This document shows, piece after piece, positions 1 to 64,000 of a stretch of DNA of 64,000 nt. Position 1 is the first letter of the stretch. Each line of letters opens with the position of its first letter. Location of the stretch: positions 1,302,001-1,366,000 of the forward strand of contig MU008167.1 in NCBI GenBank assembly GCA_010909165.1, read 5' to 3'. The notes under the pieces were generated by a model. It saw only the letters and a program-made list of their open reading frames with translations. It searched no databases and was not told the DNA's origin. This stretch comes from Anthoceros angustus (lineage: Eukaryota > Plantae > Anthocerotophyta). The position numbers and the translations under genes are program-made.

Positions 1-27
1 TGGATGAGCGATGCTTGGGCTTGGTGT

Positions 28-67
28 GATGCTAGGCGATGCTAGGCGATGCTAGGCGATGCTGGGC
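28..67 (+). repeat. GATGCTAGGC decamer tandem repeat (4 units)
   Basis: Read directly from the sequence. Confidence 0.95.
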
Positions 68-144
68 GGGGCTGCTAGGGGGGGCGGCCGCTCTTTAAGC
101 AAGTGGGCAAGGGACTCTGAGTGTCTTGAGGCAGGGGCTGGGGA

Positions 145-325
145 CCAAGTGGCGAGGAGAGGAGGAAGAAGCTCAAGCCCAAGGCCAAGGAGGCAAAGCC
201 CAAGTCCAAGGCCAAGGAGAGGCGAAGAAGCCCAAGTCCAAGGCCAAGGAGGCGAAGAAGCCCAAGTCAAGGCCAAGGAGGAGGCAAGCCCAAGGCCAAG
301 GAGGAGGGAGGCGAAGAAGCCTACC
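145..325 (+). repeat. Purine-rich ~27-36 bp repeat with codon-like structure (EEAKKPKSKAK)
   Basis: Repeated aggcgaagaagcccaagtccaaggccaagg motif. Confidence 0.85.
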
Positions 326-794
326 AAGGAGAGGAATGAGGCCTCCACAAGGGGCTGGCCTTTTAAGGCCAACCAAGGGAGAAACAAGAGTATTTTACTC
401 TTGGGCCCCATTCAAGGGATAAGGGGAAGATGGTATGTCATGGGTATGTATGTCAGTCCATTTGATTTCACTTTCTGTCCAAAACTCCTAGTTAGCCCAT
501 CCAGGTACTGATCCACCCAGGTGCTTAACTATGGAGTTCCTATGCCTTTGCTATCCAACTCACCCAGCTCACATTTTTGACATGAAGCCTGCAGTATTTG
601 TATGCAATTTTAACATGAGCAGATATTCTGAAGATCACATGAAGCCTCCAGAGTCTCTTGGTTGAAATGGGGAAATGGAGCAGGAGGGCCTGCTCGTGGC
701 TCCTTTAGCCTTCTCAAGGCCTGTGCAAGCGCAGGTTTCTTTAAGACGGGCTGGCAGACGCACTGACAGATTATGGGAAGAGGACAGCTAGAAG

Positions 795-887
795 ACACTG
801 GTTGCCACCTGCCTGGTGGACATGTTTACAAAATGTGGAGAACTGGAAGAGGCATGCCGGGATTTTGAGAGCTTGCCCACAAAAGAC
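795..887 (+). pseudogene. Single PLS-class PPR motif fragment
   Basis: Translates TLVATCLVDMFTKCGELEEACRDFESLPTKD, matching the typical xxLVDMYxKCGxLEEAxxxFxxMPxKD PPR motif. More diverged copies lie at ~11027-11118, 12827-12919 and 22547-22639. Confidence 0.7.
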
Positions 888-1212
888 TTGGAAGCCGAAG
901 CTGCAGGCAAGGAGCAGGTGCTGAAGGTACCCAAGCAGGACCCGCAGGCCTTCTCTGCTGCAGCGCTAGCTCCCGGGTGGATCTGACATGTCAGAACGAT
1001 ATCGGGGCCATGCAAGAGGAAGGCGAGGACTGCACCCACTTCTGTGACATGTGTGTTCCTCCTGCAAGCTTATGCAAGTGTGGGACAGGCTGCAGCCACT
1101 TGCTTTCTTGCATCTTTTGTGTATTTTCCTGCTTTGTTTCATGTATCTGCTCTTTCTGCTGCCTACCTTGGAGGGCATACTCCCTAAGTTCTGCACACAA
1201 CCAGGCAAATGT

Positions 1213-2350
1213 AGTAGCATTGCCATCGTCGTATGATGCTTTCAAATTTCATTAATAGTGGAAATCTTCCTTTGTTAATTGAAGCATTGCAAGAAAAGTT
1301 GCTTAATGAGGAGTTAAAAGGCAGCAGAACGTGAGGGTTGCTGTTGGTATTGATGATAATTCTGTAATAGGCTATCAAAACAAACGTCAACGTGTTGCTC
1401 GAAACAGTAATTGGCGTATCTTGCTAGGGAATGAGAATTTCTCATATCCACCTCGTTTTTCATTACAATCATCTCCGGTGTCCGATGGGTTCGGAATTTG
1501 GGTCTCGTCCTTCTCTTAGTTGTTTTAATTGTCATCAACCTGGGCATATTGCTCAGTTTTGTCAATTTCCTAAAGTTCCTAATTTTCCGCCAAGGTTATT
1601 GATGAGCCACAAAGTAATGTTCCTCCGTTATTTTGTTTGTCTACATAACTCTCTATGCTTGTCTTGTTGAGTGCTGCTGGTGGTGTAGATGATGTATGGC
1701 ATATTGATTCTGGTGCGGCTCAATATAACACTAATAAGCAAGATTGGTTTTCGAATTTCAAATCAACGGATATATATTCGTGATAATTCCTCCTATCTCA
1801 TTGAGGGGTGGGAGATAGTGGTGTTGTGAAGTATGATGGTTCTAACGCATATTTGCGTCATGTTCAGATATTCGTGTCTCTAGAAATATATTCGATGATT
1901 CCGATATATTTTCTCGATGGGTTCAAAATGAATTTTCATCGATCGATTTTTCTTATGACCGATCTCGGTGTTTGAACTTTTAAACAATATTATGAGCGTC
2001 TCATTGGTCGGATGCTTAAAATCTTGCATAAATAATGGTGGTGAAGATACTTCAACAAATTTCAAACTTAATTATCTTCTTTGGTATTCAACATCATACT
2101 ACTATTCCTTACTTACCGTAATAGAATGGTCGTAGAAATACAAAATAAAATTCTTGCTGGTGCTTTTGTTGTATGTTATTTGGTATGAGTTTGGCTCCAA
2201 TTTTTGGGTTGAAGCAAATTGCTTACATTATGAATAGGGTTGTTTATGATATTCTTATGGATTAAACTCTAGAGGCATTGTGGATGGTGTTGTTCCTTCT
2301 TCAACAAATCTACATGTGTTTGATGTGACAAGAGAGCAACTCCTAAGAGG
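1213..2350 (+). mobile_element. Decayed Ty1/copia internal region (gag end, zinc knuckle, protease, integrase fragment)
   Basis: LPSSYDAF..LQEKLLNEELK (gag), CFNCHQPGHIAQFC at 1521-1562, DDVWHIDSGAAQ at 1688-1723, and NGGEDTS..IQHHTTIPYLP**NG, where the QQ codons have decayed to TAA TAG. Confidence 0.85.
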
Positions 2351-2504
2351 ATGTTGTCTTACGTCATATTACAAATGCTTTAAATTTACTAGCACCAACA
2401 AATTGATAGAATATGTAAGGACCATAACAAGAGCTTTATACATATATAACAACAAAGATAGATATTACAACAGAGTGCACAAAATTAGATGTGCAAAATA
2501 CTAT

Positions 2505-3403
2505 TGTCTTACGGACCCTTATAAAGGTGGAGGACCTTCATGAGCTCGATGGTCTACCTTGGACAAAGGCGGGGTTGGCCTCCCCTTTCCAAAGGTCATG
2601 GCAAATTTTCACAACGAGTTTCCATCGCCTCGCAGGTGTTGGCCGCCATCTTTAGGACGATCATGATTCCTAGAAACGCAGATCGGTGGCAGAGGTAAGT
2701 AGGTCCTTCTCTATCTCGACATATCTTGGGGTGGTTAGTTAGGGTAGATTAGTGCGGGGCACGCCGACCGTGCCCCGCTATGTGTTGTCCCCGCCATGTG
2801 AGTGATACTAATCTCGCACTTGGGTTTAGTGTTGATTAGCATTAATTAATCTAATTACTTATCTTTAAGTAAGTAATTAGTGTTAATTAATCTAATGTGC
2901 TTATGTTAATTAAGCGTGAGATTAGTGTTAATTAATCTAATGTGCTTATGTTAATTAAGCATTGATTAGTGTTAATTAAACATGGTTAGCAATAGCTAAG
3001 TGGATAAGCTCAAGTAATATGGGGCATATTCCTTGCATATTATAGTGTATTCTTAGGATACAATAGCTAAGTGGATAAGCTCAAGTAATATGCTTTGGCA
3101 TATTCCTTGCATATTATAGTGTATTCTTAGGATATTTCGCATATGTCGATGCCAATAGGATATCTTAGAATATGCTGTGGTCTAGTATATAGACCCTTCC
3201 ATTGAGGACAAGCTCGGATCATAGCTTGTCCTCTAGATATGCAATGCAAGAGCGTTGTGAGGAGGCCAAAGCTATGACTGAGAGCGATGTGTGAGGAATT
3301 ATGTTGTTCTCGTGGGGAGAGTGTGTTTGTGCCACGATGCGAGCTACTCCCTCCGTTGTTGTTATGATCTCGTAGTACACTAGATAGGCCGTGAGGGCTT
3401 AGT
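2505..3403 (+). mobile_element. LTR-like block with internal TTAATT-rich and ~73-bp direct repeats
   Basis: Starts with TG (TGTCTTACGG), contains a TATA-like ctagtatataga and internal tandem duplications, and precedes the gag-protease region in each unit. The 3' boundary and PBS were not identified. Confidence 0.5.
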
Positions 3404-3453
3404 GATGCTAGGCGATGCTAGGCGATGCTAGGCGATGCTAGGCGATGCTAGGC
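3404..3453 (+). repeat. GATGCTAGGC decamer tandem repeat (5 units)
   Basis: Read directly from the sequence. Confidence 0.95.
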
Positions 3454-3720
3454 GAGGCGAAGAAGCCCAAGCCCAAGTCAAGGCCAAGGAGGAGGCGAAG
3501 AAGCCCAAGGCTTGAGGCCCAGAGGACCAAGCCCAAGGCCAAGGAGAGGAGAAGCTGCCCAAGGCCAAGGAGAGGAGGCGAAGAAGCCCAAGTCCAAGGC
3601 CAAGGAGGAGGCGAAGAAGCCCAAGGCCAAGGAGAGGAGGCGAAGAAGCCCAAGTCCAAGGCCAAGGAGAGGAGAAGCCCAAGTCCAAGGCCAAGGAGAG
3701 GAGGAGGCGAAGAAGCCCAT
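3454..3720 (+). repeat. KPK-type purine-rich repeat array
   Basis: Same motif as at 145-325. Short pieces of it also intrude at ~4750-4830 and ~5545-5595. Confidence 0.85.
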
Positions 3721-3851
3721 ACCAAGGAGAGGAATGAGGCTCCATAAGGGGGCTGGCCTTTAAGGCCAACCAACCAAGGGAGAACAAGAGTATTTTACTC
3801 TTGGGCCCGGATTCCAAGGGATAAGGGAAGTGGATACATGATGTCATCAGT

Positions 3852-4119
3852 CCATTTGAGGGACGTGCATGAGCAGTCCTTTCGGATTTGTGCTCTGTAG
3901 CTACTAATACAAGGAAGAATGAAGAATGTTACACAGGTACATCCAGACGTTCTTGACGAACACGCTGGAGGTGGTGTTGTTTTCAGCGTTTTCAGCTTCC
4001 ACGCTCCCACACTTTATAATCGGGCCCTCTAAGCTTCCAGTTATGCCCCTGCGGCCAGTAGTCCCCAGGCCCGATCTTGACGACGAGGCGATCGTCGATG
4101 ATAGCAGCGTAAAACTCCT
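3852..4119 (-). pseudogene. Scrap of the alpha-amylase 3' end inserted in the repeat unit
   Basis: Near-identical to the amylase C-terminal coding end (AIVDDSSV on the + reading; LVVKIGPGDYWPQGHNWK on the -) plus its 3' flank. Confidence 0.85.
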
Positions 4120-4329
4120 AGTTAGGCACACCCATCCAGTACTCGATCCACCCCACGGTGCTTAACTTGGAGTTCCTATGCCTTTGCTATCCAACTCACC
4201 CACTCACATTTTTGACAGATATAGCCTGCAGAGTATTTGTATGCAACATGCATAGATACTTAGAGGTTTCACTAATCACGATCTAAGATAGCGTGTGTTA
4301 ACCTTGATTAAGGGTTTGATCTAGCCACT

Positions 4330-7300
4330 AACCGCCTGAGTGTGCATCGACACACTCGATCCGGACGGAGCTACCAACCAGCAAGTCCATCGAGCGAATT
4401 CAAGTCCCGACCAAGAGGAGAAGTGCACCGATTTTGGTACCACCGGACGACGGAGGAACCCAGCGACACAATCAACAATCTTTGAAGGATCTGTGAGTGG
4501 CAACACACAAGACACGTTAGTGCCGCCGACAACTCAAGCGACAATGAGGAGGACTTGTCTCTTGGAGTCGTCAAGATGGGAGGAGACAAGGATCGAATGG
4601 AGTTGTTCACAGACGAGCACCTTGCCACCGGAGGACTTCATCGAGAAGTACGGTGCTGTGAGATGGAATTGAAGACCGGATACACGAAGCGATACGGCTT
4701 CATCCAAATGCCAAGTACTTGGGGATGAAGCATTGCTATCGCGAGCACAAGGCGAGGAGGAGGCGAAGAAGCCCAAGTCCAAGGCCAAGGAGGAGGAGGA
4801 GGCGAAGAAGCCCAAGGCCAAGGAGAGGAGAAGTGCACCGAGTGGGCACGATCCCATCAAGAGATGTTTGACATCTTCCCCGGAGTTTCGCAAGCACGGA
4901 TGAGAAGATCTCCGATGACACACTTCAAGATGAAGTCAGCGAGATCCAAGATGGCTTATCGAAGAATCGACCAGTTGGTACGTGACACCAAGATCATGAG
5001 TGACCGACCGTCAGAGAAGTACTTGCTGTGCATTGCCATATGCATCGCATGAAGGTGCAACAAGCGGTGCAGCACGGCGGGGCAACACTACACCCTCAAG
5101 GAAGTGTACGAGATGGTCGACAAGATAGGGCCCACCGACACTTTCTCTCTGCTGTGATTACTCCAAAGACAAGTAGGAGTGGTGGACGACATGACCGACG
5201 CGGAGGTCGAGTGGAGGAGCTCGAGACAAGCCACCCACCCAAGTGGCGAGCCCTGCGTGAGGTGCCGAGGACGGACCATTCCCTCATGAGTGCGAGCATG
5301 CATTCGGAGGAGTCAAGGGTGAGGAGCCATGCCCTAGGTGTGGAGGTACAATGAAGCAGAAGCATCCGAATTGCGCCACGGGAGCAACCCCGCCAATGCA
5401 TCTGCGCCAACCTCATCCACAAAATCAGCGAAGAGCAAAGGCGCCGTGGAGGAGGCACAAGTCCTGGACAAAAGAAACGGAAGCATCAAAGAAGACGATT
5501 ACGTGGCACGCCTTGCAAAGCTGGAGAAGAAGGCGAAGATCAAGGAGAGGAGGCGAAGAAGCCCAAGTCCAAGGCCAAGGAGAGGAGGCGAAGAAGATGA
5601 GCACAAGCTTGGATACATGGCGTGACCCGGATCCAAGGGCAGGGAAGAAACCTCTGGCGGCTACGAGAGAAGATAGCTCGAGGAGGAAGAGGATGTCTTG
5701 ACACCGGCGGTGAAGACACGGAAGGAAGCTTGGGATCCTCTTCCCAGAACCTATGCCAAGATGCCAAAGTCGTTTGAGCCATTGCCAGCAGAGCAAGCGT
5801 GGGAGCAACATCAAAGTCAGTGGGCGATGTGGAGAAACCCATGCAGATTGCGGAGCGATGGCACAAAAGCTTCGGAGATGCCATGTTTGACCTACAAGAC
5901 ATGGGGTTGGCGTGAAGGAAGTCGGGGTTTGACTCGGCGGATGTTGACAACCCTTGAAGGCGAAGCAAGTGTCGACAATGTGCCAGTGGCAATGATGTCA
6001 TTCTGACCTCGGGCCAAGCATCTCGTGGAGGCGGAATCTTTGCCGCAGTGGGAGTGGCTTTGGTCAACAATCGAGAGGCACATTGAAATCAATGGATTCG
6101 CACCAAGGAGGTGTTGATTGACACCGAGCACAGCCGTGATCGTTGGAAGAAGAGTGAAGGAAGCGTTGGGTCTCCACCAAGAAAGGTTGAAGGAAACCAA
6201 GTGGAAGATCCAGACTGCACTGGGACCACGAGCATGTGTTGGGGTGACAAGGTACAAGCTGAAGGTTTCATTCAAACCAAGAACAACAGACTTCACCTTT
6301 GTCGGTACCTTTGGTCACGAGACACTTTTGATGTCTTCTTTGGGAGGGACGCTTTGTACAAACAGAGTCATGGTGGATTTGTGCTCTGTAGCTACTAATA
6401 CAAGGAAGAATGAAGAATGTTACACAGGTACATCCAGACGTTCTTGACGAACACGCTGGAGGTGGTGTTGTTTTCAGCGTTTTCAGCGCTCCCACACTTT
6501 ATAATCGGGCCCTCTAAGGCAAGCTTCCAGTTATGCCCCTGCGGCCAGTAGTCCCCAGGCCCGATCTTGACGACGAGGCGATCGTCGATGATAGCAGCGT
6601 AAAACTCCTTCCTAGCCTCGAGAATATCGGTGGAGCTCCTGGAGTGAATGTTGGCCTTCTTCCTCAAGGCGATGAGCTTCCGGATTGGCTCCCGCAGCGT
6701 AGGGTCTTTGATGTGGTCGTAGAAGACGGCAACATGGCCCGGGTGCGTGAGGATGTAAGCATAGCCCTGCAGCTCCTTCCCGGCCGGGAAGCGCCAGTGG
6801 CCCTGCGTGGATCCCGTGTCGTGGTTGTCGATGAAGGTAACGGCCCGGGCGGACCACCATCCGAGCACCCGGGGTTTGCGCTTGTTGTCCGTGAGCCGCC
6901 AGTACTCGCACCTCTCGATGGCCGCATGCAGAACGCCCTTGGTGGTGAAGTCGAAGGCGGCCGCCTTGTCCCCGTGGCGTTGATCCAGTTCACGATCCGC
7001 TGCCGGTGCGCGTTCTGGTTGAAATCAAGCTCCCGTTGCTGTAGGACATGCAGTCCCAGAACTCCCCTACGGAGAAGGCGGGCTGGCTGGCGTCGATGTA
7101 TTCCTTCACATGCCCGCCCCAGAAGCCGCGGACGTAGTCGAACCTCCAGCCGTCGAAGCCGACCTCGGATTTCAGCCACTGCAGCCACTCGCAGAGATCC
7201 CGCCGGACGAAGTCCTGGGAGTGGTCGATGTTCGGGGCGGCGTGGAAGTTCTCCCGCTGCTGTGGTTGCCCCGGCCTTGAAGTTAGGGTCGTCGGAGACG

Positions 7301-8230
7301 ATGGCCCAAAAGCTCGAGATGCCATGTTTGACCTACAAGACATGGGGTTGAGGAAGGAAGTCGGGGTTTGACTGGATGTTGACAACCCTTGAAGGCGAAG
7401 CAAGTGTCGACAATGTGCCACAACAGTGGCAATGATGTCATTGCGACCTCGAGCCAAGCATCTGCCTTGAGCTAGCCCTTGCCGTAGGGATTCCGGGATT
7501 CGCAGTGGGAGCGCTCGGAGATTGTCGGGTGCAATTCAGTAGTGGGAGTGGCTTTGGTCAACAATCGAGAGGCACATTGAAATCAATGGATTCGCACCAA
7601 GGAGGTGTTGATTGACACCGAGCACAGCCGTGATCGTTGGAAGAAGAGTGAAGGAAGCGTTGGGTCTCCACCAAGAAAGGTTGAAGGAAACCAAGTGGAA
7701 GATCCGGACCGCAGGGGACCACGGAGCATGTGTTGGGGTGACAAGGTACAAGCTGAAGGTTTCATTCAAACCAAGAACAACAGACTTCACCTTTGTCGGT
7801 ACCTTTGGTCACGAGACACTTTTGATGTCTTCTTTGGGAGGGACGCTTTGTACAAACAGAGTCATGGTGGATTTGTGGACGGAGACTACTATCGACTGTG
7901 CCGAGAAGTCGGAGCAAACCGATGAACGGATTGCCCGCATCCCTCTGCACCGCAAGGCATCATGAGAACCTCATTGCCAGGCTCACCCAAAGGTTTGGCG
8001 CCCAGAGTGACACGCCATACGTGCTTGAACCTCTTGGCGTGTGTCTAACAACCGCAATCGACCTGATGGAGGATTTCGGCGAGGAGGAGGAAGACAAGCT
8101 AGGTTGCAACCACCCTCGGAGGAGGTTCTTCAAGTCACTCGACGGAGCTGACTGCAGCAATGAGCCGTGCAAAAGCCGTGGAGGATGGTGCAAGAGGACC
8201 AAGGTCCTATGAGCCAAGAACTGTAAGTTC
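4330..8230 (+). mobile_element. Ty3/gypsy-like gag-protease remnant, scrambled copy interrupted by an amylase segment
   Basis: Same sequence as 16520-18970. The protease motif VLIDT(G)AQPVIVG at ~6111 and ~7605 needs 1-bp corrections; FDVFFG.DAL follows. Confidence 0.65.
6483..7305 (-). pseudogene. Partial alpha-amylase duplicate (C-terminal two-thirds of the catalytic domain)
   Basis: GFDGWRFDYVRGF, GEFWD and VTFIDNHDTGSTQGHWRFP motifs. The 5' part is missing and the copy joins gag sequence at GGAGACGATGGC. Confidence 0.9.
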
Positions 8231-9572
8231 TGCCTAGGGTTGAGCTGTTTGTGACCTAAACACCCCGGTCATCACATGGCGACCTCGGGAAAACGGCATA
8301 GTGATGGTGGAACTCTTTGGGCATCGATTACCGGCTTGGGGCAGTGCTAGAGTGGCATCAAAGTGCGAAGATCGTGCATTGTGACCCGGATCAAAAGCAA
8401 GGATTGTGCCACGATGTGCGAGCTACTCCTCCTGTTGTTCTGTTGCACCTATATATCTGCATCGATTTGTTTGCTTGTTGGTCGAGGAAGTGCTTATATG
8501 AATTCGGCCACCTCGCATGCGACATCCCCTTCGCCTTGGGTAGATGGGATTTCCATCTGCCTTTTATAAAGTCTCCACATTCCCTTTGGACAATTTGTTC
8601 ATCTCAAACCGGTCTTGTGCCTCTAAAGGAAAAAACTTGCCATAAGGAAAAGCCATGCTTAAGAGTCTCAAAGTCTACTGCCTTAAGATTTATTGTTCAA
8701 TAAATCGCCTGTGGTTGTAGAAGTAGAAAACCCGACACAACATTGAGGTGGCACCGAGTTGATCTGCGGTGTCATGAGAAGGGAAAAGAAAAGTAGGGCT
8801 TCTCCTTAATCCTCTTCGTACCATATACAACACCCCGGGGATTAGCATATAAGTGTTTGCTACTAGAAATAAAGGAGAGACACACCCATGTGGAAAAGCA
8901 AAACGTTTTTGAGGGAGGAGAGATGATGGGGAGAGCCCATCTAGCAGAGGCTGGCAGGCAGGCATATGTCACACCTACCGCTTGGAAAAAGACTCCCACT
9001 TTGATTGATCCGTACAGTTTCATGTTTGGTGCGCCAAGTCTTGCAAACACGTTTCGATTCACTCCTGGACGTCTCACTTGCAGGAAGCGCGAGCGGCTGA
9101 TGTACGTACATCCGCTGCCAAGTCCGGAGCAGCCAAGGAGCACTTGAGAGAAAAGCGGCGAGCAGTTCTGAGCACAAGGAGCGAGTTCTGACTGATTGGT
9201 GTTCGCAGAAACAGACCAATTCTGTGAAAGCCAATTCGTGGTGGGTGGAAGCGGTTTCGAAAGTCTGTTCACGTCGGAACAGGTTATGCGTGCCTACACT
9301 TGACAGTTGCAGAAGGACTTGTCTAACGTCTAGAGAACAAGTTTTGAAAATGCCTCTCTCGTGCGAGTTCCTCTGAGAACTGGGAGAATATTGAATGGAG
9401 CAGCGTAGAGCTGGCTGGGCAGGTCCCAATCTCCATTTGAGGGACGTGCATGAGCAGTCCTTTCGGATTTGTGCTCTGTAGCTACTAATACAAGGAAGAA
9501 TGAAGAATGTTACACAGGTACATCCAGACGTTCTTGACGAACACGCTGGAGGTGGTGTTGTTTTCAGCGTTT

Positions 9573-10818
9573 TCAGCTTCCACGCCCACACTTTATAATC
9601 GGGCCCTCTAAGGCAAGCTTCCAGTTATGCCCCTGCGGCCAGTAGTCCCCAGGCCCGATCTTGACGACGAGGCGATCGTCGATGATAGCAGCGTAAAACT
9701 CCTTCCTAGCCTCGAGAATATCGGTGGAGCTCCTGGAGTGAATGTTGGCCTTCTTCCTCAAGGCGATGAGCTTCCGGATTGGCTCCCGCAGCGTAGGGTC
9801 TTTGATGTGGTCGTAGAAGACGGCAACATGGCCCGGGTGCGTGAGGATGTAAGCATAGCCCTGCAGCTCCTTCCCGGCCGGGAAGCGCCAGTGGCCCTGC
9901 GTGGATCCCGTGTCGTGGTTGTCGATGAAGGTAACGGCCCGGGCGGACCACCATCCGAGCACCCCGGGGTTTGCGCTTGTTGTCCGTGAGCCGCCAGTAC
10001 GCACCTCTCGATGGGTTCAAAATGAATTTTCATCGATCGATTTTTCTTACATGACCGATCTCGGTGTTTGAACTTTTAAACAATATTATGAGCGTCTCAT
10101 TGGTCGGATGCTTAAAATCTTGCGTACAATAATGGTGGTGAAGTCGAAGGCGGCCGCCTTGTCCCCGTGGCGTTGATCCAGTTCACGATCCGCCCGGTGC
10201 GCGTTCTGAAATCAAGCTCCCGTTGCTGTAGGACATGCAGTCCCAGAACTCCCCTACGGAGAAGGCGGGCTGGCTGGCATCGATGTATTCCTTCACATGC
10301 CCGCCCCAGAAGCCGCGGACGTAGTCGAACCTCCAGCCGTCGAAGCCGACCTCGGATTTCAGCCACTGCAGCCACTGCAGAGATCCCGCCGGACGAAGTC
10401 CTGGAGTGGTCGATGTTCGGGGCGGCGGAAGTTCTCCCGCTGCTGTGGTTGCCCCGGCCTTGAAGTTAGGGTCGTCGGAGACGATGGCCCGGTCGTTCCA
10501 GTTCATCTTCCCGCCGTACACATTCCAGATGCCCTGGCTGTTCTGCGCCTGCGCGCAGCGGTGGTTCACCACGATGTCTGCCAGAACCTGGATGCCTACG
10601 CTGTGGAGCTTGGCGAGGGCTTCCTTCAGGTCGGCCAGGCTGCCGTACTTGGAGTCCAGGTTGTACAGGTCTGTTGGCATGTAACCCTCGGGAGCTACGG
10701 ACTGGGATGGAGGGGAGCCAGATGGAAGTGAACCCAAATCCGACCAGGTCGTCTGCTTGGGATGCGATGGTCTTGTACCAGTTGTCTGATTTGTGGGACT
10801 CCCAGTTGAAGCCTTGGA
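9573..10818 (-). pseudogene. 5'-truncated alpha-amylase duplicate (QGFNW to stop) with a ~130-bp copia-derived interruption at 10006-10143
   Basis: All GH13 motifs are present. The sequence upstream of QGFNW is non-amylase, with an in-frame TGA just before V-Q-G-F-N-W. Confidence 0.9.
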
Positions 10819-13800
10819 CTCATCTCTAATGTGTTGGCCTATGTCTGTTGGATAATTTTGGGACGGGGCCAACTTGCGAAAGTCGGCCCTACACCACCAC
10901 CTCTAAGCAGCATTGAAAGCGCGCACCTCTCCACGCAATCTAACCTGATCACTAGGTCCACTTGCGTCAGACGGGAGTGGCGCGCATTTGCCAAGCGTTG
11001 GCGATTATGGGAAGAGGACGGCTAGATGGCACACTGGTTGCCACCTGCCCGGTGGAGACGTTTACAAAATGCGGTGAACTGGAAGAGGCACCCGGATTTT
11101 GACAGCTTGCCCACGAAAGCCGTGGAAGCCGAAGCTGCAGGCAAGGAGCAGATGCTGAAGAGACCTAAGCAGAAGCTGCCGGCCCTTTCTGCTGCATCGC
11201 TCCCGGCTGGATCCAACATACCTTGAAAATGACAGACTATTTCAGAACGATATCCGGGCCATGCAAGAGGAAGGCGAGGACTACACTCACTTCTGTGACG
11301 TATGTGCTCTTCCAGCAAGCTTATGCATGTGTGGGACAGGCTGCAGCCGTGCCTTGCCTTCTTGCACAGTTGCATTTTTCTGTATTTTCCTGCTTAGTTT
11401 CATGTAGCTGCTCTCTCGGCTGCCTGCCTTGGGGGCACACTCCCTAAATGCTGCACACAACCAGGAGCATCTGAGGTTTCAGAACTATGAGATGTATAAT
11501 TCTCCTGGGGACCTGCTCAGGAAGTAAATAGCCGGTTTTATATGCACCAGCCAACCTCTACGGTGCACTACCATATGTGTTCCAGGCATGACAGGATGTG
11601 GTTGTTACGGGAACGTTCCAGACTTCATGCGGCAAATTATCCCACATCGGGGAACTCAGTAGCGTGCACACAATCCGGTATCATTTGGCCGGACCGTGCA
11701 AGTCTGTTCGTGGGTTAGTGGTCGTGCTCAGCCTCACGGCTGCAACCCACTCTATCTGCAAATTTTGGAATAGGGCTAGCTTTCGTGAGCCCTACGTTGC
11801 TACATATCTAATTTTGGAAGGGGCCAACTTGTTCAAGTCGGCCCTACACCACCGATGTTAAGCAGGATCGACAGTGCGCATATTCCAAGCATCTTGATTA
11901 CATTGCATGAGGTGTTAGTTGTTTGCTGATGCCGAGTTCCGATCCGTTTGTACACGTCCCTTGGCCAGGTTCAACCAGCAAATTTTCGCTTAACTGGAGC
12001 GGCCGTTACAGTTGTCGAAGGAGTCCAACCCCGTGCATAGCAGACAGGGCACAACGGTGAGAAAAAGAAATGACTACGGTACAGGGATCCCATTGCAAGG
12101 ACCCTTGTGGCTGAGGCCATGTCGAGGTTCCAGTCCTGGACCGTAAAGGGTTGAGAAGCTCACTCTGGGTCTTCATACTCAGGAACTGTTCTTCCATCCC
12201 TCGCACAGTGGTTATAACTTCCAATTGCGACGAGCATGATTGATCGCAGCGAGGGACGGTTAGGAATCGAAGGCACAAGCATCTGCCTTGAGCTAGCCCT
12301 TGCCGTAGGGATTCCGGGATTCGCAGTGGGAGCGCTCGGAGATTGTCGGGTTTGTGCAATTCAGTAGTGGGAGTATCGGTCAGAGGGTCGTACTTGATGG
12401 GCACTGTTGTAAGTTGGGAGTCTGGAAGCAGCGGATCCTGAGTTGGTTGGCTTTGGGTTGGACTGGATGAGGGTCCCAGCTGCCATGACAGGATGTGACG
12501 GGAACGTTTCTGACTTCATGTGGCAAATTATCCCACATTGGGGAACTCATTAGCGTGCACACAACCCGCTATCATATAATCCGTTTTCTGTTTGAATTGG
12601 TAGAAGGACAAGTTTTGGCTCAGCTCTCTAACTTGCCTTCTCTTATCATTTTCCAAATTTTGGAATGGGGCCAACTTGCGAAAGTCGGCCCTACACCACT
12701 ACCTCTAAGCATTGAAAGCGCGCACCTCTCCACGCAATCTAACCTGATCACTAGGTCCACTTGCGTCAGACGGGAGTGGCGCGCATTTGCCAAGCGTTGG
12801 CGATTATGGGAAGAGGACGGCTAGATGGCACACTGGTTGCCACCTGCCCGGTGGAGACGTTTACAAAATGCGGTGAACTGGAAGAGGCACCCCGGGATTT
12901 TGACAGCTTGCCCACGAAAGCCGTGGAAGCCGAAGCTGCAGGCAAGGAGCAGATGCTGAAGAGACCTAAGCAGAAGCTGCCGGCCCTTTCTGCTGCATCG
13001 CTCCCGGCTGGATCCAACATACCTTGAAAATGACAGACTATTTCAGAACGATATCCGGGCCATGCAAGAGGAAGGCGAGGACTACACTCACTTCTGTGAC
13101 GTATGTGCTCTTCCAGCAAGCTTATGCATGTGTGGGACAGGCTGCAGCCGTGCCTTGCCTTCTTGCACAGTTGCATTTTTCTGTATTTTCCTGCTTAGTT
13201 TCATGTAGCTGCTCTCTCGGCTGCCTGCCTTGGGGCACACTCCTAAATTCTGCACACAACCAGGAGCATCTGAGGTTTCAGAACTATGAGATGTATGATT
13301 CTCCTGGGGACCTGCTCAGGAAGTAAATAGCCGGTTTTATATGCACCAGCCAACCTCTACGGTGCACTACCATATGTGTTCCAGGCATGACAGGATGTGG
13401 TTGTTACGGAACGTTCCAGACTTCATGCGGCAAATTATCCCACATCGGGAACTCAGTAGCGTGCACACAATCCGGTATCATTTGGCCGGACCGTGCAAGT
13501 CTGTTCGTGGGTTAGTGGTCGTGCTCAGCCTCACGGCTGCAACCCACTCTATCTGCAAATTTTGGAATAGGGCTAGCTTTCGTGAGCCCTACGTTGCTAC
13601 ATATCTAATTTTGAAGGGGCCAACTTGTTCAAGTCGGCCTACACCACCGATGTTAAGCAGGATCGACAGTGCGCATATTCCAAGCATCTTGATTACATTG
13701 CATGAGACGTTTGTCGTCGCCGATGCTGAGTTCCGATTCGCTGCGATCTAGAGCAGCCGTTACAATTGTCGGAGGAGTCCAGCCACCTGCATAGCAGATA

Positions 13801-13849
13801 GGGCAGAACGGTGAGAAAAAGAACTGACTACGTTGCAGGGATCCTATGG

Positions 13850-14720
13850 GTTCGGACTTTGGGTCTCGTCCTTCTCTTAGTTGTTTTAATTGTCATCAAC
13901 CTGGGCATGTTGCTCAGTTTTGTCAATTTCCTGAAGTTCCTAATTTTCCGCCAAGTAAAGGTTATTGATGAGCCACAAAGTAATGTTCCTCCGTTATTTT
14001 GTTTGTCTACATAACTCTCTATGCTTGTCTTGTTGAGTGCTGCTGGTGGTGTAGATGATGTATGGCATATTGATTCCGTGCGCTCAATATAACACTAATA
14101 AGCAAGATTGGTTTTCGAATTTCAAATCAACGGATATATATTCGTGATAATTCCTCCTATCTCATTGAGGGTGGGAGATAGTGGTGTTGTGAAGTATGAT
14201 GGTTCTACTGCATATTTGCGTCATGTTCAGATATTCAGGTGTCTAGAAATATATTCGATGATTTCCGATATATTTTCTCGATGGGTTCAAAATGAATTTT
14301 CATCGATCGATTTTTCTTACATGACCGATCTCGGTGTTTGAACTTTTAAACAATATTATGAGCGTCTCATTGGTCGATGCTTAAAATCTTATGACAAATA
14401 ATGGTGGTGAAGATACTTCAACAAATTTTCAAACTTAATTATCTTCTTTGGTATTCAACATCATACTACTATTCCTTACTTACCGTAATAGAATGGTCGT
14501 GTAGAAATACAAAATAAAATTCTTGCTGGTGCTGTTTGTTGTATGTTATTTGGTATGAGTTTGGCTCCAATTTTTGGGTTGAAGCAGTTCGACAATGCTT
14601 ACATTATGAATAGGGTTGTTTATGATATTCTTATGGATTAAACTCTAGAGGCATTGTGGATCGGTGTTGTTCCTTCTTCAACAAATCTACATGTGTTTGG
14701 ATGTGACAAGAGAGCAACTC
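13850..14720 (+). mobile_element. Decayed Ty1/copia fragment (copy)
   Basis: Near-identical to ~1495-2350: zinc knuckle, WHIDS and integrase fragment. Confidence 0.85.
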
Positions 14721-14881
14721 CTAAGAGGATGTTGTCTTACCGCCATATTACAAATGCTTTAAATTTACTAGCACCAACAAATTGATAGAATATGTAAGGA
14801 CCATAACAAGAGCTTTATACATATATAACAACAAGATACAAGATACACAGAGTGCACAAAATTAGATGTGCAAAATACTAT

Positions 14882-15772
14882 TGTCTTACGGACCCTTATA
14901 AAGGTGGAGGACCTTCATGAGCTCGATGGTCTACCTTTGGACAAAGGGGTTGGCCTCCCCTTTCCAAAGGTCATGGCAAATTTTCAAACAGCGAGTTTCC
15001 ATCATCAAAGGTGTTGGCCACGCCATCTTTAGGACGATCATGATTCCTAGAAACGCAGACGGGCGCAGAGGTAAGTAGGTCCTTCTCTATCTCGGACGGC
15101 GATATCTTGGGGTGGTTGGGGTTATAGGGTAGATTAGTGCGGGGCACGCCCGACCGGTGCCCCGCTATGTGTTGTCCCTCACAATGCCGTGATACTAATC
15201 TGACTTGGGTTTAGTGTTTGATTAGCATTAATTAATCTAATTACTTATCTTTAAGTAAGTAATTAGTGTTAATTAATCTAAAGTGCTTATGTTAATTAAG
15301 CGTGATTAGTGTTAATTAATCTAATGTGCTTATGTTAATTAAGCATTGATTAGTGTTAATTAAACATGGTTAGCAATAGCTAAGTGGATAAGCTCAAGTA
15401 ATATGCTTTGGCATATTCCTTGCATATTATAGTGTATTCTTAGGATACAATAGCTGGATAAGCTCAAGTAATATGCTTTGGCATATTCCTTGCATATTAT
15501 AGTGTATTCTTAGGATATTTCGCATATGCCGATGCCAATAGGATATCTTAGAATATGCGCTGTGGTCTAGTATATATAGACCCTTCCATTGAGGACAAGC
15601 TCGGATCATAGCTTGTCCTCTAGATATGCAATGCAAGCGTTGTGAGGAGGCCAAAGCTATGACTCGAGCGATGTGTGAGGAATTTGCGTGTTGTTCTCGT
15701 GGGAGTGTGTTTGTGCCACGACGCGAGCTACTCCCTCCTGTTGTTACAAGCTATGATCCTGCAAAGGCGCTA
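14882..15772 (+). mobile_element. LTR-like block (copy)
   Basis: Copy of 2505-3403. Confidence 0.5.
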
Positions 15773-15839
15773 GATGCTAGGCGATGCTAGGCTTAGTGTG
15801 ATGCTAGGCGATGCTAGGCGATGCTAGGCGATGCTAGGC
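15773..15839 (+). repeat. GATGCTAGGC decamer tandem repeat (2+4 units)
   Basis: Read directly from the sequence. Confidence 0.95.
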
Positions 15840-15894
15840 GAGGCTACGCGAGGCGACGCCCGCCTTAAGCAAGTAGGCAAGGGACTCTCAAGTG

Positions 15895-16135
15895 TGCCCA
15901 AGGCTTGAGGCCCAGAGAGGGACCAAGCCCAAGGCCAAGGAGAGGAGGAGGAAGAAGCCTGCCCAAGGCCAAGGAGAGGAGGCAAAGAAGCCCAAGTCCA
16001 AGGCCAAGGAGAGGAGGCGAAGGCCCAAGTCCAAGGCCAAGGAGAGGAGGCGAAGAAGCCCAAGTCCAAGGCCAAGGAGAGGAGGCAAGAAGCCCAAGCC
16101 CAAGGCCAAGGAGAGGAGGCAAGAAGCCCTACCAA
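15895..16135 (+). repeat. KPK-type purine-rich repeat array
   Basis: Same motif as at 145-325. Confidence 0.85.
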
Positions 16136-16519
16136 GGAGAGGAATGAGGCTCCATAAGGGGGCTGGCCTTTTAAGGCCAACCAACCAAGGGAGAAACAAG
16201 AGTATTTTACTCTTGGGCCCAGGTTCCAAGGGATAAGGGAGGAGTGGATAGGCATGGGTATGTCATCAGCCCATTTTTTTATTTCACTTTCTGTCTAAAA
16301 CCCCTAATTGGTTGGCACCCCATCCAGGTATTGATCCCCCCCACGGGTGCTTAACTTTAGAGTTCTTATGTCTTTGCTGTCCAACTCACCCAGCTCTTTT
16401 GACAAACTATAGCCTGCAGAGTATTTGTATGCAATTTAAACATGCATAGATACTTAGAGGTTTCACTAATCACGATCTAAGATAGCGGGGTGTGTTAACC
16501 TTGATTAAGGGTTTGACCT

Positions 16520-18970
16520 AGTCACTAACCGCCTGGAGTGCATGCCTGGACACACTCGATCCGGACGGAGCTACCAACCAGCAAGTCCATCGGAGCAAAT
16601 TCGAAGTCCCGACCAAGAGGAGAAGTGCGAACACCTCGATTTTGGTACCACCGAAGGACGCGGAGGAACCCAGCGACACAATCAACAATCTTTGAAGGAT
16701 CTGTGAGTGGCAACACACAAGACACGTTAGTGCCGGACAACTCTGGAAGCGACATGAGGAGGACTTGTCTCTTGGAGTCGCCAAGATGGGAGGAGACAAG
16801 GATCGAATGGAGTTGTTCACAGACGAGCGGCACCTTGCCACCGGAGGACTTCATCGAGAAGTACGCGTGTGTGAGATGGAATTGAAGACCGGATACACGA
16901 AGCGATACGGCTTCATCCAAATGCCAAGTACTTGGGGATGAAGCATTGGCGTGCTATCGCGAGCACAAGGCGAGGCTGTTGAGCGGCACACCGGAGGACC
17001 AGTGAGTAGCATCAAGTCTGAGGAACCAGGCAGAGCAGTCACCGAGTGGGCACGATCCCATCAAGAGATGTTTGACATCCTACTGGAGTTTCCTGCAAGC
17101 ACGGATGAGAAGATCTCCGACACACTTCAAGATGAAGTCAGGCGAGACCGCGAAGATGGCTTACCGAAGAATCGACCAGTTGGTACGTGACACCAAGATC
17201 ATGAGTGACCGACTGGCTGCAGAGAAGTACTTGCAGGGCGCATGAAGGTGCAACAAGCACAAAGGGCAACACTACACCCTCAAGGAAGTGTACGAGATGG
17301 TGACAAGATAGGGCTCAGACTCGTGGTTGCTGCAAGTGATTACTCCAAAGACAAGTAGGAGTGGTGGACGACATGACCGACGCTGAGGTCGAGTGGAGGA
17401 GCTCGGCGAGACAAGCCAGCCCACAGCCCAAGTGACGAGCCTCGCGTGAGGTGCCGAGGGGCGGACCATTCCCTCATGAGTGCGAGCATGCATTCGGAGG
17501 AGTCAAGGGTGAGGAGCCATGCCCTAGGTGTGGAGGTACGGCACAATGAAGCGGCATGTTGGGAGAAGCATCCGAATTGCGGCCTACGGGTTATCGAGCA
17601 GCAACCCCGCCAATGCATCTGCGTCAACCTCATCCACAAAAGAAGAGCAAAGGCGCCGGAGGAGGCACTGCGAAGTCCCGTGGACAAAAGAAACGGGAAG
17701 CATCAAAGAAGACGATGGATGCTACGTGGCACGCCTTGCAAAGCTGGAGAAGTTGGAAGGCGAAGATCAAGGAGAGCAGCATCATCATCGAAGGACGAAG
17801 AAGATGAGCACAAGCTTGGATACATGGCGACTGTGACCAGATCCAAGGGCAAGGGGAAGAAACCTCTGGCAGCTACGAGAGAAGATAGCTCAGAGGAAGA
17901 AGAGGATGTCTTGACACCAGCAGTGCGGAAGACACGGAAGGAAGCTTCGGGATCCTCTTCCCGAACCTATGCCAAGATGCCAAAGTCGTTTGAGCCATTG
18001 CCAACAGGAGCAACTGTGGGAGCAACATCAAAGTCCAGAGTGGGCGATGTGGAGAAACCCATGCACAGATTGCTGACGGAGACGATGGCACAAAAGCTTC
18101 TGGAGATGCCATGTTTCAGCCTACAAGACATGGGGTTGAGCGTGAAGGAAGTCAGGGGTTTGACTCGGCGGATGTTGACAACCCTTGAAGACGAAGCAAG
18201 TGTCGACAATGTGCCACAACAGGTGGCAATGATGTCATTGCTGACTGAGCCAAGCATCTCGTGGAGAAGCGGAATGTCGCACGAGTGGGAGTGGCTTTGG
18301 TCAACAATCGGAGAGGCACATTGAAATCAATGGATTCGCACCAAGGAGGGTGTTGATTGACACCGAGCAGCCGGTGATCGTTGGAAGAAGAGTGAAGGAA
18401 GCGTTGGGTCTCCACCAAGAAAGGTTGAAGGAAACCAAGTGGAAGATCCAGACTGCACTGGGACCACGGAGCATGTGTTGGGGTGACAAGGTACAAGTCA
18501 AGGTTTCATTCAAACCAAGAACAACAGACTTCACCTTTGTCGAGGTACACCGCTGGTCACCGATGATACATTTGATGTCTTGCTGGGAGCGGACGCTTTG
18601 TACAAACCTGGAGTCATGGTGGATTTGTGGACGGAGACAGTCTACTATCGACCAGGCTGGAGAAGCTGGAGCAAAACCGATGAACGGATTGCCCGCATCC
18701 CTCTGCATGGCAAGGATCATGAGAACCTCATTGCCTTCTACCCAAAGGTTTGGCGTCAGAGTGAAGGACACGCCATACGTGCTTGAACCTCTTGGCGTGT
18801 CTAACAACCGCAATCGACGATGGAGGATTTCGACGAGGAGGAGGAAGACAAGCTAGGGTTGCAACCACCCTGAGGAGGTTCTTCAAGTCACCGACGGAGT
18901 GGATGCAAAGAATGAGCCGTGCAAAAGCTGTGGAGGATGGTGCAAGAGGACCAAGGTCCTATGAGCCGAG
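16520..18970 (+). mobile_element. Ty3/gypsy-like gag plus aspartic protease remnant; no RT, RNase H or integrase seen
   Basis: A frameshifted long coding region (MELFTGRAGTLPxEDFIEKY) followed by VLIDT[GA]QPVIVG at ~18350 and the retropepsin C-terminal motif FDVLLGADAL (clearest in the 27.7-kb copy). Confidence 0.7.
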
Positions 18971-20335
18971 AACTCTAAGTTCTGCCTAGGGTTGAGCCTG
19001 CTTGTGACCTAAACACCTGTGTCATCACATGGCGACTGGAAGACGGCATAGTGATGGTGGAACTCTTTGGAGGCATCATCGCTTGAAGCAAGCAAGAGTG
19101 GCATCAAAGTGCGAAGATACGTGCATTGCGACCCGGATCCAAAAGCAAGGATTGTGCCACGATGTGCGAGCTACTCCCTCCGTTGTTACAGTTGCACCTA
19201 TATATCTAGCGATTTGTTTGCTTGGTTGTTGGTCGAGGAAGTGCTTATATGAATTCAAGTGCTTACCTCGCGACATCCCCTTTCGCCTTGGGTAGATGGG
19301 ATTTCCATCTCGCTCCTTTTATAAAGTCTCCACATTCCCTTTGGACAATTTGTTCATCTCAAACCGGTCTTGTGCCTCTAAAGGAAAAAACTTGCCATAA
19401 GGAAAAGCCATGCTTAAGAGTCTCCAAAGTCATTGCCTTAAGATTTATTGTTCAATAAATCGTCTGGTTGTAGAAGTAGAAAACCTGATACACAACATTG
19501 AGGTGGCACCGAGTTGATCCGTGTGGTGTCATGAGAAGGGGAAAAGAAAAGTAGGGCTTCTCCCTTAATCCTCTTCGTACACCATATACAACACCGGGAT
19601 TAGCATATAAGTGTTTGCTACTAGAAATAAAGGAGAGAGACACACCCATGTGGAAAAGCAAAACGTTTTTGAGGGAGGAGAGATGATGGGGAGAGCCCAT
19701 CTAGCAGAGGCTGGCAGGCAGGCATATGTCACACCTACCGCTTGGAAAAAAGACTCCCCACTTTGATTGATCCGTACAGTTTTCATGTTTGGTGCGCCAA
19801 GTCTTGCAAACACGTTTCGATTCACTCCTGGACGTCTCACTTGCAGGAAGCGCGAGCGGCTGATGTACGTACATCCGCTGCCAAGTCCGGAGCAGCCAAG
19901 GAGCACTTGAGAGAAAGCGGCGAGCAGTTCTGAGCACAAGGAGCGAGTTCTGACTGATTGGTGTTCGCAGAAACAGACCAATTCTGTGAAAGCCAATTCG
20001 TGGTGGGTGGAAGCGGTTTCGAAAGTCTGTTCACGTCGGGAACAGGTTATGCAGTGCCTACACTTGACAGTTGCAGAAGGACTTGTCTAACGTCTAGAGA
20101 ACAAGTTTTGAAATGCCTCTCTCGTGCGAGTTCCTCTGAGAACTGGGAGAATATTGAATGGAGCAGCGTAGAGCTGGCTGGCAGGTCCCAATCTCCATTT
20201 GAGGGACGTGCATGAGCAGTCCTTTCGGATTTGTGCTCTGTAGCTACTAATACAAGGAAGAATGAAGAATGTTACACAGGTACATCCAGACGTTCTTGAC
20301 GAACACGCTGGAGGTGGTGTTGTTTTTCAGCGTTT

Positions 20336-21495
20336 TCAGCTTCCACGCTCCCACACTTTATAATCGGGCCCTCTAAGGCAAGCTTCCAGTTATGCCCCTG
20401 CGGCCAGTAGTCCCCAGGCCCGATCTTGACGACGAGGCGATCGTCGATGATAGCAGCGTAAAACTCCTTCCTAGCCTCGAGAATATCGGTGGAGCTCCTG
20501 GAGTGAATGTTGGCCTTCTTCCTCAAGGCGATGAGCTTCCGGATTGGCTCCCGCAGCGTAGGGTCTTTGATGTGGTCGTAGAAGACGGCAACATGGCCCG
20601 GGTGCGTGAGGATGTAAGCATAGCCCTGCAGCTCCTTCCCGGCCGGGAAGCGCCAGTGGCCCTGCGTGGATCCCGTGTCGTGGTTGTCGATGAAGGTAAC
20701 GGCCCGGGCGGACCACCATCCGAGCACCCCGGGGTTTGCGCTTGTTGTCCGTGAGCCGCCAGTACTCGCACCTCTCGATGGCCGCATGCAGAACGCCCTT
20801 GGTGGTGAAGTCGAAGGCGGCCGCCTTGTCCCCGTGGCGTTGATCCAGTTCACGATCCGCTGCCGGTGCGCGTTCTGGTTGAAATCAAGCTCCCGTTGCT
20901 GTAGGACATGCAGTCCCAGAACTCCCCTACGGAGAAGGCGGGCTGGCTGGCGTCGATGTATTCCTTCACATGCCCGCCCCAGAAGCCGCGGACGTAGTCG
21001 AACCTCCAGCCGTCGAAGCCGACCTCGGATTTCAGCCACTGCAGCCACTCGCAGAGATCCCGCCGGACGAAGTCCTGGAGTGGTCGATGTTCGGGGCGGC
21101 GTGGAAGTTCTCCCGCTGCTGTGGTTGCCCCGGCCTTGGAAGTTAGGGTCGTCGGAGACGATGGCCCGGTCGTTCCAGTTCATCTTCCCGCCGTACACAT
21201 TCCAGATGCCCCGGCTGTTCTGCGCCTGCGCGCAGCGGTGGTTCACCACGATGTCTGCCAGAACCTGGATGCCTACGCTGTGGAGCTTGGCGAGGGCTTC
21301 CTTCAGGTCGGCCAGGCTGCCGTACTTGGAGTCCAGGTTGTACAGGTCTGTTGGCATGTAACCCTCGGGAGCTACGGACTGGGATGGAGGGGAGCCAGAT
21401 GGAAGTGAACCCAAATCCGACCAGGTCGTCTGCTTGGGATGCGATGGTCTTGTACCAGTTGTCTGATTTGTGGGACTCCCAGTTGAAGCCTTGGA
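20336..21495 (-). pseudogene. 5'-truncated alpha-amylase duplicate, complete catalytic domain from QGFNW to stop
   Basis: SVAPEGYMPTDLYNLDSKYGS, ADIVVNHRCA, GWRFDYVRG, GEFWD and FIDNHDTGS motifs. The junction with non-amylase sequence at 21495 is identical to the one at 10818. Confidence 0.9.
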
Positions 21496-23570
21496 CTCAT
21501 CTCTAATGTGTTGGCCTATGTCTGTTGGATAATTTTGGGACGGGGCCAACTTGCCATAGTCGGCCCTACACCACAAATTCGAAGCAGCATAAAGAGTGCG
21601 GACATTCCAGGACTCTTGCATGAGGTGTTAGTTGTTTGCTGATGCCGAGTTCCGATCCGTTTGTACACGTCCCTTGGCCAGGTTCAACCAGCAAATTTTC
21701 GCTTAACTGGAGCGGCCGTTACAGTTGTCGAAGGAGTCCAACCCCGTGCATAGCAGACAGGGCACAACGGTGAGAAAAAGAAATGACTACGGTACAGGGA
21801 TCCCATTGCAAGGACCCTTGTGGCTGAGGCCATGTCGAGGTTCCAGTCCTGGACCGTAAAGGGTTGAGAAGCTCACTCTGGGTCTTCATACTCAGGAACT
21901 GTTCTTCCATCCCTCGCACAGTGGTTATAACTTCCAATTGCGACGAGCATGATTGATCGCAGCGAGGGACGGTTAGGAATCGAAGGCACAAGCATCTGCC
22001 TTGAGCTAGCCCTTGCCGTAGGGATTCCGGGATCTGCAGTGGGAGCGCTCGGAGATTGTCGGGTTTGTGCAATTCAGTAGTGGGAGTATCGGTCAGAGAG
22101 GGTCGTACTTGATGGGCACTGTTGTAAGTTGGGAGTCTGGAAGCAGCGGATCCTGAGTTGGTTGGCTTTGGGTTGGACTGGATGAGGGTCCCAGCTGCCA
22201 TGACAGGATGTGACGGGAACGTTTCTGACTTCATGTGGCAAATTATCCCACATTGGGAACTCATTAGCGTGCACACAACCCGCTATCATATAATCCGTTT
22301 TCTGTTTGGAATTGGTAGAAGGACAAGTTTTGGCTCAGCTCTCTAACTTGCCTTCTCTTATCATTTTTCCAAATTTTGGAATGGGGCCAACTTGCGAAAG
22401 TCGGCCCTACACCACTTACCTCTAAGCAGCATTGAAAGCGCGCACCTCTCCACGCAATCTAACCTGATCACTAGGTCCATTTGCGTCAGACGGGAGTGGC
22501 GCGCATTTGCCAAGCGTTGGCGATTATAGGAAGAGGACGGCTAGATGGCACACTGGTTGCCACCTGCCCGGTGGAGACGTTTACAAAATGCGGTGAACTG
22601 GAAGAGGCACCCCGGGATTTTGACAGCTTGCCCACGAAAGCCGTGGAAGCCGAAGCTGCAGGCAAGGAGCAGATGCTGAAGAGACCTAAGCAGAAGCTGC
22701 CGGCCCTTTCTGCTGCATCGCTCCCGGCTGGATCCAACATACCTTGAAAATGACAGACTATTTCAGAACGATATCCGGGCCATGCAAGAGGAAGGCGAGG
22801 ACTACACTCACTTCTGTGACGTATGTGCTCTTCCAGCAAGCTTATGCATGTGTGGGACAGGCTGCAGCCGTGCCTTGCCTTCTTGCACAGTTGCATTTTT
22901 CTGTATTTTCCTGCTTAGTTTCATGTAGCTGCTCTCTCGGCTGCCTGCCTTGGGGCACACTCCTAAATTCTGCACACAACCAGGAGCATCTGAGGTTTCA
23001 GAACTATGAGATGTATGATTCTCCTGGGGACCTGCTCAGGAAGTAAATAGCCGGTTTTATATGCACCAGCCAACCTCTACGGTGCACTACCATATGTGTT
23101 CCAGGCATGACAGGATGTGGTTGTTACGGGAACGTTCCAGACTTCATGCGGCAAATTATCCCACATCGGGGAACTCAGTAGCGTGCACACAATCCGGTAT
23201 CATTTGGCCGGACCGTGCAAGTCTGTTCGTGGGTTAGTGGTCGTGCTCAGCCTCACGGCTGCAACCCACTCTATCTGCAAATTTTGGAATAGGGCTAGCT
23301 TTCGTGAGCCCTACGTTGCTACATATCTAATTTTGGAAGGGGCCAACTTGTTCAAGTCGGCCCTACACCACCGATGTTAAGCAGGATCGACAGTGCGCAT
23401 ATTCCAAGCATCTTGATTACATTGCATGAGACGTTTGTCGTCGCCGATGCTGAGTTCCGATTCGCTGCGATCTAGAGCAGCCGTTACAATTGTCGGAGGA
23501 GTCCAGCCACCTGCATAGCAGATAGGGCAGAACGGTGAGAAAAAGAACTGACTACGTTGCAGGGATCCTA
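21496..23570. repeat. Block of three diverged ~0.9-kb paralogous segments of unknown origin (contains the PPR fragment); also present at 10.8-13.85 kb
   Basis: Shared motif aattttgg..ggggccaacttg....agtcggccctacaccac at ~21535, 22380 and 23340. 22190-22290 resembles 23100-23200, and 21715-21810 resembles 23480-23570. Confidence 0.8.
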
Positions 23571-24440
23571 TGGGTTCGGACTTTGGGTCTCGTCCTTCTC
23601 TTAGTTGTTTTAATTGTCATCAACCTGGGCATGTTGCTCAGTTTTGTCAATTTCCTGAAGTTCTAATTTTCCGCCAAGTAAAGGGTTATTGATGAGCCAC
23701 AAAGTAATGTTCCTCCGTTATTTTGTTTGTCTACATAACTCTCTATGCTTGTCTTGTTGAGTGCTGCTGGTGGTGTAGATGATGTATGGCATATTGATTC
23801 GTGCGGCTCAATATAACACTAATAAGCAAGATTGGTTTTCGAATTTTCAAATCAACGGATATATATTCGTGATAATTCCTCCTATCTCATTGAGGGGTGG
23901 GAGATAGTGGTGTTGTGAAGTATGATGGTTCTACTGCATATTTGCGTCATGTTCAGATATATTGGTCTCTAGAAATATATTCGATGATTTCGATATATTT
24001 TCTCGATGGGTTCAAAATGAATTTTCATCGATCGATTTTTCTTACATGACCGATCTCGGTGTTTGAACTTTTAAACAATATTATGAGCGTCTCATTGGTC
24101 GGATGCTTAAAATCTTGCGTACAAAATAATGGTGGTGAAGATACTTCAACAAATTTCAAACTTAATTATCTTCTTTGGTATTCAACATCATACTACTATT
24201 CCTTACTTACCGTAATAGAATGGTCGTAGAAATACAAAATAAAATTCTTGCTGGTGCTGTTTGTTGTATGTTATTTGGTATGAGTTTGGCTCCAATTTTT
24301 GGGTTGAAAAACAAAAATTGCCATTATGAATAGGGTTGTTTATGATATTCTTATGGATTAAACTCTAGAGGCATTGTGGACTGGTGTTCCTTCTTCAACA
24401 AATCTACATGTGTTTGGATGTGACAAGAGAGCAACTCCTA
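23570..24440 (+). mobile_element. Decayed Ty1/copia fragment (copy)
   Basis: Near-identical to 13850-14720. Confidence 0.85.
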
Positions 24441-24598
24441 AGAGGATGTTGTCTTACCGTCATATTACAAATGCTTTAAATTTACTAGCACCAACAAATT
24501 GATAGAATATGTAAGGACCATAACAAGAGCTTTATACATATATAACAACAAGATACAAGATACACAGAGTGCACAAAATTAGATGTGCAAAATACTAT

Positions 24599-25511
24599 TG
24601 TCTTACGGACCCTTATAAAGGTGGAGGACCTTCATGAGCTCGATGGTCTACCTTTGGACAAAGGGTTGGCCTCCCCTTTCCGGTCATGGCAAATTTCAAG
24701 CAACGAGTTTCCATCGCCCGCAAAGGTGTTGGCCGCCATCTTTAGGACGATCATGATTCCTAGAAACGCAGACGGTGGCAGAGGGTAAGTAGGTCCTTCT
24801 CTATCCTGGACGGCGATATCTTGGGGTGGTTGGGGTTATAGGGTAGATTAGTGCGGGGCACGCCCGACCGGGTGCCCCGCTATGTGTTGTCCCCGTCATG
24901 CCGTGGTGATACTAATCGCACTTGGGTTTAGTGTTTGATTAGCATTAATTAATCTAATTACTTATCTTTAAGTAAGTAATTAGTGTTAATTAATCTAAAG
25001 TGCTTATGTTAATTAAGCGTAGATTAGTGTTAATTAATCTAATGTGCTTATGTTAATTACTGATTAGTTTTAATTAAACATGGTTAGCTAAGTGGATAAG
25101 CTCAAGTAATATGCTTTGGCATATTCCTTGCATATTATAGTGTATTCTTAGGATACAATAGCTAAGTGGATAAGCTCAAGTAATATGCTTTGACATATTC
25201 CTTGCATATTATAGTATATTCTTAGGATATTTCGCATATGCCGATGCCAATAGGATATCTTAGAATATGCCGATGCCGTGGTCTAGTATATATAGACCCT
25301 TCCATTGAGGACAAGCTCGATCATAGCTTGTCCTCTAGATATGCAATGCAAGGTGTTGTGAGGAGGCCAAAGCTATGACTCGAGCGATGTGTGAGGAATT
25401 TGCGTGTTGTTCTCGTGGGAGAGTGTGTTTGTGCCACGACGTGCGAGCTACTCCCTCCTGTTACAAGCTATGATCTCGTGTGTACACTGATAGGGTGACC
25501 AGGCTTAGTGT
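24599..25511 (+). mobile_element. LTR-like block (copy)
   Basis: Copy of 2505-3403. Confidence 0.5.
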
Positions 25512-25561
25512 GATGCTAGGCGATGCTAGGCGATGCCAGGCGATGCTAGGCGATGCCAGGC
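25512..25561 (+). repeat. GATGCYAGGC decamer tandem repeat (5 units)
   Basis: Read directly from the sequence; two units carry a T>C change. Confidence 0.95.
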
Positions 25562-25619
25562 GACGCCGCCTCTTAAGCAGGCAAGGGACTCGAGTGTGCC
25601 CAAGGCTTGAGGCCTAGAG

Positions 25620-25895
25620 GACCAAGCCCAAGGCGAAGGAGAGGAGGAGAAGAGGCGAAGCCCAAGTCCAAGGCCAAGAGGAGGAGGCGAAGAAGCCCAA
25701 GCCCAAGGCCAAGAGGAGGAGGCGAAGCCCAAGCCCAAGGCCAAGGAGGAGGCGAGCCCAAGCCAAGGAGAGGAGGCGAAGCCCAAGCCCAAGGCCAAGG
25801 AGGAGGCGAAGCCCAAGTCCAAGGCCAAGGAGAGGAGGCGAAGCCCAAGTCCAAGGCCAAGGAGAGGAGGCGAAGGCGAAGAAGCCCATACCAAG
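25620..25895 (+). repeat. KPK-type purine-rich repeat array
   Basis: Same motif as at 145-325. Confidence 0.85.
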
Positions 25896-26269
25896 GAGAG
25901 GAATGAGGCGTCCACAGGGGCTGGCCTTTAAGGCCAACCAACCAAGGAGAAACAAAGTATTTTACTCTTGGGCCCTGATTCCAAGGGATAAGGGAGAAGT
26001 GGATAGACATGGGTATGTCATCAGTCCATTTGATTTCACTTTCCAAAACTCCTAGTTAGGCAAGACCGATCTGCACTAATCCACCCCACGGTGCTTAACT
26101 ATGGAGTTCCTATGCCTTTGCTATCCAACTCACCCAAATACATTTTTGACATGATATAGCAGAGTATTTGTATGCAATTTTAACATGCATAGATACTTAG
26201 AGGTTTCACTAATCACGATCTAAGATAGCGGAGTGTGTTAACCTTGATTAAGGGTTTGATCTAGCCACT

Positions 26270-28120
26270 AACCGCCTGGAGTGCATGCCTGGACACACTC
26301 GATCCGGACGGAGCTACCAACCAGCAAGTCCATCAGAGCGAATTCGAAGTCCCGACCAAGAGGAAGAAGTGCGAACACCTCGATTTTGGTACCACCGAAG
26401 GACGCGGAGGAACCCAGCGACACAATCAACAATCTTTGAAGGATCTGTGAGTGGCAACACACAAGACACGTTAGTGCGGGACAACTCGGAAGCGACAGCG
26501 AGGAGGACTTGTCTCTTGGAGTCGTCAAGATGGGAGGAGACAAGGATCGAATGGAGTTGTTCACAGGACGAGCGGGCACCTTGCCACTGGAGGACTTCAT
26601 CGAGAAGTACGTGCGGTGTGCGGAGATGGAATTGAAGACCGGATACGACACGGCTTCATCCAAATGCCAAGTACTTGGGGATGAAGCATTGGCGTGCTAT
26701 CGCGAGCACAAGGCGAGGTTGTTGAGCGGCACCTTGCCACCGGAGGACCAGTGAGTAGGCCGAGCTAGGGAACCAAAGTAGACGAGAAGGTCACCGAGTG
26801 AGCACGATCCCATCAAGAGATGTTTGACATCTTCCTACTGGAGTTTCGCAAGCACGGATGAGAAGATCTCCGAAATGACACTTCAAGATGAAGTCGCGAT
26901 CGCAAAGATGGCCATCAAGAATCGACCAGTTGGTACGTGACACCAAGATCATGAGTGACCGATCGCAGAGAAGTACTTGCATTGCCATATGCATCATGAA
27001 GGTGCAACAAGCGTGCACAAGACGGGGCAACACTACACCTCAAGGAAGTGTACGAGATGGTCGACAAGATAGGGCCCGACACTTTCTCTCGTGCTGTGCA
27101 AGTGATTACTCCAAGACAAGTAGGAGTGGTGGACGACATGACCGACGCGGAGGTCGAGTGGAGGAGCTCGAGACAAGCCACCCCACACAGCCCCTGGGGA
27201 CGAGCCCCCGCGTGAGGTGCCGAGGACGGACCATTCCCTCATGAGTGCGAGCATGCATTCGGAGGAGTCAAGGGTGAGGAGCCATGCCCTAGGTGTGGAG
27301 GTACGGCACAATGAAGCGGCATGTTGGGAGAAGCATCCGAATTGCGGCCTACGGGTTATCGAGCAAAGAACCCCGCCAATGCATCCGGCCAACCTCATCC
27401 ACAAAATCAAGAGCAAAGGCGCCGTGGAGGAGGCACTGCCAAGTCCCGTGGACAAAAGAAACGGAAGCATCAAAGAAGACGATGGACAGCTACGTGGCAC
27501 GCCTTGCAAAGCTGGAGAAGTTGGCAGGAAGGCGAAGATCAAGGAGAGCAGCAGCTCATCATCGAGGACGAAGAAGATGAGCACAAGCTTGGATACATGG
27601 CGATCGTGACCAGATCCAAGGGCAGGAAGAAACCTCCGCAGCTACGAGAAGATAGCTCAGAGGAAGAAGAGGATGTCGAGGTACACTGCTTGGTCACTGA
27701 TGCAGACACATTTGATGTCTTGCTCGGAGCGGACGCTTTGTACAAACCTGGAGTCATGGTGGATTTGTGGACGGAGATCTACTATCGATCAGCCGAGAAG
27801 CTGGAGCAAAACCGATGAACGGATTGCCCGCATCCCTCTGCATGCGTGGCAAGGATCATGAGAACCTCATTGCCAGCGGCCTACCTGGTTTGGTCAGAGT
27901 GAAGGACACGCCATACGTGCTTGAACCTCTTGGCGTGTGTCTAACAACCGCAACTAACCCGATGGAGGATTTCGACGAGAAGGAGGAAGACAAGCTAGGT
28001 TGCAACCACCCTGAGGAGGTTCTTCAAGTCACTCGGACGGAGTCAGGATCGCAGAATGAGCCGTGTGGTGGAGGACGGTGCAAGAGGACCAAGTGTCCTA
28101 TGAGTCAAGAACTGTAAGTT
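26270..28120 (+). mobile_element. Gypsy-like gag-protease remnant with an internal ~0.6-kb deletion
   Basis: Copy of 16520-18970 lacking the segment between gaggatgtc and tgtcgaggtacac, so the protease DTG motif is lost. Confidence 0.65.
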
Positions 28121-29577
28121 CTGCCTAGGGTTGAGCCTGCTTGTGACCTAACATCTGTGTCATCACATGGCGACCTCGGAAGAAAGCATAGTGATGGTGG
28201 AACTTTGAGGCATCGACCGCTTGGTCAATAAGAGTGGCATCAAAGTATGAAGATACGTGCATTGCACCGGATCCAAAAGCAAGGATTGTGCCACGATGTG
28301 CGAGCTACTCCCTGCTGTTACAGGTTGCACCTATATATCTCGCAGACGATTGTTTGCTTGGTTGTTGGTCGAGGAAGTGCTTATATGAATTCAAGTGCTT
28401 ACCTCGACATCCCCTTTCGTCTTGGGTAGATGGGATTTCCATCTCGCTCCTTTTATAAAGTCTCCACATTCCCTTTGGACAATTTGTTCATCTCAAACCG
28501 GGTCTTGTGCCTCTAAAGGAAAAAACTTGCCATAAGGAAAAAGCCATACTTAAGAGTCTCCAGAAAGTCTACTTCTGTCTTAGGACTTATTGTTCAATAA
28601 ATCGTCTGTGGTTGTAGAAGTAGAAAACTGTTTAGACACAACATTGAGGTGGCACCGAGTTGATCTGTCGGTGGTGTCATGAGAAGGGGAAAAAGAAAAG
28701 TAGGGCTTCTCCCTTAATCCTCTTTCGTACACCATATACAACACCCCGGGGATTAGCATATAAGTGTTTGCTACTAGAAATAAAGGAGAGAGACACACCC
28801 ATGTGGAAAAGCAAAACGTTTTTGAGGGAGGAGAGATGATGGGGGAAGAGCCCATCTAGCAGAGGCTGGCAGGCAGGCATATGTCACACCTACCGCTTGG
28901 AAAAAAAAGACTCCCCACTTTGATTGATCCGTACAGTTTTCATGTTTGGTGCGCGAAGTCTTGCAAACACGTTTCGATTCACTCGTGGACGTCTCACTTG
29001 CAGGAAGCGCGAGCGGCTGATGTACGTACATCCGCTGCCAAGTCCGGAGCAGCCAAGGAGCACTTGAGAGAAAGCGGAGCAGCTGACGGGCCAGGCCTGT
29101 TGTTGATGAAGCGTTCAGACCCAGCTTTGTGACGCATGTCCAGAAACGAGGACTGGTAGTCTGGCCGACAGAGTCTCACAAGGAGCGAGTTCTGACTGAT
29201 CGGTGTTCGCAGAAACAGACCAATTCTGTGAAAGCCAATTCGTGGTGGGTGGAAGCGGTTTCGAAAGTCTGTTCAGGTCGGGAACAGGTTATGCGGTGCC
29301 TACACTTGACAGTTGCAGAAGGACTTGTCTAACGTCTAGAGAACAAGTTTTGAAATGCCTCTCTCGTGCGAGTTCCTCTGAGAACTGGGAGAATATTGAA
29401 TGGAGCAGCGTAGAGCTGGCTGGGCAGGTCCCAATCTCCACTTGAGGGACGTGCATGAGCAGTCCTTTCGGATTTGTGCTCTGTAGCTACTAATACAAGG
29501 AAGAATGAAGAATGTTACACAGGTACATCCAGACGTTCTTGACGAACACGCTGGAGGTGGTGTTGTTTTCAGCGTTT

Positions 29578-30960
29578 TCAGCTTCCACGCTCCCACACTT
29601 TATAATCGGGCCCCTCTAAGGCAAGCTTCCAGTTATGCCCCTGCGGCCAGTAGTCCCCAGGCCCGATCTTGACGACGAGGCCATCGTCGATGATAGCAGC
29701 GTAAAACTCCTTCCTAGCCTCAAGAATATCGGTGGAGCTCCTGGAGTGAATGTTGGCCTTCTTCCTCAAGGCGATGAGCTTCCGGATTGGCTCCCGCAGC
29801 GTAGGGTCTTTGATGTGGTCGTAGAAGACGGCAACATGGCCCGGGTGCGTGAGGATGTAAGCATAGCCCTGCAGCTCCTTCCCGGCCGGGAAGCGCCAGT
29901 GGCCCTGCGTGGATCCCGTGTCGTGGTTGTCGATGAAGGTAACGGCCCGGGCGGACCACCATCCGAGCACCCCGGGGTTTGCGCTTGTTGTCCGTGAGCC
30001 GCCAGTACTCGCACCTCTCGATGGCCGCATGCAGAACGCCCTTGGTGGTGAAGTCGAAGGCGGCCGCCTTGTCCCCGTGGCGTTGATCCAGTTCACGATC
30101 CGCTGCCGGTGCGCGTTCTGGTTGAAATCAAGCTCCCCGTTGCTGTAGGACATGCAGTCCCCAGAACTCCCCTACGGAGAAGGCGGGCTGGCTGGCGTCG
30201 ATGTATTCCTTCACATGCCCGCCCCAGAAGCCGCGGACGTAGTCGAACCTCCAGCCGTCGAAGCCGACCTCGGATTTCAGCCACTGCAGCCACTCGCAGA
30301 GATCCCGCCGGACGAAGTCCTGGAGTGGTCGATGTTCGGGGCGGCGTGGAAGTTCTCCCGCTGCTGCTGTGGTTGCCCCGGCCTTGAAGTTAGGGTCGTC
30401 GGAGACGATGGCCCGGTCGTTCCAGTTCATCTTCCCGCCGTACACATTCCAGATGCCCCTGGCTGTTCTGCGCCTGCGCGCAGCGGTGGTTCACCACGAT
30501 GTCTGCCAGAACCTGGATGCCTACGCTGTGGAGCTTGGCGATGGCTTCCTTCAGGTCGGCCAGGCTGCCGTACTTGGAGTCCAGGTTGTACAGGTCTGTT
30601 GGCATGTAACCCTCGGGAGCCATGGACTGGGATGGAGGGGAGCCAGATGGAAGTGAACCCAAATCCGACCAGGTCGTCTGCTTGGGATGCGATGGTCTTG
30701 TACCAGTTGTCTGATTTGTGGGACTCCCAGTTGAAGCCTTGGAGAAGAATCTGGGTCTCTGGTTCAGCCGGCTTGGGCTTGGGGGCGGGCTGGACTGGAA
30801 GGAGGGGCATCTTTGGTGCTGCAGGCTTGGGGGTGGGAGGGGCAAGGGGTGGGGATATTGCTGCCGCTGCTGCTTCGCCTCTGATTCGCAGAATCTTGCT
30901 CCTGTGGACCTCTACTGGGAGTGGTGGGAGTTGTTGGGTCTTCAGCTTTGAGGACAGCAC
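29578..30960 (-). CDS. AMY: Alpha-amylase (GH13, plant type), resident copy; intronless catalytic domain with a Pro-rich N-terminal linker; start codon unresolved
   Basis: ETQILLQGFNWESHKSDNWY..GYMPTDLYNLDSKYG..DIVVNHRCA..GWRFDYVRG..GEFW..FIDNHDTGSTQGHWRFP..DYKVWERGS*. Several frameshifts fall at homopolymers, which look like sequencing errors. Confidence 0.85.
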
Positions 30961-30975
30961 AGGAACTCAGTGGCG

Positions 30976-32683
30976 TTAATGGAATGCTATGGAGTTGGAA
31001 GCTTCCCTGATTTGACAGCCATGGACCTCTAGGCTTTCCTTGTGTTGTGGAGAGGATAAGACGATGCCATCCTTGGAGGGAGCCACCTGCTTGGATTGCA
31101 AGGCGGGAAAATATGTTGCTGCAATAGAAGAAGCTGCTGCTGATGTTGCTGTTGCTTGTTGCTGCTGCAGAAGAGGAAATGGAGACGGTATCTTATTGTG
31201 TCCTCCTGGAGAGCAAGAAGAACATGGGTTGATGAAATTTGAAATGCACGTGTGAGACGAGGTAGGTTGAGGAGAACTAGGAGAAGGAAGCATACCTGTC
31301 TGTACTCCTTGATGAGCCTCCGCTTCTCAATCCGATCGGGTGTGAGTGATGTTTGAACCACCGGGGTTCTGGGTTTCAGATGGAACTGCTTCAAGCCGGT
31401 GTAGGGTCTGGAACTTGCAGAAGCGCCGCCTGGCACGGTAATGCGCACAGATTTGGGCCCCTCGTCCTGATTGATCAAATTTGTCCTCCGGCCGGAACCG
31501 ATATCTTCACTATGCATTGAACCAACATCTGTCATCCGGTCTAAACCATAATCGCCAGCATTGACCTCGCGCACCACGCCGTATTGTCCTCCGAGGAAGA
31601 CAGCTCCGGCTACAGATTGAGGCAAAGCAGTGACGAGCCCGTCGATCTTAGTCGTCGCCCCAGCTCCCAAAAAATTAGTCACTGAGTTAGCCTCTTCCAT
31701 GATTTCTGAGCTGCCTGCGCTCGGCTTCCCAGGCGCTGGCTTCTTCCCATCTTGTGGTTCCAGTGACACCCCCTGCACGAGCTCCTGAAGTGGTATCAGA
31801 TTTGGAAATTCGAGTTGAGGAGTAGCAGACAGAGCTCTAGCCGCCTCCTCGTCTTCAAAAGCTGTCAGCATGACGGTTTCCAACCACTTCATCACTGTGT
31901 GGATAGTCACTCCTTTCTGCGTGAACTTGGTCCTCCTATTAGTAGGCATGAGGGAGAATCTCTTGGGCTTCACCTTGGAGCCCTTGGGCAGCCACTCACG
32001 CGGTGTGCATACCACGAAGGCGAAGTTGCCCCATGCATCGAACCCAGCGGAGCCTGGCATCCAGATGAGATTGTCTGGGGATGTGAATTGCAGCACATGC
32101 TGGTCAGCTTGTTTGATCTCGCCCTCCCCAGTGAACTTAGGTAGTCCAAGATCATCGCCCCTTATGTGCCCAAGAAGATGAACCTTCCCTCCTTTGGCGT
32201 AAGACCTCCCAGTTGCCTTCTTCAAGTCCATGGGAAGAGGGGTGAAGATGGGCAACTGGTCATCGCAGCACACTAGTGTCAGGTCCAGAGAATTGCTGGT
32301 AAGGAAGAACCTGCACCACAGGAACACCAACATCAAGCCCTCGCCACCACGCCCACATGAAGAAAGAAGCCATCCCAATTTTAAGCATGCAGAACCTACC
32401 GTTGAGGATAAAGCTTGCGTCTGAAGGTGCAGTTGTGTAGAATGAAGGTGACCTCTCCACCGATTGCATCTTTCCCCTCTGGCAGAGTGCTGTGGGTAGT
32501 GAGCACCAAAGCTTTATGCACCAGAATGCAAGTGGCCTGCCCATGGAGTGACTTGATCCCTTGGCCCTGCAAGACCCCAAGGACGGAGTGCCAGCCCCGG
32601 ACATACGCTTTGACATTGAACACCGCATTCTTGGCCCTGCAAAGCCTTCCCAGACAACCCCTTGGAGACGGTGAGTCTGCCAT
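30976..32683 (-). CDS. Plant trypsin-like (Trypsin_2-type) serine peptidase-domain protein; 3' end uncertain
   Basis: Exon 1 is 32683-32400 and a GT-AG intron spans 32399-32311. The product contains ILVHKALVLTTH, RFFLTSNSLDLTLV and WMPGSAGFDAWGNFAFVVC, which I recognise from an uncharacterised plant family and which carry candidate His, Asp and Ser triad residues. Confidence 0.65.
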
Positions 32684-33494
32684 CAAGAGAGCCGGCGGCA
32701 ATAATCCACGAGGAGCAACCGTCCCGCTGATCAATGACTTCGTTCAATTGGGCCCTCATGCCGCATAATTGGTCGCGTCCTGAACACACGATGAAACTGG
32801 GCAGCATGTCGTCAGGAGGAAGGAAGCTTGCCATCTCTGGCCCTGAGAAAACTTTGCCACTTGGTTGATGAGGCAAGAATGTTGGTGCTGAAGAACTGGA
32901 TTGCTGCACCACTCTGCACCTGGAGGCGACGCACACGCTTGGGCACACATGCAGCGATGGCAGGCAAGACGAGCAACAACATGATGGTGCCACAGCCATC
33001 ATCCGTGCCAGGATACTGAAGAAAAGAGAAACAACGGGCGCGGAAAGGTACCATAAAAGACACACACGCTAGGGTTTCTCCAAGGTTTTGCCCTTTGATG
33101 ACTAAACTTTATAATATCAGGTAAAAATTGACGCCAGTTCAAGGCGACAGAGTGTAACAAAAGTAGTCTCAGGGCTTTGTGTTGCCCCCAATTTCCAAGA
33201 GGAAGCTGGTGTGTATTTAGTAGACGCAGAACCCTAGGCAGACCTGGCTTTCTTGAATAAGGCTGTTGCTTGAAGTTGGATCTGCCGAAGCATGCCGGCA
33301 CGAAACCGTCAGCATTGGAAATTGCGATGTGGGCAAGGCTTTGCTTGAGGCCAGACAGGAGTTTTTGGAGGTCGCATCTCTGAAAGAAACAGAAAGGGTT
33401 AAAAGAGCGGATCAACAGACCTGGAGAAGGCAGGTTCAGTTATGGTGGGCAACAGCGATGCTGGACAGCCGGTTGGTACATATGTACCCGGCAA

Positions 33495-35051
33495 TCAACG
33501 GTCTGCTGAGTCATCGCCCTCAGATGATGATGACTTCCAGGCCGTCAGACTGAGTCCCGCACCTGTTGCGAGTATAGCAGCCACCACTCCAAGAGAGACC
33601 TCTGTTGAAATATGGAGACCGAAATACTCTGCCACCAGCTTGGAGCCGATGAACCCTAAAACAGTGCCCACTGCAGGCTGCAGATACTCGAGCTCGGCCA
33701 TGCTGGAGAAGATCACTGTGTAGAGCGATCTGAGGCCGAGAATTGCAAAGATGTTGGATGAGAAGACGATGAGAGGATCCTTTGTGACTCCGAGGACCGC
33801 TGGAATGGAGTCTACAGCAAAGGCAACATCACTGAGCTCTAGTATGACGACCGTGAGTAGGAGCGGAGTTGCCCGTTGCACGCCATCCACAACAGTGAAG
33901 AACTTGTTCCCGTCGTAGGTCGGGGATACTGGAATGAGTCTCTGGCAAGTTTTGACTACGAAGTTGTCAGATAGGTCGTCGTCATCACCCTCGTCTTTCT
34001 CGGAAAGGATCTTGTAAGCTGTGAACAACAAAATGCCTGCAAAAACAAGACTGACGCCCTCGAATCTCTGAATTGTGGCAACGCCAAGGCCTATCATAAT
34101 TGCTCTGAACACCACAGCTCCAGCTAGTCCGTAGGTGAGGACACGGCTCTGAAATTGGACGGGGACGCGAAAGTAGTTGAAGATAAGGACAAATACAAAC
34201 AAATTGTCCACCGAAAGGCTCTGTTCCAGAAGGTATCCGGCAAAGAACTCGGAAGCCTTCCCACTCCCCTCCTTCAAGGCAACAAGGCCCCCAAACGCAG
34301 CAGCAGAGCCAAACCAGAAGGCAACCGTCTTCAAGGCAGATGCTGTATCCAACGCTGCCGTCTCTTCGGCAGGACTCGGATCCGAAATCTCCCCGACAGA
34401 GGACACAGTTTGCGCAGCCACCTCCACTGTCTCCGCCACCGCTTCAGCAGTGCTCTGCGCAACCACCTCAACTTTCTCCACCACCGCTTCAGCGGTGCTA
34501 TGTGCCACCTCCGTCACAACCTCTACAGTGGATTGAACCAACTCCAATCCACTAGCTGCAGCCTCTGTAACAATTCCAACTACTGCCTGCACCGTACTTT
34601 CCTGCACTTCACTATCCTGCACTTCACTATCCTGCACTTCACTATCCTGCACATCATCTTCCTGCAAATCACTTCCTTGCGCCTCCCTTTCCTGGACCGC
34701 AATTTCCGGCACCACACTTTCCTGCACAACATCCTCCGCCTGGCTAGAATGAGGACTGCCATTCCCGTTCTCTCCACGGCCGTGTCGGCGTAAACGAGCA
34801 GCGTTCTCCCTCACCAATCCCTCCTCGGTCGCCACAGACGCCCTCCCCTCGTCATCTCTCACGCAGAAAAGCGCAAAATCCTTCCCGCCAAACCGCGATC
34901 TAACATGCTGCAACCGGCAATTACGCGGGGAAAGCTTCACCACCAAATCAGCACCAAATATCCTCACAACCTGCCTCGTCCTCCTCCTTTCCTCCTGCCA
35001 TACCGTCCCGAAACACGGCCTAAGCGAGCAAGAAGACGCCGCCGCGGCCAT
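33495..35051 (-). CDS. TERC: Thylakoid membrane protein TERC-like, intronless, with a long acidic N-terminal extension
   Basis: 518-aa ORF with a transit-peptide-like start, EFFAGYLLEQSLSVDNLFVF and ELSDVAFAVDSIPA motifs. Confidence 0.93.
   Translation of the reverse strand: MAAAASSCSLRPCFGTVWQEERRRTRQVVRIFGADLVVKLSPRNCRLQHVRSRFGGKDFALFCVRDDEGRASVATEEGLVRENAARLRRHGRGENGNGSPHSSQAEDVVQESVVPEIAVQEREAQGSDLQEDDVQDSEVQDSEVQDSEVQESTVQAVVGIVTEAAASGLELVQSTVEVVTEVAHSTAEAVVEKVEVVAQSTAEAVAETVEVAAQTVSSVGEISDPSPAEETAALDTASALKTVAFWFGSAAAFGGLVALKEGSGKASEFFAGYLLEQSLSVDNLFVFVLIFNYFRVPVQFQSRVLTYGLAGAVVFRAIMIGLGVATIQRFEGVSLVFAGILLFTAYKILSEKDEGDDDDLSDNFVVKTCQRLIPVSPTYDGNKFFTVVDGVQRATPLLLTVVILELSDVAFAVDSIPAVLGVTKDPLIVFSSNIFAILGLRSLYTVIFSSMAELEYLQPAVGTVLGFIGSKLVAEYFGLHISTEVSLGVVAAILATGAGLSLTAWKSSSSEGDDSADR
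34595..34660 (-). repeat. 15-bp in-frame repeat (VQDSE)n within TERC
   Basis: cctgcacttcactat tandem; the protein reads VQDSEVQDSEVQDSEVQES. Confidence 0.9.
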
Positions 35052-35159
35052 GGCCAGCTACCGCAACAAAGCTGCCTCTCTTCCAGGCACAACAAACCGC
35101 TTTCCACCGAACCCTAGCCTACATCACACCATGCACTTCCCGACCCCGGCCTCCGCAGA

Positions 35160-35681
35160 TCAAAATCCAAGAAACCAATCCAGGCTCCGCACCATCTCTT
35201 TGGGGGAAGAAGGCGGATAAGGCACCAAATCCTTCACTTCCATGATCCGTAATACGTCCAGCAGCGTGGTAGGCGTGGCCCGCACCAGATGCTTCCTGCG
35301 GGCAAGCTCATGCGCGAGCTCGGCCTGGTGGTTGTCCATGAGCGCCTCATTTGCCACCACCACCAGGGGCGCGCCGGCCCGCAAGGTCTCGAACACGCTC
35401 CCCGACCCGGCGTGGCTGATCACCAGGTGTGCCGCCCGGATGTGGTGCGAGTTGTCAGGGGCAGGGGCGAAGGTGAAGAAATCCACCGCCAGGTCCCCGC
35501 TCCCGGCTTGATGCTGCTTCTGTGGTAGATAGGCCCCGCGGCCGAGCTGGATGACGAGCGAGGTGAAGCCGCGCGCTTGCAGCTCTGCTCGGAAGGCGGG
35601 CGCGTCCACGGCTGCCACCAGTGCGTCGAAGGAAGTGGTTCCTACGGTAACGAACACGCGGCGATCCTGTGCACCGCTCAT
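35160..35681 (-). CDS. ALG13: UDP-N-acetylglucosamine transferase subunit ALG13, intronless
   Basis: VFVTVGTTSFDALV, ISHAGSGS and NEALMDNHQAELA motifs; 173 aa. Confidence 0.95.
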   Translation of the reverse strand: MSGAQDRRVFVTVGTTSFDALVAAVDAPAFRAELQARGFTSLVIQLGRGAYLPQKQHQAGSGDLAVDFFTFAPAPDNSHHIRAAHLVISHAGSGSVFETLRAGAPLVVVANEALMDNHQAELAHELARRKHLVRATPTTLLDVLRIMEVKDLVPYPPSSPKEMVRSLDWFLGF

Positions 35682-36310
35682 TGCAGATCACGGCCTGACG
35701 CCAACACCTTGTCCGCTGCCACGAACTCCTGCGCAGTCACCAATTTTTTTCCTCATCTGGAACCTATTGCCTGCATGCATAACTCCTTGTATCTATCGCT
35801 CCTTGTTTCTCTGGGCAGTTTTTTTTGTCCTCCTCACCAAACTTACTATGTAGGTACAGTATGTATGGACCTGGACCTACAATGGAGAAAGATGGCAATA
35901 GCTTCGTGAAGTTGAGAACATTGGGCATGAATAAAGTGCTAAGTCCTTGAACTCTTAAAATGATACTATTATCCATCAAAGTTTGGAACTTCATGTGCTA
36001 GATGTGCTAGTCCTAAGAACTACGTGCTAGACAAGGCTGAAGTTTAAATCAGGCCCAAGACAGAAATCAATACATTAACACCTTCCAACACAGTATTAAT
36101 GTAGCCTTATGTCTTCTCTAACACAGGCGCCTAACTATCAACACATTTGGCACACAAACTTTCATAATTTGTAGATACGAAAGTAGCCGGCGACTTCTAA
36201 CCCATGTAATAAGGTTCAAGAGGTGTTATCTCTAAAATAACGCTTGGACCACTTTCACTAATATGATATGGGATATAGAAAATACGTTTGTTATAGCTTC
36301 CCCAAAGGAA

Positions 36311-39300
36311 TCAACCATGAATATCTAAAGGACCTTCTAGACGAAGATAATCATACATTACTCCATTGAATGGTCCTGAACATTTTCGCTGAGTCAAAAA
36401 CAAGGCATTATCCCCTATTTTTAACCAAGAAGGAGATACATCTATGCTCCACAAGACATACAACCCATGTATTCCATGACGTGCGATAGCATTATCTTTG
36501 CCAAATTGCATTGTATCAAAATGTGGTTTGTAACATGACCTATTGTTGAAACGAACCTGCACAAAGTAACAAAAGGTATACTCAAGGCATGTTAAAAGGG
36601 TTCTTCTTTAACATATTATGAACTTGTAGGAGAGGATGAAATCATCAACCTGAAGAGCTGCATTTGTCGCCGAAGCTATAGCTATACGAAGCATGTATAT
36701 TCCATTTGCAGCAACTGTTTCCATGTTAAACTTCACTTCCCAAGTTGTAGGTGCATAATTGTTATCACAAGCAAGCCTAAAATAGATATAGCATTTAGAC
36801 CTAGCAAATTGAAAAATCATGCAATACAAGGATGTGGAACAACGAAGAGATCGTGATACCTGCATGCTTGAATAAAAAACCAGTCCTTTGTCCAATCACT
36901 CTTTCCAACAGTGAAGACTAAATCATTAGTCGGATAAAGCTCGCTGTAGCTATCCCATAAACCATACTGTCGATATCTGAAAGACATTTAAATTATCTTA
37001 AAGATATATTATGATTTTACATAAGCTAAAATAAACTTAAAAAAGGTCATTTGAAGGGTATAATGGTTGAGTACTTCTCATTGTGGTTAATAAAAAGTCT
37101 GTTTATATATTTAAGGTTTGCATTTGGAATATAGAACTCAGCTGCAGAACGATCTGGAATGCCTATTTCCCATATTGTTGATCCAATTCTAGGTAAAGAA
37201 AACATAAGATCTCCTAATTCTTGGATAACCCCTATCATGCAACTAAAATATAAGCTGTGACGTGAAAAGCATATTCATAATAGCATAGGCAGCACATCAA
37301 GCATGAGAACCTGGATCGATGTTTATAGGACCATATTTAAAATCACCCAAAAATCCTGGTATCCATCCATATAAGTCATACGTGCCAGCTCGTACATTAT
37401 TTATCTTGAAGACGCCTTGCTCTCCTGTTCGAGTCCAAAACTGATAGCCCTATACATTATATCATCAACTTATTTATGGTCACAAACTTCATATGATACT
37501 CATACATATTAAATATTATATATTTACCGTTCAAAAAGTATAGATCAATAAATTAGATATAAAACCTTTTCGACAAAAAAATTGGAACGTTGTATACCTT
37601 ACTTTCTGTTTGCCATGATCCCAACTCCCCTGGATTTGCTAATCCTATATATGCAAACTTGGCAGGAATATTATTCGACCATAAAAACCTGCACATCTTG
37701 GGAAAATATCTATCTTTGAGTAAGCTTCATGTAAGCTCTACAAAGAGCTCACCCAATGAATCTATCTTTCCAAATCAACTTATATACGTCTAATATAAAT
37801 AAGAAAGTATACAGTGATGTAAGTATGATGATCATTACTTGTCCTCTAAGAATAATTTTCCCGAAATTGACCCACGGTCATGTGCTTTCGCAAAACAAGG
37901 AGAAGCAGGCCATGTATATGGCCATGCTTTTTGTTCAATCAACACCTACATACTCCAACGTGCGTATACTCATTCAAACCAGTCAACTTGTAGCATTGCA
38001 TATAACTCCAATAAATAAATCTTAGTGATTATCTTCACCTGTTGCTTGGCATCCTCCCAAAGATCAGGAATATAGTTTTTAGAATTTGTACTGTTTAAAT
38101 ATATAAATACAGGACCAAAAACCTTTTGCCAAGACTCTCCATATTGAAAATGAGCTAGACATGGTGAACCAGCATAATGGGCACTATAAAACATCTGTAT
38201 ATACATATAACAAAATTGCGAGTTTCAATATAAATATGTGAGTTACATATTATTGAAATATTTAAGATAAAATTATACTCACACAAAGACAAGTAGGGCC
38301 AACATGTGACGTTAAATTATATTTTGTCGGGCCTCCGTTGCAAAATTCCTGACTTCCTTTAATTATCCAAAACCCCATTTTTGGGTTCGAGCTGATCCAA
38401 CCATGTACATGATTATCTTGGTTCTCACAAGAGTATTGATATTTGTCATCAACCTGTCTTCGTCATCAGGTTTATAATTATCTATATCGGGCCATTATAA
38501 GTTAACAAAATTAATTGATATAAGAAATTATAAATGATGGTCACCTCTCCTTTCAAAGCTGGATTTGATGGATGAAGCAATAAGACAGCTTCACGAAATG
38601 CAAGTTGTTGACAATTGCATGAAGATAAATCGCCAGGTGATGGCATTATTCTTTGTTTGGTATCAGCTAAAGCCATGTACTTAAACCTGTAGTCAATTCA
38701 AAAAAGGTAAAGCTTAAAGGGTCTTACACTGAATCAAACTATGCATTTTAATTTTTATTTAAATAAATATTTCATATTGATTTTGTCAACAACCTATCCT
38801 TGCAAAGTTTAAATGTGATGCGAGTTTGGTTTAGGTTGAACTCTGGCCAACTCGCAACCTTACTATATATAGCATATGAATAAAACCCTGAGCTTCCTCT
38901 ACAAAGCACAAATCTAAATCATGAAGAATAATAGCCATAAGTATGAATTAACTTAATTCATTATATTATTCTTTGTAATTTTTTTAAAAAGGATGTTTTA
39001 GCAAGACTTCACCGTTTATCAATGTTTAAAGGTACTGCACTACTTCCAAGCTGATAAGTTCTTGTAAAAGATAGTTCCACTTTATCCCCATTATCATAAA
39101 TAATATCAAACTGTGTGGCATTTGGACTGTGCGAATTACAAGTTAGAGATACAAGAAAAGAACGGTTCAAAAGAATGAAATTCCACCTTGCTGTAAATTC
39201 ACAACGCATATATATGGTTTTGGCCACTTACACATCAAATATATCAACTCCGTTTGGTGCATTCCAATTTAAGTCCCAATATCTAATCTCAAAATAATAA

Positions 39301-39743
39301 GAACTTGATTACGGTTTCCAAAAAAATTCAAAGTACAATGAAAGTAATTAAGTTGGAAGCTAATACTCATTTTATTTCAAGAATACTAATTTTTTACTTA
39401 GAATAATTAATTGACTAACCTTCATTTGCAAAGGTCAAATACATGAGTTAGTGAGATAATACCCTCTATTGTGCTCCTTATTTAAAACTTCAAGAACGTT
39501 ACTAAGCTCTCCATACCGGATGCCGGTAATGAGTCCACCCGGTTTGGAAAATGTGATGAAAATGATACCATTCTCCAAAATTAACTGAAAATTAAAAAAC
39601 TATTGTGAATTATTAACTCATTGTACTTTGAGAAAATAAAGTTATAGAAAATTTTTTAATCCACTCACATGATTGTCTTGCTCCGAGACACAAACGTCTG
39701 AATCCAAGCAACCAGTTCTCACAACTCTATGACGATTAGCCAT
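36311..39743 (-). CDS. Rhamnogalacturonan lyase (PL4 family), multi-exon
   Basis: Traced GT-AG exons: MANRHR..EQDNH / LENGII..NRG / YWDLNW / VELSFTR / RGSSGFYSYAIY / YMALAD..MPSP / VDDKYQYS..TSHVGPT / KVFGPVFIYLN / AWPYTWP / YQFWT / WEIGIPDRSAAEF / RQYGLW / KDNAIARHGIHG..YDYLRLEGP. No stops were found in the traced exons. Confidence 0.92.
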
Positions 39744-40150
39744 ATTGCAGCTTTTACAAATGACAAAGACAACTTCAAGTTTGCCTATAACATGTTTGTT
39801 TAGCTTTATACTACCTGTCAAGCAAGACTTATCCCATCAAATTATTCCGTAGGTGGGGAGGGAAGTCTATCATTATTCCGTACACTAGGAAGGCAGGTCA
39901 GTCAACATACCTGGCTAATTAGACCATTTGGAAGGTTAACAATTGTACAAGTCTATACCAGCGTACTTGATCGTTGTATTTTGTTTGATAATACTGTTGG
40001 CTAAAATATTCAAAGGTGGAATTTTAAGTCGCACTATTTTTTGGCCACCTCAAGCTCTTAGCTTAGTAGAGCTCATATAGAGTTCATGATTTCATACGAA
40101 GTTGTAAATGTCATCAACATAGATAAGCTTCTAGTGTAACGAGGAGCAAA

Positions 40151-40310
40151 GATTATGCACAAATTGACAAAGGAAAATGAAAAATTAAAAAAAATATGCG
40201 AGAATTGACAAAGGGTAAAGGAAACTGAAAAGATTATGCGAGAATTGACATAGGAAACAAGAACCTGAAGAGGTCATGCCAGAATTGACAAAGGAAAAAA
40301 GGAAATTGAG
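40151..40310 (+). repeat. ~42-bp tandem repeat (4 units)
   Basis: Units of the type ATTATGCGAGAATTGACAAAGG at 40151, ~40194, 40232 and 40273. Confidence 0.8.
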
Positions 40311-41084
40311 TTAATTTTTACGAGACTCTTGGTAAGTTAATTGTACATGAGAAATATCTTACTTGTGTATCGACAACAATTGCGCCATTTTTATACCAGT
40401 CATACTCCCTCATTACCTTTATTTATAGAGAGCTATACCGTATTCCACAAAACATGAGGAAAAACAAGAGTTTTATCTTGACTTGAATAAATGACTATTA
40501 TTAATATTAAAAAATATTTTTGGATTGTAAGACTTCGACCCGAGTACAAAAATAATTCGCAAGCTTCTAAAGCCACCGTTAGTCATCAATCCACCACTGA
40601 TAGTGAGTGGGTTACAGTTTAAAAATGTGACGTACATTTGGCTACACTAACCATTGCTCTGTGCATGCAAATTGAAACAATTTGAAGGGCAAGGGGGTGC
40701 CGAGACGGATGTGTGGATAAACTGATTTCATAAGCTTAGAATAACCACTAGTGCAATGTAGTAGCACTATTCTCTAGCTCTTTAAAATCCTAACGAGAGG
40801 GTGCTCTTTTTCTCATTCTCATGCCTCATAATGAAGTTTTTTCATCCTTTCCGTTTATACATTTCGATTTTAATATTCTTTGACAAATGATATCCATATT
40901 ATAAGTCCGGACTTTAGACTATAAGTCTCATATTAAAAGACACTTAGGTTTAAAATATTTGTGATATATTTTTTTGCTGAGTTGTAATTGATAGCTTAAC
41001 AATCAAGCTATCTTATATTAAGGCATGCAAGTGTTATCACTTTTCTGAATTATATCATATTAAGTTATGTGAGTATTATCAATA

Positions 41085-41165
41085 GCTTCCTTTGGTCTAG
41101 TGGTAGAATAGTATCTTGCATCTTGCTAAGGTTATAATTTAGGTTCGATTTGGTATTTAGCGTAG
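41085..41165 (+). pseudogene. Degenerate tRNA-Gly-like sequence (tRNA pseudogene or SINE head)
   Basis: GGTCTAGTGGTAGAATAGTA matches plant tRNA-Gly(GCC) as I recall it, and a B-box GGTTCGATT lies at 41142. The acceptor stem and anticodon arm do not pair. Confidence 0.6.
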
Positions 41166-41169
41166 GTCG

Positions 41170-42125
41170 TTGAAGCCGGTGCATAAGTTCTTTCAATGGA
41201 AAAAAATCTGCATATATATAGCATAAGTAGTAATGCTATATATAGCATAACTAGCTAGCAAGCCAGTGTATAGCATAAGTTCTTTCAATGAAAAATAATC
41301 TGGATATATAGAGCATAAGTAGTAATGCTAATTTATAGCATAAGTAGTAGTGCTAATATATAGTATAACTAGCTACCAAGTCGGTGTATAGCATAAGTTC
41401 TTTCAATGGAAAACAATCTAGATCAGGGTGTCATTTTGACCGAGTACTATCTCAGTCCCCGGGACCGCCTAGCCTGGCTATGCTCGGTCCCGGACCGAGG
41501 AGGGACCGTGCCTTTTTGCGACCCTTGGTCACTAAATATAATAAATATCAAATAAATAATTTATAAATAATAATATAAAAGACTGCAGATTATGAGTTCA
41601 CCGCGGATCAGACCGCAGCCTCAGCAAAGCTAGCGTGATAAGATGGGTCCATGTGCCCATAAAAGCCGGCAGACCGCGTCCATGATACGATGGGTCCATG
41701 TGTCCATAAGACTGCGTTCATGATAAGATGGGTCCATGTGTCCATAATAAACTGACTGCAGCCCAGCGGGCAGACTGCGTCCATGATAAGATGGGTCCAT
41801 GTGTTCATAATAAATATAAATCTTTGGATATAAAATTAAGTAATTTATTAATTTTAAACGGACCTTTTATGAACCCTCAGTCCCCAAGGGTAATAGGGGA
41901 CCGAGGGTGGGGACCGGACTCATAAAGAACCTCAGGTCCCATGTTTTTTTTAACACATGCCGGGACCGGGACCGAGCTTGGGACGGGGTCAAAATGACAC
42001 CCTGATCTAGATATATAGAGCATAATTAGTAATGCTAATATATAGCATAACTAGTTAGCATTACTATGATTCTAATTTTTTTAGCATAAGTAGTAATACT
42101 AATATTAATATAGCGTTAGTATTAC
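41170..42125. repeat. AT-rich ~95-115 bp tandem array (GCATAAGTTCTTTCAATG..TATAGCATAAGTAGTAATGCTA), interrupted by the MITE
   Basis: Three units begin near 41180, 41272 and 41390; the third resumes after the MITE at 42013. Confidence 0.85.
41424..42004. mobile_element. Non-autonomous hAT-superfamily MITE, 581 bp
   Basis: Perfect 18-bp TIRs CAGGGTGTCATTTTGACC / GGTCAAAATGACACCCTG and an 8-bp TSD ATCTAGAT at 41416-41423 and 42005-42012. It has subterminal GGGACCG motifs and internal GATAAGATGGGTCCATGTG repeats. Confidence 0.93.
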
Positions 42126-42177
42126 TACAATTCTAATTATTTTCTTTCCGTGCTCTATTTTATTTTTCTTTTTACCG

Positions 42178-42700
42178 TGACTCGAGGGGTCTCCCTAAGA
42201 TGGCCTATGGTAGATGGGCTCAACCCAATCTCCTTTTCTCAATAGAATTAACTATCTCCTACACAATTATCTTAATCCTTCAACTTCATCTCATTTGAAG
42301 GGTAGTCTCGCATGTTGTTCTCTCCTAACACGATAGTCAGCCATAAGTTCATTGGAATTGTATGGTTAAGCAACCCTCTTTTTATTGTGACCTGAGGCGT
42401 CTCTCTAAGATGTCCTATGGTAGATGGACTCAACCCAATCTCTCTTTTCTCAATAAGGTTATCTTCTACACAATTATCTTAATCCTTCAACTTCATCTCG
42501 TTTCAAGGGTAGTCTCGCACGTTGTTCTCCTTTGGTATGATAGTTAGCCAGGAGTTCATTGGAACTGAGTGGTTGAGCAACCCTTTTTTTAGTGTGATCC
42601 GATGGGTCTTCCTAAGATGTCATACAGTAGATGGACTCAATCCAATCTCTCTTTTCTCATCTCATCTTCAACTTCATCTCATTTCAAGGGTAGTCTCCCT
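42178..42700. repeat. ~207-bp tandem repeat (about 2.5 units)
   Basis: ctaagatg.c.tat/cagtagatgg.ctcaa.ccaatctc..cttcaacttcatctc recurs at ~42195, 42403 and 42610. Confidence 0.85.
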
Positions 42701-42879
42701 TTGGTCAGATCACTACTGGGATGAGATACCATCCACCGTCGATAACTCTGGACCTTGCTGGCTTGCCTATTTTGAAGCCCTTTGGGGCCACCGAATGTAC
42801 AATCTTTGTTGCTTCCCAGGCAAAGAAAAAAGGCTGCCACGTATAGATTGTTTGTTGTCTCCCTGGCAAGAAAATACGT

Positions 42880-43210
42880 TGTTGCTGTAAGGTTATGAAG
42901 TCCTTTGGTACTGCTTGACGTATGATCATTGTTATCTCAGTCGGAAAAAAAAATACTTGACATATGATTAGTGTTATCTCGCTCGTTTTGTGGGTCCTTT
43001 AAATTACATGGAATGTATATACCCCATCAGTTTCACTGAAAAAAAAAGGGCTGTTGCTATAAGGTTTTGAAGCCCTTTGGTACGGCTTGACATATGATCA
43101 CTATTATCTCGCTCGGAAAAAATAATACTTGACGTAAGATCAGTGATCTCCCCTGCAAAAAAAGGGGGGGGAGGGGGAGGGAGCTACTGCTGTAAGGTCT
43201 TGTGGGTACT
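42880..43210. repeat. Short degenerate direct repeats
   Basis: gttgct.taaggtt.tgaag.cctttggtac.gcttgac.tatgatca.t.ttatctc recurs at ~42881 and ~43052. Confidence 0.7.
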
Positions 43211-44153
43211 CTAAATTACATGGAATATATATATCCCATCAATGTCACGGGAAAAAAAAAGTCTCGTGCATTTGACAACTCACAGAGGGGTTGCCTAATT
43301 ATATTGGCTAAAAGTTCTATGCTAATTACATCTCTCTCTTTTTTTAAAAGGGCTTCCAGCTTTCCTTCTGTATCTTTTCGTCCAGAGCTATCTCCTTTGC
43401 TCTAGTTTTTCTTGGATGTTCTTTCCTTCAAGCTTATCACCTTATAAAATTTAAAGTTTTTCTTTTCCTGAAGCTTATTATCCAGGCTACTCTACAATAT
43501 CTAGTACCTTCTTCCATTCCGAGTTCCTTCTAATTGTAAGATCTTACAAAGTTAAAAAAACTCAATCAAACATTAATTTTTTCTTCCAATCAATTTTTTA
43601 ATTTAGTATTTCGAAAATAAATCGTTTTGCTCTCCTTCCCTCTTCCTTCGTTCTCCAAACAAACCCGGGGGAGAAATCTTCAGCATTCCCCTATGTTACA
43701 CATCGTATGATCTAGATGTATGAGAACATTGATACATGTGTACGGTAATGTATGAGCTACGGTGGCATGTTGTTAGCGGTTATCCTGTTAGCGTGGAGTC
43801 AAGGGAAGCGGAAAGGGGGCCGGGAGTCGGTGGGTCCCCGGCCCTAATCATCCTAGGACCGAAGAGCACGGCGTTGGCGCCACATCTCTCCCACACAATT
43901 TCCGCTGCTTTGCATGCCCAAGGCGCATGCAGCGATTCCCAACCCCAGGCTGTGCGCTCCGGCACATTCCACAGGCCGCGACGATGGCCGCCCGCTGTCG
44001 CCACGCTCCCGCCTCGCGCCCTGAGCACCCGCAGCAGCACCCGCAGCGTGGAGACGGTTGCGCGACACACCGCCTGATCCCAATGGAGTAGCCCGCAGAG
44101 CTCAGTTCCATGGCAGTGGATGGCACCAGCAGCACCGGCGTCTCAGCGGCGTG

Positions 44154-47100
44154 ATGGCGACTCCGCTGGCGCTGTCCTGTGCAACATCGACGCTGCCGTC
44201 GTCTTCTTCGTCCTCGGGACAAGGCCAAGGCCGTGGCCCCGTCTCCCCGCCTCCCTTCATCGAGCTGCTGTACTTTCACAAGGCGATCCGGGCGGAGCTG
44301 GAGCGGCTGCACCAGGATGCGCTCGCTGTGGAGGACGGGAGCGAAAGGGAGGTGCGGGCGCTCGTCGATCGATACTTCTTCCTGCTCTCCATCTACAATC
44401 ACCACAGCAGAGTGGAGGATGAGGTAGCGGATTTTTAGGTCAAGTTTGGGAAGATGGAATTTTCTTCAGTCTGGGAGGCTGAAGTGCGTGCGGGTTGCAG
44501 GTCCTGTTTCCGGCGTTGGATCTTCGTGTCAAGAACGTTGCTTCTGCGTACTCGCTCGAGCATCAGGTGGCAACAAACCTGTTTGATCAGATGTCCGCAC
44601 ATTTGACTGCGGCGTTGAAGGAGAAGGGGAATGTTTCTACTCACCTCCGACGAGACATTATCGGGTGTGCGGAAGCCATTCAGACTACTCTCAATCAGCA
44701 CTTGTCGAAGGAGGAGGAACATGTGAGTGGTTTTGGATTACCAGCTGGGAGATTGCTGGCTGGCTGAGGTGCTGATTTAGTTTATGTTTTACTTGGCAGG
44801 TGTTTCCGCTTCTTTTTCGTCATTTTAATTATGAAGAGCAGGCAGCTTTAGTGTGGCAGTTCATGTGTAGCTTTCCGGTGAACTTGATGGAGAAGTTTCT
44901 TCCATGGCTTGCATCGTCTCTGTCTGTGGAGGAGAAGAACGAGATGGTTGCCTGCCTGCAAGAGATTGTCCCGAGGGAGGAGTTACTTCAGAAGGTGTTT
45001 TCTCGTCTGCAGGTTTTGAACTTTTCGATCGTTGCTGATTAGTTTTCCTGAGCCCTGACAGCCTTGGAAATCTCTTGCATCTGTGGAAAAAGGTTGTTTC
45101 GACCTGGCTGGAGGGGGGCTCTTTGGCAGCGGAGTTGAGGGGTCCTGGAAGCATGTCCTTGTTAGCTATATGTTCTGAGTCCTTTTCGGAGCTGGTACAA
45201 GAGTCTTCCAACGGAAGGATGGAGGGCAGTCCTGCTCTCTATCTTGAGGATGATGGGTCACCAGAAATTGTGAACGATCTGAGTGAAGGAACAGAAGAGA
45301 TGGATTCAGGTGAGGATGACTGCCAGAAAGATGCCGAAAGCTTACAGGGGTGTATCAAGCTTCCTATTAATGAGCTCCTGTACTGGCATACTGCCATTCG
45401 GAAAGAGCTGCAAGAATTTGTCGACGAAGCACGCAGAATCGAATCTTCTGATTTAGTGTCCCCCACTACTTTGTCCTCGTTCATTGAACGATTGCAATTT
45501 TTGGCAGATGTCTGCATATTTCACAGGTGGGACTACCCTTTCAGCACTCTTCACCTTGTTTGAAACATAGAAGGGTGTACTCTAGTGTTGAAAAAACTCT
45601 CATTTCAGTGCTGCAGAAGATAATGTCGTCTTCCCGGCTGTTGGCCTGAAAGTGAAGCGCCCAGTGTCCTATGCGGCAAGGCATGCAGAAGAAGAACAAC
45701 AGTTTGACGATGCTCGGAAGCTGCTTGTGGATTTTCAGATTGCTGGACTTGGCAGTCCTAGAGCATGTGCCATCCACAAAGAGCTATGTGCTCAGGCAGA
45801 GCACATAGTGGAGACAGTCCAACAGCATTTGCTGGATGAAGAAGTTGAGGTGCAGATTCAGTTTTCTGTGTTGATCTATGTGCATGCAAGAGGACCCATT
45901 GCTGGCCCTATAGGTTCAGCATTCTCTCGAATCTCCTCACTCAACATCTCATTTTTCAGATTCTACCACTTGCTCGGAAGCACTGCAGTGTGGAGGAGCA
46001 GCGGCTACTGCTTTATGAAAGCCTTCGTGTAATGCCACTCAAGTTTTTGGAGAGAGCGCTGCCTTGGCTTGTTGCAGTACTGACTGAAGATGAGGCCAAG
46101 GATATGCTCTGCAACATGCATTTAGCTGGTTCATCTCCTTCCTTCTCTTACACTTCCTCCATTTCCTGCTGCTCTGCTCCCCCTATTTCCTCCTTCCTTT
46201 GTACAATCTTCCTCGTCCCTTCTTCCTTGTAGTTGCCTTCTTGCTGGTTTTGTTCTTCGTGCATGCCTTTTCTCTTTTTCCTCGCTCCTCTGTCCGCTGT
46301 TTTGCTCAGGTGCTTTCTTGTTACGGCCATGCATTTCTTGGAGTTTATGCTTGTATTTGTTGTGTGTGTATGCAGCTCCTGACACAGACAAGGCCTTAGT
46401 CACCTTATTCTCTGGTTGGGCTTGCAAAGGACAACTAAGCAGTTGTATCAAGGCACGTCCATTCAGGTGTTTGTCAACCTGTTCTGCACATCCTTGCTCT
46501 GTAATGAAAGTGCTCGATCCAAGCAATGCAGAGCTGGAGAACCCAGAGGATAGGCTGGGTAGTCTATCATTTGTGGATGAAGTTCAAACTCTTGGAGAAA
46601 CATTTGAGAGGCCTGTGAAACGTGCGCGAAATGAAACGAATGAAGGAAGAGAAGACCCAATCTTCAGCTGTGGGAAGGCTGCACAGCAAGAAGGAGCAGG
46701 CAAGCCGATTGTCAAACACTTGTGCTGTGCTCCTGAATTAGGCATGAGTCCCATCCTTGGAACTGGGGCTGCAAGGTCAATTGGAAGTGCATGCCGCTCT
46801 GTCTTGCATGATGGGCTGCAGGGAAAAGGTTCAGGTTCTCTGGGTTCCAGTCTATTTGGCTGGGGTAGCACCAGGGGCACTTTCTCAAATGGCCCTCGTC
46901 CGAAGCCGATTGACCACATCTTTCAGTTTCACAAAGCCATTAGAAAGGACTTAGAATATCTTGATATCGAGTCTGCCAAGCTCTCTGACTGTGATGATGA
47001 ATTCCTGAGGCAGTTTAGTGGGAGGTTCACGTTCTTACAGGGTCTTTATCGGGCCCACAGCAATGCTGAAGACGATATTGTATTTCCAGCATTGGAAGTG

Positions 47101-49764
47101 CATGCCGCTCTGTCTTGCATGATGGGCTGCAGGAAAAGGTTCAGGTTCTCTGGGTTCCAGTCTATTTGGCTGGGGTAGCACCAGGGGCACTTTCTCAAAT
47201 GGCCCTCGTCCGAAGCCGATTGACCACATCTTTCAGTTTCACAAAGCCATTAGAAAGGACTTAGAATATCTTGATATCGAGTCTGCCAAGCTCTCTGACT
47301 GTGATGATGAATTCCTGAGGCAGTTTAGTGGGAGGTTCACGTTCTTACAGGGTCTTTATCGGGCCCACAGCAATGCTGAAGACGATATTGTATTTCCAGC
47401 ATTGGAAGCGAAGGAGGCTCTCCATAATATCAGCCATTCATACACTATTGATCACAAACAGGAAGAACAGCTTTTCGCAGACATTTCTCAGGTGTTTTCT
47501 GAGCTTCTCGCTCTCCATAGTAAAACCAAAATGGAGTTGGGAGTAGAGAGGGATTGGTCTAGAGAGGTTGACATTGGGAGTGATGTGGGTAAACGGCGGG
47601 AGGTTGCTTCTAAACTGCAGCGAATGTGCAAATCTGTCCGGGTTAGCCTGGACCAACATGTGTCTAGAGAAGAAGTCGAGTTGTGGCCTTTGTTTGATGT
47701 ACATTTTACAATAGAAGAGCAGGATAACATTATCGGTCGAATCATTGGGACAACAGGAGCTGAAGTTTTACAGGCAATGATTCCTTGGGTTACCACAGCT
47801 CTCACAGAAGAGGAGCAAACCACCATGCTGAGTACATGGAGGCAAGCTACTCGGAATACTATGTTTGATAAGTGGCTAAGTGCTTGGTGGAAGGAGTCAC
47901 CAGACTCTGTCCCTGAATCTATGTGTTCGCCATCAGATAAAGATGCTTTCCCACCCTCAGGGACCAGTGAATCCCTTCAGATGGTGGCAGATTATCTGGA
48001 ACTGACAAACCAGGAAAATAAGGGGTCGTCAGAGCCTCCCCCCGAAGAGGCGAGTACTGAGCTTAAATGTTCTGAAATGCCAGAGAGTATCGGTGCCAGG
48101 CCTGAACATGCTAGTGATGGTGCCAGGCCTGAACATGGTAGTGATGGTTGGCGTTCAGTGTCATCATTCGACAATAAGGAAACCGACAGTGAAAAGTTCA
48201 GGCCAGGGTGGCAAAGTATCTTTCGCATGAATCAGAAAGAAGTGGAGGCTGCCATAAGAAAAGTCTCCAGTGACAGCTCCCTCGACCCTCGTCAAAAATC
48301 TTATCTCATTCAGAACCTTATGACCAGGTGGGATAACAAGCCTTGCTCTGTCTGTTTTATGGACAGTTGACTTTGCAGACACACTAGCATTTGAATATAT
48401 TTCCCACGAGTGTATAATTGCTTTGAATATGCCTGGAGATATTCTTATCGGTGGATCTTTTCTGGGTCAGCCGTTGGATTGTGGCTCAGCAGAAGTTGAC
48501 ACAATCAGAGGCAGATAAGGGGTTGGATTCGGTGGGAGATGTACCTGGGCGGGTGAGGTCGTTTCATAATGAGGATACCGGAGTATATGGCTGTGAGCAT
48601 TACAAGAGGAACTGCAAACTTCGTGCTGCTTGCTGTGGTTCTCTCTTCACGTGTCGATTTTGCCATGACAAAGTCAGTGACCACAGTATGGACAGGTAGT
48701 GGCTGATGTAAAGCTGGCATAAGGAATGTTGAAGGCAACAAACATGATGTTGGCCTTATCTGACAAAGGCTTTCTCTTTCAGGCATGCTACTGTGGAGGT
48801 GATGTGCATGAAGTGTTTGGAGGTCCAGCCTGTGTCTCAATATTGTATCACTCCCTCATGTGATGGATACCGTATGGCACGCTACTTCTGTAGCATCTGC
48901 AAATTTTTTGATGATGATGGCAGGTGCTGTGTTCTGCACTAACTTACCCTCTTGTTCCTCATGGTGGTGGTTGGCTTATGGAATGGGTTGCTCTAAACTG
49001 TGCTTCATTTTGTGTGCAGGGACATATACCACTGTCCATCTTGCAACCTTTGCAGAGTGGGGAAGGGACTTGGTATAGACTTCTTCCACTGCATGACTTG
49101 CAATTCCTGTATGTCTAAAAGCCTCACTAGTCACAAGTGTCGGGAGAAAGGACTTGAGTCCAATTGTCCCATTTGTCATGATTTTCTGTTTACTTCAAAC
49201 ACTCCAGTGAAGGCTCTTCGTTGCAACCATTTCATGCACTCAGCTTGCTTTCAGGTGAAGGTTTTATCTACTGGCCAGCCTATGGCTTGTCTTCAGTGTT
49301 TCTTGCATGGCAGCTTTGGAAAACTCAGTTGTCATGATTGGCATGGTGCAGGCATACACTTGCAGCAACTACACCTGTCCAGTGTGTAGCAAGTCGCTTG
49401 GAGATATGTCGGTATGTCTCTTCAGCTTAGGTGCCCTGGTCTATGTGGCACAATTGGTTGCAAAGCTGCCTTTCTTACTAAACAGTGTGTGTGGTAGGTA
49501 TACTTCGGGATGCTTGATGCCTTATTGGCTGCAGAACGGCTTCCAGATGAGTATCGCAGTCGTCGGCAGGTGTGTGGGTGGTTGCAGTCTAGTCAATTGT
49601 TTGAATCATGACACTCACGTGGAGAACCTGTCAAACAAGTCTAATTTTATGTTCTTGAACAGGAAATCCTTTGCAATGACTGTGAACAGAAAGGGACGGC
49701 AAGGTTTCACTGGTTGTACCATAAATGTGGCACTTGTGGATCTTACAACACTCGAGCAATCTGA
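44154..49764 (+). CDS. BTS: BRUTUS/HRZ-type hemerythrin-CHY-RING E3 ubiquitin ligase (iron sensor); carries an intra-exonic 311-bp duplication
   Basis: MATPL start, three HHE regions (FHKAIRAEL, WHTAIRKEL, FHKAIRKDL), GCEHYKRNCKL, CPICHDFLF and the end GSYNTRAI*. Short GT-AG introns. Confidence 0.95.
46780..47408 (+). repeat. 311/310-bp tandem duplication inside the large BTS exon
   Basis: 46780-47090 and 47091-47400 are identical except for one missing G (gcagggaaaa vs gcaggaaaa). ATTGGAAG microhomology lies at 46780, 47091 and 47401. Confidence 0.97.
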
Positions 49765-50501
49765 GACTTCAAGAATGGCGCCTTGTTTCCATGGTCAGAA
49801 CAAGTCTTCTCACATTTCAGCAAGCGAACTGTTGTGACGTTTTCGTTCTGCTGTCATTCTGCTGTTTTCATTCATGTTTGACCAGTTGTTCTAATGACAG
49901 CAAGTGGATGATGGGAGCCTAGCACTCGAGACATACAGATTCTTCACATCTTACGCTTTAGACCGGACCGTGGTACGTCTCATCGTTTGCCAGTTCCTGG
50001 AAGAGAGTTGGCGAAAGTGGAACCAGAGTCCCCCAACCTGAGCTCCCGTTGTTTGGCAGGTTTGGAGCCAAAACGTTTCGAAGGGTGGAGACGCAAGTGG
50101 CACTTCACCATAGAGTATAGTGGCCGAATCAACGTATGGTGACGAGAAGAGGGTGAGCGTGTAAATGATGTGTATATTACAAGTGGGTATTTATTTCTGG
50201 ATGTTAACAACTCGAAGTACCCCTGCGATGTATTGTTGGATTGTTAGCTACGTTGGAACTTTTTCGAGATTACCTCGCCACCACTGGCACGCCTACCATA
50301 TCTTGTAACAACTACCTGATGTCACTGCCCATACGCAGTTTTGCTCTTACCAATTTAACTCGTAGAATCAAGGCGATAATTTCAGGCCCACTTGCTTGTT
50401 CTTCTGATTGAAGTATTGAAAAATACAAAAAAATGAACACAATTTGTTGGGATCCACGTCTCATTGCGTAGAAAGAATCAAGCTGTGCTGAAAAATCTTT
50501 T

Positions 50502-52123
50502 TCACGGCAGAGGCTCCTGGACATTGCCCAGTCGGTTCAGATGTAGGTACGCATCAGTTCCTGCACATCGATCAGACAAGAAACCGTGAAATTTTAGATG
50601 CTGGATGTATCATTTAAGGCAAAGCAATCGATGCTTAATAGGCCAGGGAAGAACGTACCGTAGCCCTCCATGGAAATGACCTGCAAATCCCCGCCAAAAT
50701 ATCTTGCATAAAGTCTACTAATTGGCAACCCATAGCCATATCCAGCCATAACCTGTGGCATCTCTTGTAACTGGCTCACTGATGTTTTGGCTGTGCTGTA
50801 TAAGTAAGTCCAAATCTTGGGTAAGCCACTTCGCGGAATGCCACCCCCCTCATCAGATATCTATAGTGAAGATGTCAAAAGAACAAATCAATACAAAATA
50901 ATGGCCCAGCTTAAACGAAACTCCGTCTCTTTCAAAATTCGGACCAGACCACCTGACCTTAATTGTTACATCTTCCAGACCATCAGCAACAACCACCCTG
51001 ATGGGTGGGTAGTCACGATCGTCATCCTGAAACCTCTCTTGAACAGCTCGCAGAGAGTTCTTGACGAGTTCGAAAAGCATCTGATGTAAATGTGTTGGTA
51101 CATACCTGCAAGCATGGAAGACACGGCGCAAAAAGGCATACAGACATTAGTTGGTAACAGAGATGAGATGAGATGAGAACGATTACTGCCAATCTGAGAT
51201 ATGGCATGAGATATAAGAGACATGGATCTACTTACGCAAATGTGAAATGTGGGTCACCAAAGACGTGAACCTCTGGAGCACTGCCATAAGTCCGCATACA
51301 CGCTGATCGAGCATCATCGATCGCATTCTTGGCAATCTCCACTGGTGAAACGTTTGTACATATCAGGCCAATATAACCAGGAGGCGGATGTTGGTGGTGC
51401 AGAGCAACGTGCTGTCCTGTCAATTCACATAGAGAGACTTTAAGTTTAGTACAAGCAACTAAGCCTAGAAAACGTGGAAAGGATAGAACGATGTGGAAGT
51501 GCAGAGCTGCTACTGACCTATCAGCATTCGAATCCCAATTCGGCTCATGTAGAATCGATCCAGAAACTGATGGATTTCCGGAAGCTCGTTCAGGCCCACC
51601 TTGCGGCCCAGATCTTCCTTCAACTCCTGGATTCCCATGGCCATCGTTGGCACCACATTATTGTGCCGAATTTTGATCTGGTGTATCAACTCCGTGAACT
51701 TCTGCTCATCCGCAGCATCCTGGATCTCTGGGAAGATTCTCAAGTCCTTGAACGAGTCCACATACCAGTCCCTGACCTTCAGCCAAACCCACAAACATGT
51801 CAAAACACGTCCAAACACTCCAGTCAGCTCCCATCACCTCATCAGGTCTAACCCAACGACAAGGGCAGCAGTACCTTGAGAACAGGGCTCTTTAGAGACA
51901 GCCCCTGAGGTAGATTATCAAGCTCCGCCACGCGGTGAGCCAGCCGAACCGGCAGCTCCTTGTGCAGAAACTGGGCAGACACCAGGAGATTCCTCTCGGT
52001 AGGATAAGACCCGAAATCCATCATGTACTTCAGGCTAACTCCTGTCTGCTTCTTCAGACTGCACTTATAGATGTCGTCCAGGACACTTCTAGCCACCGAT
52101 TCCGCCAATCTCTTGGCTGCCAT
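50502..52123 (-). CDS. PDK: Mitochondrial pyruvate dehydrogenase kinase
   Basis: [71 protein letters not shown] and the end [19 protein letters not shown]. Multi-exon. Confidence 0.96.
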
Positions 52124-53113
52124 AGCTCCCTCTTGCAATCCCTTTGCACTAAGCCCACCCTACAGAACCCAAAACCGCACAACCCCGGCCAGATCCCTCC
52201 CCAGCTCAGCCCACATCCTCCAATCACCTCCTCAGCTTCTGATCCCAGCGCCGGAGCTCATCTCCCACCACAGCCCTAAGCGCCCATGCTGCCATCTCCG
52301 ATCCACACAAGCCTGATTCACCCAATTCCACCTACAACACACTGAGCCCCTCACACACGTTTCGAACCAGGTGAGAGACAGCATATGGAATTCCAGGAGT
52401 CCCGGTTTCGCACGCCCTGGATACGAAACGATTGTGGGCAGGACAGGCTCTTCCGCGGAAGAAAGTACGAGAAGCGCCAGGACTTTGGTGAGCCTGTCCC
52501 CTCCGACTTCGGCAACGGCCGCATTACAGTATTCACATTCCAGCGGTGCCTCTGCCCGAGGACTGTGAGCCACTTCTACAGAATCGCGCTTCTTTGGTCG
52601 GGTGGAAAGAATATGCACCCGGGGCAAACGTGGTCCACCACAGCTGCCTTACAGTTGGCGGATCAGTGTCTGCCTGCCAGTACAGGATTCGTTGCAGGGT
52701 CCATCATCTGTTCATCGGTTTCACAGCGACCCACCTCGTATCATCTCTATGAAGGCTACTGCAACAGTATGTGACTCGATAAGTTATCCGTCCTTCTCGT
52801 CATCCGTAGCGGCCTGGTTCTATCCGACACTGCGGATTCAGCCTCAAGACATCATGTCTGCTTGCTTGCAACCCACGCTGCTGACGTCTGCTCCTTGCCG
52901 TGAGTGAGACTCTACCAAATGACATCACATGGCATGCTTTTGTTGCGTACACCGAGGGTGACGACACCATCACCACACTTACGTATATATGCCATCGGCA
53001 GGAAGGCTGCAGTAAAATGTATGGCTCAATAGTTGTGCTCTTGATCAACACCTGTGGATGCTAAGGCTATTTAGTGTTGAGCAGAAATCGAGAAGCTGGG
53101 GTGGAGACATTGA

Positions 53114-53942
<829 letters not shown>

Positions 53943-54088
53943 CGTCCTCCCCCCTCGTGCCTTCAGCTGGTGCTTTATGAATGTAGTGCCAGCAAGGTGT
54001 GGAAAATTCTATCTAATTTCCCCTACCAAGCTTGAAAGGCTTCTTGAAAGGAGAAAGAGAAACCTTAGTCCTCGTGGCTGCAGCACCG

Positions 54089-54547
54089 ATGGCGACCCTG
54101 AGCTCCGTCATAGCGTCGTTAACGTTGCTGGGCCAGCCGTTTCCGGGCTCTGCATGCGGGCAAGCTCGTCCGCAGAGCAGTAGCAGGAGGAGCAGCGGAG
54201 TGGGCGTGGCCAGAGCGCAGAGGGAACAGGCCACAGCACCCGAGGCCACCCAAAACGAAGCTGCTCCCGCCGCCGAGGAGAAACAGGGCTTCCCTCCAGG
54301 CTCCTGTCAGAGCTGCGGGAGGGTGGAGATGGTGGGCGGGTGCAACGGGGAGGGCAGGATTCAGGGCGGAATCGGAGCAGTGCCCGGGTTCGGGTGGTGG
54401 CCCATCAAAGCTTACAGGCCGTGCCCCGCCTTTGTGGAGGCTGGAGGGAGGTACAGGAGAACAGGGCAGAGCCTGGACGAGGTGGCATTCGGGAGGAAGA
54501 GGAAGGACGATGACTTGGACATCTCCCAGAGGCTCAGAGGGCGCTGA
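54089..54547 (+). CDS. Small, probably plastid-targeted conserved protein with a DnaJ-like Cys/Gly motif
   Basis: ATG at 54089 and a Ser/Arg-rich transit-like N-terminus. The domain CQSCG..GGCNGEGRIQGGIGAVPGFGWWPIKAYRPCP..GGRYRRTGQSLDEV looks conserved. Confidence 0.75.
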   Translation: MATLSSVIASLTLLGQPFPGSACGQARPQSSSRRSSGVGVARAQREQATAPEATQNEAAPAAEEKQGFPPGSCQSCGRVEMVGGCNGEGRIQGGIGAVPGFGWWPIKAYRPCPAFVEAGGRYRRTGQSLDEVAFGRKRKDDDLDISQRLRGR

Positions 54548-55595
54548 GGCTGAGGATGTATGGGACCCATCTTTTCCCTGCTGCAAGCATGCATCTGTTT
54601 CACCATCGACGGATTTATGTGGGTTCCTGTGTGCAAGGCAAAGGATTTGTTGGGTGCATTGGGCGGTCGAAGGGATCCTACATCAACGCAGGTTAGGACA
54701 ACAATGTGGCAATCTTGAAGTAGAGTGTTGACTTGTAAGGTTATTGAAGACTCAGAAGTGAGATGCAAATTCAAGCAAATGTGTGGTCATTGGGATCTGA
54801 GTAGGACATCATGGCTTTCCACCATGTCCATTCCGTCTCCGTGTTCGTCCAGTGTCGTGCAAGGCCAAGCTCGTGTCTTGGTAGTTAATATGTCCCAACA
54901 AATAAGTGAATGTCTCTAACTCTAATGCTTTCAAAGCATTATTGGCACAGTTGCACATTGGTACCGAGTTTTGAATTTGGATTTCCTGGAGGACATAGAC
55001 TTTTCAACAACAGCGGGCTGGAATAGAGTTCCCAATTAGGAGGCCGACTCTATCAAGAGTAGAGTCATACTCCTTGAGATTACGCCCGAGGGCTATATAT
55101 ATGTAGCTCTTATGCATCATGTATTTATATTCAATTTAAAGCATATATTAAGAGTAGAGTTATAATTCTCAAGATTCCACAAAGCCCAAGGGCTATATAT
55201 GTTGTGCTCCTATGCACCATATATTATCTTGAATGAGCTCATAGAAGTAAGTGACTATATAGCTCTACTATTCGCCCAAGCGAGAGATGAACGCGTTCGA
55301 CTAATTGATTGAGCGGCTTATCTCGCTCGAGGAAACCAACCAACGACCGGGCCCATGGGAATTGGGGAGATTAGGATGCCATCTATTGCCATTCTTCTCT
55401 CGCTGTGTTGATCCTGTGGCGTAGCTTGATTGTGTGGAGTCGAGTTCCATCGCCCACGTCTTTGAGGCTTCCAAAGGGGTGAGTTGGAGTACGACATGGA
55501 TGCGAGTACGTTGTATGGAGGCGGTACCTCTGAAGTTGAGGCCATGATCCAGCTCGCCGGAGCCCGATGCGGTCGCGTAGTGTGCAAAGCGTGGA

Positions 55596-56674
55596 ATGCG
55601 GCGTGGCGGCGTCCCCATGTTGTTGCGGGATAGGTTGGAATGGCGGCGGGTGCGTCGGAATGCATCTTTGTTCGTAGTAGGCATATGCCACTCCCACATT
55701 GCCTCCTGCATCTACAACCCCGCGTCCGGCAGTGGCAACATCGACTCCCGCCATGGCTGCGAGCTCTGGGGTACCGATAGCCCACAAGGTATGGTGGAGC
55801 TCCTGGGACGGAGGATCGCGATCCACAGCGGCGGCGTGCGATGAGCACCACATACATGCGAGGCACGGAAAATAGTCATCCGCCGACGGCAACGGTGGCC
55901 AACTCTTGGACCAGACTGCCAAAGCTCCCGCGAGCTAACTTGCGCATCCACCATGTGTTGGGCGTCTTTGTGGATGCCAGGGCGCGTTGCTTCAAGCTTG
56001 TGGTGTTGTATGAGACGCGAACATATGTGGGTGACCTGGACAAGCCCCTGTCCACATTCGTCTTTGATTCCGCACTAGGGAGCTGGAGTGATACAACCGG
56101 CGCCTTGCCCGGAAACCAGGCCTTGAACTCCACCTTGTCCGATCATCAGGGAGTGTTTATAGGCAACGTGCTCTACTGCGTTGCAGGAGACTGCATCGAT
56201 GGTCATTGCAATCTGCTAGCCTACGACCGAGCGGGCCATTTGGGCGGTTGGTCGCATCCCATGCCTTCCCGATCATTCGACATACTCTCGCAACCTCGTC
56301 AATGTGCGAGACCGCGCTATGCGTCCCCAGGCGAGACACGAGGAAAATATAATGTGTCTGATTTGGAGCGGGTTTCGCGAGCATGACTGACGCAGTGGAC
56401 GCCATGCCCGCACCCATGTGCATTGATTTCTGGGAAATGGTGCTGCCTACGAATGCTCCCAATTTTCAATGCGAGTACGTCGCGCATCAAGCTTAAGGTC
56501 GTGGCCTCGCAAGACTTCCAAGTATACATCATGAACGCAGGCTCAAGATGGTGCATCTCGACATGCGAACACTGCGGCTTGGAGTGGTTGCCCTCGTGGC
56601 CTTCACGATCATCTTGTGAGGAAGAGCCTTCATCGCCACGATCCTTTTTGGACTTGGCATGGAAGCAAGTTTAG
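55596..56674 (+). pseudogene. Degenerate F-box-associated beta-propeller gene
   Basis: Fragments in different frames: CIYNPASG, NSWTRLPKLP, FKLVV, FVFDSALGSW, GVFIGNVLYC. No intact F-box or full ORF was seen. Confidence 0.55.
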
Positions 56675-57699
56675 GAAAATGTGTTTGAACTTGGATCACT
56701 TCTAAACTAGATATATAGTTAGTGGCACTCATCACATTCACTTATCACTTTCGAGAAAGTAGGCTCGCGCAGAGGAGCTGACACACGCGAGAGTTCCACG
56801 CAATCAATCATACATGTAGGTGATATTGGGCCAAACATGAGGGAAGCCCATCCCTACAATAATATTTCCCCACATGACTATTAACCCATGGAGTTCCTCC
56901 CATGTTTGGCACACTCAAGCTCTCTTAGGTGTGCCAATGGTACTTAGAATGCATTGTTGGACGAATGTTACTTTATCTCATTTTCGGATCGGATAGATAG
57001 GATCTCAAGTTCAACGCAATGGATTGAGGAGTGTAATGTAGTACCAATGCATCTTTTAAGTTTCGATCCTCGAAAGTAAAGCTAAAAAAAACCTCTTAAA
57101 GTTCGGATAGTTTTAATTTTGTTGGATCTTAAAATATCGCCTCAGATTATTTTGTTATTAGAGATAAAATGAAAAGGATTAATTTGTCAATGTATGGTGT
57201 CAAATTTTGGATAAGCTTCACTCCTATTGTCATCTCCTAAAGGTTTTGAAAGTACACCATTAGCGATGATCCACCATATATGTCATAAGTGTTTATGGCT
57301 AAAGATTACATTTATGGAGTCTCCGTATTTCAAAAATAACGTGAAAAGGGAAAATTTAGATGTAGCATGAAGTGGTAGTCTATGTATGTTGTTCTAGGGC
57401 CGTCAGATATTTGATAATTGATGTAAGGCCCTTCGGGGTCCTCTAATCTACATGGAACGCAATAGTCTGACAAAGTCACCAAAATGAAATGTATCTTGTT
57501 CACTTGGATGTACATCTTGTGCGTATTCACGATTGACAAACAAACCTTTGCTCGATGTCCAACCTAGCACTGTGCGCTTTGCATTAAGGTTTGTTTGATG
57601 ATCCTTCGCAGTGTGGGAACCTAGAGGGGTTCTAAGAACACCGAAAGGAGACAACAACCATGTTTGTAGCCGCACCTCTAGTGCCCCTCCCCTTTCCAC

Positions 57700-60600
57700 C
57701 GCCCCGGCCCCTAAACTAGCTTATAGTGCGGTCACCGGACAGCGCCCTTCCACCACGTGCTAAACATGGGGCCCGGTTGTTTGCTGCCCATCCACAAAGT
57801 CTACTCGAGTTGACTTCTTGAGTAGGTCATTTGTGTTGTCGACGACCCAATCCGCGTGCTCGGCAAAGTTGAACCCTAGGTTTTGATATGGACATTACTA
57901 TAACCTCTAAAACATCATACAGCTTTGAATTTTTCATGAAAGACGAAGCTCAAGGCGGGACATACTCGAGCAAGACCAACCTCACCAGACTCGGGATAGT
58001 CCGACGAGTATACTGAGATACGCAGCCGGGACGGATACCCGAATAGTATACGATACCCCAAATGTAGTATACTCGGGCCCCAACCTCACCAGACTGGATG
58101 TCCCAAAGAGCGAGTATGCCTGACATCGCAGTATACTTGGGACAGTCAGAAACATACCCAAGACAACCCCAACAAGAACATACTGGACAATCCCCACCTC
58201 ACCACTCGGACCCCCGTCTACAATCAAGCGACAAACAACTCAAGGTAAGAGGTGTCATGGCGACCCAATTGATAATACCAGCATATTCCAAGTATGGATA
58301 TTTTGCAAAAATCGTATAGAAATTCTCTTTTCAAGATATAGGTAATCAGGCTTTCCTCGCTTAAATGGCCTGTTAGTGCTAACCCTAGGTTAGGAGACAA
58401 GTTTGCAAACCCTACTGCAGGCTAGTTAGAGCGGGTTGCATAAACGTGGGAAGGCAACGCCAAGGGCGCGGGAGCAAGCAGAATGATGAAGCAAAGCTGA
58501 GCAGAATGTTGGTGAGAGGCACGCATGAAGATGGCGTGTTGGATCAAACGGCTGCTAGGGCAAGAATCAAGCAGTGTTGAAGTCGCACTTTGTAGCGTTG
58601 TACATAGGAAGGACCCGCCTCTAACTGGAGAAAAGCTCAATTTTGGGGATCCGCTCGAGATTCATGAGAGATGTGCAGCACTATTGGGTGTGATTTTCTA
58701 ACTCTTAGCCATGGCAAACCGCTGTGGCTCGATGCTTGTGAGCATTCTACAAGACATGGCGCTCAAATTGTCACTTCAACAACCGATTTCGATTCAGATT
58801 GGAAATATGGAGCCTAGGGAGTGGGGCGGCGAAACAACGCCGAGCATTTACAGCAAGGCACCACCCTAAAGGCAACTTTGGGATCATAGTAGGTATCACA
58901 TAGACCCAGTAGCAACGCCTGTGCTTGTTGGGACCTGTGATCTATAGGTTGATTGCACAGCAATGTAGAGATTGTGATTTTTACATTTCCATTCGTGGTT
59001 TTCTTGGTTGACATTCCGGTAGGAAGGCACTAATTTGAGTGCATCCTTTTATCAATTTGAGGAGGGATTTGACCAAGTTCAGGGTTCTCCTGTTGCTGAT
59101 TTGAGAGGGGAGCTGACCATTTCAGTGCTTGCTTTCATGGGTGATGCACCCAAACGAGATTGAGACCAGTCCACGCTACCGACTTCGAACTCGTGACATT
59201 CCCAGCAAGATTACCCCTGAGCGAGTGCAAGCAAGGAGGACGTGGGCAGCCAGGAGGCAGCAGCAGTGGCAGGAGGACGTTGGAGACAACATTCGGCCTC
59301 CAACACCGCTTGTCCTCGCCCTAATGGTTACCCTTGTTACCGCATCCCCACTTGCAAGTTTCGACTCTCGCAGCAAGGCATCCACGACCTGCCAGGAACA
59401 CCTTTCTTTTGGGACAGGCCCATCCACACCCATAGCAGCCCCCATACCATACTGACAGAACGGTGATTTTCTCATGGAGGAGGAGGACTATCATATAGGC
59501 GTGAGAGATTCTCGTGAAGGCTAGGTCTCAATTACTGGGATTTCCGTCGCTTTATCAATGGCATGATCAACCGAGTGAAGTTCAAGACGGTCCTACAACC
59601 ACTTATACATGTTTGAGCTACTGGGTACCCAGCGGATGAGGCTTTAGATCTGTATGAGATGCACCGCATGATCTGTCCAAAGCCCAATCCTCTTTTCCGT
59701 GCCCCAGCCTACATGCATGGCAATCAATGCTCACTAGGCGGATGTGGCCAAACTTTCGTTGACGGTGAGCCGAGCGCACACTAATCCCATGTTGTGTAGT
59801 ATGTGGTTCGATCCCAAGGGAAGGATCCGTTCCGTTTAGCTTACTATTCGCCTACTCCGGTTCCTAACTTATCTCATCCGCCTGTGATCTAGAAAACCTT
59901 CCGCCTGTCGTTACAAGTGGTGACGCCAGGTGGATCATATCTACTACCGAAAGCAGAAGCACCGAATCTCCTTCAGGGAGGCGTGAGGCACACATCGGGC
60001 GTGCGGTGGCACTACTAGGGCAATCGCCTAGCTACACAAGTGTAGACTGGAGGCGGAACTCGAGGTACTCACCTTTCGACGAATCGACCGTAGGTCCATA
60101 CTACCCTTCCGATCGGGCCCCTCTAAGGTTGGCAACCTCGAACCCAAGCTGCATTTCACCGTCCCGAACCACCTACTACTTACCCTCCGCTCACCTTCCT
60201 TGATGCTTCATAAATCACACTACCGTCTGTGCCCTAGATGGCCAAATGTTTAAGGACCCGTTCGCCCCGCCTCTCATCTCGGGAGTCCTCCTCCCACTCC
60301 ACTGCTTACTTTCACCTCGCACCCCACGGTGCCCGACGGCGTGCATCGCAAAGGTCGAGCCGCAAGACTCCACGCTCACTCTCCGGCCCCACCGACCCCG
60401 GCGCTTTACACACCTCTCGTGACCGGGTCAGGCCCGATCTCGCTGCTCTACGTCCCGCAGCAAGGGTCACGCCTCTCCAAACCCGCAATCACCTCCATAA
60501 TGCTAGGGGTTTGTCACTGCATCCTAGATAGTCCTCTCAAGTAGTCCACCCGCCGTGTGACTGGCCTCGCTCTTGCACTTAGCTCACAGGAGCCTACATG

Positions 60601-63085
60601 CACAACGCGGTACCAACCCCAAAGGAAAATCACATTACGGGATGGCAAACCCTCTTATCGCTCCCAAAGGCCTTTATTATATCCCTAAAATTGGCCACGC
60701 CTACCTACCCACGCCAAGTGACGCCAGATCCTGCGCGATCTACTATGTCTACTGGCGTGAGGCTAATGCTGGACCTGGGTCCACCGCAACCCAATCCAAA
60801 CCGTGGCACCCGAGGGGCTCTAACTGGTTATTCTCGACCCTCGCAGCCTTGGCAGAGGCCCCACCCCTACCTCAAACCGGTCATTTGTGCCACGGGGGTG
60901 TGACAATCGGTCGATTATTAAATCTTCCTCCTGCTCACCGGGTGGCGGATGCACCGTGGTCTCTTCGTTGCCCCTTGTGCTATGGTTGGTCCTCTACCCT
61001 TGGTTCGTCCGAGGTCCGCTCGCCTTGGGCTGTTGGGTCATTCCCCAACCAAGTCCTCCCTAACGTCGGGCGGACCTCTAAGTCCACCCTCGCATAGGGA
61101 GTCCTGACTGGTTTGTTCCTATATCGAGTTTGACCTCCAAGTCCGCCTCGCCTCGGGGAGTCAGACCTTTAAGTCCAACCTCGCCTCGAGTCCAGGACCT
61201 TCAAGTCCGGCCCGCCTCTGGACCTCGGCACTTCCACACTGAGGCCACCTCCCATCCGGCCTTCTTCCTCAAGCTCCCTTACACCCCCCAAGCGGGTCTT
61301 TGAGTCAGAGACCTACCTCTTGGTCCCAGGCGCTTCTCCACTTGGTGATCGTCGTCTCTCCGACATGCCCTCCCTCGGCCTTCTTCCTCCTCTCTCCACC
61401 ACCGGGCTCCTGTGACGCACCGCTTCCTCTCTAGGCTACCTCAGAGCTCCTCTGGTGACCCTCATTTTCTGAGCCCAGGTGGCGCGGCACTCGCCCAGGG
61501 GCTCGGCGTGGTAGTAGGCGAAGTCCAGTGAAACGCTTTGGATGGCCTCCTCCACATGAGCCCTCGGACTGAGTACTCCCACCTTCATAGGTGCTCGGGC
61601 AGTAGGGCGTGCTCTTAGCACATTGGGCCGTCCCTCTCCAACGCCTTCTAGCCGGGCCCTTGCGGCATCCTTGGAGGTCAAGGAAGCTTGACAGCTCTGG
61701 CTTGCTTCTGGTTGGCGAGCTCCATCTCCTATTCCCTATGGGCGGCCGATTAATTTTGATTAAGGAAGGGGATTCCCCCCTCCGCCCGATGCGACGGACC
61801 CGGCGACTTTTGTTCCTCTGCTTCCACTTGTATTGGTCCGTCCTGCTGACTTAGGAGTCCCATCTCCCTCTCGAGCCATTCCGGGCTGTATTAGGCGGGT
61901 GGCATCGGCGAGCCCCTCTTGAGCTCGCTCGATGTCAGCTACTGCTCCTTTGGTGGCTTTCCTCCACCCTAGGCGTAGCTGGAGCTGCCCACCTCCCGCT
62001 CATGGTCCCTGGTCGGCCACAGAAGAATCCAGTTCCTCTCCTCCACCACCGGGCTGTAGCTCGGGGTCTCCTTCTCGCCTTTCACTTGTTTGCGTGCCTC
62101 GTCGGCCTCCACAGGCTGCGTGCGGAGGTCTTCCATCACCCCGCTTTCTTGCATCTCCACCCATGGGCCGCATGCCTCGCTCCGAGGCCGCATGCTCCTC
62201 AAAGTAGCCGGTGGCTGCCTAGCCGCCTCCTCCGGGGTTCCTCCTACGTAGGTGGTCCCTATCTGCTTTTGGCATTGGCCTCGCCTCTGCTCCCCTTCTG
62301 CTTGAGCCTCCGTGAGCTTGCCTCCTCTCAGGCACTGCCGAGGCTTGGGCATCCTCCGCCTGCCTCCTCCACCTCCGCCTGCCTCCTCCCTTGTTGACTG
62401 GGCCTCCTCGCATGCCTGAGCTCAGGTGCTTCACTGCTCACACCGGCACCTGCCTCGGCCCCGGGCGGACCTCGCCTCCATAATGGCCGCCATCCGGCCG
62501 TGGTGGAGCGCCTTCAATCCAAGCTGTGGACTCCGCCTTCCACCCGGCTGCTTGGGCTGCCTCCGCTTGGCCTTGGTGCCGCAGTTGCTCCATCTGGATG
62601 GTCCTTCCGCTGAGAATGGCCACCCCATCTGAGTGAAGTGAAGGATCCGGGCATGGCGGCGCGGCCTCCGACTGCCGAGGGATTAGCGCCCCTGCAGCAT
62701 CCAAGTGCGCCTTCCTGTCCATCCCATCCATGTGGCGGTGCAAGGTTGAATTAGGTTCAACGGTCACAAGGGCTTGACAAGACAGTGCTCACATGGCACC
62801 ATAATCTTCCCTTCTTCCTCACAATGTAGGCGCCAACATGGCTGTCCCAAGATGGTTTGGGGTAGAGGTGCCACAGTGCGCCTTGTGCTCTAGTCGAAAT
62901 GTGAGTGTCGCCATTGTTACCTCCAATGCGCAATCTTGTCTCGATTGGCTACCCTTTGGCCTTGGCTTCATTCCGCTAGACCGGTTTTGAAGCACTTGAA
63001 TTGCTAACCCGCTTTTGTAGGTGTCCCACCGAGTTCGGCCGTCCCTCCTAGCTGATACCTGTGCTCCGGATGCTTCTGGAAACAC
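57700..63085. other. Gene-poor region of probable transposon debris with decayed ORFs
   Basis: No intron-exon host genes are recognisable. It has short direct repeats (ccaacctcaccagact at ~57978 and ~58080) and strongly strand-skewed fragmentary ORFs at 61.4-62.8 kb. Confidence 0.4.
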
Positions 63086-63940
63086 ATTATGACTAAATGG
63101 CCAATCTTATTGCAGTGTGAGCAATGCAAGCCCTCAACGGGGAGCTTGCAGCTAATTAAGTGATCCGCCTACCACATTGCACAACATTGCCGAGGTAGTC
63201 GCACTGCTGGTTTTGGTCAGCCCAACTGAGCGGGCTTGGAAATCCCTGATCCTGCACCTCCAGACGTGTTCCCCTTGCTGGAGAACATACTGTGACAGTG
63301 CATGAAGGCTTTGGAGTGCCGAGAAGCATACGTTGAGAATGCGATCTCCTTACACTCCGCCTCCTCATGGACCTATTCCAAGGTGTAGCTATCCCCGTAT
63401 TTGTCCACCAAAGAGGTGATGAGTTGGAAATGAAACAAAGGGTCCCCTTGCAGCGCTGTGAGAAATTTCTCGGCTGCCTCCTGGTCAGTCAACATCCCCG
63501 TGCCCTCCCGCAACTTCTGAAGCTTGCATAAGGTCATTTGCACAGTCTCCCTCTTCTTGCAGGCGAAGTTCGCCAGCTCAGCAATCTTCTCGAGAGTCTT
63601 GAGCGGAAACACCTTCTCTAGAATTGCCATGAATTCCTCCACAGGGTTGACATACTTGGGAGTTTGGATGAACTCCGGACTCCCCAATGGGTGCCACTCT
63701 CAGCGCATCGACTCACCACGGATGGCGGCTGAACACGGATGGCGGTGAGCGGTGGGCACCAAGCCCCTCCCGGGCCGATCTTGGCTGATGGGCGCTCACC
63801 GTAGGCACTTGCCATTGTAATAAGCAAGCTGCAACGCTCCTTGAAATTGAGGATTCATGGTGGAAACCATGGAGGACAATCCGCCTGGTGCGCTTCGTAT
63901 AGATCCAATGCTTCGTTCGCCAAGTAGCTTGAAAGTCCAA
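63085..63940 (-). mobile_element. Decayed retrotransposon gag-like region
   Basis: VEEFMAILEKVFP..KKRETVQMTLCKLQKL..EAAEKFLTAL resembles retrotransposon capsid helices. It is broken by stops and frameshifts. Confidence 0.5.
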
Positions 63941-64000
63941 AATCCCGCAAAGGTTGCGTGCCAGGTCTTCCAGAAAATCTATCCTGCCTGTATGAGGGGC

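Follow-up and report, generated by a model that had tools for sequence, protein, structure and literature searches.

A frame-breaking tandem duplication, possibly microhomology-mediated, in exon 7 of a BRUTUS-type gene of Anthoceros angustus

A segment of exon 7 of an iron-sensor gene of the BRUTUS type is present twice, head to tail, in the assembled genome of Anthoceros angustus. As assembled, an uninterrupted BRUTUS frame is absent, and it is regained only when one 310-nt unit is discounted. Judging from the sequence, we give about an even chance to the reading that this is a microhomology-mediated tandem duplication (MTD) of very recent origin and that the allele is null or strongly reduced. 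All positions refer to the window, the whole stretch of 64,000 nt of contig MU008167.1 that was analysed, and all features lie on its plus strand.

The repeat search and a MAFFT alignment delimited two copies joined without any spacer. Copy 1 (46780..47090, 311 nt) shares its frame with the upstream exon, and copy 2 (47091..47400, 310 nt) is in the frame of the downstream exon from its G-run onward. TRF reported a single array at 46780-47408, with a period of 310, 2.0 copies, 99% matches and a score of 1251. In the alignment the 8-nt microhomology ATTGGAAG occurs three times (46780-87, 47091-98 and 47401-08) and is flanked by bases that differ on both sides; the third occurrence (47401..47408) marks the event as a microhomology-mediated one. 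The sequence across the junction of copies 1 and 2 is CCAGCATTGGAAGTGCATG. There are no substitutions between the copies over 310 nt. The sole difference is one G, in a run that reads GGG in copy 1 (46821-23) and GG in copy 2 (47132..47133), directly 3' of CTGCAG. The duplication is known from one assembly.

The host gene (44154..49764), for a hemerythrin/CHY/RING E3 ligase, consists of 13 exons and, when one repeat unit is subtracted, comprises about 1335 codons. It was modelled by tblastn with P0121 and by placing GT-AG introns by hand, which gave 12 introns of 77-247 nt. All three N-terminal hemerythrin (HHE) regions were aligned by P0121. In Pfam, exons were searched singly, and joins were made only within exon 7 as a check for stop codons. 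Under this procedure Hemerythrin was matched by exon 2 (E 9.5e-4, below the cut-off) and by the two halves of exon 7 (E 4e-6 and 2e-10), while single exons of the C-terminal part matched zf-CHY (E 6e-11) and zinc_ribbon_6 (E 3e-16). The RING domain is divided between exons, so that single exons matched RING families below the cut-off, at E 1e-4 to 1e-3. The CHY/RING/zinc-ribbon region is colinear with P0266, a spliced transcript of the closest relative, and the exon joins of the two agree. Exon 7 (46376..48327), which encodes the third hemerythrin region and a linker, measures 1952 nt as assembled and 1642 nt minus one unit. It is colinear with P0266 and with the genomic ORF P0001 of the same relative. 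All other exons are open and phase-consistent, so that the duplication is the only lesion of the gene.

The segment is single in every homologue examined, moss contigs included. In the closest relative (72% identity), both the genomic ORF and the spliced transcript contain one copy and there is no intron at this place. As judged from these homologous sequences, the single copy is the ancestral state. When the 415-aa piece encoded downstream was used as query in the protein search, the best match was again at 72% identity. With the 759-aa protein of P0266 as query, the closest sequences outside its own cluster were at 62-66%, and a search of a representative-sequence library returned distant kin only. 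Neither the protein search nor a metagenome scan (48 loci, mostly moss-like) yielded a protein or transcript sequence of the same species.

Because its length is not divisible by three, the added unit causes a frameshift and a stop. The upstream frame runs to DDIVFPALE, continues for 26 shifted residues (VHAALSCMMGCRKRFRFSGFQSIWLG) and ends at TAG (47176..47178); from there exon 7 continues for another 1149 nt, and six introns follow. The tail of copy 2 shares its frame with the downstream FPALEAKEALHNISHSY. The message as assembled is thus predicted to encode 751 native and 26 shifted residues. The second half of the third hemerythrin region is lost, and so are the complete CHY, RING and zinc-ribbon parts, in which the ligase activity resides. 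These results bear out most of the structural claims in the initial annotation of this DNA. The BRUTUS-type identity holds on the Pfam domains of the exons and on tblastn with P0121; the 311-bp tandem duplication with 8-bp microhomology was recovered by TRF, the repeat search and MAFFT; the alignment showed the copies to differ in nothing but the single G near 47132; and translation of the upstream frame reproduced the frameshift after DDIVFPALE and the stop at 47176-47178. The first half of the earlier reading, a truncating allele, is consistent with the frameshift, the stop and the loss of domains. Reinitiation at an internal AUG, giving a C-terminal CHY/RING fragment, was considered and is unlikely after about 780 codons. 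Deletion of the G as a compensatory change was rejected, since the frame is broken by a unit of 311 nt as well as by one of 310 nt and the indel belongs to the common error class of the window.

The defining traits of MTDs that an assembled sequence can show, namely adjacent head-to-tail copies without a spacer, microhomology arms, unrelated flanks and a single-copy ancestor, are all found here. During replication or repair, a nascent strand ending in ATTGGAAG (now 47401-08) could have re-annealed to the 8-mer 311 nt upstream and then copied the 311-nt stretch again. The lesion is probably young, because all other exons are intact and phase-consistent. With six exon junctions far downstream of the stop, nonsense-mediated decay should act on the transcript as well. 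The allele would then be null or strongly reduced unless splicing rescues a small fraction of the transcripts. Like other MTDs, the duplication might collapse back to a single copy. Head-to-tail duplication of short single-copy coding segments has been described in the fission yeast gene ssp1 (Dan et al. 2021, PMC8639346; Zhang et al. 2026, PMC13167724), where units of 55-92 bp with 5-8 bp of microhomology shift the frame and inactivate the gene. The present case shares with them the 5-8 nt microhomology, the perfect copies, the inactivation by frameshift and the expected reversibility. It differs in its larger unit (311 nt), in its host, a plant nuclear gene, and in being known from an assembled sequence. 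If real, it would be a clean plant MTD that knocks out a conserved regulator of iron homeostasis.

Loss of BRUTUS/HRZ function has been studied in other plants. Loss of the C-terminal RING region abolishes activity (PMC6381054, PMC10952674), and known loss-of-function alleles (review PMC6381054; pea dgl, PMC10952674) are likewise lesions in a hemerythrin E3 ligase that restrains iron uptake. Those alleles, however, are T-DNA insertions, missense changes and in-frame deletions in seed plants, whereas here the lesion is a tandem duplication. If the duplication is real, the strain would be a natural BRUTUS mutant of an early-diverging land plant, and it may over-accumulate iron. Against a null allele, BTS knockouts are embryo-lethal in Arabidopsis (PMC6381054), and the plant here is presumably haploid. 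A null would be surprising in such a plant unless there is a paralogue, the culture conditions are tolerant or the variant is subclonal.

The most serious alternative, which we regard as possible but doubtful, is that the genome holds one copy and the gene is intact, the second copy having been introduced by long-read layout, stitching, polishing or a chimeric molecule. The otherwise perfect gene and the lethality of BTS nulls in Arabidopsis favour an artefact. So does the near-identity of the copies, which differ only in the length of a G-run, the commonest type of indel between repeat copies in the window. Over 6.5 kb, such copies differ by 40 gap events as against 42 mismatches, and 31 of the gaps are of 1 nt, mostly in G/C runs. 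Because it is of this same kind, the single G difference is itself most likely a long-read consensus error. On the other hand, a mis-join in layout or gap closing has no reason to land on an 8-nt microhomology, for which we estimate a chance of about 1e-4 at the boundary. There are no Ns in the 64-kb window and no gaps near the duplication, nor does the window contain a second long exact tandem duplication, and a chimeric read should lose the vote at normal coverage. The caveat of an assembly error raised in the initial annotation stands, although the microhomology speaks against a simple mis-join. Should the second copy prove to be an artefact, it would serve as an annotation warning for this assembly, in which an intact and important gene would be annotated as a pseudogene or broken into two.

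It is also conceivable, although unlikely, that the duplication is real and that spliceosomal excision of 310 nt between duplicated AGGT sites is frequent enough to give a working BRUTUS, as in the Rogers model of intron gain. The initial annotation had proposed an intron being born between GT at 46835 and AG at 47144 around one AGGT site. The arithmetic of that proposal is correct, but the site is not the only one. The unit contains three AGGT sites (46827-30, 46833-36 and 47023-26), and each creates a GT...AG pair 310 nt apart whose removal restores the single-copy reading exactly. Splice sites were scored with a position weight matrix (PWM) from the 12 introns of this gene only, and pairs were ranked among 975 in-frame GT..AG pairs. 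The proposed intron (46835..47144, 310 nt; CAG/GTTCTC ... GGTTCAG/GT) ranked 181, and the other two exact pairs, 46829..47138 (310 nt; AAG/GTTCAG ... GGAAAAG/GT) and 47025..47334 (310 nt; GAG/GTTCAC ... GTGGGAG/GT), ranked 35 and 80. The proposed intron has a donor score of 4.06 and an acceptor score of -1.82; the acceptor falls below all 12 real ones and, at rank 75-84 of 166, does not surpass the average of exonic AGs. The deletion of the G would bring one better-scoring pair, 46829-47132 (304 nt, adding the two residues GK), into frame. It does lie inside the proposed intron, as had been pointed out, but this is probably of little significance, 1-nt differences in G/C runs being the commonest indel class between repeat copies in the window.

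The splice signals for rescue of the BRUTUS frame appear weak. T makes up 28.7% of the would-be intron compared with 37% in the 12 introns of the gene, which makes its composition look exon-like, although the value coincides with the lower end of the range of the real introns (28.7-46%). The acceptor region contains 33% pyrimidines, the same as in the weakest real intron, in agreement with the earlier caveat that the acceptor lacks a pyrimidine tract; 22 nt upstream there is a possible UGAU. The duplication adds no splice signal beyond those already unused in the single-copy exon. The same GT and AG, with partners, are present there, and the equivalent stretch is unspliced in P0266 of the relative. 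Nevertheless, several observations favour splicing. The three pairs each restore the single-copy mRNA, 310 nt is a workable length in a gene with introns of 77-247 nt, the acceptors of real introns 1, 3 and 11 likewise lack a pyrimidine tract, and the rescued mRNA would become enriched as the unspliced form decays. The notion of a nascent intron, while conceivable, gained no support.

An AGGT in an exonic tandem duplicate is also the basis of the Rogers 1989 model and of the ATP2A1/ATP2A2 case (Hellsten et al. 2011, PMC3265369), with GT...AG pairs one unit apart whose removal restores the ancestral mRNA exactly. The engineered exon duplication was indeed spliced in human cells, but in this sole experimental test only 6-16% of the message was spliced despite a pyrimidine tract (7/8) and a consensus branch point, as against 33% pyrimidines in the acceptor region here. 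The RdRp intron of potato (Ma, Lan and Niu 2016, PMC4974935) is alike in that the proposed intron source is a plant gene's tandem duplication, recent and at the level of a species. That duplicate, however, spanned an intron-exon boundary and so inherited a branch site, a pyrimidine tract and an acceptor, whereas the present one is purely exonic. That splicing can act on exon-like sequence is shown by plant exitrons (Marquez et al. 2015, PMC4484396), which resemble the present case in intron-like excision within a long coding exon, weak sites and exon-like composition. They differ in being stop-free on retention and in having lengths mostly divisible by three, while retention here breaks the frame.

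We consider it quite unlikely that a real duplication is fixed in a haploid plant that survives because one of the three AGGT pairs is spliced. If so, an all-coding spliceosomal intron would have been caught just after birth, when the copies still show zero substitutions; BRUTUS would need its removal in order to function, and unspliced messages would be cleared by nonsense-mediated decay. A duplication that is also spliced out would be among very few intron births seen as they happen and a direct plant test of the Rogers model. Least of all do we expect a real duplication confined to part of the cultured cells and picked up by the assembler by chance: high rates of both origin and reversion are described for MTDs, which remain subclonal in clonal cultures (PMC8639346), and the absence of substitutions would fit, but a consensus rarely takes a minority variant.

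Exon 7 also contains a second, older duplicate of 27 nt, which is in frame and has a 3-nt microhomology. Its presence suggests that the duplication process operates naturally in the BRUTUS gene.

A tandem duplication lies in exon 7 (46376-48327) of the BRUTUS gene (44154-49764, + strand), which encodes a BRUTUS-type (BTS) hemerythrin/CHY/RING E3 ligase. The most likely explanation is a microhomology-mediated duplication of very recent origin that disrupts the gene; this class of mutation is already known, and its location here is new. Tandem Repeats Finder returned a single array at 46780-47408 (period 310, 2.0 copies, 99% matches, score 1251). Pairwise alignment divided it into copy 1 (46780-47090, 311 nt) and copy 2 (47091-47400, 310 nt), and the two methods together confirmed the 311-bp duplication with 8-bp microhomology described in the initial annotation. 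The 8-nt ATTGGAAG stands at the start of both copies and again at 47401-47408, and the aligned sequences flanking its occurrences are unrelated on both sides; by our own estimate, the probability of a boundary match of at least 8 nt by chance is about 1e-4. The sole difference between the copies is GGG (46821-46823) versus GG (47132-47133), immediately 3' of CTGCAG. No other long exact tandem duplicate was found across the 64-kb window.

The gene is otherwise well preserved. Pfam matched Hemerythrin, zf-CHY, RING families and zinc_ribbon_6 when the exons were searched one by one, not as a joined spliced model. Between the start codon (44154) and the stop codon (49762-49764), both on the + strand, 12 GT-AG introns were inferred from tblastn with the full-length homologue P0121 and from the sequence itself (44424-44500, 44723-44799, 44995-45092, 45527-45608, 45850-45959, 46129-46375, 48328-48470, 48696-48782, 48924-49019, 49255-49351, 49412-49497 and 49570-49662). 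The last six exon joins match P0266, a protein derived from a spliced transcript in the closest relative. Because all exons are open in an exon-by-exon walk, and the phases reach the stop codon in register only when one 310-nt unit of exon 7 is discounted, the gene, of approximately 1335 codons, is intact apart from the duplication.

Translation of the upstream frame through copy 1 yields ...DDIVFPALE, then 26 shifted residues and TAG at 47176-47178, exactly the frameshift and stop first proposed. The end of copy 2 shares its reading frame with ...FPALEAKEALHNISHSY and the remainder of the gene. The predicted product as assembled has 777 residues, without half of hemerythrin 3 and the entire CHY/RING/zinc-ribbon ligase end. 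A stop codon well upstream of later introns usually marks an mRNA for nonsense-mediated decay; since the premature stop precedes six further introns by 1.1 kb, the duplicated mRNA should be a decay target. In Arabidopsis, loss of BTS by knockout is lethal to the embryo, and weaker alleles lead to iron over-accumulation (PMC6381054). If the duplication is real, a null BRUTUS in a haploid plant would need a paralogue, culture tolerance, rescue by low-level splicing or a subclonal state.

The closest sequence among 5.8 billion proteins shares just 72% identity. Two sequences in one cluster stand for this relative, the genomic ORF P0001 and the transcript-derived P0266. Both are single copy (…LHDGLQCKTSGSVGSSLFGWG…FPALEAKEAL…) and colinear over the entire exon 7, so the relative has neither the duplication nor an intron at that place. 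Moss-like metagenome contigs are single copy as well; the protein and metagenome collections searched yielded neither a protein nor a contig from the species to which the window belongs. The copies are perfect and abut without a spacer, the arms are 8 nt long and the ancestral state is single copy, which is the anatomy of a microhomology-mediated tandem duplication. In fission yeast such duplications frameshift and inactivate genes, revert at about 1e-4 and are frequently subclonal (PMC8639346); their units are 55-92 bp whereas the BRUTUS unit is 311 nt, and its 8-nt arms fall within the yeast range of 5-8 bp. They are reportedly conserved across the tree of life and underrepresented in coding regions (PMC13167724). 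Exon 7 also holds a second, older, in-frame duplicate (27 nt x 2 at 48092-48145, within 48092-48148; GARPEHASD/GARPEHGSD) within a disordered linker. Its arm is 3 nt long (GGT), a single C/G substitution separates its copies, and it is not present in the 72% relative. This older duplicate suggests that the process acts naturally on the gene.

We regard the duplication as probably a real event. An assembly artefact, the main rival, is possible but distinctly less probable: assembly repeats in the window carry many errors, but nothing would lead a layout or gap-closing mis-join to hit 8-nt microhomology, and there is no gap close to the duplication (the window contains 0 N). Near-identical repeat copies elsewhere in the window show 40 gap events versus 42 mismatches in 6.5 kb, and 31 of these 40 are 1-nt events, mostly in G or C runs; such a ratio is characteristic of consensus error in long reads rather than of mutation. 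The GGG/GG difference is of this kind and is therefore read as an error, not as a mutation hidden in an intron; the initial annotation had correctly singled out the lost G near 47132, but the position to which it pointed probably has little meaning. Positions 1-34000 contain large direct repeats, 98-100% identical, at intervals of about 9.2-10.8 kb; inside them are tandem arrays of 29-35 nt and 70-74 nt. Between the repeat copies, 1-nt G/C-run indels are about as many as substitutions, which suggests that the long-read consensus is unpolished in these repeats.

That the duplicated AGGT created a newborn intron is an unsupported minority reading of low probability. The splice arithmetic holds: excision of 310 nt from GT at 46835 to AG at 47144 restores the frame. 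The proposed AGGT is one of three in the unit, which gives three exact restorations of the single-copy mRNA; among 975 open-frame GT...AG excisions (+ strand), 46829-47138 ranks 35, 47025-47334 ranks 80 and the proposed 46835-47144 ranks 181. A near-exact pair, 46829-47132 (304 nt), scores better and would add two residues (GK). The composition of the would-be intron (T 28.7%, A 23%) is exon-like, as the gene's 12 introns (77-247 nt) average 37% T (range 28.7-46%) and its exons 26%. By a weight matrix built from these 12 introns, a crude, small-sample ranking aid only, the proposed donor scores 4.06 against -0.6 to 9.3 for real donors (leave-one-out), and the proposed acceptor scores -1.82, lower than any of the 12 real ones (-1.24 to 10.8), which places it at 75-84 of the 166 AGs in exon 7. 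Moreover, the duplication brings no signal absent from the single-copy exon, where potential partners for this GT and this AG were already present, and the equivalent stretch is unspliced in P0266. In its favor, several real BRUTUS acceptors (introns 1, 3 and 11) likewise lack a pyrimidine tract, and exitrons demonstrate that plants can splice exon-like sequence (PMC4484396). In the single experiment to re-enact the model, splicing took place, but in only 5.9-15.9% of mRNA and with a construct that had a pyrimidine tract and branch point (PMC3265369); the plant precedent, potato RdRp, owes its acceptor region to a pre-existing intron (PMC4974935). Efficient splicing of the duplicated unit is very unlikely, and some detectable splicing is perhaps twice as likely.

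The acceptors of introns 44995-45092 (putative boundaries of intron 3), 49412-49497 and 44424-44500 are almost without a pyrimidine tract (…GTGGAAAAAG, …GTGTGTGGTAG and …GCGGGTTGCAG), and splicing in this plant seems tolerant of tract-poor acceptors. At 47489-47497, exon 7 carries CAG/GTGTTT, which scores level with the gene's best real donors and coincides exactly with the position of an intron, after ...DISQV, in moss-like homologues (L011, L013, L022; ORFs P0169/P0170); a further intron of mosses follows ...GAEVLQ. Both in this gene and in the 72% relative, exon 7 looks as if three or more ancestral exons had fused through intron loss, and it retains the old splice-site motif. A 207-nt tandem repeat (42167-42659; 2.4 copies, 84% identity) occupies AT-rich DNA some 1.5 kb 5' of the BRUTUS start. 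The convergent neighbor at 50594-52140 (- strand) encodes a mitochondrial kinase of the PDK/BCKDK type (BCDHK_Adom3, E 5e-30, and HATPase_c), and its exons appear open.
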